From: a bacterium
GTDB taxonomy: Bacteria > Patescibacteriota > Minisyncoccia > Phycocordibacterales > Phycocordibacteraceae
DNA length: 64,000 nucleotides
Reading direction: 5' to 3'
NCBI GenBank assembly: GCA_037200965.1
Contig: JBBCGK010000001.1
Span: 768,001-832,000, forward strand
The translations under genes and the position numbers were made by a program. This document shows, one piece after another, positions 1-64,000 of this stretch (position 1 is the stretch's first letter; each line of letters opens with the position of its first letter). The notes beneath the pieces are model-generated. The model made no database searches and was not told where the DNA came from. It saw only the letters and a program-made list of their open reading frames with translations.

Positions 1-3000
1 GGGGGACTCACCATCACCAACACGGGCATCACGTCCGTCACGCCGCAATTCGGTGCGGCCATCAGTAACGGCGGGCTAACCGTCGCGTCCTCGACGGCGG
101 GCACCGACTTTTCGATAACCGGATCGGGAAGCACGATCACGTTCAATCTTCCGACCGCGTCTGCCGCAAACCGCGGCTTGCTTTCCTCCGCCGACTGGAG
201 CGCCTTCAGCGCCAAGCAGGGCGCGCTTACGTTCGCGTATCCGCTCCAGAATAGCGCGAATACCGTATCGCTCGCCTTCGGGACGACGACCGCGAATACC
301 TGGGGACCGGTGCAAACTTTCACGAACGTTCCCGTGCTCGGCACTCTTTCGGGAATCATTTATGGGAATAACGGATCGCTTGCCGCGACCGCCACTTCGA
401 CGCTTGGCGTCGCGCTTGCGGACACTACGGGCTCGCTCCCGGTCGACCGGGGAGGCACCGGATCGACGACGCTCGGCGGCATTTTGAAGGGAAACGGAAC
501 TTCCGGCATCGCGACCGCCGTCCCCGGCATCGATTATCAGCCCGCCGGGAGCTATCTCACCGGCAACCAGACGGTTACGCTTTCGGGCGACGTCTCGGGA
601 AGCGGCGCCACTTCGATCACGACCGCGATCGGGGCGGGGAAGGTGACGAATGCGATGCTCCTGGGCGCTATTGCCGCCGCGAAGCTCATCGGAACCGATA
701 TCACGACCGTCGGGACGATCGTAAGCGGCGTGTGGCAGGGCTCCGTGATCGGATCAGCCTACGGCGGGGCGGGAGCCGTAAGCGGAATACTCAAAGCGAA
801 CGGTTCCGGCAACGTCTCCGCCGCCTCCGCCGGAACCGACTACGTCGCTCCGAACTCCTCGCCCACATTTGCGGGCCTCACGCTCCTAAGCGCGCTTCCC
901 GTCGCAAGCGGCGGGACGGGCTGGAGCGCGATACAGTCCGGCAGCATCCCGTACGGAAACGGTTCCGGTGCCCTCGCGACTACCTCGAGCGGGGCGGCGG
1001 GGAGCGTGCTCGCGCTTGTCGCCGGAGTTCCGGCCTGGGTCGCGACGACCACGTTCTCCACGGGCCTTACGTATACGGCCGGAAGCGTGACCGTGAACAC
1101 CGCACAGAGCATCGCGAAGCTTTCGAACCTGACAAGCAATGGATTCGTCAAAACTATAAACGGCGACGGCACGCTCTCGGTCGATACGAACACCTACCTC
1201 GCCTCCATTGGTCCCGCAGGACAAAGCCAGAGCGGCCCCGCAATTACGATCGCAACTTCGACCGCGGGAACCGACATATCGGTGACGGCTTCCGGCAATA
1301 CGATCACGTTCAACCTCCCGACCGCATCTGCCGCAAACCGCGGCTTGCTTTCCTCGTCCGATTGGACGACATTCAACGGCAAAGTGTCGACCGGCGCGTT
1401 CACATCCTCCGGCCTCACCCTTTCGACCGGTAAGCTTCTCGGAAGAAGTTTGGACGGTACGGGAGCGGCCGAAGAGATAACGGTCGGGAGCGGCCTCTCT
1501 CTTTCTGGCGGGACTCTCTCCGCGTCTGGGAGCGGCATCAGCGCACTTGGTCCTTCGGGACAAACCCAAAGCGGTGCGACGGTCACCATTGCCACCTCGA
1601 CAAGCCTTGCAAACGGCGTCACGTCCGCGCTTGTGGTCGTGGGTTCTTCGAACACGCTTATGTTCACTCCTTCCGTTTCCGGCGTGCTCACGGTTCCTGG
1701 GGGAGGCACCGGTGCCGGTACGCTCACGGGACTCGTTTCGGGAAACGGCACGAACGCTTTCACCGCGACCGCGAACGGCGCAAACGGCCAGGTGCTTGCT
1801 ATGTCCGCCGGAGCGCCGACCTGGGTCGCAACGACCACGTTCTCGACCGGACTTACGTACACGGCGGGCACGGTGACGGTCAACACGGTGCAAAGCGTCA
1901 CGAAGCTTTCGAATCTCGCCACGAACGGATTCGTGAAAACGATCAACGCCGACGGCACGCTCTCGATCGACACCAACACCTATCTCACCTCTGCCCTCAC
2001 CTCAATAGGTCCCGCCGGTCAGGTACAGAACGGCCCGGCTATCGTTATCGCCACCTCGACGACCGCATTTAACGGCATTACGGTGGGCGACACGATAACC
2101 GGTTCGGGGAACACGCTTACGTGGAAGCCCAGCTGGAGCGGTTCGCTCAGCGTCCCTGGCGGCGGCACGGGGGCGACTTCGTTCGGGCAGGGCTGGATAT
2201 TCTCAAGCGGCGGCACGGGTGCCCTTGCTGCCTCGACAAGCCCGACCGTGAACTATCTTATCGCCACCTCGACGACCGCCGCTTCGATCTTCAATTACCG
2301 CGTCGGCATCGGTACGAACGCCCCCGCAACCGCGCTTGACGTGAACGGCGATATCACGATCGAGACCTTGACCTGCAACACATCGCTCGTCGGACTGGGC
2401 ACCGACGCGAACGGCAAGATCTATTGCAAGAGCGTCGTAGGTTCCGATGAGCGGCTTAAGTCGAATATCGAAAGTCTCGGCGACGAAAATGGCCTTGCTC
2501 TCATAGACTCGCTGCGCCCTGTCTCCTATGACTGGAAGGACCCGAACGTGTATGGCGGCATGTCCGGCCTCCAGTACGGGTTCATCGCGCAGCAGGCGCT
2601 TTCTGCCGCGCCGACTCTCGTCGGCACGACGTCGCCGACAGAACTGACGCCCGACGTCACGTACACGTTCAACTATTTCGGCCTCATCGCGCCCCTCGTG
2701 AAAGCGACACAGCAGCTTGACGCGCGGTTCGGCGCGATTGCTTCAACGAGCGCGGATGCGTCTCCGACGTCTTTTGCTCAGGCATTCTTTGGCCGTCTTC
2801 GGGAATGGTTCGCCGACGCGGCAAACGGAATCGAGGACTTCTATGCGAATCGTGTCCATACTTCGCAACTATGCTTAGCAGTCTCCGGCGGGGAAGAGGA
2901 ATGCTTTACGGGCGACGAGCTGAAAGCCCTTAAGGAGAAAGCCGGACAGCATGACAAGGTTCCGCCGCCCGGCATCGGGCCTGTCATCATCGAGGATGTT

Positions 3001-3105
3001 CCGCCGCCGGACACCACTGCCTCATCGTCCGAGCCGGAATCAGAAGCCGCTGCGGCTATGCCAGTGCCTCCCGATCCCGCTACTGACTTACCCGCGCCCG
3101 AGTAA
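1..3105 (+). CDS. Large repetitive surface / tail-fibre-like protein with C-terminal peptidase S74 intramolecular chaperone domain (5' partial; ORF is open from nt 1).
   Basis: The frame is open from position 1; the track M at 178 is a TTG. Gly/Thr/Ser-rich with recurring GGTG motifs and long internal repeats (for example GSGNTITFNLPTASAANRGLLSS.DW at about nt 100 and 1290, and P.WVATTTFSTGLTYTAG.VTVNT at about 1020 and 1810). The C-terminus carries DERLKSNIESL...LRPVSYDWKD...YGFIAQQ, which is the endosialidase / tail-fibre chaperone (S74) signature, followed by a Pro-rich tail. Confidence 0.75.
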   Translation, partial: GGLTITNTGITSVTPQFGAAISNGGLTVASSTAGTDFSITGSGSTITFNLPTASAANRGLLSSADWSAFSAKQGALTFAYPLQNSANTVSLAFGTTTANTWGPVQTFTNVPVLGTLSGIIYGNNGSLAATATSTLGVALADTTGSLPVDRGGTGSTTLGGILKGNGTSGIATAVPGIDYQPAGSYLTGNQTVTLSGDVSGSGATSITTAIGAGKVTNAMLLGAIAAAKLIGTDITTVGTIVSGVWQGSVIGSAYGGAGAVSGILKANGSGNVSAASAGTDYVAPNSSPTFAGLTLLSALPVASGGTGWSAIQSGSIPYGNGSGALATTSSGAAGSVLALVAGVPAWVATTTFSTGLTYTAGSVTVNTAQSIAKLSNLTSNGFVKTINGDGTLSVDTNTYLASIGPAGQSQSGPAITIATSTAGTDISVTASGNTITFNLPTASAANRGLLSSSDWTTFNGKVSTGAFTSSGLTLSTGKLLGRSLDGTGAAEEITVGSGLSLSGGTLSASGSGISALGPSGQTQSGATVTIATSTSLANGVTSALVVVGSSNTLMFTPSVSGVLTVPGGGTGAGTLTGLVSGNGTNAFTATANGANGQVLAMSAGAPTWVATTTFSTGLTYTAGTVTVNTVQSVTKLSNLATNGFVKTINADGTLSIDTNTYLTSALTSIGPAGQVQNGPAIVIATSTTAFNGITVGDTITGSGNTLTWKPSWSGSLSVPGGGTGATSFGQGWIFSSGGTGALAASTSPTVNYLIATSTTAASIFNYRVGIGTNAPATALDVNGDITIETLTCNTSLVGLGTDANGKIYCKSVVGSDERLKSNIESLGDENGLALIDSLRPVSYDWKDPNVYGGMSGLQYGFIAQQALSAAPTLVGTTSPTELTPDVTYTFNYFGLIAPLVKATQQLDARFGAIASTSADASPTSFAQAFFGRLREWFADAANGIEDFYANRVHTSQLCLAVSGGEEECFTGDELKALKEKAGQHDKVPPPGIGPVIIEDVPPPDTTASSSEPESEAAAAMPVPPDPATDLPAPE

Positions 3106-4162
3106 GGGGGCCGAAGTATCCTGCGGCCGGAGCTATACCGTTTGCGACCTGATATTCCGCAAGCGCGGCCTGCGTGACCGGGCCGAAGTATCCCGTCGCT
3201 CCGGCTGCCGCGAGCGCGCGGGCTCCCGGCCCGCTGTTTTTCCCTATGAGAAATGCCTGAAGCGCGGTCACGTCGCTTCCGCGCGCGCCGACGATCAGGT
3301 CGCGATAGAAAGTTGAGGTGGTCACCGCCGTGTTTCCCGCTGCTTCAAGCGCGTCATCGATCGCGGAGGGAAGGTTCATGCCAAGCGCGAGCGCTCCGAG
3401 GAAGGTTCCGCGATAGTTTCGCACGAGCATTTCGGCATCCTCGTCTTCGTCTTCGTCATCGGCATCCTTAAGCGCGTCTTCGACCGCATCGATGCGCTCG
3501 TCGAGCGTGAATTCGCGGGCTAGGCGAGGGAACGGATCGGTCGCCGTCCTTCCGTGGCGTATCTCGAAATGGAGATGGGTTACTCCGCCTTTCGCGTCCC
3601 CGGTGTCTCCCACATACCCGATGAGGTCGCCTTTCTTGAGCACCGAGCCTCTCTTAAGCCCTTCGGCGAATTTGTCGAGATGCATGTACGCGAATGTCTC
3701 GTCCCCGGGATTCGCCGTATAGACATAGTTTCCGGCGCTCGAGCCCGTGCCCATGCTCGTCACCACCGCGTCGGTGGGGGAGACGATGTAGTCGTCCTTG
3801 GGCGCAAGGATGTCCTCGCCCTCGTGCTTGCGCGCCCCGCCGTCGCGCGGGTCGCCGAAGTTCGGCGTGATGTCCACGAGCGAAACGCCAAGCAGCACGG
3901 GTATCGGAAGGTTCTTGACGGGATCGTCGTCAAGCGCGTCGATGGCCTTCTGCGCCGCGGAAGATATGCCGCGGCGGGACGTCGCGCGTTCGATCGTCTC
4001 CTGGCTCGCGCTCCCTTCCGAGGAATTGCGCCAATAGTCGTATGTTCTCGAATACTGCGGCCGTGTCGCCGCCTGTGCGGCCGGCGGGCAAGCGGCCGCG
4101 AAGACGAACGCGCTGATAAAGGAAACGGCAAGCACCGCCCGTGCCCGGTAAGCGTATGTCAT
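3080..4162 (-). CDS. Secreted M23 family metallopeptidase with C-terminal peptidoglycan-binding (PG_binding_1-like) domain.
   Basis: N-terminal signal peptide. HLDKFAEGLKRGSVLKKGDLIGYVGDTGDAKGGVTHLHFEIRHG matches the M23 LytM-type HxH active-site region. The C-terminal ALQAFLIGKN...GYFGPVTQAALAEYQ resembles a PG-binding repeat. The 3' end overlaps the convergent fibre gene by about 26 nt. Confidence 0.8.
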   Translation of the reverse strand: MTYAYRARAVLAVSFISAFVFAAACPPAAQAATRPQYSRTYDYWRNSSEGSASQETIERATSRRGISSAAQKAIDALDDDPVKNLPIPVLLGVSLVDITPNFGDPRDGGARKHEGEDILAPKDDYIVSPTDAVVTSMGTGSSAGNYVYTANPGDETFAYMHLDKFAEGLKRGSVLKKGDLIGYVGDTGDAKGGVTHLHFEIRHGRTATDPFPRLAREFTLDERIDAVEDALKDADDEDEDEDAEMLVRNYRGTFLGALALGMNLPSAIDDALEAAGNTAVTTSTFYRDLIVGARGSDVTALQAFLIGKNSGPGARALAAAGATGYFGPVTQAALAEYQVANGIAPAAGYFGPLTRARVSQ

Positions 4163-4214
4163 GCGCGAAGTATAGCCCGGATCTCCGTGAGATATGCGTG
4201 AAGAAAAGGGGAGC

Positions 4215-4745
4215 TTACCGCAATTTTTTAAATTCCCGGATTATCGGAGTATGCTCGCCTCGCGTTTCAGCACGTTTCAACTGTTGTAATTCGCCTATAT
4301 CGAAGACGCTGTCGAATCCGTCTTCAACCACAGGAGGAGTACGGATAAGCATATTGTGCATGCGCCTGATCGCGTGTTCGGGAACCATAGGTTCACGTAA
4401 ACGATTACGTTCGAGGGCGACCTCCATGGGAACGGCGGCCACCATGCCTTGCACCTTGCTTGCGCCATGTTCGCGGGCGAAGCGAATAAACTCCTTGCGT
4501 TCGAAGTCTTTGGCGAATGTCGCATCGAATACGACCGTCTCCCCGCGCCGCAACGCATCGGCGGTTCTTCGATGTGCTTCTTCCCACACTTCCTTGTTTT
4601 TTGACTGCTCAGTCGCATCGCCAAGCATTTCGAATCGTATATCATCGGGGGAGATGTAGGTATAGGAATTTTCTTCCGCAAAAGGTTTCAGAATTGTCGT
4701 TTTCCCGGAACCGGGAACGCCGATGCCCATAATAAGCTTTGCCAT
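4215..4745 (-). CDS. P-loop NTPase / predicted kinase (AAA_33 or zeta-toxin-like fold).
   Basis: Walker A GIGVPGSGKTT lies close to the N-terminus, with a DxTF-type segment (VFDATF) downstream. I chose the internal ATG at 4745 (MAKLIMGIG...) over the longer track start at 4823. Confidence 0.6.
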   Translation of the reverse strand: MAKLIMGIGVPGSGKTTILKPFAEENSYTYISPDDIRFEMLGDATEQSKNKEVWEEAHRRTADALRRGETVVFDATFAKDFERKEFIRFAREHGASKVQGMVAAVPMEVALERNRLREPMVPEHAIRRMHNMLIRTPPVVEDGFDSVFDIGELQQLKRAETRGEHTPIIREFKKLR

Positions 4746-4960
4746 GTTCTTAAGTATACCTGTGGTCAAAGTCTTATCCCCACGCGAATCATAGGAGGCC
4801 GCGCGCCTGCGGCTATACTTCAAGTACCACGGTGTTGCGCACCGAGTCTCTCCGGACCCGAAAGGGAGTGGTCCGCGTCATGCGCACCCAAACGCTCAAG
4901 CGATTCAGTCTTTATAAACATATCTCCGCGAAGCGGGGCTAACTTCATATATACCGGCGT

Positions 4961-5500
4961 ATGCGCCGCACTCGTCCTATGGCAGCTAAGAATGAAAAGA
5001 TGGATATAGATGTCTCCGAGCCAGTGCCCGAAGCGCCGTGGCCTCCGGCCGCGCCGGGACCAAGGAACGGGCGCAGGATGCGGCGCGGATGGTCCAAGAT
5101 TCTCGCCGCGCTCATCCTGGTCCTCGTCCTCGCCGCGCTTGCGTACTATTTTGTGCAATACCAGCGCCTCAGCCGCGACCCGGCGGTGGTCGCGCGGGCC
5201 GAAGACGCGAAAGTCATACAGGAACTTTCGAAGGTGATGGTGGTCCCGAACGATCCGAGCCCCGTCATTGCGACCGTGTCCGACAAAAGCAAGCTTGCCG
5301 ACCAGCCTTTCTTCGCGCAGGCGCAAAACGGCGACCAGGTCATCATCTTCCCGGTTTCGATGAAAGCCGTGCTCTATCGTCCGTCGGCCCGAAAAATAAT
5401 CGACATCGCGCCGCTTGCAACCGGTGCCTCGGCGTCTGCCGCCGCCCCGTCTCCCGTACCCGCAAAGGCGAAGGCGGCCGCGACGAGCACGACTCCTTAA
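4961..5500 (+). CDS. Hypothetical membrane-anchored protein (single TM, Ala/Pro-rich tail).
   Basis: Hydrophobic segment ILAALILVLVLAALAYYF and a low-complexity C-terminus. No recognisable domain. Codon bias is consistent with the neighbouring genes. Confidence 0.4.
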   Translation: MRRTRPMAAKNEKMDIDVSEPVPEAPWPPAAPGPRNGRRMRRGWSKILAALILVLVLAALAYYFVQYQRLSRDPAVVARAEDAKVIQELSKVMVVPNDPSPVIATVSDKSKLADQPFFAQAQNGDQVIIFPVSMKAVLYRPSARKIIDIAPLATGASASAAAPSPVPAKAKAAATSTTP

Positions 5501-5504
5501 ACGC

Positions 5505-6689
5505 ATGAATATCCGACTCGGCACCATTTCGCTCGTCGCACTCATTTTCTTTTCCTTCGCGCTTCCCGCGTTCGCGTCGGAAACATCCGGAACGGTGCTC
5601 GATTCGCAGAAGTTCGGATGGGGCGACAAGATCGGGTGGATCAATTTCGCACCGACCGACGGCTCCGAGTACGTCGGCCTCGTGATCACCGACAGCGCGG
5701 TGACGGGCTTCGCGTGGAGCAGGGATTTCGGATGGATACGGTTCGATCCGCCGAATTCCGGACAGGGGGTTACGAACACGCCGGAAGGCGTTCTTGGCGG
5801 TTCCGCATGGGTCGCGTCGCTCGGATGGATATCGATGGAGGGCGTAACGATAAATCAAAACGGCGAGTTCACGGGCATCGCCGGAGTCGCTGGCACCGAT
5901 ACCGCGCGTATTTCCTTCGATTGCTCGCGGTGCGGCGTGCAGACTGACTGGCGCCCGGCATCCGTGCGAGGCGGCGGCGGAAACAACGGGGGAGGCAGCG
6001 GCAACAACGGGCGTTCCGGCAGTTCCGTTCCGGACGCATCCTCGCCAGAACCCTCCTCAAGCGGTGGCGGGATCGGTATCGTGCCGTTCTTTCAGAACTT
6101 ATTTACGGGCATCTTCGGCGCAGCTCCCGGGACGAACGCCGGTACCGCTGGCGCGGCGGGCGCTGCCGTTCCGAACAGCCTGTTCGACATTTCGCTCGCG
6201 CTTGAAAAGAGCGTCGTGCCCGCAGGCGAGCCGCTCGTCGCGCTCGTCTCGTTCGCGAACTTCGGAAAGGTTACTACCGCGGCCGACCTCGCCTTCTCCA
6301 TCGTCAACGGCGAGGGAACCGTATTCGCGACATCGACCGCGCGCACGAGCGTCGAAACCGAGAACCTCGTGCGGCAGACGTTTGCTACGACGGCATTCTC
6401 TCCCGGAACGTACTGGATAAAGCTCAGGGTCACGTACGGTTCGCCCGTCATCACCGAAGACTTCAACCAGCAGTTCACAATCACGGCCGCGCAGACGTTC
6501 GCCGGGCGGTGCGGGTTCCCGTGGCCGCTGTCGTATGCCGTGGATCACATCGCGTTCCTCGCCTGGTTCGGCTGTGTATTCCCGTGGATCATCATTATCG
6601 TCACGATACTGATGATCGTCGCTCTCTTCTATTATCTTGTTCATCCGCGTGGAAAGGACCGGCATGCGGCCCGCGCTTTCTCCCGATGA
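5505..6689 (+). CDS. Secreted protein with three GW(I)xF-type repeats, a Gly/Asn-rich linker, a CARDB-like beta-sandwich region and a C-terminal TM anchor.
   Basis: Signal peptide MNIRLGTISLVALIFFSFALPAFA. Repeats GWGDKIGWINFAP, GFAWSRDFGWIRFDP and SAWVASLGWISMEG. C-terminal hydrophobic stretch FPWIIIIVTILMIVALFYYLV. The stop overlaps the next start (ATGA). Confidence 0.55.
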   Translation: MNIRLGTISLVALIFFSFALPAFASETSGTVLDSQKFGWGDKIGWINFAPTDGSEYVGLVITDSAVTGFAWSRDFGWIRFDPPNSGQGVTNTPEGVLGGSAWVASLGWISMEGVTINQNGEFTGIAGVAGTDTARISFDCSRCGVQTDWRPASVRGGGGNNGGGSGNNGRSGSSVPDASSPEPSSSGGGIGIVPFFQNLFTGIFGAAPGTNAGTAGAAGAAVPNSLFDISLALEKSVVPAGEPLVALVSFANFGKVTTAADLAFSIVNGEGTVFATSTARTSVETENLVRQTFATTAFSPGTYWIKLRVTYGSPVITEDFNQQFTITAAQTFAGRCGFPWPLSYAVDHIAFLAWFGCVFPWIIIIVTILMIVALFYYLVHPRGKDRHAARAFSR

Positions 6690-7693
6690 AGTACCTGCGC
6701 ATCACGATAACGGCAGGACTTCTGTTTCGCGGTCTTGCGCTCCTGCTCGTCATTCTCGCGGTCTCGCTTACGATCCACGAGTGGGCGCTCATGGCCGAGC
6801 GGGACCACCTGTACCAAGCGGCCGCGAACGAAGCCCTCGATGAGCGGCTCGAGTCTGTCGGCGACGGGCTCACGGAGGTTTTCGCGAGCGCTCGTGAAGG
6901 GCTCCGGTCGCTTTCGTCCGTACTCGCGGTCTATTCGGGAGTATCTGACGGCCGCGCGGGCGCCGAACAGGCGCTCCGCATCGCGCGGGACGCCCACCCC
7001 GAGTATTATTTCGTTCGTTATATAGGCGCGGACGGGTCCGCGTTCGTCACGCTTTCGCCGCCCGGCATGTCGGTGGGGGACGAGACGGTATTCGATGCCG
7101 GATTCGACGGCCTCCTGCAGGACGCGCAAAATTCAATCACCGGGGACATTCTCGTGTCGGGGCTCTCGTGGTATCCCGTCATCGGCGGCACGAAGATTCC
7201 GCTCGTGTATGCAATTACGCCGGTTGTGGCGGCAGGGAAAACGTACGGATATCTCGAAGTGGCGCTTGATATACGCAACTCGTTCACGGCGGTGACGCAG
7301 GCGCAGCGCGCCGAAGACGTCCTGTTCCTTCTGGATAGCGAAGGGAAATACCTTGTCGCGCCGCACGGTACGCCAGTTCCGGAAGATACGGTCACGAGCC
7401 GGTATCCAAAAGAGGTGGTTGACCACCTGTACGGGCCGGACACAGTCGGTGCCTTCACGTACGGCGATCGGGTCTTCGCGTATGAGCACTTGCGGACGAC
7501 CGGCGTCGGCATGCGGTCGGGTGATCCCGAATTTTGGGTGCTCGTCAGCGTGTCCGATACCCGCTCCGTCTTCAGCGCGGCGCGGCGCGCGAGAAACGAA
7601 TCGGTCTTTTCCCTGGCCGTGTTCCTTCTGCTTGCGGGTCTCGCCGGCCTCTTGGTGTACCGCCTGCGCATGATGCTGCACACTCATCTATGA
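6686..7693 (+). CDS. Membrane protein with a periplasmic Cache-like sensor domain between two TM helices and no output domain.
   Basis: N-terminal TM (LALLLVILAVSL) and C-terminal TM (VFSLAVFLLLAGLAGLLVY). The roughly 280-aa extracytoplasmic region has a double-Cache-like pattern of alternating predicted strand and helix. The start overlaps the previous stop (ATGA). Confidence 0.5.
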   Translation: MKYLRITITAGLLFRGLALLLVILAVSLTIHEWALMAERDHLYQAAANEALDERLESVGDGLTEVFASAREGLRSLSSVLAVYSGVSDGRAGAEQALRIARDAHPEYYFVRYIGADGSAFVTLSPPGMSVGDETVFDAGFDGLLQDAQNSITGDILVSGLSWYPVIGGTKIPLVYAITPVVAAGKTYGYLEVALDIRNSFTAVTQAQRAEDVLFLLDSEGKYLVAPHGTPVPEDTVTSRYPKEVVDHLYGPDTVGAFTYGDRVFAYEHLRTTGVGMRSGDPEFWVLVSVSDTRSVFSAARRARNESVFSLAVFLLLAGLAGLLVYRLRMMLHTHL

Positions 7694-8187
7694 AGCGGAT
7701 CCTGAAGCTGTCGGCGGGCCTGGGTGCGGTCCTGCTGTGCGCGGGTATCGTTCCAGCATCCGTACATGCGGCGAGCGTGGCGCTTTCCATCCCCGACCGG
7801 TACGCGCAAGTGGATCCCGACGACCGTTTTTACTACCAGCTTAACGTCCTGTATCCGGAAAACGTCCAGCGGAGGGACCTCACCGTCACTTACCGCGTCG
7901 AGGAGGGGCAGGCGACGATCGTCAGCGGCCAGTACCTGCGGGCAGTCGAGACGCAGGCATCCTTCTCCGATTACATCGTCATTCCGACCGACGCCCGGGA
8001 AGGCCTCCATACGATAGAGATCGCGGTCACCGACGGCGACAAGCCGCTCGCGCAGGTGAGCGGAAGCTTCCAGGTCAATCCGCAGGAAGACTGGGTCATG
8101 ATCTACTTCTCGATACTTCTTGCCGCCGTGCTGCTGGTCGGCGTCGGCCTGTTCGTCGAGATCCTTATCGTGTCCCGCCGCGCATGA
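7690..8187 (+). CDS. Small secreted protein: signal peptide + CARDB-like beta-sandwich + C-terminal TM anchor.
   Basis: Start MKRILKLSAGLGAVLLCAGIVPASVHA (signal peptide), found at the 53rd codon of the track ORF. C-terminal hydrophobic WVMIYFSILLAAVLLVGVGLFVEILIV. ATGA overlap with the upstream gene. Confidence 0.5.
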   Translation: MKRILKLSAGLGAVLLCAGIVPASVHAASVALSIPDRYAQVDPDDRFYYQLNVLYPENVQRRDLTVTYRVEEGQATIVSGQYLRAVETQASFSDYIVIPTDAREGLHTIEIAVTDGDKPLAQVSGSFQVNPQEDWVMIYFSILLAAVLLVGVGLFVEILIVSRRA

Positions 8188-8291
8188 CTTGTCCACACCG
8201 CGAATGCTTGAACGGGACAGGTGCTGCTAGACTCAAGAGTGTTCCGGTGTTGCGCACCGCATCTGTCCCGGGGACGATTAATTCTCGTCTC

Positions 8292-11282
8292 ATGCGCACC
8301 ATCTTCACCTCTCCTTTGCTAGCGTTCGCGGGACGCTTCACCGCGGTTTTCTTTTTCGTATTTGCAGCAAACGGTATCGTCGGTTTTCCCGCCGCGCATG
8401 CGGCATGGGACGGTAATCCGTACGAGCCCGAGGAAACACTCGATCCGGAATGCTCGCCGAATCAGGGGCAGTGCCGTATCACGCAGCCCGTCAGCGCCGG
8501 AGAGAGCGTACCGGCAGGCTCGCTTCTCTATACCGACGGTACGGATTCATGGACGACGCTTCCCATCGGCAGCGACGGCAAGGTGCTCAAGATAAGCGGC
8601 GGTTCGGTCGTCTGGGGAGACGATAACGGCGGCATCTCGTACAGCGCATCCGAACAGGGGCTGCACCTTGATGCGGGCACGCACGTGCTCTCTATCACGC
8701 TTGACGGCTCGACGCTCTCCGCGTCCGGAAGCGGACTCCGGCTTGCGGCCGCCTATCCCGGTCAGGCATCCATTACGACGCTCGGTACCATTACGACCGG
8801 CACGTGGCATGGTTCCGCAGTAGCTCCGGCCTATGGCGGTACGGGCGCGTCGTCAGCTCCCGCAAACGGCCAGCTTCTCATCGGCAACGGATCGACGTAT
8901 ACGGTCGCGAACGCGAGCGGCTCGGGCGGCATACAAATCACGAACGGTTCGGGATCGCTTGGCATCGGCCTTTCCATAAGCGGATTGTCGGCAGTCTCAA
9001 GCGCCGCGAACGGCGATTATCTCGCGCTCTACGATGACAGCGCGGGGGCGAACAGGAAGATCAGCATCAGCGACCTGTTCGCGAACGTTATCGGCTCTCT
9101 TAATTTCCAAGGCACGTGGGATGCGGATGCGAACAGCCCGTCCCTTTCCGACGGCATGTGCACGGCAAGCGAAAACGGATACTTCTATATCGTCGGCACG
9201 TCCGGAGCGACGACTCTGGGCGGCGTGTCCTCATGGGACGTGGGCGACTGGCTTATCTGCGACGGCACGGGCTGGGGCAAGGTCGCGGATACGAGCGCCA
9301 TCGCGAGTGTGTTCGGGCGCACCGGCGCGGTCACTGCTCAGAGCGGGGACTATACCGGCGACCAGATCATCAATGTCGCGGCGGGCACGATCGCCTCGAC
9401 GAACGTGCAGGGCGCCATTAACGAGCTCGCAAGCGAGAAAGAAGCGGCGATAGCGTCGGGCCTTACGACCCAGTACTGGCGCGGCGACAAGACGTGGCAG
9501 ACCTTGAATACGCTCGCGGTGGCCGAGAATCCCGCCCACCTCTATTACACCGACGCCCGCGCGAGAAACGCGTTTTCTTCGGGCAGTGCATCGCTTTCGT
9601 ACGATTCCTCGACCGGCGTCATCGCCGTTACGGGCGGATACAGCATTCCGGAATCGGGGACCATCGAAGGGGATACGCTCGTCTGGGACGGATCGAACTG
9701 GGTTCCGACCGAGGGCGCGATGTCGTTCTCTTTGTCCACCGGCCTTCTCTCGATCGATGGCACCGCCTCGTCTACCGACCTTTATATCGCGGATGATGCC
9801 ATCATAGCCTCCGCCGATATCGGATCGCTTTCCGCCGATTCGCTCTCGCTTTCCGCCGCCCTTGGCGCAGGGTCAGGCGGTACCGGCATCACGAGTCCTG
9901 TCTCGGCCGGAATTCTTATCGGTACGCAGGGAGGCGGAGCGTGGCAGCAGGTCGCGACCTCGACGCTCCGCATCGCGCTTGCCGATACGACCGGAACCCT
10001 TTCGGTCGTCAAGGGCGGTCTTGGTCTCACTGCCGCGCCTTCGTTCGGGAATCTCCTCATGGGTAACGGTTCGGGCGGCTATACTTCGGTCGCGACTTCT
10101 TCGCTCGGCCTTACGTTCTCTTCGATCGCGGGGACGCTCGGGGTTTCCGCGGGAGGAACCGGCGTAGTTTCCGCGCCTTCATTCGGGGAGCTCCTGCTTG
10201 GAAACGGCTCAGGAGGATATGCGCTCGCCGCCACCTCGACTCTCGGTCTCAATCTCTCCTCGCTTACCGGAACCCTTGGCGTCGCCGCAGGCGGTACCGG
10301 AGCGGCGAGTCTTGGCCAAGGATGGCTCTATTCGACCGGCGGCGGCATCGCGCTCTCCGCGTCCACGTCGCCGACCGTGAACTACCTTCTCGCCACCTCG
10401 ACGACGCAAGCATCCGCGATTGCCTACCGTCTCGGCGTCGGGAGTACGACGCCGCTTGCGACCCTTGCGGTTAAGGGTGCGGGAACCGGCGCGGGCGTCA
10501 CGCTTCAGACGACCGACAGCGCCGACATCGCGGGCCTTACGGTTCTCGACAAGGGATTCGTCGGCATAGGCACGACATCTCCGGTGGCTGCGCTTGCGGT
10601 GAGCGCGGCGGCCGGCGTCGCGCCGTTCGCGGTGGGTTCGTCGACGGGGGGAATCAAGCTCACCGTCGCCGCGAACGGCTTCGTCGGCGTCGGCACCTCA
10701 AGCCCTACGTATCCGCTCGACGTGCGGGGAGATGTCGGCGGAACGGTCGCGCGTTTCCAGACTACGACAAATTCGCTCTTCTGCCTCCTCTCCTCGATTA
10801 CCGGGCTTTTGAGTTGCGCATCGGACGAGCGGCTCAAGAAGGACATTACGCCGCTTGACGCGTCGACGCTCGACCAGGTCCTCGCGCTCAAGCCGGTTTC
10901 GTACCACTGGAAGACCGATGATTCTTCCGCCGGACTCAAGTATGGATTCATCGCGCAGGATGTCGAGAAGATATTTCCCGAACTCGTTTCCGCCGATCCC
11001 ACCACCGGCTACAAGTCCCTTTCCACCGGCGGCATGATGCCATACGTCGTGAAAGCTCTTCAAGAGCAGCAAGTCGAAATCGAGGATCTCAAGGCGCAGA
11101 TAGCGGTGCTTGCCGCTCATCTTCCGCATGTGTCCGGAGATGACGAAACTCCCGCACCGGTTCCTCCTTCCGGGCCCGAAGAGGAGGAAGGAAGCGTGAC
11201 CCCTCCTGTTCCTGAGGAGGAAGTTCCGGCTCCCGTACCGCCGACCGTGAATACTGACGATGCTCCGGTCGCAACTCCGTAG
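8292..11282 (+). CDS. Large repetitive surface / tail-fibre-like protein with C-terminal peptidase S74 intramolecular chaperone domain (complete, about 996 aa).
   Basis: Signal-peptide-like N-terminus (AVFFFVFAANGIVGFPAAHAA). GGTG-rich repeats, including about three tandem 31-aa repeats (GLGLTAAPSFGNLLMGNGSGGY...). C-terminal DERLKKDITPLD...LKPVSYHWK...YGFIAQDVEKIFPELV matches the S74 chaperone signature, followed by a Pro/Glu-rich tail. The N-terminal AAHAAWDGNPYEPEETLDPECSPNQGQC motif is shared with the gene starting at 63474. Confidence 0.75.
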   Translation: MRTIFTSPLLAFAGRFTAVFFFVFAANGIVGFPAAHAAWDGNPYEPEETLDPECSPNQGQCRITQPVSAGESVPAGSLLYTDGTDSWTTLPIGSDGKVLKISGGSVVWGDDNGGISYSASEQGLHLDAGTHVLSITLDGSTLSASGSGLRLAAAYPGQASITTLGTITTGTWHGSAVAPAYGGTGASSAPANGQLLIGNGSTYTVANASGSGGIQITNGSGSLGIGLSISGLSAVSSAANGDYLALYDDSAGANRKISISDLFANVIGSLNFQGTWDADANSPSLSDGMCTASENGYFYIVGTSGATTLGGVSSWDVGDWLICDGTGWGKVADTSAIASVFGRTGAVTAQSGDYTGDQIINVAAGTIASTNVQGAINELASEKEAAIASGLTTQYWRGDKTWQTLNTLAVAENPAHLYYTDARARNAFSSGSASLSYDSSTGVIAVTGGYSIPESGTIEGDTLVWDGSNWVPTEGAMSFSLSTGLLSIDGTASSTDLYIADDAIIASADIGSLSADSLSLSAALGAGSGGTGITSPVSAGILIGTQGGGAWQQVATSTLRIALADTTGTLSVVKGGLGLTAAPSFGNLLMGNGSGGYTSVATSSLGLTFSSIAGTLGVSAGGTGVVSAPSFGELLLGNGSGGYALAATSTLGLNLSSLTGTLGVAAGGTGAASLGQGWLYSTGGGIALSASTSPTVNYLLATSTTQASAIAYRLGVGSTTPLATLAVKGAGTGAGVTLQTTDSADIAGLTVLDKGFVGIGTTSPVAALAVSAAAGVAPFAVGSSTGGIKLTVAANGFVGVGTSSPTYPLDVRGDVGGTVARFQTTTNSLFCLLSSITGLLSCASDERLKKDITPLDASTLDQVLALKPVSYHWKTDDSSAGLKYGFIAQDVEKIFPELVSADPTTGYKSLSTGGMMPYVVKALQEQQVEIEDLKAQIAVLAAHLPHVSGDDETPAPVPPSGPEEEEGSVTPPVPEEEVPAPVPPTVNTDDAPVATP

Positions 11283-11318
11283 CAGGTCTTGGTTTGGGAG
11301 CAGCGCGCCACGCTATTC

Positions 11319-12122
11319 ATGAGATTGTCGTTCCCCATTCGTTTTTTGTTTGTTCTGCTCGCAGCGGCAGTCCTGTCGGGGCTGTCGGTTCCTATGGAGC
11401 GGGCTTTTGGCGCGAACCAGGAAGACGGTATCCGGGCGACAGCCGCGAGCCTCGTATCCCGCGTGGCGCCCGGCGGGACGCTCTCGTTCTCGCTCACGCT
11501 TCTTAACTTCGGCACGGCGCGCCGGGCCGATGTCGTCATCACATACCGGATACTCGATGCGGCGGGCGCCGAAGCCTATTCGCAGCAGGAGACCGTCGCG
11601 GTCGACACGACCGCGAGCGTTGTGCGGCACGTGGAAGTGCCGGGGACCCTCGCGCCCGGACGCTATACGCTCGAAAGCGAAGCGCGCTATCCCTTTCAGG
11701 AAGCGCCCGCCGTCTCCCGCTTCTCGTTCACCGTCGAGCGCGCGTATCTGGGCGTCTATATCACGGACTGGCTCCGATACGGCGGCCTCGCCCTTCTTCT
11801 GGCGCTCGCGTCGTTTATCGGCGGCCGGCTCCTCATCCGGGCCAGGGCCCGCCGCGCCGTGCTCCATGACTACGCGGACAAGCCCAAAGACGAACGCATC
11901 TATTACGAAATCATAAGCGACACCGTAAGCCAGATGCGCCAGCGGGCGGGCGACCGGGCGCTTGAGATCGCGGCGAAAACGAAGGGTCTTTCCATCGATT
12001 CCGATACCGGCAAAGTTCTCAAAATCACGGAGAACCCCGCGCAAGTCGTCGCGGCGCTCGTGTCCGGGTACGAAGCGGCGCTCGGGAAGAAGGTGAGCTT
12101 CGCGCTCAGAAAGAACGGCTGA
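11319..12122 (+). CDS. Secreted/anchored protein: signal peptide + CARDB-like beta-sandwich + TM + cytoplasmic tail.
   Basis: MRLSFPIRFLFVLLAAAVLSG signal peptide (ATG at 11319; the track begins at a TTG at 11289). A TM helix (GGLALLLALASFIGGRLLI) follows the beta-rich domain. Same architecture as 7690..8187. Confidence 0.5.
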   Translation: MRLSFPIRFLFVLLAAAVLSGLSVPMERAFGANQEDGIRATAASLVSRVAPGGTLSFSLTLLNFGTARRADVVITYRILDAAGAEAYSQQETVAVDTTASVVRHVEVPGTLAPGRYTLESEARYPFQEAPAVSRFSFTVERAYLGVYITDWLRYGGLALLLALASFIGGRLLIRARARRAVLHDYADKPKDERIYYEIISDTVSQMRQRAGDRALEIAAKTKGLSIDSDTGKVLKITENPAQVVAALVSGYEAALGKKVSFALRKNG

Positions 12123-12140
12123 TCACGTAATCCATATTCT

Positions 12141-12524
12141 ATGAACCAAAAAACCATACTCATCGTCGAAGACGAAAAAGATATCAGGGAAGCGCTTCGG
12201 GACATGCTCGCCGACAAGGGATACCGCGTCCTTGAGGCCGGAAACGGGCGGGAAGGCGCGGCAAGCGCTCTTGCCGAGCACCCCGACCTCATCCTTCTCG
12301 ATCTCCTCATGCCCGAAGTGGATGGCATGACAGCGCTCGGACAGATCCGGGAGGATTCGTGGGGGAAGGGCGCATCCGTCATGATCCTCACGAACGTGAA
12401 CGCGAGCAGCGAACAGGTCGTCAAGGATATCGTGACGCACAAGCCGCTTGAATACCTCATCAAGTCGGACTGGAAGATCGCCGATGTCCTGAGGAAAGTC
12501 GAGCGGGTGCTCGCGGGGAAGTAG
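12141..12524 (+). CDS. Single-domain response regulator (CheY-like receiver).
   Basis: ILIVEDE...DLILLDLLMP...MILT matches the REC domain acidic pocket and phospho-acceptor Asp pattern. At 127 aa there is no output domain. Confidence 0.8.
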   Translation: MNQKTILIVEDEKDIREALRDMLADKGYRVLEAGNGREGAASALAEHPDLILLDLLMPEVDGMTALGQIREDSWGKGASVMILTNVNASSEQVVKDIVTHKPLEYLIKSDWKIADVLRKVERVLAGK

Positions 12525-12564
12525 CTTCCGCCATGGCGCCGTTTCTTGCTCGTTTCGGCCGCAC

Positions 12565-12606
12565 CTATACGACAACGGACTCCGTGCGGAGTCCGTTGTC
12601 GTATAG
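12565..12606. repeat. Perfect 19-bp inverted repeat hairpin (4-nt loop GTGC) in the convergent intergenic region.
   Basis: CTATACGACAACGGACTCC-GTGC-GGAGTCCGTTGTCGTATAG. There is no clear U-tract on either strand, so it is not a canonical intrinsic terminator. Confidence 0.5.
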
Positions 12607-12631
12607 AGTCCTCTTAGAGAAAACGATCTGA

Positions 12632-13096
12632 CTATTGATAGTCCGACGCCGTGCGTTGAGGATTCGAGAGCGCCGCGACGCCAAGCGCTACGATCGCGAG
12701 GAGCACGATGAGGGAGAGCCAGAGGAGCGGGGAAGAGAAGTCCCAGAAAGATACCGGAACATTCGCCGCGTTCGTGGTTTCCGGTATCGTCGCGTCGTTC
12801 GTGTATTCGATGACGGCCGGGGCCGCTGCCGCAGGGGCGGTCGTGTCTATCGCTCCTGGAGCCGGATAATCCTCTGCCGCAGTGTCGGCCGCTACGACGT
12901 TTCCGGTCGCGCCGTAATCGGCCGTGAGAGCCCCTCCCGCGCCGGTCGCGAGCCCCTGCGTGTATGCGTATCCCGTCTCATATCCGGTCGTGTCCGCAGC
13001 CGCGGGGCTCGCGAAGAGCAGCCCGCTTACCGCGAGAAGGCCAAGCGCGCTTATCGCCGCGCCGCTTCCGACTGCTATGCGTTTGACTGCTTGCAT
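12632..13096 (-). CDS. Hypothetical secreted low-complexity protein with C-terminal TM anchor.
   Basis: Start taken at MQAVKRIAVGSGAAISALGLLAVSGLLFASPAAA (signal peptide). Ala/Thr/Gly-rich middle region. C-terminal hydrophobic LLWLSLIVLLAIVALGVAAL. Confidence 0.4.
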   Translation of the reverse strand: MQAVKRIAVGSGAAISALGLLAVSGLLFASPAAADTTGYETGYAYTQGLATGAGGALTADYGATGNVVAADTAAEDYPAPGAIDTTAPAAAAPAVIEYTNDATIPETTNAANVPVSFWDFSSPLLWLSLIVLLAIVALGVAALSNPQRTASDYQ

Positions 13097-13221
13097 ATGG
13101 GTGTTAGGCGTTAGGCTTCTAAACCGCTGCCGTGTGGCCCTTATGTGGCCCTGGCTAATCGGTGCGCCTAGTATGCGAAACACGCCATGAACGGTGTGTG
13201 AAAGATGGTTTGTATACTAAT

Positions 13222-14388
13222 CTATACAAACTTCGGGCTGACTGCCCGCCTAAAAAATACAGTGAAAAGCCTGTTCGAGAGGATGCCAAGCGTATTGAAC
13301 ATGCGTTTGGCGAAGGGCCCGTATTCCTTCCTGACGGCATTTGCTCGCGGGAGCGAGTTTTTGATTACCACGTCCTGGAGCGCATAAAGCTGCTCCACTC
13401 TTTTATTGCGTGCCCGGGAAAACTCCTCAAGCAGAATTTCTATGCGCCCGCTCCACGAGTCGCCATCAAGCTGATTCAGGGATCTGGCCAAATAAAAAGC
13501 ATCTTCCGTAGCGAGCGTCGTGCCGACGCCAAGCACCGGCAATCTCCCGTGCGCGGCATCTCCGAGCAGGATCATCCTATTGGCATGAGAGTTCGGGACA
13601 TGCACGTCTTTTAATTCGAATACTCTCGTGGTTCCCCGGTATACCGGCCTGCACTGCGGCCCGTAGATGCGGACAAGCATCTTCTCCAAGCCTTCTCGCA
13701 TCACGTCTCTTTGGGCCGCATACTCCGGTTCTTTCGCGAAAAAGAAATGCGCGATCATGGCGCTCGTCGGCGAGGTCATTAGGACCCCCGTCATGTTATT
13801 GATGCCGAAGACGACGTTTTCTCCCTCGAGCATCGGGATTCGTTCGATTTCCGCATATTCGACCGCGTAATCCGAAGGTGAGATCCCGACGCCCTCGAAA
13901 CAGCCGCTCCGAGTTAGCGAGCTGATGCCTTCGGCCACAACGACCAGGTCGTACGCATCGTTTTGACCGGTGCTGAGTGTCACTATATGCTTTCCGTCCC
14001 TGACCACCGTGGAAGGGATAGCCGTGTCGAGAATCATGCGTCCTTCCATATTCCGCGCTTCGGCGAGGAGCATATCGTGAAACGCTTCCCGATCAACGAT
14101 GTATCCGAGATCCTTCAAGGAATACAAGCTTTCGGGGAAAGTCGACTCGTTGAGCATGAGGGTTCTCTTGAGCTTGATGAAGCGATTCTCATATGCGCCG
14201 CGCCGCATCAGCGTTCTCTTTAGGAGATCATAGCCACAGCTCCAAATCGTGATCGCATATCCAACCGAGCGGAATTGCTCGCCTTTTTCGATCAGTGTCA
14301 TCTCGTATTTACTCCGGTCCAGGTAGATGTAGGTAAGTAATCCGGCTATCCCGGCTCCCGAGATCAGAACTTTCTTCTTAGAAGTCAT
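13222..14388 (-). CDS. FAD-dependent monooxygenase / oxidoreductase (UbiH/GG-reductase-like Rossmann fold).
   Basis: N-terminal dinucleotide-binding motif VLISGAGIAGL. DLVVVAEGISS and GDAAH..P..G.G...A..DA are typical of PF01494-type flavin monooxygenases. Confidence 0.7.
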   Translation of the reverse strand: MTSKKKVLISGAGIAGLLTYIYLDRSKYEMTLIEKGEQFRSVGYAITIWSCGYDLLKRTLMRRGAYENRFIKLKRTLMLNESTFPESLYSLKDLGYIVDREAFHDMLLAEARNMEGRMILDTAIPSTVVRDGKHIVTLSTGQNDAYDLVVVAEGISSLTRSGCFEGVGISPSDYAVEYAEIERIPMLEGENVVFGINNMTGVLMTSPTSAMIAHFFFAKEPEYAAQRDVMREGLEKMLVRIYGPQCRPVYRGTTRVFELKDVHVPNSHANRMILLGDAAHGRLPVLGVGTTLATEDAFYLARSLNQLDGDSWSGRIEILLEEFSRARNKRVEQLYALQDVVIKNSLPRANAVRKEYGPFAKRMFNTLGILSNRLFTVFFRRAVSPKFV

Positions 14389-14461
14389 GCGAACGAAGGA
14401 TAGCACGATCACTCAACTCCAAAGCGGACCCTTGAAAACTTCGCGTATGGATGAGTGTTCA

Positions 14462-15514
14462 CTACTTAAGCGAGCCGTATACACTCGGAATTTCAAGGCC
14501 AAGCGTCCAGAGCGAAACGCCGCGGAGCCCGTGGCTCTTCGCGAGCGCGACCTTCACTGCGACGCTCCGCGCGTTTTCATACCAAATCGTGTACCCGGTG
14601 GGGCCGTTGAAATAATGAAGGTACGGAGCCTGTGCCGTTTCGTCATAGATCATGAACGCGTCGTTCGGGTGATTCTTAAATACGTTCTGTATGCCCTCGT
14701 TCCCCCCGATGCCGACCAGCTTTCCGGTCATGTCGTTCCATTGCCAGTAGTAGAGAGGGATGCCAAGCGAGAGTTTTTCGGGTGGGATATGCGCGAGCGC
14801 GTAGTCAAGGACGCGCGTAAGCCAGGGATAGGGAGCGATAGCGCCTTTCGAGTCCGGCGCGTCATAGGACATGAGGCTTATGAAATCCGCGGAGCGCGCA
14901 AGGGCGTCGTAGTCATAAACGCCGATGAGCTTGTTCCAGAGGTCGTTCTTATAGTCGCTTGGCGTATCGGACACTTTTGAAATGACGGCGACCGAAAGCA
15001 TAAGGCCGTGCGCATGGAGCGCTTTCGCCGTTTTGGCGACGAAGGCGGAAAATCCATCCTTGTCGGCAAGTTCCATCTGCTCGAAATCTATCTGCCAGCC
15101 GATATAGCCCCGATCTTTCGCTTCGGTTATGAGCGCGCTTATGGCGGTGTCCTGCTTTTTTATATCGGTGAGGAGCGCTTTGTACGCGGCGGGGCTGAAG
15201 CTTCCGTTCGTTACGAGCGGCATCACTTGGATATTATTCTTCTTCGCGAAATCGAGTATGTCCTGATCGAGGGTTCCCGAAAGCGTGCCGTCTTCGTTTA
15301 TCGCGTACACTTGCGGCGCGAAAATGTCGATCGAGTCCGCGTGCGCGAAGAAAGACTGTTTCGCGAGCTCGCCGTCGCGATAATAGAAGAGGCGTTCGTA
15401 GTGGGGTGCGGCCGGGGTTGCTGCTAGGGCAGGTAAAGGAAGGTATACCGCTCCAAAAAACGATACAAGCACAAGGAGAACGGCCGTACGCTGCATGAGA
15501 GAGAGGGTAATCAT
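14462..15514 (-). CDS. Secreted glycoside hydrolase family 18-like protein.
   Basis: Signal peptide. GYIGWQIDFEQM resembles the GH18 catalytic D-x-D/E-x-E region, and the (beta/alpha)8-like sequence pattern (SLMSYD..., YYWQW) fits the family. Confidence 0.65.
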   Translation of the reverse strand: MITLSLMQRTAVLLVLVSFFGAVYLPLPALAATPAAPHYERLFYYRDGELAKQSFFAHADSIDIFAPQVYAINEDGTLSGTLDQDILDFAKKNNIQVMPLVTNGSFSPAAYKALLTDIKKQDTAISALITEAKDRGYIGWQIDFEQMELADKDGFSAFVAKTAKALHAHGLMLSVAVISKVSDTPSDYKNDLWNKLIGVYDYDALARSADFISLMSYDAPDSKGAIAPYPWLTRVLDYALAHIPPEKLSLGIPLYYWQWNDMTGKLVGIGGNEGIQNVFKNHPNDAFMIYDETAQAPYLHYFNGPTGYTIWYENARSVAVKVALAKSHGLRGVSLWTLGLEIPSVYGSLK

Positions 15515-15609
15515 ATTTGTAGTATACGCCCTGCATATCTGTTTGTATTGCTTTCGAAATGAATTCCGGATGAGGACGTAGTATTAGTCATACGATTCAC
15601 CCGTTCTTC

Positions 15610-16374
15610 ATGAAGAATTTTGCTCGCTCTCGGAAAAGATTTCATACCATGGCCGCATGTTCGGTCCTCGCCTTCGGGGCTTTTCTTTTTATCCAAAGCT
15701 TCGTTCCTGCGGCATTTGCCGCTCCGCTGGCTGCCCTTAACAGCGCCGCCGGTCCCGGTGTTTCTCATAACTGGGCCGGATACGCGGCGACCGACGGAAC
15801 CTATACTGCCGTGCGTGGGAGCTGGATCGTCCCCGAATCTCGGGCTACGGAGGCCGTTTCCGGCGATTCAACCTGGGTTGGTATCGGCGGGGCCGAATCG
15901 ACGGATCTCATACAAGCCGGGACAGAGGCCATCACCGACTCCAAAGGGAGGATGCGGTATTTCGCGTGGTACGAGCTTTTGCCGGAGACCGCAAAGCGCA
16001 TTTCCTCGCTTTCCGTGCGTCCGGGCGACGAGATCAGCGTATCGGTCGGGAAGCAGTCCGGAAACGACTGGCTCATCCGCATCGAAAACCGTACGACGGG
16101 CGATACGTTCGAGAAAAACGTCTCCTATGAATCCTCGCTATCTTCGGTGGAGTGGATACAGGAACGCCCGACGGGAAAAGATAGGCTTGTGGCACTCAAT
16201 GATTTCGGCGATGTGACTTTCAGCGCCGCAGGAGCCGTAGCGGACGGGGAAGAGGCGACAATAGAGGAAGCGGGCGCCAAACCCCTGTCGCTTATCGGAG
16301 AGCGTAAAGAGTCCCTGGCCATGCCTTCCGCTCTCAGCGCTTCAAAATCGGGGTTTACCGTTTCCCGCCGATAA
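15610..16374 (+). CDS. Peptidase family G1 (eqolisin / scytalidoglutamic peptidase-like) with signal peptide.
   Basis: Hallmark SHNWAGYAA and WVGIGG motifs. Candidate catalytic Gln (DLIQAGTEA) and Glu (VEWIQERP) sit at the expected spacing. Confidence 0.65.
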   Translation: MKNFARSRKRFHTMAACSVLAFGAFLFIQSFVPAAFAAPLAALNSAAGPGVSHNWAGYAATDGTYTAVRGSWIVPESRATEAVSGDSTWVGIGGAESTDLIQAGTEAITDSKGRMRYFAWYELLPETAKRISSLSVRPGDEISVSVGKQSGNDWLIRIENRTTGDTFEKNVSYESSLSSVEWIQERPTGKDRLVALNDFGDVTFSAAGAVADGEEATIEEAGAKPLSLIGERKESLAMPSALSASKSGFTVSRR

Positions 16375-16511
16375 TAAGCGAGGACTAAAGGAACTGCTTG
16401 CGTTACAGACATATATATGTTATAGTCAGGCCTGGTAGGCACGCGGAGGAATTCGTTTGCCGTGAACCGTATAAATAGGCCCCTCGCGGCCTTACGAAAG
16501 GAAAGCGCCTC

Positions 16512-17063
16512 ATGACGCACTGGTATAGCCGGTTCTCCGGCTGGCTGGTCCGCCATCGGGTGCGGATCAAGACAATAGGTACGGGGTTGTTTCTCTATGA
16601 ATCCTACAACGTCCTATACGACTATGGGTTCTATGCGTTCGCGATCCTTCAGTGGGGGCTCGTGATCGGCAGCATCATCGCCACGCTCGGGTCGCTCATT
16701 CAGAACGGACTTATGTTCTGGCTCTATGACCGGCAGGGGATCGACTGGCTCGGGGCTCATATACTCCGCGAACTCGAAGCAAAGGAGAATAAAAATCGCT
16801 TTGAGCGCCTTGCCGTCTGGCTCGGCAAAGCGGAAAAGACGCGAGCGGAGGTGGTTCTCGCTGCTGTCGCGTTCGTCGGCCTCCTCTGGCGCGTCGATCC
16901 ACTTATCGTTGCGGTTCATTTCCGCCGGGAGCATTTCCGAGGGCTCACGGCCAAAGACTGGGGCATTCTTCTGGCAGCAGTCGCCGTGGGGAATGCCTGG
17001 TCAATTCTTGAAATGGGAATCATCGTCGAGACCTTTCGTTTCGGCTGGGAGGCGGTCTTCTGA
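16512..17063 (+). CDS. Hypothetical polytopic membrane protein.
   Basis: Several hydrophobic helices. No recognisable domain. Confidence 0.45.
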   Translation: MTHWYSRFSGWLVRHRVRIKTIGTGLFLYESYNVLYDYGFYAFAILQWGLVIGSIIATLGSLIQNGLMFWLYDRQGIDWLGAHILRELEAKENKNRFERLAVWLGKAEKTRAEVVLAAVAFVGLLWRVDPLIVAVHFRREHFRGLTAKDWGILLAAVAVGNAWSILEMGIIVETFRFGWEAVF

Positions 17064-17064
17064 T

Positions 17065-17100
17065 CGGCGGCAACGCATACGTTGCCGCCGAATTTTTATC
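17065..17100 (+). terminator. Rho-independent terminator after 16512..17063.
   Basis: CGGCGGCAACG-CATA-CGTTGCCGCCG followed by AATTTTTAT. Confidence 0.6.
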
Positions 17101-17131
17101 TTTACTCAAATAAATATGGTATAACTTTTAT

Positions 17132-17500
17132 ATGGAGAATCCCCCGAAGCAGCCTGTTCCTTGGCTTGCGTGGCTGCTTCTTCTTTCAGTGCTCGTGGGC
17201 TTCGGCGTCAGCATCTATAGATACGACATCGCGAAGAATTATTCTCTTTTTGTGGAAGCCCCTTGCGATCCTCTCACTAACGAATGCTATGTCCGGGATT
17301 GTGATAACGACGGTTGTCCGCCAAACGATCTCGCGGTATATCGAACATTTACTTTGCCAGCTCAGGAATTCGCGCATTGCACCGATAATTCGTGTCTCAG
17401 TATTTGTCCGTCGGAAGCGCACTCTTGCACGGAAATTATGTGTTCTGATCAAGACGACGTTTCATGCGAAGGCCCTGGCGCGGTATCTGGTGCCGAATAA
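17132..17500 (+). CDS. Small Cys-rich secreted/anchored protein (hypothetical).
   Basis: N-terminal TM/signal (WLAWLLLLSVLVGFGVSIY) followed by about 12 Cys in CxxC or C-x-C-type spacing. Unknown family. Confidence 0.4.
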   Translation: MENPPKQPVPWLAWLLLLSVLVGFGVSIYRYDIAKNYSLFVEAPCDPLTNECYVRDCDNDGCPPNDLAVYRTFTLPAQEFAHCTDNSCLSICPSEAHSCTEIMCSDQDDVSCEGPGAVSGAE

Positions 17501-17505
17501 TTGAA

Positions 17506-18336
17506 ATGAAAACGAACAAGCAAACGATCGACGACGTGAAGTATTCTATAAACGGGGTCATTCGCTTCGATGCGTTTGATTATTTCCATACCGAACCGCG
17601 CATGGCCTTATGGGAGCTCGCTCAGCGTAGGAAAGAATCAGGACTTAAAGAAAAAGTGCGGCAAACACTTGGCTCTACTGCCGAGACCATATTGAAGAAG
17701 TTTATTCAGCCCCGGGCGGTACTCTTCCGCCAGGTAGCAACGCCGACGCATGAGATCATCCGTTTTTTGCGGCTAGCGAAGCATATGAAGCTCAAGCCGC
17801 TCATACTTGAGTACCATGGCGATAAGTTTGTGAGCTCAGACAACCGCTATAAGCGTTCCTTGGGCAAAATGCCCATCTATGAACATACCGGTTCCGACGG
17901 CCGCGACATGGTTCGATACGAAACAGTATGCGACTTCAATACGTCGACCGGCAAGCCGTTTACCGACATACAGTGCCTTCATGGGGAATCCCTTATCGCA
18001 TTCCATCACCGCCTCTTTCGCGCCATAACGGGTCTTAATCCAAAAACGCATTGTGTCGATGCGACGCATTGGTTCGATGCGAACGGAAGGAAGGCGGTCG
18101 ATTACTACGAACATCTCCTTACCTTATTCGTGCGCGACGGCATTTTGTTCGAAAACTACTTCACTACCAAGAGCGAAGGGCCGTTCGTGACCGAATCGGT
18201 CCTCCCCGCGTTCAAGCGTATTCAGCAAACATACGGATATTCGCCGCTCATTGTCCGGCTGTTGCCAAGCAACGAGGAACTTAGGCTCTTTTGGGATGCG
18301 TATCCGAAGAAGGTACGGCGCGCCCTCGCGCGATAG
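17506..18336 (+). CDS. Hypothetical protein (no recognisable domain); moderately lower GC than its neighbours.
   Basis: An intact 277-aa ORF from the ATG at 17506 with reasonable codon usage. No motif that I recognise. Confidence 0.45.
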   Translation: MKTNKQTIDDVKYSINGVIRFDAFDYFHTEPRMALWELAQRRKESGLKEKVRQTLGSTAETILKKFIQPRAVLFRQVATPTHEIIRFLRLAKHMKLKPLILEYHGDKFVSSDNRYKRSLGKMPIYEHTGSDGRDMVRYETVCDFNTSTGKPFTDIQCLHGESLIAFHHRLFRAITGLNPKTHCVDATHWFDANGRKAVDYYEHLLTLFVRDGILFENYFTTKSEGPFVTESVLPAFKRIQQTYGYSPLIVRLLPSNEELRLFWDAYPKKVRRALAR

Positions 18337-18349
18337 TATACTTATCCGC

Positions 18350-19978
18350 ATGGACATCAATACCTGCTTCGCTACGACAAGCGCATTTCGTGAACTGGCC
18401 CTCTATTCCCACCTCGTTCCAGGGGTTGCGAGCCTTATTCTCGGAGCAGTTGCCTATTTCAATGCGCCGAATAGGTACAAAGCCGTTTTCTTCTTCGGTT
18501 TTACCATTGCGTTCGCTCTCTGGCTCGGCGGAGACTTAATCAATTGGGTGGCGAATGACTATCATCTCGTCGCGGCCACCTGGGCGCCGCTCGACTATAT
18601 CAATATCGTATTTTTCGCGCTCCTCTTCGGTTTTGTCTATACTGACCTGTCTTCGCGCCCGATGCCGGTGTGGCTCTCGGGACTTCTGATTCTCTCCGCC
18701 GTTGTGCCTTTTTTCCTTACGGTAACCGGTCAGGCCGTCTTTCAGCTGAACCAGCCGCAATGCGAAATGGTCGATAACGAATTTCTTGCGAACTACAAGG
18801 CGATATTTGAAGCCCTGATTTTGGGAGCGACGCTCCTGTTCGGTATATATCGAATGATACAGTCATGGAAAAATCGCCGTGAACGGATTCGCGTACTGCT
18901 TGTCGTTGGCTCCATCGTTTTGTTCATGGGCATTTTTGCCGGAGCAGAATACGTGTCGACAGCGACTTCCATATTCGAAATAACCTTGTATTCACTCTTC
19001 GCTCTTCCGTTTTTCATCCTTTTCCTGACTATTGCGATTACCAATTACGAAACATTCAAGATCGGCGATAAGGGAGTCCAGGTACTTTTCTACATATTCA
19101 TTCTGATCGGCGGCGCTGAGTTCTTCTTCGTTCAAAATCCTACCGATCTTCTCCTGACCATTTTAGGATTTGCCGTAACCCTCGGATTCGGTGCACTCCT
19201 TTTTCAGTCGGCCAAGCGAGAGATACGCAACAGGCACGAGATCGAAGAACTGGCTGGGAATTTGGAGGCCGCGAACGCGCGGCTCAAGGAGCTCGACCAG
19301 CTCAAGAGCGAATTCCTTTCGATCGCGTCGCACCAGCTGCGCGCCCCGCTTACCGCTATTCGCGGCTACGCCTCTCTCGTTGTCCAGGGCGACTACGGGA
19401 CTGTTCCGGAGGCCCTCAAAGAGCCGCTGGATCGCATTGCCGAGTCTTCGCGCGTCATGGCGTCCTCTATTGAGGATTATCTGAATATCTCCCGCATCGA
19501 GCAGGGAAGGCTCAAGTACGAAATGGCGCCCGTCGCGCTTGGCGACCTCGCGCGCAAAGTCACCGACGAGCTGCGACCCGTCGCGACGGAACACGGACTT
19601 GCGCTCACTTATCTCGCTCCTCCTCAGGAAGTCACGGTGACGGCGGATGTTGGGAAGGTAAAACAGGTTATCACCAACCTCGTCGACAACGCGATCAAGT
19701 ACACGCCCGCCGGAAGCGTATCGGTCGCCGTTGAAAGGGCTGGTGTCGGCGCCCGCGTCACCGTTTCCGATACGGGCATCGGCATCGGGAAAGATGAGAT
19801 CGGCGGGCTCTTCGAGAAATTCAAGCGCGCCCGCGACGCGAACAAGGTGAACACGACCGGAACCGGGCTCGGGCTCTATGTCGCCAAGCAGCTGGTCGAG
19901 GGTCATAAGGGGAAGATATGGATCGAGTCCGAAGGCACAGGCAAGGGCACGAAGTTTATCGTTGAGCTTCCGGCGTAG
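18350..19978 (+). CDS. Sensor histidine kinase with polytopic (7TM-like) N-terminal membrane domain.
   Basis: About 7 TM helices, then a coiled coil, HisKA (LSIASHQLRAPLTAIRGYASL) and HATPase_c (NLVDNAIKYTP...DTGIGIGKDE...GTGLGLYVAKQLV). Confidence 0.8.
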   Translation: MDINTCFATTSAFRELALYSHLVPGVASLILGAVAYFNAPNRYKAVFFFGFTIAFALWLGGDLINWVANDYHLVAATWAPLDYINIVFFALLFGFVYTDLSSRPMPVWLSGLLILSAVVPFFLTVTGQAVFQLNQPQCEMVDNEFLANYKAIFEALILGATLLFGIYRMIQSWKNRRERIRVLLVVGSIVLFMGIFAGAEYVSTATSIFEITLYSLFALPFFILFLTIAITNYETFKIGDKGVQVLFYIFILIGGAEFFFVQNPTDLLLTILGFAVTLGFGALLFQSAKREIRNRHEIEELAGNLEAANARLKELDQLKSEFLSIASHQLRAPLTAIRGYASLVVQGDYGTVPEALKEPLDRIAESSRVMASSIEDYLNISRIEQGRLKYEMAPVALGDLARKVTDELRPVATEHGLALTYLAPPQEVTVTADVGKVKQVITNLVDNAIKYTPAGSVSVAVERAGVGARVTVSDTGIGIGKDEIGGLFEKFKRARDANKVNTTGTGLGLYVAKQLVEGHKGKIWIESEGTGKGTKFIVELPA

Positions 19979-20060
19979 TGTAATAATCCCCCCCATCTCT
20001 TTTTCTCCAGCTGTGGAGAAAAGTACTTTAGTTATATAGAATCGAGGTTACTATATACCT

Positions 20061-20735
20061 ATGGCTAAGAGCGATAGAAAACAAGAAGCAAGGCGACTTC
20101 GCGCCCGCGGACTTATGTTTGCTGAGATTGCAAAGCGGTTGAATATTTCAAAGTCCACGGCGGGGCTTTGGTGTAAAGATTTGAAGCTCACTTCGATCGC
20201 TTTAGCAAAGCTTGCAAAAAAAGCTGGAGACGGACGCCAAAGAGGAAGGCTACTCGGTTCTCAAGCGATCAAGCGGGCAAGACTCGAAAGAGTGAATCAG
20301 GCAGAAACAGAGGCCAGGAAACTCATTGGAATGATCAATGCCCGCGATTTACTGGTAGCAGGTGCTGCGTTGTATTGGGGTGAAGGAAGTAAAGATAGAA
20401 AGCTAACTTTTACCAACACCAATCCTCACATGTTGCGATTTGTTCTTAAGTGGTTTTTCGATTCCTTGAACGTTGCTCATGAGGACATTCGTGTCTGGAT
20501 ATACATTAATTCTACTCACGCGGATAGAAGCACCCAGATTTTCCGTTTTTGGAGACGCGAACTGGGATTGCCAGCTGCTCAATTTGCCAATCCGGTTTTA
20601 CTTAAAGCAAGACAAGGAAAGGTTTACGAAAAACGCGAAACGTATTATGGTGTAGTATCGCTTCGGATAAAGAAAAGTACCGAATTGCAGTACAAGATTC
20701 TTGGTCTTATAAAAGCGATGCAATTGCCGGCGTAG
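20061..20735 (+). CDS. HTH + LAGLIDADG-like homing-endonuclease-like protein (tentative); low-GC insertion.
   Basis: N-terminal sigma-70 region-4-like HTH (LRARGLMFAEIAKRLNISKSTAGLW). Central LLVAGAALYWGEGSK resembles a LAGLIDADG motif. GC is clearly lower than the flanks. The last 10 nt overlap the 5' acceptor stem of tRNA-Met. Confidence 0.4.
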   Translation: MAKSDRKQEARRLRARGLMFAEIAKRLNISKSTAGLWCKDLKLTSIALAKLAKKAGDGRQRGRLLGSQAIKRARLERVNQAETEARKLIGMINARDLLVAGAALYWGEGSKDRKLTFTNTNPHMLRFVLKWFFDSLNVAHEDIRVWIYINSTHADRSTQIFRFWRRELGLPAAQFANPVLLKARQGKVYEKRETYYGVVSLRIKKSTELQYKILGLIKAMQLPA

Positions 20736-20800
20736 TTCAAGGGTTAGAACGAGACACTCATAAAGTCTAGACGGTGGCTCGACTCCACCCGCCGGCACCA
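20726..20800 (+). tRNA. tRNA-Met (anticodon CAT), CCA encoded.
   Basis: Hand-folded: acceptor GCCGGCG/CGCCGGC; D-arm GTTC-AAGGGTTA-GAAC; anticodon loop CTCATAA with U33 and A37; T-arm GGTGG-CTCGACT-CCACC; discriminator A followed by CCA. Confidence 0.75.
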
Positions 20801-20833
20801 AGATTCGGGCAGGACACGGTATACTGGGGGTGA

Positions 20834-21088
20834 ATGGACATACCTCTCCTCATCATCGGCACGATCGGCGCAGCAGTCCTTCTTGCGGCGTTCGCGCTTG
20901 AGCAAACGGGCGTGATTACTGACAAATCCTATGCCTACGACTGTGCCAATGTCATCGGTTCGGGGCTTTTGGGCTGGTATGCGTTCGTGGGCCACGTCTA
21001 CCCATTCGTCGTGCTTGAGGTGGTATGGGCTACGGTTGCCCTATACTACATCCTCGGCCGTCTTGCCGGGAAGGGCAAAGGCGGGTAA
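20834..21088 (+). CDS. Small membrane protein (2-3 TM), hypothetical.
   Basis: 84 aa, strongly hydrophobic, with good codon usage. Confidence 0.4.
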   Translation: MDIPLLIIGTIGAAVLLAAFALEQTGVITDKSYAYDCANVIGSGLLGWYAFVGHVYPFVVLEVVWATVALYYILGRLAGKGKGG

Positions 21089-21149
21089 AGTATCGAAGCT
21101 GCGAGAACGCGATGCCCGCGTCGTCTCGCGGCATAAGCTGGTTTTCAAT

Positions 21150-21221
21150 TGCGGCTGTAGCTCAACGGTAGAGCGCCGCCCTGTCACGGCGGAGGCCGTG
21201 GGGTCAGCACCCATCAGCCGC
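21150..21221 (+). tRNA. tRNA-Asp (anticodon GTC), no encoded CCA, atypical T-loop.
   Basis: Acceptor GCGGCTG/CAGCCGC; D-arm GCTC-AACGGTA-GAGC; anticodon stem CCGCC/GGCGG with loop CTGTCAC. The T-arm GTGGG-GTCAGCA-CCCAT deviates from the TTCGAAT consensus. Confidence 0.6.
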
Positions 21222-21223
21222 GC

Positions 21224-21260
21224 AAAATGAATGAGCCCCGTACGGGGCTCATTCATTTTG
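21224..21260. terminator. Bidirectional rho-independent terminator.
   Basis: AAAATGAATGAGCCCCG-TAC-CGGGGCTCATTCATTTT, a 17-bp stem flanked by A and T runs, between tRNA-Asp (+) and the convergent gene at 21282 (-). Confidence 0.7.
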
Positions 21261-21281
21261 CGCGGCGCTTAGCAGCAAACG

Positions 21282-21662
21282 CTACGCCCCTCTCCTGTGC
21301 CGCTGTGCGTCGAGTTCCCGGAGTTCCTTGAATTCCTCCTGGAGCACGTCGAGCGCCTTATCCTCAAGATCCTCCGCATCGATAAATGAGTTGCGCGCGG
21401 GCTTGATAGCGCGGATGACCTCGTCAAGCTTCAGGTGTATCGCATGCGCGTCGCGGTTCTGCGTATTTTGGATGAGAAAGACCATGAGGAAGGTGAGGAT
21501 GGTCGTTCCCGTGTTAATGACGAGCTGCCAGGTGTCCGAGAAGCCGAAGACAGGTCCTGTTGCTCCCCAGACGACGATCGCAAGCACGGCGACGACAAAA
21601 GCTCCCGGCGAGCCGGTAGCCTTGCTGGTCCAGTGCGCGATGCGCCTGAAGAGGCTGCTCAT
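21282..21662 (-). CDS. Low-affinity iron permease family protein (small bacterial Fet4-like, PF04120-type).
   Basis: Two TM helices and the conserved TILTFLMVFLIQNTQNRD stretch typical of this family. Assigned from memory. Confidence 0.55.
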   Translation of the reverse strand: MSSLFRRIAHWTSKATGSPGAFVVAVLAIVVWGATGPVFGFSDTWQLVINTGTTILTFLMVFLIQNTQNRDAHAIHLKLDEVIRAIKPARNSFIDAEDLEDKALDVLQEEFKELRELDAQRHRRGA

Positions 21663-21678
21663 GAATATCGCTGGCAGC

Positions 21679-21906
21679 CTACGACCACTTCGCCCCCTGG
21701 TGGTTTTCCTTGCAGCACTTGCAGCCTCCGAGCTTTACGGCGCCGATGACGATGAGAAGGACCGGCCAGATAACGGCAACGGCTCCCATGGTGAGGATAT
21801 CCCAAGTCTGAAGTAGGAATGCGAGACCGATGAGAATGATGGCGACCGGCACGACCTTGTGGTGCGGGCACTTGCAGACTTTCATTTCCATATGATTGTT
21901 TTCCAT
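21679..21906 (-). CDS. Small Cys/His-rich membrane protein (hypothetical).
   Basis: KVCKCPHHK ... TM ... TM ... GGCKCCKENH, which may bind metal. Confidence 0.4.
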   Translation of the reverse strand: MENNHMEMKVCKCPHHKVVPVAIILIGLAFLLQTWDILTMGAVAVIWPVLLIVIGAVKLGGCKCCKENHQGAKWS

Positions 21907-22037
21907 GCGGTACGGTTACGGTTTATAAGCAACGCTTTAAGGATAGCACGTGGGCTTTAGGCGCCAGCGGGCCGGGTGCGTTACTTTGGCTTCACTGCGT
22001 TACGTGCTAGCATCGGCTAGTTCCTTTCGGGGAACAT

Positions 22038-22110
22038 GCCGATGTAGCTCAGCTGGTAGAGCAACTCCATGGTAAGGAGTAGGTCCCCGGTTCAAATCCG
22101 GGCATCGGCT
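22038..22110 (+). tRNA. tRNA-Thr (anticodon GGT).
   Basis: GCCGATG acceptor; D-arm GCTC-AGCTGGTA-GAGC; anticodon stem ACTCC/GGAGT with loop ATGGTAA; T-arm CCCGG-TTCAAAT-CCGGG. Confidence 0.85.
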
Positions 22111-22180
22111 CAGAGGTAAAAAGCACTCGTAGTCCAGCTCACTGTTGTGAGAGTGCGTTCTGTGGTAAAAATCTAGGTAC

Positions 22181-22253
22181 GCCGGAGTAGCTCAGTTGGT
22201 AGAGCACGTCATTCGTAATGACGGGGTCGTCGGTTCAATCCCGACCTCCGGCT
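22181..22253 (+). tRNA. tRNA-Thr (anticodon CGT).
   Basis: GCCGGAG acceptor; D-arm GCTC-AGTTGGTA-GAGC; anticodon stem CGTCA/TGACG with loop TTCGTAA; T-arm GTCGG-TTCAATC-CCGAC. Confidence 0.85.
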
Positions 22254-22260
22254 CAAGCAC

Positions 22261-22292
22261 AAAAGGCGCAGCTCTTTTAGCTGCGCCTTTTG
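22261..22292 (+). terminator. Rho-independent terminator after the tRNA-Thr pair.
   Basis: AAAAGGCGCAGC-TCTTTTA-GCTGCGCCTTTTG. Confidence 0.7.
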
Positions 22293-22305
22293 TTATACTC
22301 GGCAG

Positions 22306-23184
22306 ATGACGGACGGCGAGAAACGGCTTGCGGAACTCGAAGCGCTCATGGCCTCGGGCGATTTCTGGCTTGATAAGGAGAAGGCGCAGGCTTTGGTGCG
22401 CGAATACCAGATTCTTAAGGAAAGCGGCGGAGAAGAGGGGCATGACGGAGGGGGTGCGACCCTTGCGGTTCTTGCGGGCGCCGGGGGCGACGATGCGGAG
22501 GATTTCGCGCGCATGCTTTTGCATATGTATCGCGGATACGCGGCCGCGAAGGACTGGGGCGTAAAGCTTCTCGATGATACTGAAAACGACAATGGCGGAT
22601 ACCGCAGCGCGCTTCTTGAGATAAGCGGCAAGGGCGCATACGGACGCCTCAAGCATGAAGCGGGCGTGCACCGGCTCGTACGGCAGTCCCCGTTCAATTC
22701 CCAGGCAAAGCGGCAGACCAGCTTCGCGCTCGTTGAAGTGCTTCCCAAGCTCGCACCTTCGGAAGGAATAGTCTTTTCTCCGGACGACATCGAAATACAG
22801 TTCGCCAAATCAGGCGGAGCGGGCGGACAAAATGTGAACAAGCGCGAGACCGCGGTGCGCATCCTCCACAAAGCATCAGGTATTTCAGTACATGTTTCAA
22901 GCGAACGCAGCCAGCAGGCAAACCGCGAGAAGGCACTCGAACTCCTGCGCGCCAAACTCTTCACGGCCCAGGAAGAGCAGGCCAAGGCCGAGAAGGAAGG
23001 CCGCTCCATCGCGAAGACGACCGCGAACGAGTGGGGAAGCCAGATACGCTCCTACGTGCTCCATCCGTACAAGCTCGTGAAGGATCACAGGACGAATCAT
23101 GAGTCGCATGATCCCGAGCGGGTACTTGAGGGGGATTTGGACGGATTCATAGACGCGGTTGCGAATCTACAGCCCGGGGAGTAA
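22306..23184 (+). CDS. prfB: Peptide chain release factor 2, short form without programmed frameshift.
   Basis: SPF motif ([16 protein letters not shown]) and GGQ motif ([20 protein letters not shown]). Domain 2 begins at about residue 55, so the N-terminal domain is about 50 aa shorter than in E. coli RF2. Continuous ORF with no +1 frameshift site. Confidence 0.85.
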
Positions 23185-23220
23185 CCTGCGCTGCAGGCGA
23201 ATGATCACAGGAGATGACCC

Positions 23221-23607
23221 GTGGCAACACAAAGCACTGTTTTTACCGTTACCCAGTACGCAAAAAGACCGCGCTTCCGTCAGGGCGAGCTGAATCCCAT
23301 CCATGTCGATTGCCTCCTCCCGTTCGTGCTTGGTGCCGGCGCGCGCGTTCGGATCATCCGGAATCATTTGATGTTCGATACCGGCTCGGTTCGGTGGGAA
23401 GGCGGAATCGGCGGTCGGCGCAACTTTTGCGGGCTGGGCAAGCTCTTCGACGCGCTCCCGGATTCGTGCGCCGTGATCAAAACGACGCGGCTTGCCCCGA
23501 TGCTCGCGGCGGAATGGTTCGAGCCGGATGACGTCGTCAAGCTCGAGATCTCGCCCGCTGCTTTCAGAGCACACTATCACGCGGAGCCCGGGCGTTGGCG
23601 GATGTAG
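23221..23607 (+). CDS. Hypothetical protein (weak call).
   Basis: The ORF has host-like GC3-rich codon usage and an intrinsic terminator immediately after its stop. The overlapping minus-strand ORF 23167..23580 is the alternative. Confidence 0.4.
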   Translation: MATQSTVFTVTQYAKRPRFRQGELNPIHVDCLLPFVLGAGARVRIIRNHLMFDTGSVRWEGGIGGRRNFCGLGKLFDALPDSCAVIKTTRLAPMLAAEWFEPDDVVKLEISPAAFRAHYHAEPGRWRM

Positions 23608-23627
23608 GAGCGCAAACTATTTAACCG

Positions 23628-23658
23628 GCAGGCGGCCTAGTGCCGCCTGCTTTCTTTT
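23628..23658 (+). terminator. Rho-independent terminator.
   Basis: GCAGGCGGC-CTAGT-GCCGCCTGC followed by TTTCTTTT. Confidence 0.6.
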
Positions 23659-23806
23659 GTCGGGTATCCGCGCGACTTTACGTATACGAAGCGCTCAGCG
23701 AAGCCGACAGTCGGGCAACGCTTTCTTTATCCCCACCTCGGCCCGTGCGTTTCCTTCATGTTTCTAGACGAGCGGTTTTCGAATAGGGTACAATGGTACG
23801 AACGGC

Positions 23807-24487
23807 ATGATTTACTTCGACAAGGTCACCAAGATCTATAACGGCAGCGAACCCGCGCTTGAGGACATAACTCTCTCCATCGCCCCCAAGGAATTCGTTT
23901 CCATCGTCGGGCACTCGGGCGCGGGGAAGACAACGCTCCTCAAGATGCTCCTTGCGGAAGAGAAGCCCACCGACGGCTCGATATTCTTCGAATCGATCGA
24001 CGTGCATGCTCTTCCTTCCGCGGCGCTTCACCACTACCGCCGCAAGATCGGCGTCGTATTCCAGGATTTCCGGCTCATCCCGACGAAGACCGCGTACGAG
24101 AACATCGCCTTCGCGATGGAGGCCGCGGGACGCCCCGACGACGAGATCGCCTCCGATGTACCGTATATCCTCGAGCTCGTCGATCTCGCGAATAAAGCGA
24201 ACCATTTCCCTTCGCAGCTCTCGGGCGGCGAGAAGCAGCGCGTGGCGATCGGAAGGGCGATCGTAAACCAGCCAGAGCTTATCGTTGCCGACGAGCCGAC
24301 GGGGAATCTCGATCCGATCAACACCTATGAGATCGTCGAGATACTCAAGAAGATCAACGAGCTTGGCACCACGGTCGTGATCACGACGCACAACAAGGGT
24401 GTCGTCGACGCCGTCGGAAAGCGGGTCGTGACTATGGACCGCGGGAAAGTGGTGCGCGATGATCCGCAAGGCGCCTACGTCTTATAA
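23807..24487 (+). CDS. ftsE: Cell division ATP-binding protein FtsE.
   Basis: Walker [13 protein letters not shown] signature [14 protein letters not shown], Walker [13 protein letters not shown], about 226 aa, immediately followed by ftsX. Confidence 0.9.
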
Positions 24488-24497
24488 CGATATTTCT

Positions 24498-25424
24498 ATG
24501 AACTGGACCAACATCCGCCGCATACTTTCCCAGGGAGCAACTACGTTCGTACGTAGCGGCTCGGTGTCCTTTGCGACCGTGCTCATCATGACGGTGACGC
24601 TCGGCATCATCGCGTTCCTCATTTTCCTCTCGGCGGTACTCAACTTCACGCTCGACTCGATCAAGGACAAGGTGGACGTGAACGTGTATTTCGTCACGAC
24701 CGCGGCCACAAGTGATATCAACGCGCTTAAGGATAAGCTCGAGAAGCTTCCCGAGGTGCGGGAAGTGACCTATACCTCCCGCGAGCAGGCGCTCGCCGAT
24801 TTCACCGCGCGCCACGCAAGCGATCAGCTCACGCTCCAGGCGCTTGATGAGCTTGGCGAGAATCCGCTCGGTGCGAACCTTGCCGTGAAGGCCAAAGATC
24901 CTTCGCAGTACGAGGGGATCGTCAGCTTCCTTGGCGGCCAGCCGGCGCTTTCCTCCGACGGCGCGTCGATCATCGACCGCATCAACTACCAGCAGAATAA
25001 GACCGTGATCGACCGCCTCACGGGCGCCATCGACGCGACGAGGAAGGTCGGCGTCGTGATCGTCCTTCTCTTCGCTCTTGCTTCGATCACGATCGCCTTC
25101 GCTACCATCCGCCTCGCCATCTACACCGCGCGAGACGAGATCGGCGTGATGCGGCTCGTCGGGGCTTCGAACTCCTATATCCGCTATCCGTTTGTCGTCG
25201 CGGGCATGATCGCGGGGCTTCTTGCCGCGCTTATCGTGCTCTTCATCCTCTATCCGGCTACCTGGTACGCCGCGAGCGCAACGACGACATGGCTTGGGGG
25301 CTTCAGCCTCTTCTCGTACTACGCGGGCAACTTCGCCGCGATCTTCTTCGCGCTTGTCGGTTCGGGAGTGATCCTCGGAGGCCTCGCGAGCTTCCTCGCG
25401 GTGCGCCGGTATCTCAAGATCTAG
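24498..25424 (+). CDS. ftsX: Cell division permease FtsX.
   Basis: N-terminal TM, a large periplasmic loop and 3 C-terminal TM helices; sits downstream of ftsE. The ATG at 24498 was chosen (MNWTNIRRIL). Confidence 0.85.
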   Translation: MNWTNIRRILSQGATTFVRSGSVSFATVLIMTVTLGIIAFLIFLSAVLNFTLDSIKDKVDVNVYFVTTAATSDINALKDKLEKLPEVREVTYTSREQALADFTARHASDQLTLQALDELGENPLGANLAVKAKDPSQYEGIVSFLGGQPALSSDGASIIDRINYQQNKTVIDRLTGAIDATRKVGVVIVLLFALASITIAFATIRLAIYTARDEIGVMRLVGASNSYIRYPFVVAGMIAGLLAALIVLFILYPATWYAASATTTWLGGFSLFSYYAGNFAAIFFALVGSGVILGGLASFLAVRRYLKI

Positions 25425-25425
25425 T

Positions 25426-27081
25426 ATGGCAAAGCAGCCGCACAAATACATCTTCGTCGTCGGCGGGGTGATGAGCGGCGTGGGGAAAGGCGTCGCGACC
25501 GCGTCGATCGGGAAGATACTTTCCTCGCGCGGCTTCAAGGTGAACCTCGTCAAGATCGATCCGTACCTCAATGTCGATGCGGGCACGATGAATCCGACCG
25601 AGCACGGCGAAGTGTTCGTGCTCGACTCGGGGCTCGAGACCGACCAGGACATGGGCAACTACGAGCGCTTCCTCGGCCGCGGGCTCGGGCCCGAGGACTA
25701 TATGACTTCCGGGATGGTATACAAGGCGGTCATCGAGCGCGAGCGGGCGCTCGGGTACAAAGGCAAGTTCGTCGAAGCCATCCCGCACGTGCGCGACGAG
25801 ATCATCGAGCGGCTCGAGCGGGCAAGCGAGGCTGCAGGTTCCGATGTATCGGTCATCGAGATCGGCGGCACCGTGGGGGACTTCCAGAACGCCCTTTTCA
25901 TCGAGGCCGGACGCGTCATGCACATGCGGGATCCCCGGGACGTGCTTTTTATCATGGTCTCCTATCTTCCGGTTCCGGGCACCATCGGGGAAATGAAGAC
26001 CAAACCGACCCAAAGCGCGATACGGGATTTGAACCGCTATGGCGTGCAGCCCGAGATCATCATCGCCCGCTCGACGCACGCGCTTGACGCGAAGCGCAAG
26101 GAAAAGCTCGCCGTCTGGTGCAACGTCCTTCCCGAGCGCGTGATCTCCGCGCCGGACGTCAAAAGCGTGTATGACGTGCCGACGAATTTCGAGCGCGACC
26201 GGCTCTCCGATATCCTCCTTAAGATACTCGACCTCAAGACCCGGAAGAGCGCGGACCTCAGGGAATGGGAGCAGTTCGCGAAGCGCGCGCATAACGGCAA
26301 GTCAGCGGTCAAGATCGCGATTGTCGGAAAGTATTTCGATACGGGCGACTTCGTCCTCTCCGACGCCTATCTGTCCGTCATCGAGGCCATCAAGTATTCG
26401 GCGTACGCGCTTGGCGTCCGGCCCGAGCTCCATTGGCTTTCCTCGCACGAGTTCGAGAAGGACCCGAAGGCGGTCGCGAAACTGAAGTCGTACGACGGCA
26501 TCATCGTTCCCGGGGGCTTCGGCGAAAGCGGGATAGAGGGGAAGATACACGTGATCCGCTACGCGCGGGAGAAGAAGATCCCGTATTTCGGCCTCTGCTA
26601 CGGCATGCAGCTCATGACCGTCGAGTTCGCGCGAAACGTCGCGGGCCTCAAGGGCGCGAACACGACCGAGATCAACAAGGATACGCCGCATCCGGTGATC
26701 GATATCCTTCCGGAGCAGAAGGAAAAGCTTGAAAAGAAAGACTATGGCGGCTCCATGCGCCTTGGCGCCTATCCCTGCTACCTGAAGCCCGCAACCATCG
26801 CCCGCGCGGCATACGGGAAGGAAATGGTCGCCGAGCGGCACCGCCACCGCTACGAGGTCAATCCCGACTACGTCTATCGATTGCAGAAGGCGGGCCTCGT
26901 CTTTTCCGGCGTCTCTTCCTTCGCGCACGGGGGCGACCTCATGGAAATCGCGGAGCTTCCGAAATCGAAGCACCCGTTCATGCTCGGCACGCAGTTCCAT
27001 CCCGAATTCAAGGCGCGTCCGCTCTCGCCGCACCCGCTCTTCACCGCGTTCATCAAGGCCGCAAAGGGAAAAAAGAAATAG
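25426..27081 (+). CDS. pyrG: CTP synthase.
   Basis: N-terminal synthetase domain (YIFVVGGVMSGVGKGVATASIG) and a C-terminal class I glutamine amidotransferase domain (GLCYGMQ, H-P-E). Confidence 0.95.
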   Translation: MAKQPHKYIFVVGGVMSGVGKGVATASIGKILSSRGFKVNLVKIDPYLNVDAGTMNPTEHGEVFVLDSGLETDQDMGNYERFLGRGLGPEDYMTSGMVYKAVIERERALGYKGKFVEAIPHVRDEIIERLERASEAAGSDVSVIEIGGTVGDFQNALFIEAGRVMHMRDPRDVLFIMVSYLPVPGTIGEMKTKPTQSAIRDLNRYGVQPEIIIARSTHALDAKRKEKLAVWCNVLPERVISAPDVKSVYDVPTNFERDRLSDILLKILDLKTRKSADLREWEQFAKRAHNGKSAVKIAIVGKYFDTGDFVLSDAYLSVIEAIKYSAYALGVRPELHWLSSHEFEKDPKAVAKLKSYDGIIVPGGFGESGIEGKIHVIRYAREKKIPYFGLCYGMQLMTVEFARNVAGLKGANTTEINKDTPHPVIDILPEQKEKLEKKDYGGSMRLGAYPCYLKPATIARAAYGKEMVAERHRHRYEVNPDYVYRLQKAGLVFSGVSSFAHGGDLMEIAELPKSKHPFMLGTQFHPEFKARPLSPHPLFTAFIKAAKGKKK

Positions 27082-27137
27082 GCTTGCGTGTGTAAAGCGA
27101 AGGGGCGGCACCGGGATGAAACCCGGCGCCGCCCGTT

Positions 27138-27575
27138 TCAGAAGAATATCCTGATGTCGCGTATTGCCTCGTTTGCGTCACGCGGCCGATGCAGCGCGTT
27201 TCGCCAGTATTTCCGCCTGCCGCCGATGATATCGGCGTTCGGAATGCCGAACTGCCGGCGCAGCGTCGATTCATGGCATTTGCCCGGATTGGTTTCTTTT
27301 CCCGCGAGCGCGAAGAAACGACGTATCGCGTCTTTGCCCTCGAGGAGGAGGACCGGAGTCGCATGGCCGAGATAGTGGTCGACAGTCGCTTCCACGATCT
27401 CCTCGGGGCATCGCGGGTACATGCTCTGGATGGTGTTTAGCGCGTTGGCTCGGAAATCCCAGCGATATTCCCGCTGACCCACCACCATAAGTCCGATATT
27501 GGCGATACGGCGCCGTATTTCGGGCGCATACCGCACCGCCTCAGGTTTCAGCAGTGCAACAGTGTGTTCACGCAT
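27138..27575 (-). CDS. Nucleoside diphosphate kinase-like protein (divergent, catalytic His retained).
   Basis: ALLKPEAV aligns with NDK IMIKPDGV. TNPGKCHESTLRRQFG aligns with TNPADSKPGTIRGDF. NALHRPRDANEAIRDIRIFF aligns with NIIHGSDSVESAEKEIALWF. GGAG-type RBS upstream of the ATG at 27575. Confidence 0.6.
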   Translation of the reverse strand: MREHTVALLKPEAVRYAPEIRRRIANIGLMVVGQREYRWDFRANALNTIQSMYPRCPEEIVEATVDHYLGHATPVLLLEGKDAIRRFFALAGKETNPGKCHESTLRRQFGIPNADIIGGRRKYWRNALHRPRDANEAIRDIRIFF

Positions 27576-27663
27576 GGTGTTCTCCCGGAACTGTCTCGGA
27601 TTGCATCGTAACTCGTATGTAAGTTCGTGTCAAGCTCTGCTTCGTGCTGTATACTCGTGCGTA

Positions 27664-28248
27664 ATGGAGGAGATAGAAGCTAAGTTTCTTGGGATAGATA
27701 CCGAGACCATCGAAAAGAGACTTCAGGAGTTAGGGGCGATATTCGAAAAGGAACGCCTCATGTACGCGATATCGTTCGATTTTCCGGGATTTCCGCTCGA
27801 CGCGAACTCCGCGTGGGTCCGGCTCCGCAACGAAGGGGATGTAATCAAAATCGCGTTCAAACAACGGCTTGGGGTAAAGGCCGACGGCGGGAACGACGAC
27901 GGCATGAGAGAAATAGAAACCGAAGCAGGGCACTTTGAGGACATGCGTCAGATATTGCTTGCGATCGGAATGGTGGAGAAGTTCGTTATGGAAAAGAAGC
28001 GCCGTTCCTGGGTTAAGGATGGTATCCGTTACGATATCGATTTCTGGCCGCGGCTCGATCCGTATCTTGAGATCGAGACTGACAGCTGGGACAGGCTCGA
28101 GGAAGCCGCCCGCGAACTGGGCCTCAAGCCCGAAGAGAAGAAGATTTTCTCCGCAAGCCAGATTTATAAAATGGCGGGAATCAACGACACCGACTATGTT
28201 CAGATGACTTTTGCAGAGTGGGTGCCGAGAGATCCGTCCGCTTCGTAA
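27664..28248 (+). CDS. CYTH domain protein (triphosphate tunnel metalloenzyme; CyaB / ThTPase family).
   Basis: N-terminal EIEAKF (ExExK) signature at the ATG at 27664, followed by alternating acidic beta-strand motifs (DIDFWP, LEIETD). About 194 aa. Confidence 0.75.
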   Translation: MEEIEAKFLGIDTETIEKRLQELGAIFEKERLMYAISFDFPGFPLDANSAWVRLRNEGDVIKIAFKQRLGVKADGGNDDGMREIETEAGHFEDMRQILLAIGMVEKFVMEKKRRSWVKDGIRYDIDFWPRLDPYLEIETDSWDRLEEAARELGLKPEEKKIFSASQIYKMAGINDTDYVQMTFAEWVPRDPSAS

Positions 28249-28296
28249 AGCGAAAGGGCGGCACCGGGATGAACCCAGTGCCGCCCCGTAACATCT

Positions 28297-28740
28297 CTAC
28301 GCCCAACATTCGAAGAGCGACGCATCCCAGCGGGCTTCGTCCTGATTTGCCGGACGAAGAACGCCGTTCTTCCAGTATCGCAGGCCATCGCCGAGGTCGT
28401 CAGGGTGATGCACGCCGTACAGATAGCGGAGGGTACGTGTTCCGCATTCGCCAGGGCTCATCTGCGCGCCCGCAAGTTCGCGGAATCTTTCGATCGCATC
28501 GCGCCCGGTGATCAAGAGCATGGAGACGCGATAACCAAGAAAGCTTTGAACCGTCGCCTCGATGACATCGCCCGGGACGCGATACAGCAGATGACCCACG
28601 TATTCTTCGGTCTTCGCGCGGTTGTCGCAGTAAAAACTGGTTTCCCGCGAGATGGTCAGGCCGCTTACCGCGATGTTGCCGCGGATGGCAGGGAGGCGGC
28701 CGATAGCTTCCGGGCGGATAATGGCCACGGTGGATTGCAT
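28297..28740 (-). CDS. Nucleoside diphosphate kinase-like paralog lacking the catalytic histidine.
   Basis: VAIIRPEAIGR ... SPGECGTRTLRYLYG ... YWKNGVLRP aligns with the copy at 27138..27575, but the position of the phospho-His (NALH) is NGVL. GGAGT RBS upstream of the ATG at 28740. Confidence 0.55.
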   Translation of the reverse strand: MQSTVAIIRPEAIGRLPAIRGNIAVSGLTISRETSFYCDNRAKTEEYVGHLLYRVPGDVIEATVQSFLGYRVSMLLITGRDAIERFRELAGAQMSPGECGTRTLRYLYGVHHPDDLGDGLRYWKNGVLRPANQDEARWDASLFECWA

Positions 28741-28872
28741 GGGATACTCCTTACGCAGAGGAACTGTTGCGGTCCGTACCATACACCCCGCAGGAGTGGA
28801 TTGTCGAGCGGACGAAACCGATATCGTTTATGAAAAAAAGGACGGGCCCGAAAGCCCGCCCTCCATCTGCCT

Positions 28873-29508
28873 TTAGACCCTAGCAATCCGCGCCCAGAAC
28901 GTTTCACCGTCCTCCTCCGATCCCAGCTGCAAAGCAAACCCGCAAGCCGCAAGATGCGGAGTGAGGGTCTCCAGCGTCCAGTCGGTAACGAGCATCCTAT
29001 GCTCCGAAGGAATAAGGGGATTGTCGGCGCTCGTCAGTATCCGGTCACCCGTTCCTGACGAACCGATGATAATACCGGATGCCTCTGGCTTGAGGATCCG
29101 GCGGATGCTCGTAAGCGCGGCTTCTATGTTATGGCGCCGGATATGAGCCAACGAGAATGCCGCGACGAATCCGTCGCACCGTTCCGTGACGACCGATGCC
29201 AGATTAAGCACGTTTCCGATCCGGAAGTCGTTTTTCGGATAGCGGAAACGGGCGATAGCGACGAGTTCGGGGCAGGGATCCACCCCTATCGGGTGCCGTA
29301 TTCCGAGTTCGCCGAATGCTTCCATGGCGCCTCCGAACCCGCATCCGATATCCGCAACGACCGGATGCTCGGGTAGGGCATACCGCCAGTGCCATAAAAA
29401 CGAAGTGGCGGTCATGCGGTCGTCGAAGCTTGCGTAGGCAGCGGCCGTGGCGCCGTATGCGGCGAGTGTCGCCCGTTCCATTTCGTCCTGCGGTATGTGC
29501 GCGTTCAA
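28873..29508 (-). CDS. Class I SAM-dependent methyltransferase.
   Basis: Motif I VVADIGCGFGG, motif II-like PIGVDP, and a small Rossmann-fold layout. Confidence 0.7.
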   Translation of the reverse strand: MNAHIPQDEMERATLAAYGATAAAYASFDDRMTATSFLWHWRYALPEHPVVADIGCGFGGAMEAFGELGIRHPIGVDPCPELVAIARFRYPKNDFRIGNVLNLASVVTERCDGFVAAFSLAHIRRHNIEAALTSIRRILKPEASGIIIGSSGTGDRILTSADNPLIPSEHRMLVTDWTLETLTPHLAACGFALQLGSEEDGETFWARIARV

Positions 29509-29587
29509 GGGAACCTCCCCAATGTTTTTCCTGCCTCAATATAACTGTATATCTCTGTATGTCAAATAGCGACTCTTTGTCTGATTT

Positions 29588-30364
29588 CTATTGCCTCAGC
29601 CCAAGTCCTTTCTTTATGAAATACCAGTTGACGGCAAGGAGGATGCCCGCAAGCGCGACCAGAACTCCGGTCGAAGCGAAGATGGAGACGTCGGCAAAGC
29701 CGAGGAAGCCGTACCGGAATCCGTTCACGATATAGAAGATCGGATTGAAAAGCGTCGCTGTCTGCCACCAGTCCGGGAGCGTCCCGATCGAATAGAAGAC
29801 GCCGCCGAGATAGACGAGCGGGGTGAGGACGAAGGTCGGTACGATGGTGATGCCGTCGAAGTTCGTCGCATAGATGCCGTTTATGAGTCCGCCAAGGGCG
29901 AATACGAGGCTTGCGAGCACGAGGAAGAGAAGAACGATGAGCGGATGCGCGATCGAGGGGAGCGCGAAGAAAAGCGAAACCAGAAGCACGAGAATGCCGA
30001 CGAGGACGCCGCGGACGATGCCGCTCGCCACGTACCCGGCGATAAGCGTCACGGGAGAAGTGGGTGAGACAAGCACTTCGTCGATGTTGCGCGAGAAGAA
30101 CTTGGACGTGAAGAAGGTGGTCGCCACGTCGGTATACGCGTTCGTGATCACGGCGAGCATCACGAGTCCCGGGACGACGAAGAGGATATACGGCACGCCC
30201 TCGATGGTGCCGATCCGTGAGCCGAGGATCGCCCCGAAGACCGCGAAATAAAGCACGGACGTGACGAGCGAGGGAAGAAGCGTCTGCGACCAAATGCGGA
30301 TGATGCGCATCACGCCTTTGCGGAGGATCGTATAGAAGGAAACGAGCTGCTGGTCGAAGGGCAT
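29588..30364 (-). CDS. ABC-2 type transporter permease.
   Basis: 6 TM helices with the ABC-2 pattern. The start is adjacent to the upstream ATPase stop. Confidence 0.75.
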   Translation of the reverse strand: MPFDQQLVSFYTILRKGVMRIIRIWSQTLLPSLVTSVLYFAVFGAILGSRIGTIEGVPYILFVVPGLVMLAVITNAYTDVATTFFTSKFFSRNIDEVLVSPTSPVTLIAGYVASGIVRGVLVGILVLLVSLFFALPSIAHPLIVLLFLVLASLVFALGGLINGIYATNFDGITIVPTFVLTPLVYLGGVFYSIGTLPDWWQTATLFNPIFYIVNGFRYGFLGFADVSIFASTGVLVALAGILLAVNWYFIKKGLGLRQ

Positions 30365-30365
30365 A

Positions 30366-31124
30366 TCAGTTCTGGGTGAGCTTCACGAAAATATCCTCGA
30401 GCTTGCCGCCGCCGTAGCCGCTCGCGGGCGCGCTGTCGTCGTGAAGCGCGAGGATTTCCTGCATCGTGCCCTTGGCGACGATCTCGCCCTTGTTGATGAT
30501 CGCCACGTGCTTCGCGAGCCGCTCCGCTTCCTCGAGATAATGGGTCGTGAGGAGGATGGTGATGCCTGCTTTGGTAAGGGTCGTGAGATAGTCCCACATG
30601 CTTCTTCGAAGTTCCACGTCGACGCCTGCCGTCGGCTCGTCGAGGATGAGGAATTTCGGCTCATGGATGAGCGCGCGGGCGATCATGAGCCTTCGCTTCA
30701 TGCCGCCCGAGAGCTTGAAGCCGATCTGGCCGAGCTTATCGGAGAGTCCCATGTCGGCGAGGAGCTTCTCGGCGCGCGGTATCGCGATCTTTCTCGGGAT
30801 ACCGTAGTACCCCGCCTGGTTTACGAGAATATCCAAAGGCTTCTCGAAGGGATTGAAGTTGATCTCCTGCCCGCAGACTCCGATCATGGTACGTGCCTTT
30901 CCTGAATCCGTATCGATATCGTGCCCGAAGACCTTCACGCCGCCGCCTGTCTTGTTCACGAGTCCCGTGACGATGCCGATGATGGTCGTCTTCCCGGCAC
31001 CGTTGGGGCCAAGGAGCGCAAAGAAGTCGCCTGCGGGGACGGTGAGGGAGACGCCCTTGAGGGCTTCGGTGCCGGTATCGTATTTCTTCTTGAGGTCGGT
31101 AAGGACGAGCGCGGGTTCCTGCAT
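30366..31124 (-). CDS. ABC transporter ATP-binding protein (ABC-2 exporter partner).
   Basis: Walker A GPNGAGKTT, signature LSGGMKRRLMIARA, Walker B ILDEPTAGVD. Confidence 0.9.
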   Translation of the reverse strand: MQEPALVLTDLKKKYDTGTEALKGVSLTVPAGDFFALLGPNGAGKTTIIGIVTGLVNKTGGGVKVFGHDIDTDSGKARTMIGVCGQEINFNPFEKPLDILVNQAGYYGIPRKIAIPRAEKLLADMGLSDKLGQIGFKLSGGMKRRLMIARALIHEPKFLILDEPTAGVDVELRRSMWDYLTTLTKAGITILLTTHYLEEAERLAKHVAIINKGEIVAKGTMQEILALHDDSAPASGYGGGKLEDIFVKLTQN

Positions 31125-31309
31125 GAGGTTAGGAGTATAGCATATGCGACTTTTCCGGATTTTCTATGAATCTACGAAACGACCCTTGTTTCATAGGATG
31201 TGGAGAACTTTGCTTTCCGGGACCGGAAGAGTATAATAGAGGTCTAACAGCACCACCTCTGTCCTCACGGGCAGGGGTGGTTCTTTGTCTGGCTGGCTTA
31301 TAATTATCA

Positions 31310-31603
31310 AATGGCGAAAGAACGAGTTGCGGTGTACATCGACGGAGGCAACACCTAGATGTAAAGATCGCCGTGGATGTGGTCATCGGAGCCGCCGACG
31401 ACCTGTACGATACGGCGATTATCGTCAGTTCCGATACGGACCTCATACCGGCAGTTAAATATGTGCGCAACGGGAAGAAGAAGGCGGTCGAATACGTTGG
31501 CTTTGCAGGCTCGCCCTCGCTCGGCATGATCAAGGAGTGTAATCAGCAACGCCTTCCGGCGAAGGAAGACTTGTTGCCCTTTCAATATACAAAAGAGTCG
31601 TAA
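31310..31603 (+). pseudogene. Decayed NYN/LabA-like (PIN-like) nuclease gene: N-terminal MAKERVAVYIDGGN stub, in-frame stops, then a frameshifted C-terminal part.
   Basis: ATG GCG AAA GAA CGA GTT GCG GTG TAC ATC GAC GGA GGC AAC ACC TAG ATG TAA. A different frame then continues LDVKIAVDVVIGAADDLYDTAIIVSSDTDLIPAVKYVRNGKKKAVEYVGFAGS (the NYN D..I.VS.D.D motif). The middle of the domain is missing. Confidence 0.5.
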
Positions 31604-31618
31604 ACGACCGAAGGCGTT

Positions 31619-32344
31619 TTAGAGCGTGCGAAGTTCCTCGGTAAGCCGGTCTACGTAGGAAAAGAATTCCGGAGAGCGCGGATTGCGCGGCCGGGGAAGA
31701 TCGATCGCGATGGTCTTCCGTACCATCCCCGGATGTGCGCCCATGATGAGTATCTCGTCGGAGAGCTCTATCGCGTCCGGAATCAGGTGGTTCACCATCA
31801 GTATCGTCATGCCGTACTGCTTCCAGAGCTTAAGGAGGTCGGCTTTGAGTTCCTCGGCGGTGATGGTATCGAGGTTCGAGAACGGCTCGTCCATAAGGAG
31901 AAGATCGGGCGAGACGGCGAGCGCCCGGGCAAGCCCGACCCTCTGGCGCTGGCCGCCCGAGAGCGCGCCTGGATAGTGGCGCTCGAGGTGCGGAAGACCT
32001 ACCTCCATGAGTTTCTCCCGCGCTATCTTCTCGCGCTCCTTTCGGCCCATGCCTTCCATTTTGAGCCCGTATGCGACGTTTTCGAGGGCCGTGAGCCAGG
32101 GGAAGAGCGCGTAGTTCTGGAATACCATCGCCGGCTTCTTGAAGTCGCGCGCGATCTCGCCTTCGCGTACCGGAATGAGGCCGAGGATGGCGCGAAGCAG
32201 GGTCGATTTGCCCGCGCCCGAAGGCCCCGAGATCGAAACAAAGGAGCCCTTCTTCAAGAAGAATGAGATATTCCTGAGGACATCACCGTGCGCGAGGTCG
32301 TCGTGGAAGCCGATGCTGACGTCTTTGAGCGCGAGGGTGTTCAT
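31619..32344 (-). CDS. ABC transporter ATP-binding protein (SsuB/TauB/NrtD-like).
   Basis: Walker A GPSGAGKST, Q-loop, signature LSGGQRQRVGLARA, Walker B LLMDEPFSNLD. Confidence 0.85.
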   Translation of the reverse strand: MNTLALKDVSIGFHDDLAHGDVLRNISFFLKKGSFVSISGPSGAGKSTLLRAILGLIPVREGEIARDFKKPAMVFQNYALFPWLTALENVAYGLKMEGMGRKEREKIAREKLMEVGLPHLERHYPGALSGGQRQRVGLARALAVSPDLLLMDEPFSNLDTITAEELKADLLKLWKQYGMTILMVNHLIPDAIELSDEILIMGAHPGMVRKTIAIDLPRPRNPRSPEFFSYVDRLTEELRTL

Positions 32345-32345
32345 A

Positions 32346-33095
32346 TCATTCGCTGTAGTGTTTGGAGCTTTCGGCGAGAAGCGGAGCCCAGATAAGGCGG
32401 TTCAGCATGAAGACGAGGACGAGTATCGCGAGCGTTCCGGCGACCGTCGTCTGGCTTATGCCTTCCGTCCCGGCGGTCTTTATGAACGCGCCGAACCCGG
32501 TCGTGTCCGCGATGATCTCGGCACCGATGACCGCCTCCCAGCCGATCGCGATGCCGACGATGGAGCCCGTGAGGATGGCGGGGAAAGAGAGCGGGGCGAG
32601 ATAGTAGCAGATGCGGCGCCAGCCGTTCGCGCCGAAGATGGTCGCGGCGTCGTTTAAGTCGGCGTGTACGGTGCGTATCGCGGTCAGGGTCGAGAAGAGG
32701 ATCGGCCACACGATCGAACTCACGGCGAACAGTATGATCATCTCGTCCGTGAAGCCGAAGAAGTAGATGAAGATGGGGATGAGCGCGAAGGACGGCACAT
32801 TCTGGAGGACGTCGAAGAGGGGAAAGAGGAAGTCACTGAAGCGGCTCCAGCCTACAAGGAGCCCAAGCGCCGCCCCGAGCGCGAGCGCTATGACGTACGC
32901 GAGCGCGAGGCGGTACGTGGATCGTACGAGCGCTATGGCAAGCGTTGCCCAGTCTACGTTTGCGAAGTATCCGAAGACGCCGAATCCGATCGCGACGACC
33001 GCTATCGCGCCCACGATCGCCCATGCATGCCGGGCGTGCTTCGTGTGCGCCCGGTGTATGGCTTTCGTTGCCGGGTGCGCGAGGCTTCGTATCAT
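32346..33095 (-). CDS. ABC transporter permease (SsuC/TauC-like binding-protein-dependent transport family).
   Basis: 6 TM helices with an EAA-like loop, adjacent to the ATPase. No substrate-binding protein gene at this locus. Confidence 0.8.
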   Translation of the reverse strand: MIRSLAHPATKAIHRAHTKHARHAWAIVGAIAVVAIGFGVFGYFANVDWATLAIALVRSTYRLALAYVIALALGAALGLLVGWSRFSDFLFPLFDVLQNVPSFALIPIFIYFFGFTDEMIILFAVSSIVWPILFSTLTAIRTVHADLNDAATIFGANGWRRICYYLAPLSFPAILTGSIVGIAIGWEAVIGAEIIADTTGFGAFIKTAGTEGISQTTVAGTLAILVLVFMLNRLIWAPLLAESSKHYSE

Positions 33096-33168
33096 ACCTC
33101 CAGTTTACCGCGCTTAAGGTTGAATTACCGCCCGTTTTCCAGTATCGTCACCGAGTGCGGTATCATAT

Positions 33169-33242
33169 TGCCAGATCGTCTAAAGGTAGGACTCGAGACT
33201 CTGAATCTCGCTATCTAGGTTCGAATCCTAGTCTGGCAGCCA
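33169..33242 (+). tRNA. tRNA-Gln (anticodon CTG), CCA encoded.
   Basis: Acceptor TGCCAGA/TCTGGCA; anticodon stem CGAGA/TCTCG with loop CTCTGAA; T-arm CTAGG-TTCGAAT-CCTAG; G-CCA 3' end. Confidence 0.75.
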
Positions 33243-33398
33243 ATTTGAACTCTAAGCCTCCAGCCTTCAATATGAATGACGGAAAGCTTCAAACGGTTTT
33301 AAAAGGCGGTGCATCAAGGCAGGACTGAAAAGTCTCTAAAAGAAAACTTTAACGTGCACAACCTCCTCGAAAGAGGACGGAAAAGTAAGGGCAAGGCA

Positions 33399-35291
33399 AT
33401 GAAAATGGATATGAACAAACAAAGCTCAAACAATAAAAAAGTACACCTCACCTCCGCCAATCTCTCCGAGGAGAAGCTGTTTGAGCTACGCCGCATCCTT
33501 CCCGAAGCGTTCAGCGAAAACAAGATTGACTGGGAGAAGCTCCGCACCGTTCTTGGTGACGCAGTAGACGCCCATATCGAGAAGTTCGGCTTTACCTGGG
33601 CAGGAAAAAGCAACGCTATCAAGAATGTTTTGATACCAAGCAAAGCCACACTCAACCCCGCTCCCGACGAGAGCGTGAAGTTCGATGAAAGCGAGAATCT
33701 CTTTATCGAAGGCGACAACCTCGAAGTCTTGAAGCTCTTGCAAAAAGCGTACTTCGAGAAGGTGAAGATGATTTATATAGACCCGCCATACAACACGGGC
33801 GGCGACTTCGTGTATAAGGACAACTTTGCCGCACCGCTCGACAACTATCTCAAGCAGACCGGCCAGAAGAACGGCAACGGCGAGCATCTCACAACCAACA
33901 AGGAGACCAACGGCCGCTTCCACAGCGACTGGCTTTCAATGATGTACCCACGCCTCAAGCTCGCGTGGAATCTTTTGCGTGATGATGGAGTGATATTTGT
34001 TTCGATTGACGATAACGAAGTGCATCATTTGCGAATACTAATGAATGAGATTTTTGGTGAGGAAAACTTCATCACTAATTTTGTTTGGCACTCTAGTACA
34101 GGTGGTGGTATCAGAAGCAAGTTTGCAAACCAGTCTCATCAATACGTTCTATGCTATGCAAAGAGTGTAGAAGACGTTGAGATGTTCTATGCGCCTCTTT
34201 CTGAAGATGCGAAGAAGCAATATAAGAAAGAGGATGAAAAAGGAGTCTATCGGGAGAAGGATTTTGCTTGGAAAAACTCATCGTGGGGAGCAAATCAAAA
34301 ATACTTCATCGAGTGTCCTGATGGTGAAAAAGCGAGACCAAAGGACGGGTATCTTTACCGCTTCATCGAACCAACTTTCAAGGAGAGTCTGGCAAATAAT
34401 ATGGTTGTCTTCAAAGAAGCAAGAAATAGTCCACTGGTAAATGAAAAAGGCGAGCAATCAAAATGGAACATCTATATCAAAAAGTATTTAGGTGATGGGA
34501 CAGGTGCTCCTTCATCAGTCATTCCGCGAGATTTAGTAGGAATCAATAATGAAGGCACTACAGAACTCAATGAACTGTTTGGTTCGAGTTTGTTTGAAAG
34601 CCCGAAGAATGTCCGGCTTTTGACATACCTACTCTCGTTAGCAGATAGCGATGATGGCGACATAATCCTCGATTTCTTTGCTGGCTCTGGTAGCACCTCT
34701 CACGCAGTGATGGCTCTGAACCAAAAGGATGGAATCAATAGAAAGTGGATTGTGGTTCAACTTCCAGAAAAGACTGACACGGATAGTGCCGCGTACAAAG
34801 CTGGATACAAAACCATTGCTGAACTTTCTGTAGAACGCATACGTCGCGCCGCGAAAAAGCTGGATGTCCAAGACGGCTTCAAGGTATTTAGACTGGCAGC
34901 ATCAAACTACCCAGAGAATACTTTTGAGTTCGACCCAGACAAGGCCGAGGAAGAGAACAAGGCGGCCTTCGAGGATTATTTGAAGCAAGCAAAGCGCGCC
35001 AAGCTTATTGACGACCTAGACGAGACGAGCGTCATCTACGAAAACATCGTCAAGGAAGGATTCTCGCTCAACTCCAAGATTCAGGAAGGCGTGCCAGGAA
35101 ACAACAAGGTCTACACCATCACCGACGGCGACCGGCAGTTTTCTATCTGCCTCGACCGTTCGATTGATGACACGACCGTAAAGAACATCACGGAGTGGGC
35201 TAAAGGAGCGACCTTTATCTGCTTCGATAATGCGCTCTCTGACAGCCAGAAAGCAAACCTCGGCCTCCACGTGGAGCTGAAAACGATATAA
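33399..35291 (+). CDS. mod: Type III restriction-modification system methyltransferase subunit (Mod; N6-adenine MTase).
   Basis: DPPY catalytic motif (IYIDPPYNTGGDFVYKDNF) and SAM-binding FxGSG (DFFAGSGST). Directly upstream of, and 3 nt from, a res-like helicase/endonuclease gene. Start taken at MKMDMNK (33399). GC is lower than the host. Confidence 0.85.
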   Translation: MKMDMNKQSSNNKKVHLTSANLSEEKLFELRRILPEAFSENKIDWEKLRTVLGDAVDAHIEKFGFTWAGKSNAIKNVLIPSKATLNPAPDESVKFDESENLFIEGDNLEVLKLLQKAYFEKVKMIYIDPPYNTGGDFVYKDNFAAPLDNYLKQTGQKNGNGEHLTTNKETNGRFHSDWLSMMYPRLKLAWNLLRDDGVIFVSIDDNEVHHLRILMNEIFGEENFITNFVWHSSTGGGIRSKFANQSHQYVLCYAKSVEDVEMFYAPLSEDAKKQYKKEDEKGVYREKDFAWKNSSWGANQKYFIECPDGEKARPKDGYLYRFIEPTFKESLANNMVVFKEARNSPLVNEKGEQSKWNIYIKKYLGDGTGAPSSVIPRDLVGINNEGTTELNELFGSSLFESPKNVRLLTYLLSLADSDDGDIILDFFAGSGSTSHAVMALNQKDGINRKWIVVQLPEKTDTDSAAYKAGYKTIAELSVERIRRAAKKLDVQDGFKVFRLAASNYPENTFEFDPDKAEEENKAAFEDYLKQAKRAKLIDDLDETSVIYENIVKEGFSLNSKIQEGVPGNNKVYTITDGDRQFSICLDRSIDDTTVKNITEWAKGATFICFDNALSDSQKANLGLHVELKTI

Positions 35292-35293
35292 CT

Positions 35294-37924
35294 ATGAAGT
35301 TCAAGTTTGACGCAAACCAAGATTTTCAAATAAACGCAGTCAACGCCATCGTTGGCGTCTTTGAAGGTCAGCCGAAGCGTCAAAGTGTGGTAGTAAATGT
35401 GCCCGCACTTTCCGTTTCCGGCTCATTGCCGCTCCAAACTACATACGGCATCTATCCGAACGAGCTGACGCTTTCCGACGAGGAGGTGTTTGCCAACGTC
35501 TGGAAGATTCAAGAGCAAAACAAAATCGGCAATGGCGGCACGGTTGAGGAGTACGACTTTTCTATCGAGATGGAGACGGGTACGGGTAAGACGTATGTGT
35601 ACCTTCGTACCGTCTTTGAACTCAACAAGCAATACGGATGGAAGAAGTTTATCGTTCTCGTGCCGTCCGTCGCCATCCGCGAGGGCGTCATCAAGACGCT
35701 CCAAATCACCAAAGACCACTTCGCCGAGCTGTACGACAACGTGCCGTACCGCTTCTACGAGTACCAGTCCAAGAACATCTCGCAGGTGAAGCGCTTTGCG
35801 GAATCCAGCAACCTGGAGATTATGGTGATGACGGTAGGTGCGTTCAACAAGGACGCGAACGTGCTCTATGCCGCCCGCGACCAGATGCAGGGCGAGCAGC
35901 CTATCAGCTACATCCAGCGCAGCAACCCCGTCCTCATCCTCGACGAGCCGCAGAATATGGAAGGTGAAGCGACGAAGGAGGCGCTCAAGAACTTCAACGC
36001 GCTTGCACGCCTGCGATACTCCGCGACGCATCGCAATCCGTACAACCTCATGTACCAGCTCACGCCGTTCGATGCGTATCAGCTCGGCCTCGTAAAGAAG
36101 ATTGAGGTGTATTCCGTTACGGATGACGACACCGGCATCTCGCGCCCGTCGCTCAACCTCATCTCCGTTGAATCCGGCAAGGCGCTCAAGGCAAAGTTAG
36201 AGGCCATCGTGAAAGATGCCGACGGCGCATTGAAGCGCAAGAAGCTCACCGTCAAACAGAACGACGACCTCGCGCAGAAGACCGGCAACGACGTATACGC
36301 CGGCTATATCGTGGACGAGCTTGACGCCGATGCGCCAGACCTCGGGCAGATTGGTAGGATTCGCTTTCGCAACAACGTGGAGATTCGCCAGGGTGAAGGC
36401 GTAGCAAACAACAACGAGCAAGTGATGCGCGAGCAGATTGAGCAGACCATCCGCCGCCACTTCGAGAAACGCAACCAGCTCCGCGATATGGGCATCAAGG
36501 TGCTCTCCCTCTTTTTCATAGACAAGGTAGACAACTACGTTCAATCAGACGGGTTTATCCGCTCTGCGTTCATAGCCGAGTTCAATCGCCTCAAGAAAGA
36601 CTATGGCGCTGACGGCATGGACGTGGATACCGTCCACAAGGGATATTTCGCCAAGCGCGGCGAGGAGTATTTGGAGCGAGAGTCCAGCATCGCCGAGAAC
36701 CAGGAAGCATACGAGCTGATTATGAAGGACAAGGAGCGCCTGCTTTCCTTCGATGAGCCGACGGAGTTCATCTTCTCGCACTCCGCACTCAAGGAAGGAT
36801 GGGACAACCCAAACATTTTCAATATCTGCACCCTGCGCGAGACCGTTTCAGTCATCCGCAAGCGCCAGGAGATTGGCCGAGGTATGCGCCTCTGCGTCAA
36901 TCAGGACGGAGAGCGTATTTTCTTGCGCAGCGTCAACCTGCTCTCCGTGATTGCAAACGAGAGCTATACGGAATACGTCTCATCGCTCCAGGGCGAATAC
37001 GAGGAGGACGGTATCTACAAGTCTGCGCCGTTGCCGAACAATGCCAAGCGAAAGACCACGGTGAAGCTCAAGAAAGATTTTGATAAGGACACGGACTTTG
37101 CTGGTATCTGGGAACGCATCTCGAAGAAGACCCGCTATGTCGTGCAGGTTGATAGCGAGCGCGTCATCGAAGCGTCCGCAAAGCAGATTGCGAAGCTCCA
37201 TCTCGCAAAGCCCAAGATGCGCGTCGAGCGCGCGGGCGTGAACATCGCGGCCGAAGGCATCACCGCAAACATCGTAGGCACCCGTGCCGAGGATTTGAGC
37301 CAGACCAAACGCACCATTGACCCTATCGAACTCATCAAAAACGAGACCAAGCTGACGCGCCACACGGTCGCGGAGATTTTGGCGAAAGCGGACAATACCG
37401 ACTCCTTCCTCAAGAATCCCGAACGCTTCTGCTTCGAGGCAACGCGCATCATCAAGGCCGAGCTGGTGAAGGATTACGTTTCCCAGATTCGCTATGAGGT
37501 ACTGCCGGAGCAGTATGACCTCAAGCAGTTCGAGGACATCCCGAGCTACAAGGACGCGACGCACAAGGTGAACAACTCCATCTACGACGCCATCGTGTAT
37601 GACTCCGACGTGGAGAAGAACTTTGCCGTCGCCCTCGATGCCGACGAGCGCGTGAAGCTCTTTATCAAGATGCCCAACTGGTTCAAGGTGAACACGCCTA
37701 TCGGCGGCTACAACCCCGACTGGGCAATCGTTACGGCCAAGCGAGACCTCCAGGGCAATGAGGAGAAGGAGCGCGTGTATTTCGTGATTGAGACGAAGGG
37801 CGACATCTCCAACATGCGCGAGAGCGAAGGACAAAAGATTGCTTCCGCCAAAAAGCACTTTGAAGTCATCGAGGTGAACTACAAGGAGGTCGAGAATTAT
37901 GGACAGTTTGCTGAACAACTATGA
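35294..37924 (+). CDS. res: Type III restriction enzyme Res subunit (SF2 helicase + endonuclease).
   Basis: Helicase motif I METGTGKTYV and motif II ILDEPQN, further SF2 motifs, and a C-terminal nuclease region. About 876 aa. Confidence 0.85.
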   Translation: MKFKFDANQDFQINAVNAIVGVFEGQPKRQSVVVNVPALSVSGSLPLQTTYGIYPNELTLSDEEVFANVWKIQEQNKIGNGGTVEEYDFSIEMETGTGKTYVYLRTVFELNKQYGWKKFIVLVPSVAIREGVIKTLQITKDHFAELYDNVPYRFYEYQSKNISQVKRFAESSNLEIMVMTVGAFNKDANVLYAARDQMQGEQPISYIQRSNPVLILDEPQNMEGEATKEALKNFNALARLRYSATHRNPYNLMYQLTPFDAYQLGLVKKIEVYSVTDDDTGISRPSLNLISVESGKALKAKLEAIVKDADGALKRKKLTVKQNDDLAQKTGNDVYAGYIVDELDADAPDLGQIGRIRFRNNVEIRQGEGVANNNEQVMREQIEQTIRRHFEKRNQLRDMGIKVLSLFFIDKVDNYVQSDGFIRSAFIAEFNRLKKDYGADGMDVDTVHKGYFAKRGEEYLERESSIAENQEAYELIMKDKERLLSFDEPTEFIFSHSALKEGWDNPNIFNICTLRETVSVIRKRQEIGRGMRLCVNQDGERIFLRSVNLLSVIANESYTEYVSSLQGEYEEDGIYKSAPLPNNAKRKTTVKLKKDFDKDTDFAGIWERISKKTRYVVQVDSERVIEASAKQIAKLHLAKPKMRVERAGVNIAAEGITANIVGTRAEDLSQTKRTIDPIELIKNETKLTRHTVAEILAKADNTDSFLKNPERFCFEATRIIKAELVKDYVSQIRYEVLPEQYDLKQFEDIPSYKDATHKVNNSIYDAIVYDSDVEKNFAVALDADERVKLFIKMPNWFKVNTPIGGYNPDWAIVTAKRDLQGNEEKERVYFVIETKGDISNMRESEGQKIASAKKHFEVIEVNYKEVENYGQFAEQL

Positions 37925-38169
37925 ACTTCTATGGAGTCTTTATCGGGATAGACAGATACGCCTCTCCAAGTATCAACATGTTCGTGGACGAAGTGGCGGC
38001 AAACCGGAAGCTCGACACCGACAAGGTTGCGGCGCTCGCTGATGGCCGCACCTACGTTGGCACGGATGCCGTGAGCAACGGGCTGATTGACGGCATCGGC
38101 AGCATCCCCGAAGCGTCCGACTATCTCACTCAACAGATTGGTGAGCAGGCGTCTGTGTGTTGGTACTAA
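37921..38169 (+). pseudogene. Possible 3' remnant of a signal peptide peptidase A (S49, sppA) gene.
   Basis: ADGRTYVGTDAVSNGLIDGIGSIPEASDYL resembles the SppA C-terminal G-R-V-W-T-G..A...GL-V-D..G motif. Only 82 codons, beginning exactly at the res stop. Confidence 0.3.
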
Positions 38170-38174
38170 AAATT

Positions 38175-38699
38175 ATGAACCTCTACGTCATCGCAGCAAT
38201 CATCATCGCCCTCGTCATCGTACTCGCTATACTCAAGGCGGTTGTTGAAGGCAGTGGTGGAGACAAGGAAAAGTCGAAGTACCGCTACACTCGCAAACAG
38301 TTTTTCCTTACCCGCGCCGAGCACGAGTGCTATGACGCCCTCGTTGCAGCGGTTGGCGATAAGTATTACGTCTTCGCGCAGGTACACCTTCCGACCATTC
38401 TCGATAACAAGGTGAAGGGGCAAGATTGGCGTGCCGCGCTTGCGCACGTCAGCCGCAAGTCCGTTGACTTCGTGCTCTGCGACAAGGCATACATTTCGCC
38501 GAAGCTCGCCATTGAGCTGGACGACAAGAGCCACGAGCGACCCGACCGGCAAGAACGGGACCGAGAAGTTGAGCGTATCTTGAGTGATGCAGGACTACCG
38601 CTTCTTCGACTGGAGAATCGCGGGGCGTTCAATACTGCGGAGCTGCTACAGAGGATTGATGATGCAGTGAAAGGTTTTGGTGAAAAAACCTCCTCCTAG
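38175..38699 (+). CDS. DUF2726-like (restriction-endonuclease-fold / NERD-like) protein with N-terminal TM.
   Basis: LTRAEHECYDAL ... YYVFAQVHL ... VDFVLCDK ... AIELDDKSH ... E..RD pattern, recalled from DUF2726 proteins found in defence islands. Confidence 0.55.
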   Translation: MNLYVIAAIIIALVIVLAILKAVVEGSGGDKEKSKYRYTRKQFFLTRAEHECYDALVAAVGDKYYVFAQVHLPTILDNKVKGQDWRAALAHVSRKSVDFVLCDKAYISPKLAIELDDKSHERPDRQERDREVERILSDAGLPLLRLENRGAFNTAELLQRIDDAVKGFGEKTSS

Positions 38700-39100
38700 A
38701 GAGGGCATCCCCCGCCGAAAGGTCGGAAGCAAAAAGGAAACTACCACCACCCAGATTCCATATTTTCGTAGAAAACATTGAAGATGCACGGGGTATACCC
38801 CTCTGATGTACCTCTGCGTGTCTTCTGCTACAGAATAAGCACTAGAAAGCACACAGTGCCGGATAAAGGGAACACTGGTAAAGCAAGGCCAGGCGCGCGA
38901 CAGTGCTCCTGGCCTTGTGCGGCAGTGGGGTGGCTATGCGGCTACTACCGAGAGTAATTGCTGCATCTGCTGGAGAGAAACGGTAGGATATGGGAACATC
39001 CAGCCAGTTGATAGTTCGTAGTTCCTCCCTCCAAGCCAGCCAACTTGAGGCAGGTTCGGTAGTCCGAGGTGCATCAAAATCGTCTGTTACAATTTTCGTA

Positions 39101-39634
39101 ATGAAAACCATCCTTGTCATTCGACATTCTCATTGGGATGGGCAAACAGATACTCTCAGCCTGGAAGGTATAGCTGATTGCGAAGCAAAGAAGACCACTC
39201 TTGGATCTTTTACTACAGTTATTGCCTCTCCCTTCAATCGCACGGTAGAAGCGGCTCGGCTCCTAAGTGGTAATGATCCAGTTGTCGATGACCGAGCATC
39301 TATGCTCGCCTTAACACCGGAAGAGGCTGCCTGGCTGAAGGAGGCTCGCAAGAACTCTCCGCTCGGAGTGGCGGGGGTTATTTTCGGTCGACCAGATTTT
39401 CTAGAACCAGTAAAAGTCGCTGGAGAAAAGTGTCTTTCGCTTATAGAAGAGACGCTCGAAAAGTTACCTCTTGATGGGAGAGCACTTATTGTCTCGCATG
39501 ACGGGACTATGGTTGCAGTCGAGAAGTTACTCAAAAATGAACCGTTTTCTGGTCCGTTAGACCATACCTACGGAAACCTTGAAGGATTTGAGGTTGATGC
39601 TAACCTTAAATTCACTAAGCTCGCCTTCACATGA
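39101..39634 (+). CDS. Histidine phosphatase superfamily (phosphoglycerate-mutase-like) protein.
   Basis: ILVIRHSHWDG aligns with the RHG catalytic motif; about 178 aa. Confidence 0.5.
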   Translation: MKTILVIRHSHWDGQTDTLSLEGIADCEAKKTTLGSFTTVIASPFNRTVEAARLLSGNDPVVDDRASMLALTPEEAAWLKEARKNSPLGVAGVIFGRPDFLEPVKVAGEKCLSLIEETLEKLPLDGRALIVSHDGTMVAVEKLLKNEPFSGPLDHTYGNLEGFEVDANLKFTKLAFT

Positions 39635-40608
39635 TCGTCCCTGCAAAAGAACTCCTAGATTTTGCCTACAAGAAATTCTCTGTGGGTGCCTATAACATCC
39701 ACAACCTCGAGCAGTTGATGGGACTCCTCTATGGAAGCCAAAAATCAAACGCGCCCTTTATCGTTCAGGCGTACCCGAGCACCCTCAACTACACGGACGC
39801 TAGCATGCTCGAAGCCCTTTTCCATGAGGCAGACAAGCTTTTTCCTGACCTGATTTTTGCCGTCAGTATTGATCATGGCGATGAAGCTACATGTATGAGA
39901 GCTATTGATTCGGGAGCGTACTCACACGTGATGATAGACGCTTCAATGGAAACCTTTGAGAAGAATATCGAGATTACGAAACGTGTCGTCGATCATGCGC
40001 ATTCTCGCGGCGTATCCGTGGAAGGTATGGTAGGAAAACTCGGTGGTCTGGAAAAGCACATGAAAGTTCTCGACGTATCCGAAGTGCAATTGACCACCGT
40101 TGAACAGGCACGAGAGTTTGCGGAGAGAACTGGCTGCGACAGTCTTGCTGTGTCTATCGGTACACTACATGGTGCTAACAAGGCTCCAGACGGCATACCT
40201 CGAAAGGTAGACCTCGATCGTCTCAAGGAAATAGGTGAAGCGCTCGAAGGTACTCCACTTGTTATGCACGGTTCGTCCTGCCTGCCACAGGAGGAAGTAA
40301 GACGGGTAGACGCCGCAGGAGGAAAGCTTGAACGCGTCGGAGGAATGGATGAAACACAGCAAAGTGAGGTACATAAACTTGGAGTTGCTCAGATAAATGT
40401 AAACAGCGATGGCCTTCTTATCTGGACGCGCTCGATCAGAGAATATCTGAGGGACTATCCAGGCGTGATTGATTTACGTGAGTCGGGCAAGGCTTTTATG
40501 CAGGAGTATGCGAGTTTCATAGCTCACAAGAATGATGTGTTCGGCTCATCCGGCAAACTTGATGCGTTGACAGAACACTACGAAACCCCATGGACATTAA
40601 TGAACTAG
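39631..40608 (+). CDS. fba: Class II fructose-bisphosphate aldolase family protein.
   Basis: VSIDHGDE (zinc-binding His), HGSS, and a GTLHG motif. About 325 aa. Confidence 0.85.
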   Translation: MIVPAKELLDFAYKKFSVGAYNIHNLEQLMGLLYGSQKSNAPFIVQAYPSTLNYTDASMLEALFHEADKLFPDLIFAVSIDHGDEATCMRAIDSGAYSHVMIDASMETFEKNIEITKRVVDHAHSRGVSVEGMVGKLGGLEKHMKVLDVSEVQLTTVEQAREFAERTGCDSLAVSIGTLHGANKAPDGIPRKVDLDRLKEIGEALEGTPLVMHGSSCLPQEEVRRVDAAGGKLERVGGMDETQQSEVHKLGVAQINVNSDGLLIWTRSIREYLRDYPGVIDLRESGKAFMQEYASFIAHKNDVFGSSGKLDALTEHYETPWTLMN

Positions 40609-41348
40609 AAAAAATCGATACGACCGTTATCAGCGACCTAATCGTCTCGCGTCTTCCATTGCCACTGCAAACATCACAAAAAGAGAATTTACTCTCGCCC
40701 AAGCCTCAAGCGTTACAAGACGTCATTGCTGATATCGAAAAGATAGAACATGAATGGAAGCTTGATACTGCTGACGAAGGTCACACTTACGGACGTAAGC
40801 ATGCTGGTGAGACTATTCAACTTTGGTCTGTGCCGCCTAAGAGTGCGCAAGTACTGGAGAATCTCGTTGTACTTACGGGCGCTAAGACCATTCTTGAAAT
40901 AGGAACCTCAGCAGGATACGCTGCGCTTTTCTTAGCTCATGGTGCCAAAGCAAATGGCGGACATGTTTATACGATCGAGCTTCTTAAGGAGAAAGCTGAC
41001 CTTGCTCGGGGTAATTTTGATAAGTCTGGCCTTGATAACATCACGCTTATAGAAGATGAGGCGTCAAAAGTCTTGAGCGCTTGGGATAATGGGAAAATAG
41101 ACTTTGTTTTTCTCGATGCCGATAAGGAAAACTACGGAAAATATTTTGACCAACTTGTACCACTTATGAATATTAGTGGTCTTATCGTAGCTGATAACGT
41201 GAATGACTACGGTCACATGATGGAAGATTATTTGCAGAAGGTAAGTGGTACGCATCTTCCAAAGACGAGAACTGATCACAGGGTTAAGAGCTATTACCTA
41301 GCAATGCTTGAAAATGGGTTGATGGTTACTCAGAAGATATCTGAATAG
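40590..41348 (+). CDS. Class I SAM-dependent O-methyltransferase (catechol-OMT-like, family 3).
   Basis: ILEIGTSAGYAALFLA, DFVFLDADKENY and the LIVADNV motif. Confidence 0.8.
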   Translation: MDINELEKIDTTVISDLIVSRLPLPLQTSQKENLLSPKPQALQDVIADIEKIEHEWKLDTADEGHTYGRKHAGETIQLWSVPPKSAQVLENLVVLTGAKTILEIGTSAGYAALFLAHGAKANGGHVYTIELLKEKADLARGNFDKSGLDNITLIEDEASKVLSAWDNGKIDFVFLDADKENYGKYFDQLVPLMNISGLIVADNVNDYGHMMEDYLQKVSGTHLPKTRTDHRVKSYYLAMLENGLMVTQKISE

Positions 41349-41526
41349 TTTTATTATTGAGAATTATTTTACTTTTCAAGCATCCTGAGAAATTAGGTCC
41401 AGAAGTACATATTTGGACTTCTCAAAAGGTAGTTTGGGCTCATATCTGCGACAGCCGACCTCAGCGAGAGCAGGACTAGCGTTCCAACACCGTCCCAGAC
41501 TCCCGCTCGATAAGCTTACTTTCTTC

Positions 41527-42126
41527 ATGGAGAAAATAGAGCAGCTGCGGGATGAGGTGCACAATCTATATGCCCAAAAACTTCCTGGCCGTGCTGACTG
41601 GGCTGACTGGATCTATGATAAGCATGTCGTTCTTGTTGGCAATGAAGCAAGGAAGATAGCCGAAATGTACGGAGGAAGTCCGGAGCTTGCAGAGGCTGCT
41701 GGACTTTTGCACGATGTGGCCGACGCAGTAATGAAGCGGCAGGATCCGAATCATGAAAAGGAAAGCCTGCGTATTGCACGGGAGATGCTGCAGAAGACCG
41801 GATTTGGCGACAAGGAGATAGCCATAGTGGTAGACGATGCGATCGCGAAGCATAGTTGCCATGGAGAGACTCGGCCCGTCTCTGCAGAGGGGAAGGCAAT
41901 GGCAGCGGGAGACGGTGTCGTTCATCTCACAAGTGATTTTTATAAGATTGCCGAGGCGGGGAAACTTGGTCATAAATCACCACGAGAGGTTGCAGAGTGG
42001 GCCCTGCCAAAACTAGAACGCGATTTCACCAATAAGATTGCCTATGATGATTTAAGGGAGGAGATACGGCCAGATTACGAACAACTTAGGAAACACTTTC
42101 AGGATCTAGCCTCGGCCGGGGTGTAG
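41527..42126 (+). CDS. HD domain phosphohydrolase.
   Basis: H...LLHDVAD motif. Start at MEKIEQL (ATG 41527). Confidence 0.7.
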   Translation: MEKIEQLRDEVHNLYAQKLPGRADWADWIYDKHVVLVGNEARKIAEMYGGSPELAEAAGLLHDVADAVMKRQDPNHEKESLRIAREMLQKTGFGDKEIAIVVDDAIAKHSCHGETRPVSAEGKAMAAGDGVVHLTSDFYKIAEAGKLGHKSPREVAEWALPKLERDFTNKIAYDDLREEIRPDYEQLRKHFQDLASAGV

Positions 42127-42179
42127 AGGTCCAACTTCGTACCGGACAGCCAGCCGACAGTTTCGCCCGCTTGCCATCC

Positions 42180-43300
42180 TGCACAAGTTCAGATACATAT
42201 GGCACTCCTCCTAACTGAGGAGCGATGCGTCAATTCAACATACTGAAGGATACCGAGGGCTGGTTGTATATGCGCGAGCGGAGCATACGCTTCCTGCATA
42301 TGAGGAACAACGACGAGGTGCGGCATCGGGTCAAGGTGCTGGACTTCTGGAAAACGCACGGGGAGCGTGCGGCCAGGGACGCCTTCAGCGTCTCTCGCCG
42401 CACGCTCTTCCGTTGGCAGGCGAAGCTCGACCGCGCGCACGGGAGACTCGACGCGCTCGATCCCAAGTCGACGGCACCGAAGAATCGGAGGAGACGCATC
42501 GTCCTCCCCGAGGTCGAGACGTTCATCCTGAAGGAGCGCGCGGAGCATCCGAGGCTCGGCAAGGCGAAGCTCGCAGCCCTGCTGCGGGAGGACGGGTACC
42601 GGGTATCCGAATCGTATGTCGGGAGGGTCGTCGCGGACCTCAAGAGGAGAGGGCTGCTGCTCCCGCACAAGCCGCTCTCATACTATGCGCGAAGCGGCAC
42701 GTATCGGGAGAAGCCCGTATCGAAGCGCACGAAGCTGCGCAGGCGGCACAAGCGGGGCATGGAGCTCGACACCGTCGTCCGCTTCATCGACGGCGTGAAG
42801 CGGTACGTCCTGACCGCCATCGATGTCGAGAAGAAGTTCGCCTTCGCCGGCGCGTATACCGTCCACTCCTCCGCGTCCGCCGCCGATTTCCTCGCGCGCG
42901 TCATCGCGGTGTGCCCCTTCGACATCACGGAGCTCCAGACCGACAACGGCCCGGAGTTCGCCAAGAACTTCGAGGCGGGGTGCCGCGCCCTCGGCCTCAC
43001 CCACTTCAATACGTTTCCCCGCAGCCCGAAGATGAACGCGTTCGTCGAGCGGTTCAACCGGACGATCTCGGAGGACTGCATCATGCTCAATCGGCCGCTC
43101 CTGCGGGACGACGTCGCGGCATTCAACCTGAAGCTGGTCGACTGGCTGCTCTGGTACAACGCCCGGCGTCCGCACGAGTCCCTGGGACAGGTGCCGCCGC
43201 TCCGGTATATACTCTCCTCATTAACGGCCGAGGAGTGCCAGAGGTACTGGACGCGTACACATCCTTGACAGAATTTAGACCAGGCTGCATTGTGGCGTCG
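42180..43300 (+). mobile_element. IS481-family insertion sequence (boundaries approximate; terminal inverted repeats not resolved).
   Basis: A single transposase ORF whose GC content differs from the left flank. I could not confidently pair terminal IRs by eye. Confidence 0.5.
42225..43268 (+). CDS. IS481-family DDE transposase (integrase core).
   Basis: N-terminal HTH, then an rve-type core with TDNGPEF and a downstream catalytic Glu (FNRTISED). High GC, unlike the lower-GC island to its left. Confidence 0.85.
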   Translation: MRQFNILKDTEGWLYMRERSIRFLHMRNNDEVRHRVKVLDFWKTHGERAARDAFSVSRRTLFRWQAKLDRAHGRLDALDPKSTAPKNRRRRIVLPEVETFILKERAEHPRLGKAKLAALLREDGYRVSESYVGRVVADLKRRGLLLPHKPLSYYARSGTYREKPVSKRTKLRRRHKRGMELDTVVRFIDGVKRYVLTAIDVEKKFAFAGAYTVHSSASAADFLARVIAVCPFDITELQTDNGPEFAKNFEAGCRALGLTHFNTFPRSPKMNAFVERFNRTISEDCIMLNRPLLRDDVAAFNLKLVDWLLWYNARRPHESLGQVPPLRYILSSLTAEECQRYWTRTHP

Positions 43301-43355
43301 GCAAGCCCTCTTGAGGCCTGTCCCTTGACAGTCGAAAAGAAAGGAGAAATCGAAT

Positions 43356-43616
43356 GTGAAGGACCCCCCTTGTTACAGGGGTATTGTCAGGAACATTCTT
43401 CCTGGCAACGACCCGTACGCCGTCGTTGAATGCGACGGCGTGCCTGACCTCGTTACCGTTTCTCTGGGCGCACAAAGAGGCGTTTGGGAAGACTCAAGCC
43501 TGCCAGTGGTAGGCTCTGCAGTGATCCTCAGCGACGTTCAGTGCGTTCATGGGAAGTGGCGGGCCTACAACGCCCGGTTGTTCAAACCATCAGATGGAAG
43601 AGGAGTCCATGGCTAA
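43356..43616 (+). CDS. Small hypothetical protein (GTG start with AAAGGAG RBS).
   Basis: AAAGGAGAAATCGAAT-GTG spacing is ideal. 86 aa, no known motif. Confidence 0.35.
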   Translation: MKDPPCYRGIVRNILPGNDPYAVVECDGVPDLVTVSLGAQRGVWEDSSLPVVGSAVILSDVQCVHGKWRAYNARLFKPSDGRGVHG

Positions 43617-44262
43617 CAAAGGAGTCATGGGGATTCTTGAAAGTATCGGGGCAGTCGAAGTCGTGAATGACGGAGACCCACCCCCACCACCTTCAAGTTT
43701 CCCACCCACCGCAGCGCCAACACCGGTCCTGCAGCCAAGTGTGGCTGTACCGGCTGCCGGCACGGCCGACCAGGGTATGGTCGGTAAAATCCGTGGGGCT
43801 GTCACCAGCCGCACGCATTCGCCTGGATTTGCGATTTTTCTGGCAAATTTCGAGAAGGCAAAACAAGCCTTCCCGAACGACCCTCGAAATGCCGCAGCCG
43901 CAGCGCTTGTCTTTTCTTCGCAGACCTCGCAAGAGATCGGCGCAGAACTGAGTCGCTCTGTGGCGGCATCTCTGGCCGAAGCCGGATCGCAGATCAATGT
44001 CGACATCGCGCAACAGCGCGAGAGGTTGGCAGGCCAGCTCGATGGCGAAGAAAGCAGTCTCGACGGTGAGATTCACCGATTCGAGGCGGATCTCGCCGCC
44101 ATCCAGAAAAAGCTCGACGATGCGAAAGGCGCGAAAGCGCAGATCGCGAGTCGTCGTGCTGATGGCAGGGCAGCCATCGACTCTCGTCTCGCAACGGCAC
44201 TCGCCAGTCTGGCAGTCGTTCGTGACGAGATCGCAACCATCAAATCAATATTGCCGTCGTAA
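43609..44262 (+). CDS. Hypothetical protein: Pro-rich N-terminus + coiled-coil.
   Basis: ATG at 43609 (MANKGVMGIL). The C-terminal half has heptad-like periodicity (LDGEIHRFEADLAAIQKKLDDAKGAKAQIASRRADGRAAIDSRLATALASL). Confidence 0.45.
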   Translation: MANKGVMGILESIGAVEVVNDGDPPPPPSSFPPTAAPTPVLQPSVAVPAAGTADQGMVGKIRGAVTSRTHSPGFAIFLANFEKAKQAFPNDPRNAAAAALVFSSQTSQEIGAELSRSVAASLAEAGSQINVDIAQQRERLAGQLDGEESSLDGEIHRFEADLAAIQKKLDDAKGAKAQIASRRADGRAAIDSRLATALASLAVVRDEIATIKSILPS

Positions 44263-44294
44263 CCCGGCGGCTAGGAGAAAAGGATCAAAGGAAA

Positions 44295-45326
44295 ATGGCT
44301 CAACAGTCGAACATGAATGACTTCTTCGACCAGCTCCCGACTCCCCCACGGGAGAAGGCGATACGCTGGGGGTTCTATGCCGGTGTGAGCTTGCTCGCGC
44401 TTGGCGTGGGACTCAAGATCATGCCTCCTGTCAACAATCTGCTCGACATGATGCTTCATGGCGCGTGGACTCTCGGCGAGATCGGTCTGGTCGGCGCCAG
44501 CATCGCAGTCGGCACAGTGGCTTTTACCAGCCTCTGGCCGTCGTACCGTCGCTTCATGGAAAGTGTCGCGCGGCGCACAACCGTCGCGATCTATGGCGAC
44601 GATCCGATCACGCCGCTCCACATGTGGCTCGCGGAAGTGAGCTCGGATTGCGAACAGATCGAAGCAGCGCAAAGTGAAGTCAGCGGCATCATCGAGGAGA
44701 ACAAGAAGGCCGCCTCTGACAATCTGACGCTGCTTGCGCAATCCGATGCCAGGTTTGCTTTCGCGGTACGGAAGCACGGCGAAGAGAGTGACCAAGCCAG
44801 AAACGCCTCCGCGGAATCTGGTGGCTACAAAGATCGGGCCGAAAATGCAGACCGCATCAACGTCCCGCTCATTGAGCTTTATGAACTGCTTGATGAGATC
44901 GCGAAAGCGAATCGTCATGTCGAGCATGAAGCCAAAATCGCCATCGAGACAGCGGAGCAGGAATGGCGTGCCGCCCTCAAGGCAGAGATTGCCATGGGCG
45001 CGGCGACTCGCACTCTCAACAAGCGCAGTGAGCGGTATGTCAACGCCACCCTGGCGTTCGGCATCATCCGCCAGAAGTACGCCGGCAACTTCGGCAAGCT
45101 TCGTTCGCTGCGTCGCCTATCGGAGCAGGCCATCAATTCGGCGGCTCTGGAAGGAGGTGTCAAACTGCAGGAATCGCTTGCCCGCCTCCGTGCGGAAAGC
45201 AAGTCGCTTCTCGGTCACGCCCCCGCGCTTGCCGTCCCGGATTTCTCCGGAAAGGGCAGGCAGAAGGTTCCGGTTCCAGCTGGTTCCGGGCCCGCGTCCC
45301 TTCGTCTGTTCGACGAAGAGAAGTGA
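44295..45326 (+). CDS. Hypothetical membrane protein (2 TM) with long cytoplasmic coiled-coil.
   Basis: TM helices at about residues 25-45 and 60-80, then a helical Glu/Ala/Arg-rich region. Resembles TelA / toxic-anion-resistance-like architecture only loosely. Confidence 0.45.
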   Translation: MAQQSNMNDFFDQLPTPPREKAIRWGFYAGVSLLALGVGLKIMPPVNNLLDMMLHGAWTLGEIGLVGASIAVGTVAFTSLWPSYRRFMESVARRTTVAIYGDDPITPLHMWLAEVSSDCEQIEAAQSEVSGIIEENKKAASDNLTLLAQSDARFAFAVRKHGEESDQARNASAESGGYKDRAENADRINVPLIELYELLDEIAKANRHVEHEAKIAIETAEQEWRAALKAEIAMGAATRTLNKRSERYVNATLAFGIIRQKYAGNFGKLRSLRRLSEQAINSAALEGGVKLQESLARLRAESKSLLGHAPALAVPDFSGKGRQKVPVPAGSGPASLRLFDEEK

Positions 45327-45369
45327 AATAACGCGTAACTCAGGAAAACAGTAACCAAGGAGAAAAGAA

Positions 45370-46926
45370 GTGGAACACCAGATTACCCTCAAAGGAAGAA
45401 TCTACCTCGGACTCGGAATCGCTGCGCTAGCGGTAATTCTGATCTGGGTCCTTCAGAACTTCATCCCGACCTCGTGGAAGGATGCAGTCACCGAGACAGT
45501 CGCGCCGGGCGGAAGCCCGACGACGCTTTCCAGTGACGGTTCGGACGTGATCAACGTCTGTGTCGTCACCTGGGGTGGCTACGTGGGTGGCGAGTACTTC
45601 AACGGCGGCTTCAAGCCGTCGGAGCAGTCCCGCTACTACAAGCAATACGGCCTGAAGGTCAAGTTCCAGATCATGGACGAGTTCGTTCCCTCGCGGGATG
45701 CGTGGAAGTCCGACAAGTGTCATCTTCTCTGGGCGACCGTCGACGCCTTCACCACGGAGGCGGCGAACCTCCAGAGAGCGGGGTACGACCCCCGGTTTGT
45801 CTTCCAGGCGGACTGGTCGCGCGGCGGCGATGCTATCGTCGTCGGCCCCGGCATCAATTCGATGCGGGACCTGCGTGGCAGGACGATTGCGGTGGCCTAC
45901 GGGACACCGTCACACACGTTCTTGCTGCGCATGCTCGAATCGGCAAACATGCAGAAAGGAGACGTCACCCTTATCGATACCGGAAGCGCTATCGATGCGG
46001 CCAAGGCGTTCCAGACGCGCAGCGCAGATGCGGCTGTGGTCTGGTCTCCGGATGACGTGGCCAGTGTCAGGGCGATTCCTGGCGCCAAGGTCCTCGTCAG
46101 TTCCAAGCAGGCATCGCACATCATCGCCGATGGCTTCTTCGCGAAGGAGGAATACATCGCGGCACACCGTGAACAACTCCAGCACCTCATCGAAGGCTGG
46201 ATGATCGGTGCCGCCGAGATCAACTCCGATCCCGCGGCGAAGCAGAAGGCTGCAACCATCCTGGCCGACGGTCTCAATCTGTCGGTCGACGATGCTCTGG
46301 CAGCCATCAACAACGTCCGGCTCACCACGTTCGGTGACAACCTGGCGTTCTTCGGCCTCGACAGCAGCTATACCGGCATGACTGGTGAACGGCTCTTCCG
46401 CGACAGCGGCGCGCTGTACCAGAAGAACGGGTACGCAAATCTGGTGCCGAGCGTGCCGGACTGGCGTACGGTCATCGACCTGAGCCTGCTGCGTAACATC
46501 AGCCTGACGGGCCCGGAACATGCGGCCGAAAGCACGGTTCGTTTTGCCGTGCCGACGACCGCAGATGTCAAGGCCAATGCCTTCTCGTCGAAGGCGCTGT
46601 CGGTCCAGTTCTCAATCGGGTCCGCAGTGCTGACTGACGAGGCGAAGGCGAACATCGCGACCAACTTCGTGCCGACGGCACAGTCGTTCGCGAATGCGCG
46701 CATTCGTATCGAAGGCAACACCGACAGCACGGGCAGCCGTGCGATCAATGTCGATCTGTCCCGCCGGCGTGCCCAGGCAGTCGCAGACTACCTGGGCAGC
46801 TTCGGTTTCGATCCCAACCGCTTCATCGTGGCGGGGAACGGGCCGGACAAGCCAGCATGTGGTACGAGCGATGCCGGGTGCCTGGCACAGAATCGTCGTA
46901 CCGACTTCGAGCTGCTGAACAACTAG
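45370..46926 (+). CDS. Fusion protein: ABC substrate-binding protein (NMT1/SsuA-like) + C-terminal OmpA-like peptidoglycan-binding domain.
   Basis: N-terminal TM/signal, then an SBP-like domain (VCVVTWGGYVGGEYF ... RGRTIAVAYGTPSHTFLL ... VVWSPD). C-terminal NTDSTGSRAINVDLSRRRAQAVADYL...RRTDFELL matches the OmpA C-terminal motif (NxxLSxxRA). Immediately upstream of the cognate permease and ATPase. Confidence 0.65.
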   Translation: MEHQITLKGRIYLGLGIAALAVILIWVLQNFIPTSWKDAVTETVAPGGSPTTLSSDGSDVINVCVVTWGGYVGGEYFNGGFKPSEQSRYYKQYGLKVKFQIMDEFVPSRDAWKSDKCHLLWATVDAFTTEAANLQRAGYDPRFVFQADWSRGGDAIVVGPGINSMRDLRGRTIAVAYGTPSHTFLLRMLESANMQKGDVTLIDTGSAIDAAKAFQTRSADAAVVWSPDDVASVRAIPGAKVLVSSKQASHIIADGFFAKEEYIAAHREQLQHLIEGWMIGAAEINSDPAAKQKAATILADGLNLSVDDALAAINNVRLTTFGDNLAFFGLDSSYTGMTGERLFRDSGALYQKNGYANLVPSVPDWRTVIDLSLLRNISLTGPEHAAESTVRFAVPTTADVKANAFSSKALSVQFSIGSAVLTDEAKANIATNFVPTAQSFANARIRIEGNTDSTGSRAINVDLSRRRAQAVADYLGSFGFDPNRFIVAGNGPDKPACGTSDAGCLAQNRRTDFELLNN

Positions 46927-47004
46927 ACGCAGCTTGAATAGCTTGAGCCTTGGGGGAGGTGGTCGAGAGATCACCTCCCCTTTCTGTTAGAGGAGACAAA
47001 GGGT

Positions 47005-47811
47005 ATGCAAGAGAGGCTGACGAATTTGTTCGAGTTGCGCGGTAACGCGTCGGCTCGGCAAAATACGTTGCTTGGCATCGTGGGAGTGTCCCTCTGGTTG
47101 TTCTCATGGTGGCTCTTCGCCACCCTCGGGATTCTGCCGCGGCAGATTGCTCCCGGACCGTTTGAGGTCCTCGGGGTGGTACCGGACATGCACTTCCATG
47201 ACATGCTTGTGCGCAATGTCTGGTTTAGCTTCGAGATGAATCTCCTGGCGACCTTCATTGCGATCGTGATCAGTGTACCCATGGGGCTGGCGCTGGGCCT
47301 GCTGCCGTTCTTCCGCGGCATGTCCACGCCATTCTTCGTCGGGCTGCGCTTTCTGCCGCTGCCAGTGGCCACGATCCTGTTCATGGCGTGGCTGGGTATC
47401 GGCTACACCATGAAAACGGCCTTCCTCACGGTGGCCATTGCCGTCTATCTGGTGCCAACCGTGATCCAGCGGGTCGACGAAGTGCGTCAAGTCTATGTCG
47501 ACACGGTGCGGACACTCGGCGCGAATGAATGGCAGCTGGTCCGCTACGTCTATCTTCCCGATGTGTTCTCGCGCGTCTGGGACGATATCGTGATCCTGGT
47601 CGGTCTCTCGTGGACCTACATCAGTTTCATCGAGCTCATCAACAAAGGCGAGGGCGGCATCGGCGCGCTGATCTATTCGGCTCAACGCACCCATAGCATG
47701 GAGAAGTACTATGCACTCCTGCTGATCATTATGTTCGTGGCGTTCATCCAGACAGCCATCTTCAAACTGATCGGCCGGGTGCTCTTCCCCTATAAGCGCA
47801 TCGGAGGCTAG
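47005..47811 (+). CDS. ABC transporter permease (SsuC/TauC-like).
   Basis: 6 TM helices, a conserved EAA-like loop, and operon context. Confidence 0.8.
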
Positions 47812-47813
47812 CC

Positions 47814-48617
47814 ATGACTGGTGTGGAATTCGTCAACACCGACCTCCCCGATATCATCGAATTGCGGGGGGTTACCCAGCGCTATGGGCAGAGGACGGTT
47901 CTGGACGGACTCAACCTGCTCATTGAAGACAAACCCGATCAGGGCCAGTTCGTAGTCCTGCTCGGCATCTCCGGCTCCGGCAAGTCAACGATCTTCCGCT
48001 ATCTCAATGGTCTGCAGACGCCGACCAGCGGGGCGGTGCTGATCAAGGGCAAGCCGGTGTCAGAGTATGGTGCGGTCAGTACGGTATTCCAGGACTATTC
48101 GTCCTTGCCGTGGCGGACCGTGCTTCAAAACGTCGAACTTCCGCTCGTCTTCAAAAGCGTGAAGAAGAGGGAACGGCGTGAGCGGGCGCTCGAGATAATC
48201 GCCCGTGTGGGACTTAAGGGTCACGAGCATAAATACGCTCGTACCCCGACGCTCTCCGGCGGCCAGCTGCAGCGGGTCGCTATCGCGAGAAGCTTGATTG
48301 CAAATCCGGAGATCATCCTGATGGATGAACCTTTCGGCGCGCTTGACGGCATCACCCGCTTCGAAATGCAGCAGCTGCTCGCTGATCTGTGGAAGACTTC
48401 GCAGTCGACCATCGTCTTCGTCACGCATGACCAGCAAGAAGCGGTCTTCCTGGGCGACGACATCTATGTGCTGGATCCGCGGATCGGCAAGATCGGTTCG
48501 CGTATCCGTGTGGATCTTCCGCTCGTGCGGGACCTTTCCACCAAACGTGACCCGCGCTTCATGCAGCTGGTCACCGAGGTAGATATGGCTCTGATGGAGA
48601 CCAGTCTGCCGCGCTAA
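47814..48617 (+). CDS. ABC transporter ATP-binding protein (SsuB/TauB-like).
   Basis: Walker [10 protein letters not shown], signature [14 protein letters not shown], Walker [12 protein letters not shown]. Confidence 0.9.
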
Positions 48618-48646
48618 GAATTGTTATTTCTACTGCACCTTCAGAA

Positions 48647-48678
48647 GGCGGAGCCGCAAGCTCCGCTTTTCTTTTTAT
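48647..48678 (+). terminator. Rho-independent terminator after the ABC operon.
   Basis: GGCGGAGC-CGCAA-GCTCCGC followed by TTTTCTTTTTAT. Confidence 0.65.
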
Positions 48679-48882
48679 ATTGTTCCCTAACTTTCCTGCA
48701 CACAGCCGAGAGGACCTCGTTCCTTGGAGGCGGGTATTGGGGTTTGGGTCCCTGTCGGGCAGCCAAATCATGCGAGGTTGCTGCGCTCGAGACGCGCTGT
48801 TTTTAGCTAATTCGATTTGCCAAATAAAGTAAGAAAAGGTCTGGGAGCTTTTAGTTCTAACAAGAAATGGTAATCCAAACTC

Positions 48883-49212
48883 TTATACGGACAGGAATTT
48901 TGCTATATTAAATTTCTCATTCTGATTAAGCGCTGAGTCCAGGAAAGTAAAGGCTTCGTTATGCTTTATAATCGCCGCTGCAATTACCTTCTGTAATTCA
49001 TTAAGAATTTCTGCTGGCAAGTGTCCAATCTTACGATATTTTTCTAGAAGCTGCTTTTCGCTTACATATGCTCGTGTAGGATTATAAAACCAGCCACGAT
49101 TATCTGTATATTCTATATAATAACAACCACCAGTACTATCCTTTGTCGTGATTATACGGGACTCGCCAAACTCACTTCGAACCACATCTCCTACCAAAAG
49201 TTCTTTCTTCAT
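48883..49212 (-). CDS. Hypothetical protein (AT-rich orphan).
   Basis: 109-aa ORF in a distinctly AT-rich segment. No known motif. Confidence 0.4.
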   Translation of the reverse strand: MKKELLVGDVVRSEFGESRIITTKDSTGGCYYIEYTDNRGWFYNPTRAYVSEKQLLEKYRKIGHLPAEILNELQKVIAAAIIKHNEAFTFLDSALNQNEKFNIAKFLSV

Positions 49213-49411
49213 ATGATTATCTTGATTAGAATTCTATTCCTTTAAATTCTCTTTGCAATGGCTCTGGATAGTGCACGAGACGCGTCGTTTGGATAGTGTA
49301 AATGGAGTCAATCCGACTAAACGGGGCTTAACCATCCACGGTTCTAACACGAGACGGCCAGTCCGTAACTTCTAAGGCCCGTTCACAGTTAGATGTACTA
49401 TAACCGCAACT

Positions 49412-49669
49412 ATGCCTTTCAAATCAAAATGGGGCTCATACCTTGCCTTGGGCGTAACCGCTCTCCTGCTGTCTCGCGGAATGTTTGCCGCTTTCAACGA
49501 TCCTGAGGGCCCGAATCTGCTTATTGTCGTAGGGATGGCAGCGATCATATATTCCTTATCGCTCACGGTATACGCGTTCGGCTCTCCTGCTGCTGATCTC
49601 AAGAAACTCCTGTCAGCGGTTCTTATTCAAATGCTTCTGGTTATAAGTCTCTATGTTCTGTTGGGCTAG
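49412..49669 (+). CDS. Small membrane protein (3 TM), hypothetical.
   Basis: 85 aa, hydrophobic. Confidence 0.35.
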   Translation: MPFKSKWGSYLALGVTALLLSRGMFAAFNDPEGPNLLIVVGMAAIIYSLSLTVYAFGSPAADLKKLLSAVLIQMLLVISLYVLLG

Positions 49670-49719
49670 AGTCCTGACATTGTTCCAAACAGCCGCCTAA
49701 GCCATTTCTCCCGCTTACC

Positions 49720-50181
49720 ATGCAACTTACTTTCGAAAGGTTCGACATGGCAACCGAGGAAAACGAATACCTGGAGCTTATCGACGACAACCTACGCGTC
49801 ATCCGGGGAACGTTCGTACACTTCTTTTTGAGGAACGGCGAGAAAAAGCGGCTCCGGAAGTTCCTGCGAGGCTCCGCGCTGCTCACTATCAAGGTGAATG
49901 GGGAATTGGCTGGATTCATCGCGTACACCCTTATCAACAACGGGTCAACGGCATACATCGAACGGTTCAACCTGAAAGCGCGGTTTAGAGGACAGGGTTT
50001 CGGAACCCGAACGCTTGAATTCGTGGAAACTAAAGCGAGAGAGTCCGGATGCTCAAGACTGGAGCTCGCCGTGCAAGCCAGCAATCCGGCGCTTCGGTTA
50101 TATAAGAGATTCGGCTTTAAGGAAACCGGATTTTTCCGCGGGGTGTGCTGGTGGATATACAATATGAGAAAGGAGCTTTGA
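49720..50181 (+). CDS. GNAT family N-acetyltransferase.
   Basis: Motif A region RFRGQGFGTRTL and the C-terminal LYKRFGF. The start may instead be the ATG at 49750. Confidence 0.75.
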   Translation: MQLTFERFDMATEENEYLELIDDNLRVIRGTFVHFFLRNGEKKRLRKFLRGSALLTIKVNGELAGFIAYTLINNGSTAYIERFNLKARFRGQGFGTRTLEFVETKARESGCSRLELAVQASNPALRLYKRFGFKETGFFRGVCWWIYNMRKEL

Positions 50182-50271
50182 TCAGGCGATCTCACGCTAT
50201 CAGCACCGGAAAACAAAAACAGTGCAGGTCCGGGCTGGACCTGCACTGCTCTGCACTTGCGCGGAGGATGT

Positions 50272-50736
50272 TTACGGTTTGATCATTTCGTACAGTTCCA
50301 TGACTTGCCGATGGCGTTGCGGCGTGCCGTCGTCAAGCAGCAAGCGCGGACCTCTCCATGGGTCTCCGCCACCGTTGTCGAGTTGGATAGCGTTCATCAG
50401 GCCGACTGGCTCAAAGAGCGGCAACACCAAGATCATGCTGCTGCCTCCGAACGGGCTTCCGACCGTGGCTACCGCCATAGGCTGCCACTCCCTGAGAGGA
50501 AAGGGGAACCACCCGATGGCGGTGATATCCAGAAAATGCCGGGTTTTCCAGCCGTTGACGACCGCCTTCACGTCCAGGTATTTCCCGAGCGGAAGCGCGT
50601 TTTCGACAAGCTCCCGATCCGCCGCGGAAGGGTTGGCATGCATTCGTTTGGTGGCTGCGGCAACGGCCTCGCTATGAGCAGCCATCAATTCGTAGGCCCG
50701 CGGGCCGAACGGGTCGGCCGGATATGAAGTTTTCAT
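50272..50736 (-). CDS. Hypothetical protein.
   Basis: 154-aa ORF with host-like codon usage; unknown family. Confidence 0.4.
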   Translation of the reverse strand: MKTSYPADPFGPRAYELMAAHSEAVAAATKRMHANPSAADRELVENALPLGKYLDVKAVVNGWKTRHFLDITAIGWFPFPLREWQPMAVATVGSPFGGSSMILVLPLFEPVGLMNAIQLDNGGGDPWRGPRLLLDDGTPQRHRQVMELYEMIKP

Positions 50737-50961
50737 GGGAACAGTTCCTTCTAGGGTGCCGAACCGCAGGATACCTTATTTTATTGCGTAATCAAATTCT
50801 ACCGAGCCCGCTTATGCACCCGCTAAAGACGCATGACGTACTAAAAGGCTATTTGCCGGATTCGATATCCCGAACGGCACCACTTTAACTTTCCTTTAAG
50901 TCGCCCCTGCTATAAGGGAAGGGCCTCTTAAAGACGCCGTTATCCCTAATCCTCCTGGCAC

Positions 50962-51540
50962 ATGGAATCAAAAACGACTCCGGATTTCCGCAGCATATTC
51001 GAATCCCTCCCCGAAAACTATCTCATCCTGCTGCCCGACACGCCCCATTTCACCATCGTCGCGGTAAGCGACGCGTACGCGAAAGCCACAAAGACGGTGC
51101 GCGAGCAGATTCTGGGGAAGGGCCTGTTTGAGGTTTTTCCGGATAATCCGAACGACCCGAAAGCGACCGGCGTCGCGAACCTCACGGCCTCCCTCAACCG
51201 CGTGCTCGTCAACAGGACGATCGATTTCATGGCGATACAGAAATACGACATTCCGCGCCCGGAACGGGGGCCGGGAGTCTTCGAGGAGCGCTATTGGAGT
51301 CCTGATAATTCCCCCATATGCGGCGAGGACGGCTCCGTCACGTATATCATCCATCACGTCACTGACGTCACGGAGCAGGAAATGCTCCTTCGCATGTACG
51401 GAGGGAGCCAGACCGACGGGAAAGAGGCGGGCGCGGGACATATCACGCAGGTGAAGAGGATGGAAAAGATCATGATCGAGCGCGAGGTGAAAATGTCGGA
51501 ACTCAAGAAAGAGATCGAGGCGCTCAAAGGAAAGCAATGA
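50962..51540 (+). CDS. Stand-alone PAS domain protein with C-terminal coiled-coil.
   Basis: PAS-like fold pattern (FRSIFESLPENYLILLPD ... RYWSPDNSPICGEDGSVTYIIHHVTDVTEQ), then a helical tail. The stop overlaps the next start (ATGA). Confidence 0.6.
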   Translation: MESKTTPDFRSIFESLPENYLILLPDTPHFTIVAVSDAYAKATKTVREQILGKGLFEVFPDNPNDPKATGVANLTASLNRVLVNRTIDFMAIQKYDIPRPERGPGVFEERYWSPDNSPICGEDGSVTYIIHHVTDVTEQEMLLRMYGGSQTDGKEAGAGHITQVKRMEKIMIEREVKMSELKKEIEALKGKQ

Positions 51541-53051
51541 CGGGGAACGAGCCGCGGATCGACTACCGCTCCCTCTTCGATCATATGATCGAGGGATGCC
51601 AGATCATCGACCCCGGTTTCCGGTATCTCTACGTGAACGAGGCGGTCGCGCGGCAGGGCAGGCACACGAAGGAAGAGCTCGTGGGGCGCACCATGATGGA
51701 AATGTACCCGGGCATCGAACGGACGGAGATGTTCTCGCATTTGCGAACCTGCATGGAGAGGCATACGCCGCAGCGCCTGGAGAACGAGTTCGTGTTTCCC
51801 GACGGAAACAAAGGATGGTTCGCGCTTCTCATAGAGCCGATACCGGAAGGCGCGTTCATCTTTTCCCTGGACATCACTGAACGCAAGCTCATCGAGCACG
51901 ACCTTGAGGACGCGAAAATAGCGGCCCGGAACATCATTGACGATCTCGCGCAGGAAAAAGAGCGGGCGCAAGGAATCGCGGAAGAACTCGAGAAGTTCAA
52001 GCTGGCGGTCGACGGGGTATCGGAACATATCGTCATCACCGACCCCGAAGGGATCATCCTGTTTGCGAACCCCGCAGCGGAACGCATCACCGGATTTACC
52101 CGAGCGGAAATCCTCGGAAAGAAATCGGGGAGCCGAGAGCTCTGGGGAGGGCTCATGGACACCGACTTCTATCGCACCCTCTGGCAGACGATAAAGGTCG
52201 AGAAGAAGACCTTCTCGGGCGAAATCAAAAACCACCGCAAAAGCGGGGAAGAATACGACGCCCACACGGTCATTTCACCTATTCTCGATGACGAAGGCGG
52301 GGTGGAGTTCTTCGTGGCCATCGAGCGGGACATCACGAAGGAGAAGGAGGTCGACAAAGCGAAGAGCGAATTCGTCTCGCTCGCCTCGCATCAGCTCCGG
52401 ACCCCGCTCACGAGCATCAACTGGTACAGCGAGATGCTCCTTGGGGACGAAGTCGCCAAGACCGCCAGGCGGCAGGATGAGTATCTGGCAAAGATCCATG
52501 CGGGAAGCCAGAGGATGGTCGTGCTCGTCGATGCGCTTCTCGACGTATCCCGCATCGAACTCGGGACGCTCCAGACCGAGCTCAAGCCGGTTTCGGTGAC
52601 CGGGCTTCTCGGGGACGTGATCGGCGAGCAGAAGCCCCAGATAGACGCCAAGCGCATCACGGTCGCCACCGATTTCCCCAAGCAGGTGCCCGTCCTTGAG
52701 ACCGATCCGAGCCGCGTCCGCATGATATTCCAAAACCTCCTTTCGAACGGGATAAAATACACTCCCTCCGGCGGACGGATCAGTATTTCGGTGTCTTTGG
52801 AGGATAGCCGCAATGTGCGGGTCGTCTTCTCCGATACCGGATACGGCATACCAAAAAAAGACCAGGACAAGATATTCACGAAAATGTTCCGCGCGGACAA
52901 TATAAAAACGAAGGGCGAGGACGGAACGGGCCTCGGACTCTATATCGTCAAATCGGTGCTTACGGCCCTTGGCGGTTCGGTCAGGTTCGAGTCCGAAGAA
53001 AACAAGGGAACGACCTTTTATGTCACGCTCCCGCTTGCGGTGCGGCAATGA
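51537..53051 (+). CDS. Cytoplasmic PAS/PAC sensor histidine kinase (two PAS + HisKA + HATPase_c).
   Basis: Two PAS segments, HisKA H-box SLASHQLRTPLTSI, and HATPase_c (NLLSNGIKYTP ... DTGYGIP ... GTGLGLYIVKSV). Confidence 0.85.
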   Translation: MTGNEPRIDYRSLFDHMIEGCQIIDPGFRYLYVNEAVARQGRHTKEELVGRTMMEMYPGIERTEMFSHLRTCMERHTPQRLENEFVFPDGNKGWFALLIEPIPEGAFIFSLDITERKLIEHDLEDAKIAARNIIDDLAQEKERAQGIAEELEKFKLAVDGVSEHIVITDPEGIILFANPAAERITGFTRAEILGKKSGSRELWGGLMDTDFYRTLWQTIKVEKKTFSGEIKNHRKSGEEYDAHTVISPILDDEGGVEFFVAIERDITKEKEVDKAKSEFVSLASHQLRTPLTSINWYSEMLLGDEVAKTARRQDEYLAKIHAGSQRMVVLVDALLDVSRIELGTLQTELKPVSVTGLLGDVIGEQKPQIDAKRITVATDFPKQVPVLETDPSRVRMIFQNLLSNGIKYTPSGGRISISVSLEDSRNVRVVFSDTGYGIPKKDQDKIFTKMFRADNIKTKGEDGTGLGLYIVKSVLTALGGSVRFESEENKGTTFYVTLPLAVRQ

Positions 53052-53117
53052 GCCTGGAAGGCATGCCACCAAGAGCCTAAGAAGGCTGCAGCAAGACCGA
53101 ATAAAAAGAAAAGGAGG

Positions 53118-53564
53118 TCATACAAGACCTCCAGTTCGCGTTAACAGCCGATTGATCGCTTCGCCCGCGCGCTCTTCGGCATCCGGATCCTCTTCTTCCA
53201 TCCGTTCGTGCTCGAGCAATGCGAGAAAGCCCCTGAACCCGCCTTCCGGGTCACCGGACGTTATGGCTTCTTTAAGCAGGTCGCCGATGTCCCCAACCGA
53301 TTCTTGTCGTCGTTTTTCGCTTTGTACCGCGAACTCGACAATATCGTCCGGGACCTCTGTTTCGCCGACGAGCTGATAGTTCTGCTCCAGATGCTGGATG
53401 GTTGGAATGAAACCTCCATTCACCTGGTAATACCCGTCAGTGCGAAATGCCGCCACAACCCACTTCTCGGCCCCGTTTTTCATGACGAAGACTTGAATAT
53501 GAACTGCCGGAACATAGAGACACCGACGTCCGGTCGCCGTCTCAATCAAGATTTGCGCACGCAT
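53118..53564 (-). CDS. Hypothetical acidic protein.
   Basis: 148 aa, Glu/Asp-rich C-terminus, followed on the minus strand by a hairpin and T-run. Confidence 0.4.
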   Translation of the reverse strand: MRAQILIETATGRRCLYVPAVHIQVFVMKNGAEKWVVAAFRTDGYYQVNGGFIPTIQHLEQNYQLVGETEVPDDIVEFAVQSEKRRQESVGDIGDLLKEAITSGDPEGGFRGFLALLEHERMEEEDPDAEERAGEAINRLLTRTGGLV

Positions 53565-53677
53565 GATGACGCTCCCACAGTTGCCGCCGATCGGACTGTA
53601 TCATATCTAACCCGCTTTAGGCTACCCTGATCCTATTCAAAGTATTTACCGCTCGAGAATCGTGTTACACTTTTAAT

Positions 53678-53968
53678 ATGAAAACAGCTTTGATCGCGCT
53701 TATAGCGCTCGTTATTATCGGAGGCGGCTATTATTGGTATTCTCACGCAACTACCGCCGAAACATCGTACCCTTCGGATGAAAACGGTGCGCCAGCGCAG
53801 GGCAAGCTCAATATCAATGTCGTGTGCGAAGGAGCGCTCGCATACATGACATTCCCCGACGGGGAAAGCGCACAGAAGTTCGTTGCGGAATGCAAGGCGG
53901 GAGAGCATCCGGAAGTCATCGAGCGCTACAAAGCCGAGATGCATCTCGGGGAAGGGGCGGCGATATAA
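53678..53968 (+). CDS. Small signal-anchored hypothetical protein.
   Basis: N-terminal TM (LIALIALVIIGGGYYWY); 96 aa. Confidence 0.4.
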   Translation: MKTALIALIALVIIGGGYYWYSHATTAETSYPSDENGAPAQGKLNINVVCEGALAYMTFPDGESAQKFVAECKAGEHPEVIERYKAEMHLGEGAAI

Positions 53969-54039
53969 CCCGGTGCTATACATACGCGGCTTCTTGGGGC
54001 TGGCCGGCTAGGGTGCGATAAGCGTCCTGTCCCGGTGTT

Positions 54040-54429
54040 ATGCTTATGACCATGAGCACCGACATGCGGATAAACGTGCTCCTGCTCACGTCGTTCGTCC
54101 TCGCCCTCCTGCTTTTGTTGTGGGGCGGTTTCAAGGAGACCGAGACGATGCAGATCGTGAGTCTCGTGACGACCCTTTCCGTCACGATGGCCGGTTTCGG
54201 CATAGTGGCGTTCCAAATCGGGAAGTCATCGAACGAGCTGCGAAGCGATTTCATCGAGACCAGCACCCTGCTTCTTCTGAGCACGCTTTCCGGCTTCTTC
54301 TATCTCGTCTATCCGGACAAGACGGTCTTTTCCTTCAATTTCGGGGAGGCCAGCATATTCATATTCTTTTGGGCGTTCATCCTGTTTCTCATCATTTTAG
54401 TGGACCGGAGATTCAACCTATTAACCTAA
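54040..54429 (+). CDS. Hypothetical 4-TM membrane protein.
   Basis: Four hydrophobic helices. Confidence 0.4.
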   Translation: MLMTMSTDMRINVLLLTSFVLALLLLLWGGFKETETMQIVSLVTTLSVTMAGFGIVAFQIGKSSNELRSDFIETSTLLLLSTLSGFFYLVYPDKTVFSFNFGEASIFIFFWAFILFLIILVDRRFNLLT

Positions 54430-54453
54430 TTAGCCCCAGGCGTGCCGCCGTAT

Positions 54454-54873
54454 ATGAAAATAAAGCCGCTGATACCTGCTCTTCTCATATCGGTTATTGC
54501 GATCGGTGCCGGGGTATACGGATACCGCTCGTCTTTGCCGCGCGTGTGGGAAACGCCCACGCCGGTGACTCCTGGAGCGACGGTATCGATTTGGGGCGAA
54601 GGGTTTAGTCCGGACGATAATACGGTCACGATAGGGCGGACCGCCATTCAAGAGTTGCCGTCTCGTCCCGCGGTATTTGGCGGCAAGGAAAGTCCGGAGT
54701 ATGCGAAAGGGTCTGTTATCAGCTTTACGGTACCGTCGTTGCCGGATGGCACCTATGCTCTTTTTGTGACAACCAGCAAAGGCAAAAGCAATACCGAATG
54801 GATAGTTATCGCGGGCGTCCCGCCGCCATCCGTGCTGCCCGGGCAATCGTCTCCGGAAATCCGCGCGGATTGA
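54454..54873 (+). CDS. Secreted protein with Ig-like (IPT/TIG-like) beta domain, hypothetical.
   Basis: Signal/anchor MKIKPLIPALLISVIAIGAGVYGY, and beta-rich motifs (ATVSIWGEGFSPDDNTVTIG, TYALFVTTS). Confidence 0.4.
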   Translation: MKIKPLIPALLISVIAIGAGVYGYRSSLPRVWETPTPVTPGATVSIWGEGFSPDDNTVTIGRTAIQELPSRPAVFGGKESPEYAKGSVISFTVPSLPDGTYALFVTTSKGKSNTEWIVIAGVPPPSVLPGQSSPEIRAD

Positions 54874-55064
54874 CGGGGTCATAGCCGATAGCGCCGCGCT
54901 CGCGCTGGTTATGCCCGTGGTTTTGACGATATAAAACACGGAAGTTGAAAAGACGAGATGAATCGGCCCCTTCCGGTTGTCTTGTCCCGGACATTCTCCT
55001 CCTTGGCGCGCGAGCATCGCGCTGGCGGTTTGAGGGGATATGTGTATCGCGTATACTATCCTGC

Positions 55065-55676
55065 ATGGACGCTGTCAGCAGGGTAAACCGCGCATACTAC
55101 GATGCGCATGCCAAGAAATGGTCGGAGTCCCATAACAATTCTTTTTGGCACGAGGAAGCGTTTCGATCGTTCATGCGCTACCTGCCAGCCGGGGCGTCGG
55201 TGCTCGATATCGGCGCGGCGTCCGGCATTCATGTGCCGCTGTTTCTCGGCATGGGCCGGATGCTCAAATATTTCGGTATCGATATCAGCAGGAATTTCCT
55301 CAAAATCGCCAAGCGGCGCTATCCGCAGATGCGGTTCGCATACGGGGACATTTTAGACGCAGAGACGCTTCCAAAAAAGAAATTCGATGCGTTTTGGGCG
55401 GCTGCGGTGCTTCAGCATATTCCGCTTGCGCAGTGGCCGGAAGCGCTCTCCAATATCGAGCGCCATATGACACGCGGCGCTATCGGCTATCTTACGGTTC
55501 CGGAAGAGCGACCGAGCCCGGCCTCGGAAAAAGATCGGCGCTATTTCGAGCTGTTCGATGATAAGAAATTCCGCGCGGTACTTGTACCGAGGAAATGGCG
55601 GATACTCAAGGCAGGGGCAAGGAAAGGAAAGACCGGAGGGGTGGTATGGCGGTGGTATATCGTGAAGCTGCCGTAG
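55065..55676 (+). CDS. Class I SAM-dependent methyltransferase.
   Basis: Motif I VLDIGAASG and a post-I acidic residue (GIDIS). ATG at 55065. Confidence 0.65.
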   Translation: MDAVSRVNRAYYDAHAKKWSESHNNSFWHEEAFRSFMRYLPAGASVLDIGAASGIHVPLFLGMGRMLKYFGIDISRNFLKIAKRRYPQMRFAYGDILDAETLPKKKFDAFWAAAVLQHIPLAQWPEALSNIERHMTRGAIGYLTVPEERPSPASEKDRRYFELFDDKKFRAVLVPRKWRILKAGARKGKTGGVVWRWYIVKLP

Positions 55677-55712
55677 CCACACGACTGGTCGGATCCGTAC
55701 TACAATCGTAAC

Positions 55713-56273
55713 GTGATAAAAGTCTTTATCGTTCATGGATTTCAAGGAGCGCCCAATAGCGGGTGGAAGCCGTGGCTTATGGAAGAGTGCGCCAAACAAG
55801 GTATCTACGCCTGCGCGCTTTCGATGCCAAGCCCCGGCAGCCCGGTTCCTTCTGAGTGGGTCGAAGAAATCTCCCGACACGTCGATGCAAACAAAAAGGA
55901 CCCGATATACCTTATCGGACACAGCCTCGGCGCCACCGCTATCCTGCGATATCTTGAAACAACAAAAGCAAAGAATATACAGGGTGCAGTCTTTGTTTCC
56001 GCGCCTGTCTTCAAAAGCACAAAGCGAAAGGTGCAAGCTTTCCTTAAAAAACCTTTCGACTACGAAGCTATCAGAGCAAGGGTGCCGAAGATGGTCGTTA
56101 TCCATGGCGATAACGACAAGAGCGTGTCCGCGGACCAGGGAAAGACTTTGGCCAGGGAATTGGGAGCGAAACTGGTGCTTATCAAGAACGGCGGGCACCT
56201 GAACGGCTCCGCAGGCTGGCACAAGCTCCCGCAGTGCCGGGATGCTTTGCTGGGAATGATAAATGGCGGTTAG
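55713..56273 (+). CDS. Alpha/beta hydrolase, serine hydrolase family (RBBP9/YdeN-like).
   Basis: GHSLG nucleophile elbow, a C-terminal HGDNDKSV (Asp), and GGHLN (His). Confidence 0.7.
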   Translation: MIKVFIVHGFQGAPNSGWKPWLMEECAKQGIYACALSMPSPGSPVPSEWVEEISRHVDANKKDPIYLIGHSLGATAILRYLETTKAKNIQGAVFVSAPVFKSTKRKVQAFLKKPFDYEAIRARVPKMVVIHGDNDKSVSADQGKTLARELGAKLVLIKNGGHLNGSAGWHKLPQCRDALLGMINGG

Positions 56274-56282
56274 AGGGCTTTT

Positions 56283-56984
56283 ATGCAAAAGAACATTCTC
56301 ATCACCGGCAGGCCAGGGAGCGGGAAGTCGACGCTCCTGCGGAAACTAATCGGTCGTATTCCGGCAAAGGAAGGGTTTGTCACGAACGAAATCCTTGGCG
56401 AACACGGGCGGCTAGGTTTTGAGGTAGAAACCCGTTCCGGAAGCAAGGCGGTCTTGGCGCACATCAATTTCAACACCCCGCGCAAGGTTTCCAAGTATTT
56501 CGTCGATATCGGCAGCCTCGAGTCGATGCTTCCCGCAGTTTCCGACTTCAAGGACGGCGGTATCCTTTATCTAGACGAGATCGGGCAGATGCAGCTTTTT
56601 TCGGAACGCTTCAAAGATCTGGTCTTGCGGTACCTGGACGCCCGGAATACCTGTATCGCTACCCTTTCCTCTGTATTCGAGGATGGCTTTACAGATGCCA
56701 TCAGGAAGCGGGACGACATAGTCCTGGTCGAGATTTCGGCAGCAAACAGGGAAGAGCAGGAGGTGTTTATAACTCAGCTTCTGAAGAAGATCGAAAAAGC
56801 GAGAAAGTACAGTTCCGAACCCGAGCGGTTCACCCGCACGGAATCGGGAATAGAACTGCACTCGGAGCATGGCACGAGAACGCTGGTTCATACGGAAGGA
56901 AAGTGGCACTGCGATTGCGAATTCTTCAAACGATACGGGATCTGCAGCCATGCTATAGCTGCCGGGGAATTTGCTAGGATGTAG
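56283..56984 (+). CDS. P-loop NTPase (THEP1 / NTPase_1-like) fused to a C-terminal SWIM zinc finger.
   Basis: Walker A ITGRPGSGKSTL, Walker B ILYLDEIG, and a C-terminal CDCEFFKRYGICSHAIA (a CxC...CxH SWIM pattern). Confidence 0.6.
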   Translation: MQKNILITGRPGSGKSTLLRKLIGRIPAKEGFVTNEILGEHGRLGFEVETRSGSKAVLAHINFNTPRKVSKYFVDIGSLESMLPAVSDFKDGGILYLDEIGQMQLFSERFKDLVLRYLDARNTCIATLSSVFEDGFTDAIRKRDDIVLVEISAANREEQEVFITQLLKKIEKARKYSSEPERFTRTESGIELHSEHGTRTLVHTEGKWHCDCEFFKRYGICSHAIAAGEFARM

Positions 56985-56986
56985 TC

Positions 56987-57442
56987 ATGGACGCGCTCAA
57001 AAAGTTCTTGAAATCACAACGCCTTTTAGCTCTCGCCGTGCACGGTGAAAATGGACCATGGATAGCTAACGTCTATTTTGGCAGCGACGATGTGAACCGC
57101 CTCTACTTCATAAGTTCCGACACCAACATCCACAGTCTGATGATCCTGAAGGATCCGCGTGTGGCGTTCTCGACGGCATGGTTCGATCCCACAAACCACG
57201 GGGATCGAAAAGGGGTACAAGGGAAGGGTGTCTGCCGTCCGGCGAAAAACGACGAAGAAATCGCTGTGGGCGTCCGGTTGCATAACGAGAATTTCCCTGA
57301 GTTTAAGAAGAAAGTTACGACAGACTGGATCCGCACGAACGCAGGGGGCTCCACGGTCTGGGTGGTCGAGCCGAGCTATATGAAATACTGGGATGATGCG
57401 GTGTATGGAGACGACGAAAGCGAGGAATTCGCTATCGGCTAG
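56987..57442 (+). CDS. Pyridoxamine 5'-phosphate oxidase-like FMN-binding split-barrel protein.
   Basis: PNPOx-like pattern (LALAVHGENGPWIANVYF ... RVAFS ... VVEPSYMKYWD). Starts 3 nt after the upstream stop. Confidence 0.65.
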   Translation: MDALKKFLKSQRLLALAVHGENGPWIANVYFGSDDVNRLYFISSDTNIHSLMILKDPRVAFSTAWFDPTNHGDRKGVQGKGVCRPAKNDEEIAVGVRLHNENFPEFKKKVTTDWIRTNAGGSTVWVVEPSYMKYWDDAVYGDDESEEFAIG

Positions 57443-57452
57443 TACATAACGG

Positions 57453-58046
57453 ATGGAAACCGAAATAGAAGCCAAGTTCGCGGACATACATACTGAAACG
57501 CTTCGCGCCAGGCTCAAGGAGATCGGCGCGGTTCTTGAATACCCCGAAACGCTGATGCGGCGCAGGAATTTCGACTATCCCGACGGCCGTCTTAATACGA
57601 TCGGCGGGTGGATCCGCATCCGGGATGAGGGGAACAAAGTCACCTTAAGCTATAAGCAGCTTAACGACCGGACGCTCCACGGAACGAAGGAGGTGTCGGT
57701 GGACGTAAGCGATTTTGACAAGGCCGCGGATTTCCTGACTTCGATCGGGCTCGAGGCGAAATCCTATCAAGAGACGAAACGGGAGAAATGGATGTATCAA
57801 GACATGGAAATCACCATCGATACCTGGCCCTGGATTCCGCCGTTCATGGAGCTTGAAGGATCGAGCGAAGAAGCGCTTAAAGATGCCGCAGCCGCACTTG
57901 GTCTCGACTGGTCCCGCGCCATGCACGGAAGCGTTGAGACGGTATATCAGATGCACTACGATTTCCCCGAATCGGAAATCGATGCGTGGGGAAGCATCAC
58001 GTTCGTCCCGGAGCCGGACTGGCTCCTTACACGGAAGAAGGCATAG
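57453..58046 (+). CDS. CYTH domain protein (second paralog).
   Basis: N-terminal METEIEAKF (ExExK), with DTWPW and MELEGS acidic strands. Clear paralog of 27664..28248. Confidence 0.75.
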   Translation: METEIEAKFADIHTETLRARLKEIGAVLEYPETLMRRRNFDYPDGRLNTIGGWIRIRDEGNKVTLSYKQLNDRTLHGTKEVSVDVSDFDKAADFLTSIGLEAKSYQETKREKWMYQDMEITIDTWPWIPPFMELEGSSEEALKDAAAALGLDWSRAMHGSVETVYQMHYDFPESEIDAWGSITFVPEPDWLLTRKKA

Positions 58047-58062
58047 CGAGCTGATCCCCGTC

Positions 58063-58503
58063 ATGATCTATCTTGAGCGGCCGGAAGATTTCAATCCGAA
58101 ATTCGAGATCGGGAGCTGTTTTCTTAAGCGGGACGGAAAGTTCCTCCTGCTGTTGCGGCAGGATCATAAGCCGGAAGGGAATACCTGGGGCGTCCCGGCA
58201 GGGAAGATAGATGCGGGAGAGACTCCTGCGCAGGCCACAGCGAGAGAAATGGCGGAAGAAACGGGATACTCGGCAGCCCCGAAAGACCTGCGGTTTTTCA
58301 GGACAGGATATTCCCGCTTTCCCGAGTACGACTTTATCTATCACATGTTCTTCTTGAATCTGGCACGTGATCACGAAGTAGTGATTGACCCAGCTTCGCA
58401 CAAGGATTTCAGATGGGTAACCCCTGCGGAAGCGTTTGCGATGCCGCTTATCGGGGATCTCGAGGACTATATCAAGCTGTTTTACGAAGCTGATACACTT
58501 TAA
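58063..58503 (+). CDS. NUDIX hydrolase.
   Basis: Nudix box GKIDAGETPAQATAREMAEETGY (GX5EX7REUXEEXGU). ATG near 58062-58064. Confidence 0.8.
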   Translation: MIYLERPEDFNPKFEIGSCFLKRDGKFLLLLRQDHKPEGNTWGVPAGKIDAGETPAQATAREMAEETGYSAAPKDLRFFRTGYSRFPEYDFIYHMFFLNLARDHEVVIDPASHKDFRWVTPAEAFAMPLIGDLEDYIKLFYEADTL

Positions 58504-58505
58504 GG

Positions 58506-59024
58506 ATGCTCGGAGTAAAGCGAGGGACGGTAGTATTGGTTCCGCATAATCCGGAGTGGCCCCCGCTGTTCGATAAAGAGAAAAAACTACTTCTTGAAGC
58601 ATTCGGAGACAGAATAAAAGCCATAGAGCATATCGGAAGCACCGCGATTCCCGGTATGCCCGCAAAGCCGATCATAGATATCAATGTGGCCGTCAAATCG
58701 CTTGATGATATCGGTGATTTCATCCAGATACTTCCCGGGCTTGGATATGAATATATTCCGGAGAGACGTTTTGCTGACCGTCAGTTCTTTCCCAAGGGTC
58801 CGCCGGAATATAGAACCCATCATTTGAATCTCGTGGAAATAACCAGCAAGACCGGATGGATGAATGCTCTTGCATTCCGGAACTATCTGCGGAAGAATTC
58901 TTTAGCTAGGGAAGAATATCGGAAACTGAAGGAATCGTTGGCAGACCAGTATGCTGATAATCGTGAGGAGTATACCGAGCGCAAGAGCGCCTTCGTACAT
59001 GAAATACTGAAGAAAGCCCAGTGA
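58506..59024 (+). CDS. GrpB family protein (UPF0157; nucleotidyltransferase-fold).
   Basis: HIGSTAIPGMPAKPIIDINV signature. About 172 aa. Confidence 0.7.
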   Translation: MLGVKRGTVVLVPHNPEWPPLFDKEKKLLLEAFGDRIKAIEHIGSTAIPGMPAKPIIDINVAVKSLDDIGDFIQILPGLGYEYIPERRFADRQFFPKGPPEYRTHHLNLVEITSKTGWMNALAFRNYLRKNSLAREEYRKLKESLADQYADNREEYTERKSAFVHEILKKAQ

Positions 59025-59096
59025 CCGCTATCGGCAACAAAGTCCGAGTCGATAGAGTTTGTTATACTTCAACCATTAGCGGCTAAAACGATCCTT

Positions 59097-59534
59097 ATGG
59101 CGCGGACGAGCACCTATCTCAATTTCACGAACAAGAGCGAAGAGGCGTTTACTTTCTATAAATCAGTCTTCGGCGGCGAATTCACGGGAGGCATACACCG
59201 GATGGGCGATGTCCCGCCGCAGGAAGGCGTCCCGGCGCTTGCGGAGGCCGATAGGAATCTCGTAATGCATATCGAGCTCTCGATACTCGGCGGGCACGTT
59301 CTCATGGGAACCGATGCACCGGAATCGATGGGCTTCAAGCTCGTCGAGGGCAATAACGTGCACGTCAATCTCGAGCCGGATACGAAAGAAGAAGCCGAGC
59401 GACTTTTCACGGCCCTTTCGGAAGGAGGGAAAGTATCGATGCCGCTCCAAATGATGTTCTGGGGCGCGTACTTCGGGTCGTTCTCCGACAAGTACGGAAT
59501 CAACTGGATGGTGAACTATAGCTCAAAGGATTAG
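59097..59534 (+). CDS. VOC superfamily / PhnB-like (3-demethylubiquinone-9 3-methyltransferase-domain) protein.
   Basis: YLNF ... EEAFTFYKSVFG ... GHVLMGTDAP ... MFWGAYFGSFSDKYGINWMV pattern. Confidence 0.65.
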   Translation: MARTSTYLNFTNKSEEAFTFYKSVFGGEFTGGIHRMGDVPPQEGVPALAEADRNLVMHIELSILGGHVLMGTDAPESMGFKLVEGNNVHVNLEPDTKEEAERLFTALSEGGKVSMPLQMMFWGAYFGSFSDKYGINWMVNYSSKD

Positions 59535-59538
59535 CCCC

Positions 59539-60285
59539 ATGGCCAAGCCGACAACGAATGAGTTTTTCGATCTCAATAAATTTCCGAAGGAGCCTGGCAT
59601 CGTGTATTTCGCGCTCTCGATGCCGCTTCTGAATAACACTCAGAGCCCGCAGAACTGCTACGGCGCGGACGAGCACCTCATATCCAAGATTCAGGTCTCG
59701 AATGTCGGGGCGCAGGTCGTCTATACCGACAGCTTGTATCTCTACAGCGGCGAGCCCGCGATGGAACTGAAGCTCAAGCATCAGAAGCTTATCGAAGAGC
59801 ACAAGCAGGGATGGCTCAACCTCATCAAGAAGAATATTTATATCGTCCCGAGCGGCTTTACTTTCATGACCTGGAGCCAGCTTCTCCTCGACTGCCCGAA
59901 GTTCTCCTCGTACCTTGTCGAATTCCGCCGCATCTTTGAAAATGATGCGCAGCTCCGCGGGTATGTCACGCTCGATATCCAAGGAACCGGAAGGGAAGTG
60001 AATGAATACAGTATCGGCTACATGCTCGAAGAAATACTGACGGATTACCTGGTCGCCAAGGGCCACATGCGTCTCCAGAACGATTACACCAAGGACAAGG
60101 AGCAGTGGATACTCAACTGCTACCACGGAAAACCCCATCGCTCCCATATCTATCTGCACCAGCGGAATTTCTTTAAGCTCGACAATGCGAAGAACGTATA
60201 CCAGAACGCGTGGTATGACCTGGTGGCCAAAAAGCTCTACGAATTCGACCGGCTCGATATTGATACGTTCGACTTCGGGAAGTGA
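59539..60285 (+). CDS. Hypothetical protein (last gene of the 56283..60285 operon).
   Basis: 248-aa ORF starting 5 nt after the upstream stop. No known motif. Confidence 0.45.
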   Translation: MAKPTTNEFFDLNKFPKEPGIVYFALSMPLLNNTQSPQNCYGADEHLISKIQVSNVGAQVVYTDSLYLYSGEPAMELKLKHQKLIEEHKQGWLNLIKKNIYIVPSGFTFMTWSQLLLDCPKFSSYLVEFRRIFENDAQLRGYVTLDIQGTGREVNEYSIGYMLEEILTDYLVAKGHMRLQNDYTKDKEQWILNCYHGKPHRSHIYLHQRNFFKLDNAKNVYQNAWYDLVAKKLYEFDRLDIDTFDFGK

Positions 60286-60390
60286 GATACTCACCTCATT
60301 GCCTCTTCATTGGCATTTGATATACTAGCCTCGTGCCTGTGGGGCGTCAGCCCTATTTCGGCTAATACATAAGCCGAAGGCAGGCATAGC

Positions 60391-60420
60391 AAAAATACCG
60401 ACATCAAGTCGGTATTTTTG
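60391..60420 (+). terminator. Rho-independent terminator.
   Basis: AAAAATACCGAC-ATCAA-GTCGGTATTTTTG. Confidence 0.65.
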
Positions 60421-60516
60421 CTATTTAGTCCGCCTCCGGATCGACTTTCATCGTGCTGAAGAGTTTCATGTCGCGGTATTTGTTCGTCTCCCTTGGATGG
60501 CGCATACTACGAGGGA

Positions 60517-61341
60517 ATGAAAACGAAACCCGACGGGCGCGAACTCAAGGGGTGGCGGCTTACGCTGCACCGCGTCATCTTCGAGTCGGATACGCCCGCC
60601 GGACGTTTCTTCGACACGGCGCTCCTGTGGATCATCGTGCTTTCGGTGCTCGTCGTAGTGCTCGACAGCGTCGAATCGTTCCACGCCCCGTTCGGTGCGT
60701 TCTTCCGTTATGCGGAATGGACGTTCACCATCCTCTTTACTATCGAGTACGTGCTTCGCCTTGTCTCGGTGCGCCGCCCCGCGCTCTATGCTACGAGCTT
60801 CTTCGGCATCATCGACCTCCTGGCGATCGTTCCGGCCTATGCCGCGGTACTTATCCCGGGCTTCCAGGCGGCCATGATTCTCCGCGTATTCCGGCTTTTG
60901 AGGGTCTTCCGGATACTGAAGCTCGCGCGGTTCGTCGTCGAGGGCGATACCCTGATGCAGGCGCTTCGCGCGAGCAAGGAGAAGATCGCCATTTTCATTC
61001 TCTTCGTCGCCTTTTCCGTTATATCGATGGGAAGCCTTATGTATCTCGTCGAAGGCCCCGAGCACGGGTTCACGAATATTCCCACGGGCATCTATTGGGC
61101 CATTGTGACGCTTTCGACCGTGGGCTTCGGCGATATAACGCCCGAGACCCCGCTTGGCCAGGCGATCGCGAGCTTCGTGATGCTTCTTGGCTACGGATTT
61201 ATCGCGGTGCCGACCGGGATCGTAACGTCGGAAATGGCGCGGGCAAAACACGGGGTCAACCGGCACGCGTGCGACGACTGCGGGAACACCGCTAATGATC
61301 CCGATGCGAGGTTCTGCAAGGTCTGCGGCGGAGCCTTATAG
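60517..61341 (+). CDS. Voltage-gated potassium channel (6TM Kv-like) with C-terminal zinc ribbon.
   Basis: S4 with a regular Arg repeat (RVFRLLRVFRILKLARF), K+ selectivity filter TLSTVGFGD, and C-terminal CDDCGN...CKVCGG. ATG at 60517 chosen. Confidence 0.8.
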   Translation: MKTKPDGRELKGWRLTLHRVIFESDTPAGRFFDTALLWIIVLSVLVVVLDSVESFHAPFGAFFRYAEWTFTILFTIEYVLRLVSVRRPALYATSFFGIIDLLAIVPAYAAVLIPGFQAAMILRVFRLLRVFRILKLARFVVEGDTLMQALRASKEKIAIFILFVAFSVISMGSLMYLVEGPEHGFTNIPTGIYWAIVTLSTVGFGDITPETPLGQAIASFVMLLGYGFIAVPTGIVTSEMARAKHGVNRHACDDCGNTANDPDARFCKVCGGAL

Positions 61342-61430
61342 CTATCCAAGCGCCCAGGGAGCTTATCCCCACCTGAAAGGAAAAACCGCGCTCGCTATAC
61401 TAAAGGGCATAGCCATAACGACGCATCACT

Positions 61431-62039
61431 ATGAGACTGTACTACTCCCCGGGCGCCTGCTCTCTTTCCCCGCATATCGTCGCCCGCGAAGCGGGGCTTC
61501 CGGTCGAACTTGATAAAGTCGATTTTAACGACGGACGGAAAACCGAGGACGGCTCGACGCTCGGGGAGGTGAACCCGAAGGGATATATCCCCGCACTGCG
61601 GCTCGATGACGGTCCGGTCCTTACCGAAGGAGTGGCGATCGTCCAGTACCTCGCCGATCAGGCGCCCGAAAAGAAGCTCATGCCGGAGCGGGGAACCACG
61701 GACTACTATCGCGCGCTCGAATGGCTTACGTTTATAAGCTCGGAGCTCCACAAGGGCTTCAGCCCCCTCTATAACCCCGCGATCGCGGAAGATGCGAAGA
61801 AAGCGGCAATTGAGAAAATCGGGAAGCGCGTAAGCTACGTGGAAGGAATGCTCGCGGGGAAGCAGTACCTTCTCGGAGACTCCTTCATGATTCCCGATGC
61901 CTATCTCTATACGATTCTGCGCTGGGCAAAGCGCTTCGAGATCGACCTGTCGGTATATCCGAACGTTACGGCGTTCATGGAACGGATGAGGGCGCGCCCG
62001 GGAGTTTCCGCGGCGCTTGCGGAAGAGGGCCTCGAATAA
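61431..62039 (+). CDS. Glutathione S-transferase (beta/GstB-like).
   Basis: N-terminal thioredoxin-like [16 protein letters not shown], a C-terminal helical domain, 202 aa. Confidence 0.85.
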
Positions 62040-62529
62040 CATGCAGAAAATCACCCCCTTTCTCTGGTTTAACGATACGGCGGAAGAGGCCGCGAACTTC
62101 TACGTATCCGTATTCAAGAACTCGAAGCTCGGCCGTATTGCCCGCTATCAGGGGAAGGAAGCGGAGCAAGTCTCGGGACGGCCGGAAGGTTCGGTGATGA
62201 CGGTCGGGTTCGAACTTGACGGTCAGGCGTTCACGGCGCTCAACGGCGGCCCCTTTTTCAAGTTTACGGAAGCGATCTCGTTCGTCGTGAACTGCGAAGG
62301 GCAGGAGGAGGTGGACGAGTTCTGGGACAAGCTCTCGGAAGGCGGGGAGAAGGGCCGGTGCGGATGGCTTAAGGATAAGTTCGGCGTATCCTGGCAGATC
62401 GTTCCTGTGGCGCTTGCGAGGCTCATGAGCGATCCTGATCCGGAGAAGTCAAAGCACGTAACGGCGGCGATGCTCCGGATGACCAAGCTCGACGTAGCGA
62501 CGCTTGAAGCGGCGTACGAAGAGGGATAA
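62017..62529 (+). CDS. VOC superfamily / PhnB-like protein (second paralog).
   Basis: [22 protein letters not shown] ... [14 protein letters not shown] pattern. Overlaps the GST stop by 23 nt. Confidence 0.65.
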
Positions 62530-62572
62530 CGCTCCGATTTCCCAAAACCGGTTTTTATGCGATTATCCGCCC

Positions 62573-63403
62573 ATGGCTGAAAAGCGCCTGGAATCCGTCC
62601 ATGTCGTCCCGGGATATACCTTCTTCTATTGGGGGTTTACGCTTCCCAAGAAGGACTACGGTTCGTTTACGAAGCACTTCCGCCTCAAAGCCGGAAGCCT
62701 TACCACCCGCATCAGGCTCCTGATCGCGGGCAAGACATATCCCGCCAGGATCCGGCTTACCCGCATCACGACGAAGAACTCGCCGAACCGGGAAGTGGTG
62801 CAGATCTACTATGAGCGCGATTACGACACGCTGAAAGCGCTTCGGAAGTTCTTCATCTACAGCTACGCCTCCACGATCCGCAAGAGCAAGCCCAAGCTCA
62901 AGGAACTCATGGAGCTTGAACACATGGGCGGCGATTTGTTTAAGGTAGTCGCGCTCTCGAAGCAGGAAACGGACTTCGACGCGATGTTCCGTTTTATGGA
63001 GGAGAAGAACCTGTTCGAATTCTGGAGGGACGCGAAGAAGGGCAAGCGCGAATCTTTCTTTCTCGATTTCGCGCGGCACTGGATACCGGCGAAAGATCTC
63101 AGCAAGTATCGCGAGCGCGTGAACGTGATCTACGTCCTCTACAGTGAAAAGGATAAGCACCTGTATGTCGGCAAGGCGAACCGTTTCGGCGCGCGCCTTA
63201 AGGAAGGGCAGGGGCGTATCGGCCTTAAGAGCTGGGACAAGTTCATGTATTTCGAAATCGATCCTAAGTACGCGCACGCGCTCGAGGAAATCGAGGCGTA
63301 TACGATCAGGGTGCTCGCGTCGCTTTTCGACAACGACGTCAGGATGGCACCGCTCGGGCGGAAGGTGGAGCGGCTGGTGAACCGGCAGCTGAGGAGAAAA
63401 TAG
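62573..63403 (+). CDS. Hypothetical protein with C-terminal GIY-YIG-like motif.
   Basis: VIYVLYSEKDKHLYVGKANRFGARL resembles the GIY...YIG...R core. The N-terminal region is unknown. ATG at 62573. Confidence 0.4.
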   Translation: MAEKRLESVHVVPGYTFFYWGFTLPKKDYGSFTKHFRLKAGSLTTRIRLLIAGKTYPARIRLTRITTKNSPNREVVQIYYERDYDTLKALRKFFIYSYASTIRKSKPKLKELMELEHMGGDLFKVVALSKQETDFDAMFRFMEEKNLFEFWRDAKKGKRESFFLDFARHWIPAKDLSKYRERVNVIYVLYSEKDKHLYVGKANRFGARLKEGQGRIGLKSWDKFMYFEIDPKYAHALEEIEAYTIRVLASLFDNDVRMAPLGRKVERLVNRQLRRK

Positions 63404-63473
63404 GGATTCCGTTGTCCACACGTTTTATCGCTTCTTTATCTGCATTTTAAGAGCGGTTCAATGGCGTATGCAT

Positions 63474-64000
63474 ATGGTTCCAAGGAACCATATTGCCGTG
63501 GCCATAACTACTTCGCTAAAGACCGGTTTCCTCCTCCTCGTCCTTGCAGGGTTGCTGGTTGCGGGCACGGCGGCGCACGCGGCTCCGCGCGTCTCTCCGT
63601 ACGGACCGGGCGAAACGCTCGCGCCCGACTGCCTTCCGGGCGAGGCGAACTGCAGCGTGCACGTGTCGACGAGCGATATCGCCGAAGGGGCGAATGCTTA
63701 TTACAGCGACGCGCGCGTGCTCTCGTATCTCGATTCTCTCGACGCCAGCCGGTTCTTTTCGACGACCTCGGCCGAGTACCTCCTTTCGCAGGGCGGCAGC
63801 GCCTCGTTCTCAAATGCGAGCATCACGAATGCCACGACGACGAACCTGTTTGCTTCGAACCTGACGCTTGGCACGCTCACGGGGTTTCTGAGGGCGACTG
63901 CGGGGGTGGTTGCGACGGCGCTCGTGAACCTGGCGTCGGACGTAACGGGCATATTGCCGATCGCAAACGGCGGCACGGGCAATCCGGCGGGCGGAACAAC
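63474..64000 (+). CDS. Third large surface / fibre-like protein paralog (N-terminal part; continues beyond the window).
   Basis: Signal peptide (LKTGFLLLVLAGLLVAGTAAHAAP). AAHAAPRVSPYGPGETLAPDCLPGEANCSV is paralogous to AAHAAWDGNPYEPEETLDPECSPNQGQCRI of 8292..11282, followed by LPIANGGTG-type repeats. The frame is open to the window end. Confidence 0.6.
   Translation, partial: MVPRNHIAVAITTSLKTGFLLLVLAGLLVAGTAAHAAPRVSPYGPGETLAPDCLPGEANCSVHVSTSDIAEGANAYYSDARVLSYLDSLDASRFFSTTSAEYLLSQGGSASFSNASITNATTTNLFASNLTLGTLTGFLRATAGVVATALVNLASDVTGILPIANGGTGNPAGGT

What the first reader, a model, noticed from the sequence alone, without database searches (positions are those of the whole stretch)
56283..56984. 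THEP1-type NTPase fused to a SWIM zinc finger
A small NTPase of the THEP1/NTPase_1 type (Walker A GRPGSGKST, Walker B YLDEIG) carries a C-terminal CxC-x(n)-CxH SWIM module. I do not recall this fusion as a described architecture. It is the first gene of the nucleotide operon and could act as its nucleic-acid or protein-targeting regulatory subunit.
Basis: partly seen in the sequence, partly recalled or inferred. Interest (0 to 1): 0.5.

Follow-up and report, generated by a model that had tools for sequence, protein, structure and literature searches.

The report
THEP1 NTPase with built-in mini-SWIM finger
This gene really does encode a small nucleotide-hydrolysing enzyme (THEP1 type) fused to a zinc-finger module (SWIM type); the fusion recurs in ultra-small bacteria and at least one ultra-small archaeon, databases label it only as an NTPase, and it hints that this long-orphan enzyme family acts on a macromolecule, but it is not the regulator of a neighbouring operon.

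Summary

The fusion is common in Patescibacteria/CPR metagenomes and also occurs on a contig carrying an archaeal-type L11 gene. Sources name it only "nucleoside-triphosphatase". No paper in the searched library holds both SWIM and THEP1.

The tail is a mobile ~70-aa "mini-SWIM" module. Most of its best-scoring relatives are stand-alone small proteins; others are tandem pairs or other fusions.

The operon reading fails. The gene starts 9 bp after the upstream gene, and 16 homologous loci share no conserved neighbour.

Most likely it is an autonomous, slow P-loop NTPase that the SWIM module docks onto a nucleic acid or a protein. That mechanism is inferred, not shown. It is a new architectural variant of known domains, of moderate interest.

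The parts
56283..56984 (+). Complete THEP1-SWIM gene (233 codons plus TAG stop).
   Evidence: ORF list and sequence. An identical protein is in GenBank as MEJ0054006.1, 'MAG: nucleoside-triphosphatase [bacterium]'.
56273..56277 (+). GAGGG Shine-Dalgarno-like site, 5 nt before the ATG. It overlaps the last base of the upstream gene's TAG stop (56271-56273).
   Evidence: Read directly from the sequence.
56283..56774 (+). THEP1/NTPase_1 P-loop domain (residues 1 to about 164), including the family-specific antiparallel beta extension.
   Evidence: Pfam PF03266 E=4.8e-31. The AF2 model has pLDDT 95.6 and pTM 0.90. Foldseek finds 1YE8 with target-normalised TM 0.86 and rmsd 2.1 A, and also 2I3B.
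56307..56333 (+). Walker A / P-loop GRPGSGKST (residues 9-17).
   Evidence: G9, G14 and K15 are invariant in the family and shared with non-fused THEP1 proteins.
56562..56585 (+). Walker B ILYLDEIG (residues 94-101). E99 aligns with the catalytic glutamate of the ASCE class of P-loop NTPases.
   Evidence: D98 and E99 are invariant. They align with D106/E107 of Aquifex THEP1, whose role is described in PMC1079890.
56775..56981 (+). Mini-SWIM module (residues 165-233): a helix carrying K169-x-x-K172-A173-x-x-Y176, the linker SEPERF, four beta-strands, then the zinc-binding knuckle and helix.
56910..56951 (+). Predicted zinc ligands C210, C212, C221 and H223 (CxC-x8-CxH).
   Evidence: All four are invariant in alignments A1 and A2. 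Pfam SWIM aligns residues 207-227.

Best explanation
The gene encodes one compact protein with two parts. The first is a catalytically intact THEP1-family P-loop NTPase (ASCE class, a variant of the RecA fold). Its C-terminal helix runs straight into the second part, a ~70-residue mini-SWIM zinc-finger module. These points are shown here: both domains are real; the fusion is an ancient, conserved family in Patescibacteria/CPR and in at least one DPANN archaeon; the module is a mobile domain that also exists on its own; and the gene has no conserved genomic partner. The following is inferred. THEP1 enzymes are very slow, base-unspecific NTPases with an empty cleft beside the gamma-phosphate, so they probably need a co-substrate or activator. 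I propose that the SWIM module supplies in cis the docking surface for that macromolecule. The macromolecule is most likely a nucleic acid (an RNA or DNA end). NTP binding and hydrolysis would then be coupled to, or stimulated by, the bound target. The gene acts autonomously and is not a regulator of the adjacent CYTH/NUDIX genes. My confidence is about 0.95 for the architecture, about 0.9 for autonomy, and about 0.35 for the nucleic-acid-docking mechanism. The figure given in the confidence field is for the mechanism.
For: Architecture.

Catalytic competence: Walker A, Walker B D98/E99, R43, G45, F46, Y72, S107, F110, R143, D145 and R156 are conserved, and all are shared with 14 non-fused THEP1 proteins.

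Rigid two-domain unit: the full-length AF2 model has pTM 0.90, with one continuous helix over residues 156-177.

Charge partition: the fused THEP1 core is acidic (median pI 5.3) and the tail is basic (median pI 9.06). By contrast, 8 of 14 non-fused relatives are basic, and Aquifex THEP1 has pI 9.9 with a conserved basic patch beside the nucleotide cleft. Its crystallographers proposed that patch as a DNA/RNA co-substrate site (PMC1079890).

Module-intrinsic residues: K169, K172 and R182 are conserved across the whole mini-SWIM family, including 97 stand-alone proteins. They are therefore features of the module itself, not adaptations to THEP1.

Contexts of the module elsewhere point to nucleic acids: a gene 2 bp downstream of recQ and a fusion to a Swt1-type HEPN domain, a family named after an RNA endonuclease.

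Known SWIM partners include SWI2/SNF2 ATPases and MuDR transposases (PMC10236294). The Shu2 SWIM domain contacts Shu1, which has a RecA-like fold (PMC5727457).

Human NTPCR was recovered as a 5'-triphosphate-RNA interactor in an affinity-proteomics screen (PMC8636641).

Autonomy.
Confidence: 0.35

Rival explanations
1. The SWIM module recruits a protein partner. Here the SWIM module docks the NTPase onto a protein rather than a nucleic acid, and the NTPase acts as a switch or remodeller of that partner. This would resemble the SWIM-mediated contacts in Shu2-Shu1 and in the ZSWIM8 ubiquitin-ligase receptor.
For: The two best structural matches of the tail are SWIM domains that work in protein complexes. 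The Shu2 SWIM domain contacts the RecA-like Shu1 (PMC5727457). Slow NTPases with micromolar Km values often behave as switches (PMC1079890).
Against: No gene co-occurs with the fusion in 16 loci, so no candidate partner emerges. Stand-alone modules are also solitary genes. In the fusion, the RecA-like partner of the SWIM may already be the THEP1 core itself.
Confidence: 0.2
2. The enzyme is a free-nucleotide (house-cleaning or salvage) NTPase, and the SWIM module is only a structural zinc clasp that stabilises a small enzyme. It would have no targeting role, much like the zinc-bearing lid of some adenylate kinases.
For: THEP1 enzymes hydrolyse free ATP and GTP in vitro (PMC1079890). Nucleotide-handling genes turn up near several homologues: HD_3, Ham1p-like, NUDIX, dCMP deaminase, UPRTase and NTPase_I-T. 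The window itself has CYTH and NUDIX next door. The model shows the two domains as one rigid body.
Against: Turnover of 5-9 x 10^-3 per second is very slow for a metabolic enzyme. The module exists and is conserved as an independent protein, with exposed invariant K169, K172 and R182 equivalents, so it has a function of its own. The nucleotide-gene neighbours are heterogeneous, and each family is rare: NUDIX is 4 of 142 ORFs and HD_3 is 2 of 142. Related non-fused THEP1 proteins occur in MAGs carrying the same kinds of labels (Uhrbacteria, Saccharibacteria, Woesearchaeota) without any clasp.
Confidence: 0.25
3. This is the first reader's hypothesis: the protein is the targeting or regulatory subunit of a 'nucleotide operon' formed with the downstream PNPOx-like, CYTH, NUDIX and GrpB genes.
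For: In this window the genes are co-directional and separated by only 2-16 bp. CYTH, NUDIX and THEP1 all act on phosphoanhydride substrates.
Against: The tight co-directional string begins well upstream, with a methyltransferase gene at 55065 and a serine-hydrolase gene at 55713. It continues past 63 kb through unrelated genes, including an ion channel and a GST. The gene is not first: the gap to the upstream gene is 9 bp and holds no promoter-like site. None of 16 homologous loci repeats the arrangement.
Confidence: 0.05
4. The protein is a component of an anti-phage or conflict system. An NTPase plus SWIM is a theme in some defence systems, and the module is fused to a HEPN domain in one relative.
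For: P0174 combines two mini-SWIM modules with a Swt1-like HEPN domain, and its HEPN region (residues 170-292) matches the candidate defence family PDC-M34B. PADLOC contains SWIM-bearing models, and the tandem protein P0138 weakly hits PDC-S62 and SWIM_XIII.
Against: The window protein's PADLOC matches either cover only the P-loop (residues 3-32, 4-27 and 5-19) or are marginal, such as Avs2 at E=0.0018 and 14 bits. Neighbours are ordinary small metabolic genes, not defence islands. Full-length conservation of 50-70% identity across many CPR-labelled homologues looks like housekeeping rather than arms-race turnover.
Confidence: 0.05

Closest known systems
THEP1 of Aquifex aeolicus (aq_1292, PDB 1YE8; COG1618)
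   Same: It has the same P-loop fold, including the extra antiparallel beta-sheet extension (Foldseek E=1.5e-12, target-normalised TM 0.86, rmsd 2.1 A, 30% identity). It shares Walker A, Walker B DE with the catalytic glutamate, and the DEIGxM(E/Q)L motif.
   Different: Aquifex THEP1 is a single-domain, 178-residue, strongly basic protein (pI 9.9). The window protein has an acidic core (family median pI 5.3) plus a ~56-residue addition after the last THEP1 helix. It scores 112 bits against NCBIfam's NTPase equivalog model, whose cut-off is 156, so it is not an equivalog.
Human NTPCR / HCR-NTPase (PDB 2I3B)
   Same: It belongs to the same family and fold (phmmer E=1.3e-13; Foldseek E=1.4e-11). 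It is a slow NTPase of unknown physiological role (PMC2700126 abstract). It was recovered as a 5'-ppp-RNA interactor (PMC8636641).
   Different: It has no SWIM module and is eukaryotic.
SWIM-domain proteins with solved structures: Shu2 (6DEX; Shu complex) and ZSWIM8 (9RWZ)
Unnamed stand-alone and tandem 'mini-SWIM' proteins, for example the 180-aa P0303 (MBU6335665.1, 'SWIM zinc finger family protein', Chloroflexota), the 79-aa P0135 (Anaerolineales) and the 80-aa P0126 (Magasanikbacteria)
   Same: They carry the same ~70-residue module, with K-x-x-K-A-x-x-Y on the helix, an (E)P.R linker and W.C.C.FF-x5-CSH with a fixed x8 spacer. E-values against the tail profile go down to 1e-31.
   Different: They have no NTPase domain. 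They occur as solitary genes, tandem duplications, or fusions to HEPN_Swt1 or DUF6968. Their overall charge is neutral (median pI 6.5).
Bacterial SWI2/SNF2 ATPases carrying SWIM
   Same: They set a precedent for SWIM combined with an ASCE-class, RecA-like NTPase in prokaryotes (PMC10236294 citing Makarova et al. 2002).
   Different: They have two-lobed helicase-type motors of many hundreds of residues, not a 165-residue THEP1 core. I did not compare them here by sequence or structure.

Membership tests
THEP1 / NTPase_1 (PF03266, COG1618) | The Pfam PF03266 profile match is above the gathering score. | tested here: met
   108.3 bits against a cut-off of 23.9, E=4.8e-31, residues 4-158.
THEP1 / NTPase_1 (PF03266, COG1618) | The Walker A P-loop is of normal length (GxxGxGK[ST]). 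| tested here: met
   G9-RPGSG-K15-S16-T17. G9, G14 and K15 are invariant in 50 homologues.
THEP1 / NTPase_1 (PF03266, COG1618) | Walker B carries the ASCE catalytic glutamate (hhhhDE) followed by IGxM. | tested here: met
   ILYLD98-E99-IGQM. D98 and E99 are invariant and align to D106/E107 of 1YE8.
THEP1 / NTPase_1 (PF03266, COG1618) | The fold is a RecA-like three-layer sandwich with the additional four-stranded antiparallel extension. | tested here: met
   The AF2 model has pLDDT 95.6 and strands at residues 29-39, 42-50, 55-60 and 67-74. Foldseek's top hits are 1YE8 (target-normalised TM 0.86) and 2I3B.
THEP1 / NTPase_1 (PF03266, COG1618) | The protein is equivalent to the canonical single-domain NTPase (NCBIfam NF010248 equivalog). 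| tested here: not met
   112.1 bits against a cut-off of 156. It is a divergent subfamily member, not an equivalog.
THEP1 / NTPase_1 (PF03266, COG1618) | The protein has slow ATPase/GTPase activity. | not testable with these tools
   This needs a purified-enzyme assay. Activity is known for Aquifex THEP1 (PMC1079890).
SWIM zinc finger (PF04434) | The CxCxnCxH signature is present, with n in the typical range of 6-16. | tested here: met
   C210-D-C212-x8-C221-S-H223. All four ligands are invariant. The typical range is quoted from PMC5727457.
SWIM zinc finger (PF04434) | The Pfam PF04434 profile match is above the gathering score. | tested here: inconclusive
   The whole protein scores 17.7 bits, below the 19.6 cut-off. 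The isolated tail scores 19.8 bits, just above it, with E=5.9e-4. At family level 27 of 33 tails hit at E<=0.01, the best at 1.5e-6. The result is marginal for this sequence and clear for the family.
SWIM zinc finger (PF04434) | The fold has beta-strands carrying CxC, followed by a helix that starts at CxH, and resembles solved SWIM domains. | tested here: met
SWIM zinc finger (PF04434) | The domain binds one zinc ion stoichiometrically. | not testable with these tools
   This needs metal analysis of purified protein.
Known anti-phage defence proteins (PADLOC-DB) | There is a profile match extending beyond the generic P-loop. | tested here: not met
   Three of the four matches (mad8, Csx3, JetC) cover only P-loop residues 3-32, 4-27 and 5-19. 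The fourth, Avs2, is marginal (E=0.0018, 14 bits, residues 82-187).
Conserved operon with CYTH/NUDIX ('nucleotide operon') | The same neighbours recur next to orthologues in other genomes. | tested here: not met
   In 15 loci, all-against-all BLAST of flanking ORFs shows no neighbour shared by more than 3 loci. In 16 loci, 142 ORFs match 150 Pfam families, with NUDIX in 4 ORFs.

The most novel reading that the evidence does not exclude
The THEP1-SWIM fusion may be a 'Rosetta stone' for the 20-year-old orphan THEP1/NTPCR family. On this reading, these enzymes do not act on free nucleotides. They act on the 5'-triphosphate (or another terminal nucleotide) of an RNA or DNA chain, and in CPR bacteria and DPANN archaea the chain is held by the mini-SWIM module. 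The module would then define a previously unrecognised small nucleic-acid-binding zinc-finger family that also works alone, in tandem, and with HEPN nucleases. The fusion would have moved between ultra-small archaea and bacteria by inter-domain gene transfer.
Probability: 0.15. Interest if true: 0.6.

Novelty: new variant of a known kind. Interest (0 to 1): 0.4.

Why it matters
THEP1/NTPCR is conserved from archaea to humans, has had solved structures since 2005-2007, and still has no accepted biological function. A conserved natural fusion to a macromolecule-recognition zinc finger argues that the family works on or with a macromolecule. It also supplies a compact, easily expressed protein on which that idea can be tested, by measuring zinc content and checking whether nucleic acids stimulate NTP hydrolysis.

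The work also delineates a ~70-residue mini-SWIM module. It has 416 representatives at 50% identity clustering. Current annotation mostly leaves it as 'hypothetical' or folds it silently into 'nucleoside-triphosphatase'.

The fusion adds one more gene shared between CPR bacteria and DPANN archaea.

None of this is a new kind of system. It is a new arrangement of two known domains.

Tried and rejected
1. Operon or regulator idea. I rejected this after comparing 16 homologous loci and after the promoter/terminator scan, which found no more sites than shuffled sequence and none just upstream of the gene.

2. Split-gene ('THEP1 next to a separate SWIM gene') search around 19 further THEP1-related loci from the genome scan. 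No SWIM-like ORF turned up there; the only further hit was the divergent fusion in L021.

3. Partner hunting through stand-alone mini-SWIM genes. They are solitary in Anaerolineales and in a second contig. One lies 2 bp after recQ in Magasanikbacteria. That is a single case, so I treat it only as a hint.

4. Defence-system membership. PADLOC gave only P-loop-limited or marginal matches.

5. Sequence-profile search of the tail against PDB. Nothing came back below E=1.

7. Foldseek against AFDB50, to see how UniProt annotates the architecture. The library was not available.

8. Literature. No paper holds both SWIM and THEP1, and no functional study of bacterial THEP1 exists beyond the Aquifex work.

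9. Taxon names from cluster look-ups. These were mostly empty.

11. I could not read the model's coordinates. The interdomain interface and the zinc-site geometry were therefore not inspected.

Full report
**1. What is there**

The window holds an uninterrupted ORF at exactly the stated coordinates: 56283..56984, + strand, ATG start, TAG stop, 233 aa. A GAGGG ribosome-binding-like site lies 5 nt upstream. The identical protein is deposited as MEJ0054006.1, 'MAG: nucleoside-triphosphatase [bacterium]', from a 960-kb contig.

The closest relatives are 60-70% identical. Where they are named, they come from Paceibacterota, Nomurabacteria and Spechtbacteria. The organism is therefore probably a member of the Patescibacteria/CPR. 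This is an inference from homologue names. The window's G+C of 56% is noted as being on the high side; that comparison rests on my own knowledge.

**2. The NTPase half**

- Pfam NTPase_1 matches residues 4-158 at E=4.8e-31.
- The only solved structures found by sequence are Aquifex THEP1 (1YE8, E=3e-17) and human NTPCR (2I3B, E=1e-13).
- An AlphaFold2 model built on 50 homologues is very confident, with pLDDT 95.6 and pTM 0.90.
- Foldseek's two top PDB matches for that model are the same two proteins. For 1YE8 the target-normalised TM-score is 0.86 and the rmsd is 2.1 A.
- Walker A (G9...G14-K15-S-T) and Walker B (D98-E99) are invariant.
- So are the other residues that the fused family shares with 14 non-fused THEP1 proteins.
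- E99 aligns with the catalytic glutamate that places THEP1 in the ASCE class of P-loop NTPases (PMC1079890).

Nothing suggests a dead enzyme. The protein falls short of NCBIfam's equivalog threshold for the canonical NTPase (112 bits against 156), which fits a divergent subfamily.

**3. The SWIM half**

The tail reads W208-H-C-D-C-EFFKRYGI-C-S-H223, that is CxC-x8-CxH. Four lines of evidence agree that it is a SWIM module.

- Conservation. The motif is present in 114 of the 120 best homologues. Four of the six exceptions are truncated, one diverges in its last residues, and one full-length protein has a C-to-W substitution. C210, C212, C221, S222 and H223 are invariant in a 50-sequence alignment whose mean column identity is 60%.
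- Profile. Pfam SWIM scores 17.7 bits on the full protein, just under the 19.6 cut-off. It scores 19.8 bits on the isolated tail, and 27 of 33 family tails hit at E<=0.01, the best at 1.5e-6.
- Geometry. CxC sits at the end of a beta-strand and CxH at the start of the final helix.

**4. How common the fusion is, and where it occurs**

The word-indexed search returned 235 clusters, and the top 120 are nearly all 231-252 aa full-length fusions. In GTDB representative genomes the fusion appears in MAGs labelled Paceibacterota, Gracilibacteria, Saccharibacteria, Woesearchaeota and 'archaeon'.

I checked the labels where I could.

- Two loci of the divergent 'TTDHG' subfamily are bacterial. One has GreA; the other has rpsO-pnp and LspA.
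- L012 carries an archaeal-type ribosomal protein L11 about 2 kb from the fusion gene. It scores 186 bits on NF002232 (cut-off 162), against 93 bits on the bacterial L11 model (cut-off 142). That NF002232 is the archaeal-type model is my own knowledge, not stated in the tool output.

On that reading the fusion is present in at least one DPANN archaeon as well as in CPR bacteria. Related MAGs carrying the same kinds of labels also hold plain, non-fused THEP1 genes of 163-187 aa.

**5. The tail is a mobile module**

A profile of the tail was searched against 1.84 billion representative proteins. It found 416 hits at E<=1e-3 and 164 at E<=1e-10. I classified 164 module-bearing proteins, taken from the 150 best representatives plus the 17 hits of the word-indexed search.

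| Class | Number |
|---|---|
| Stand-alone proteins of 115 aa or fewer | 96 |
| THEP1 fusions or fragments of them | 40 |
| Tandem duplications | 13 |
| Other architectures | 15 |

Among the others are a fusion of two modules to a Swt1-type HEPN domain (P0174) and a fusion to DUF6968 (P0150).

In the stand-alone set, 95 of 97 proteins have CxC-x8-CxH with the spacer fixed at 8. The equivalents of K169, K172, A173, Y176, R182, W208, F214 and F215 are conserved alongside the zinc ligands. The helix K-x-x-K-A-x-x-Y therefore belongs to the module and is not THEP1's own C-terminus. In the fusion, the last THEP1 helix and the module's first helix form one continuous helix over residues 156-177.

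Stand-alone genes are solitary in Anaerolineales and in another contig. In Magasanikbacteria one lies 2 bp after recQ.

**6. Genomic context and the operon claim**

In the window the gene sits inside a long co-directional string of tightly packed small genes.

| Gene | Start |
|---|---|
| SAM methyltransferase | 55065 |
| Ser_hydrolase | 55713 |
| THEP1-SWIM | 56283 |
| PNPOx-like | 56987 |
| CYTH | 57453 |
| NUDIX | 58063 |
| GrpB | 58506 |
| PhnB-like | 59097 |
| 248-aa ORF with no family match | 59539 |
| Ion channel | 60493 |
| GST | 61431 |
| Second PhnB-like | 62017 |
| GIY-YIG protein | 62573 |

The gene is not the first in the string. It begins 9 bp after the preceding stop, and no promoter-like site intervenes. 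That scan found no more sites than shuffled sequence, so it carries little weight either way.

The arrangement is not conserved. All-against-all comparison of flanking ORFs in 15 fusion loci finds no neighbour shared by more than three loci. In 16 loci, 142 flanking ORFs hit 150 different Pfam families. The commonest are GNAT (5), ABC/SMC-type ATPases (4-5), NUDIX (4) and BipA (3).

Nucleotide-handling genes do turn up repeatedly near the fusion: HD_3, Ham1p-like, NUDIX, dCMP deaminase, UPRTase and NTPase_I-T. They form a heterogeneous scatter, and I could not test that scatter against a background. PADLOC gives only P-loop-limited or marginal matches.

I conclude that the gene is an autonomous unit.

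**7. How it probably works**

Three things are established.

- Aquifex THEP1 hydrolyses ATP and GTP at only 5-9 x 10^-3 per second, with a micromolar Km.
- It has an unoccupied cleft next to the gamma-phosphate, lined by conserved basic residues.

Human NTPCR was pulled down on 5'-triphosphate RNA (PMC8636641). SWIM domains accompany SWI2/SNF2 ATPases and transposases (PMC10236294). In the Shu complex, the SWIM domain contacts a RecA-like subunit (PMC5727457).

In the fused family the THEP1 core is acidic (median pI 5.3), while the tail is basic (median pI 9.06). Many non-fused relatives are basic overall.

My best reading is inferred, at about 0.35. The SWIM module supplies in cis the docking surface for the macromolecular co-substrate or activator of a slow NTPase, and that macromolecule is most probably a nucleic acid.

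The main rivals are these.

- A protein partner instead of a nucleic acid (0.2).
- A free-nucleotide NTPase in which the SWIM is merely a structural zinc clasp (0.25).
- The operon-regulator idea (0.05).
- A defence-system role (0.05).

One honest weakness remains. The basic tail and the fusion-specific acidic residues E47 and E49 may simply form the interdomain interface. I could not inspect the coordinates to decide.

**8. Comparison with known families, and novelty**

The protein is a member of the THEP1/NTPase_1 family; its profile, motifs and fold are all met. It is a divergent subfamily member, because the equivalog threshold is not met. Its tail belongs to the SWIM family: signature and fold are met, and the profile is marginal for this sequence but clear for the family.

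The combination is not described in the searchable literature. Source annotation does not reflect it. It is nevertheless abundant in metagenomes. That criterion is half met: the fusion is common, but it is not annotated as such.

I class it as a new variant of a known kind. Interest is moderate, at 0.4. Its value is as a clue to, and a tractable test object for, the orphan THEP1/NTPCR family, and as the entry point to an unrecognised mini-SWIM module family.

Noticed in passing
window 56775-56981; proteins P0125-P0137 and P0138-P0284: The tail is one instance of a ~70-aa 'mini-SWIM' module. It has 416 representatives at E<=1e-3. Most of the 164 best-scoring proteins that I classified are stand-alone proteins of 115 aa or fewer, labelled 'hypothetical'. 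Thirteen are tandem duplications, one of which (MBU6335665.1, Chloroflexota) is named 'SWIM zinc finger family protein'. The CxC-x8-CxH spacer is fixed in 95 of 97 stand-alone members.
   Followed up: partly
P0174 (315 aa) and P0150 (169 aa), metagenomic proteins: The mini-SWIM module is fused to a Swt1-like HEPN domain in P0174, whose HEPN region also matches the PADLOC candidate family PDC-M34B. It is fused to DUF6968 in P0150.
   Followed up: partly
L039 1-1409 and L040 3-1360 (Magasanikbacteria contigs): A stand-alone mini-SWIM gene (P0126, 80 aa) starts 2 bp after a RecQ-type helicase gene with RecQ_Zn_bind, RQC, HRDC and HTH_40 domains. This is a single observed case of a possible DNA-repair link.
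   Followed up: partly
L012 3841-4545 and 6315-7025: A THEP1-SWIM gene 47% identical to the window protein lies about 2 kb from an archaeal-type ribosomal protein L11 gene, on a contig labelled Woesearchaeota. The fusion therefore appears to be shared between CPR bacteria and DPANN archaea, possibly by inter-domain transfer.
   Followed up: partly
L021 5995-6819 (MAG labelled Saccharibacteria): This is a divergent 274-aa THEP1-SWIM fusion, 32% identical to the window protein, with a longer ligand spacer (CDC-x17-CSH). The fusion is therefore either old or has arisen more than once.
   Followed up: no
window 59539-60285 (+): A 248-aa ORF lies between the PhnB-like gene and the ion-channel gene, starting 4 bp after the former. 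It has no Pfam or PADLOC match at all.
   Followed up: no
window 57453-58046, 58063-58503 and 58506-59024 (+): CYTH (triphosphate tunnel family), NUDIX and GrpB genes lie back to back, 2-16 bp apart. A GrpB gene also recurs near the fusion in one other locus (L006), and NUDIX recurs in a few loci, but neither does so consistently.
   Followed up: partly
window 59097-59534 and 62017-62529 (+): Two paralogous PhnB-like (3-dmu-9_3-mt / glyoxalase-fold) genes lie 2.5 kb apart. The second overlaps the end of the GST gene (61431-62039) by 23 nt. The same family recurs near the fusion in L005 and L006.
   Followed up: no
window 62573-63403 (+): This is a 276-aa protein whose only match is a C-terminal GIY-YIG nuclease domain (E=4e-5). 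GIY-YIG genes also occur near the fusion in two other loci.
   Followed up: no
window 20726-22253 and 33169-33239 (+): Five tRNA genes were found, four of them clustered within 1.5 kb. The window has no rRNA or any other Rfam family above threshold.
   Followed up: no
window, whole: G+C is 56% overall and 62-63% in the first 12 kb, which seems high (my own knowledge) for the Patescibacteria-like affiliation suggested by the closest homologues. The target gene has 52.7% G+C.
   Followed up: no
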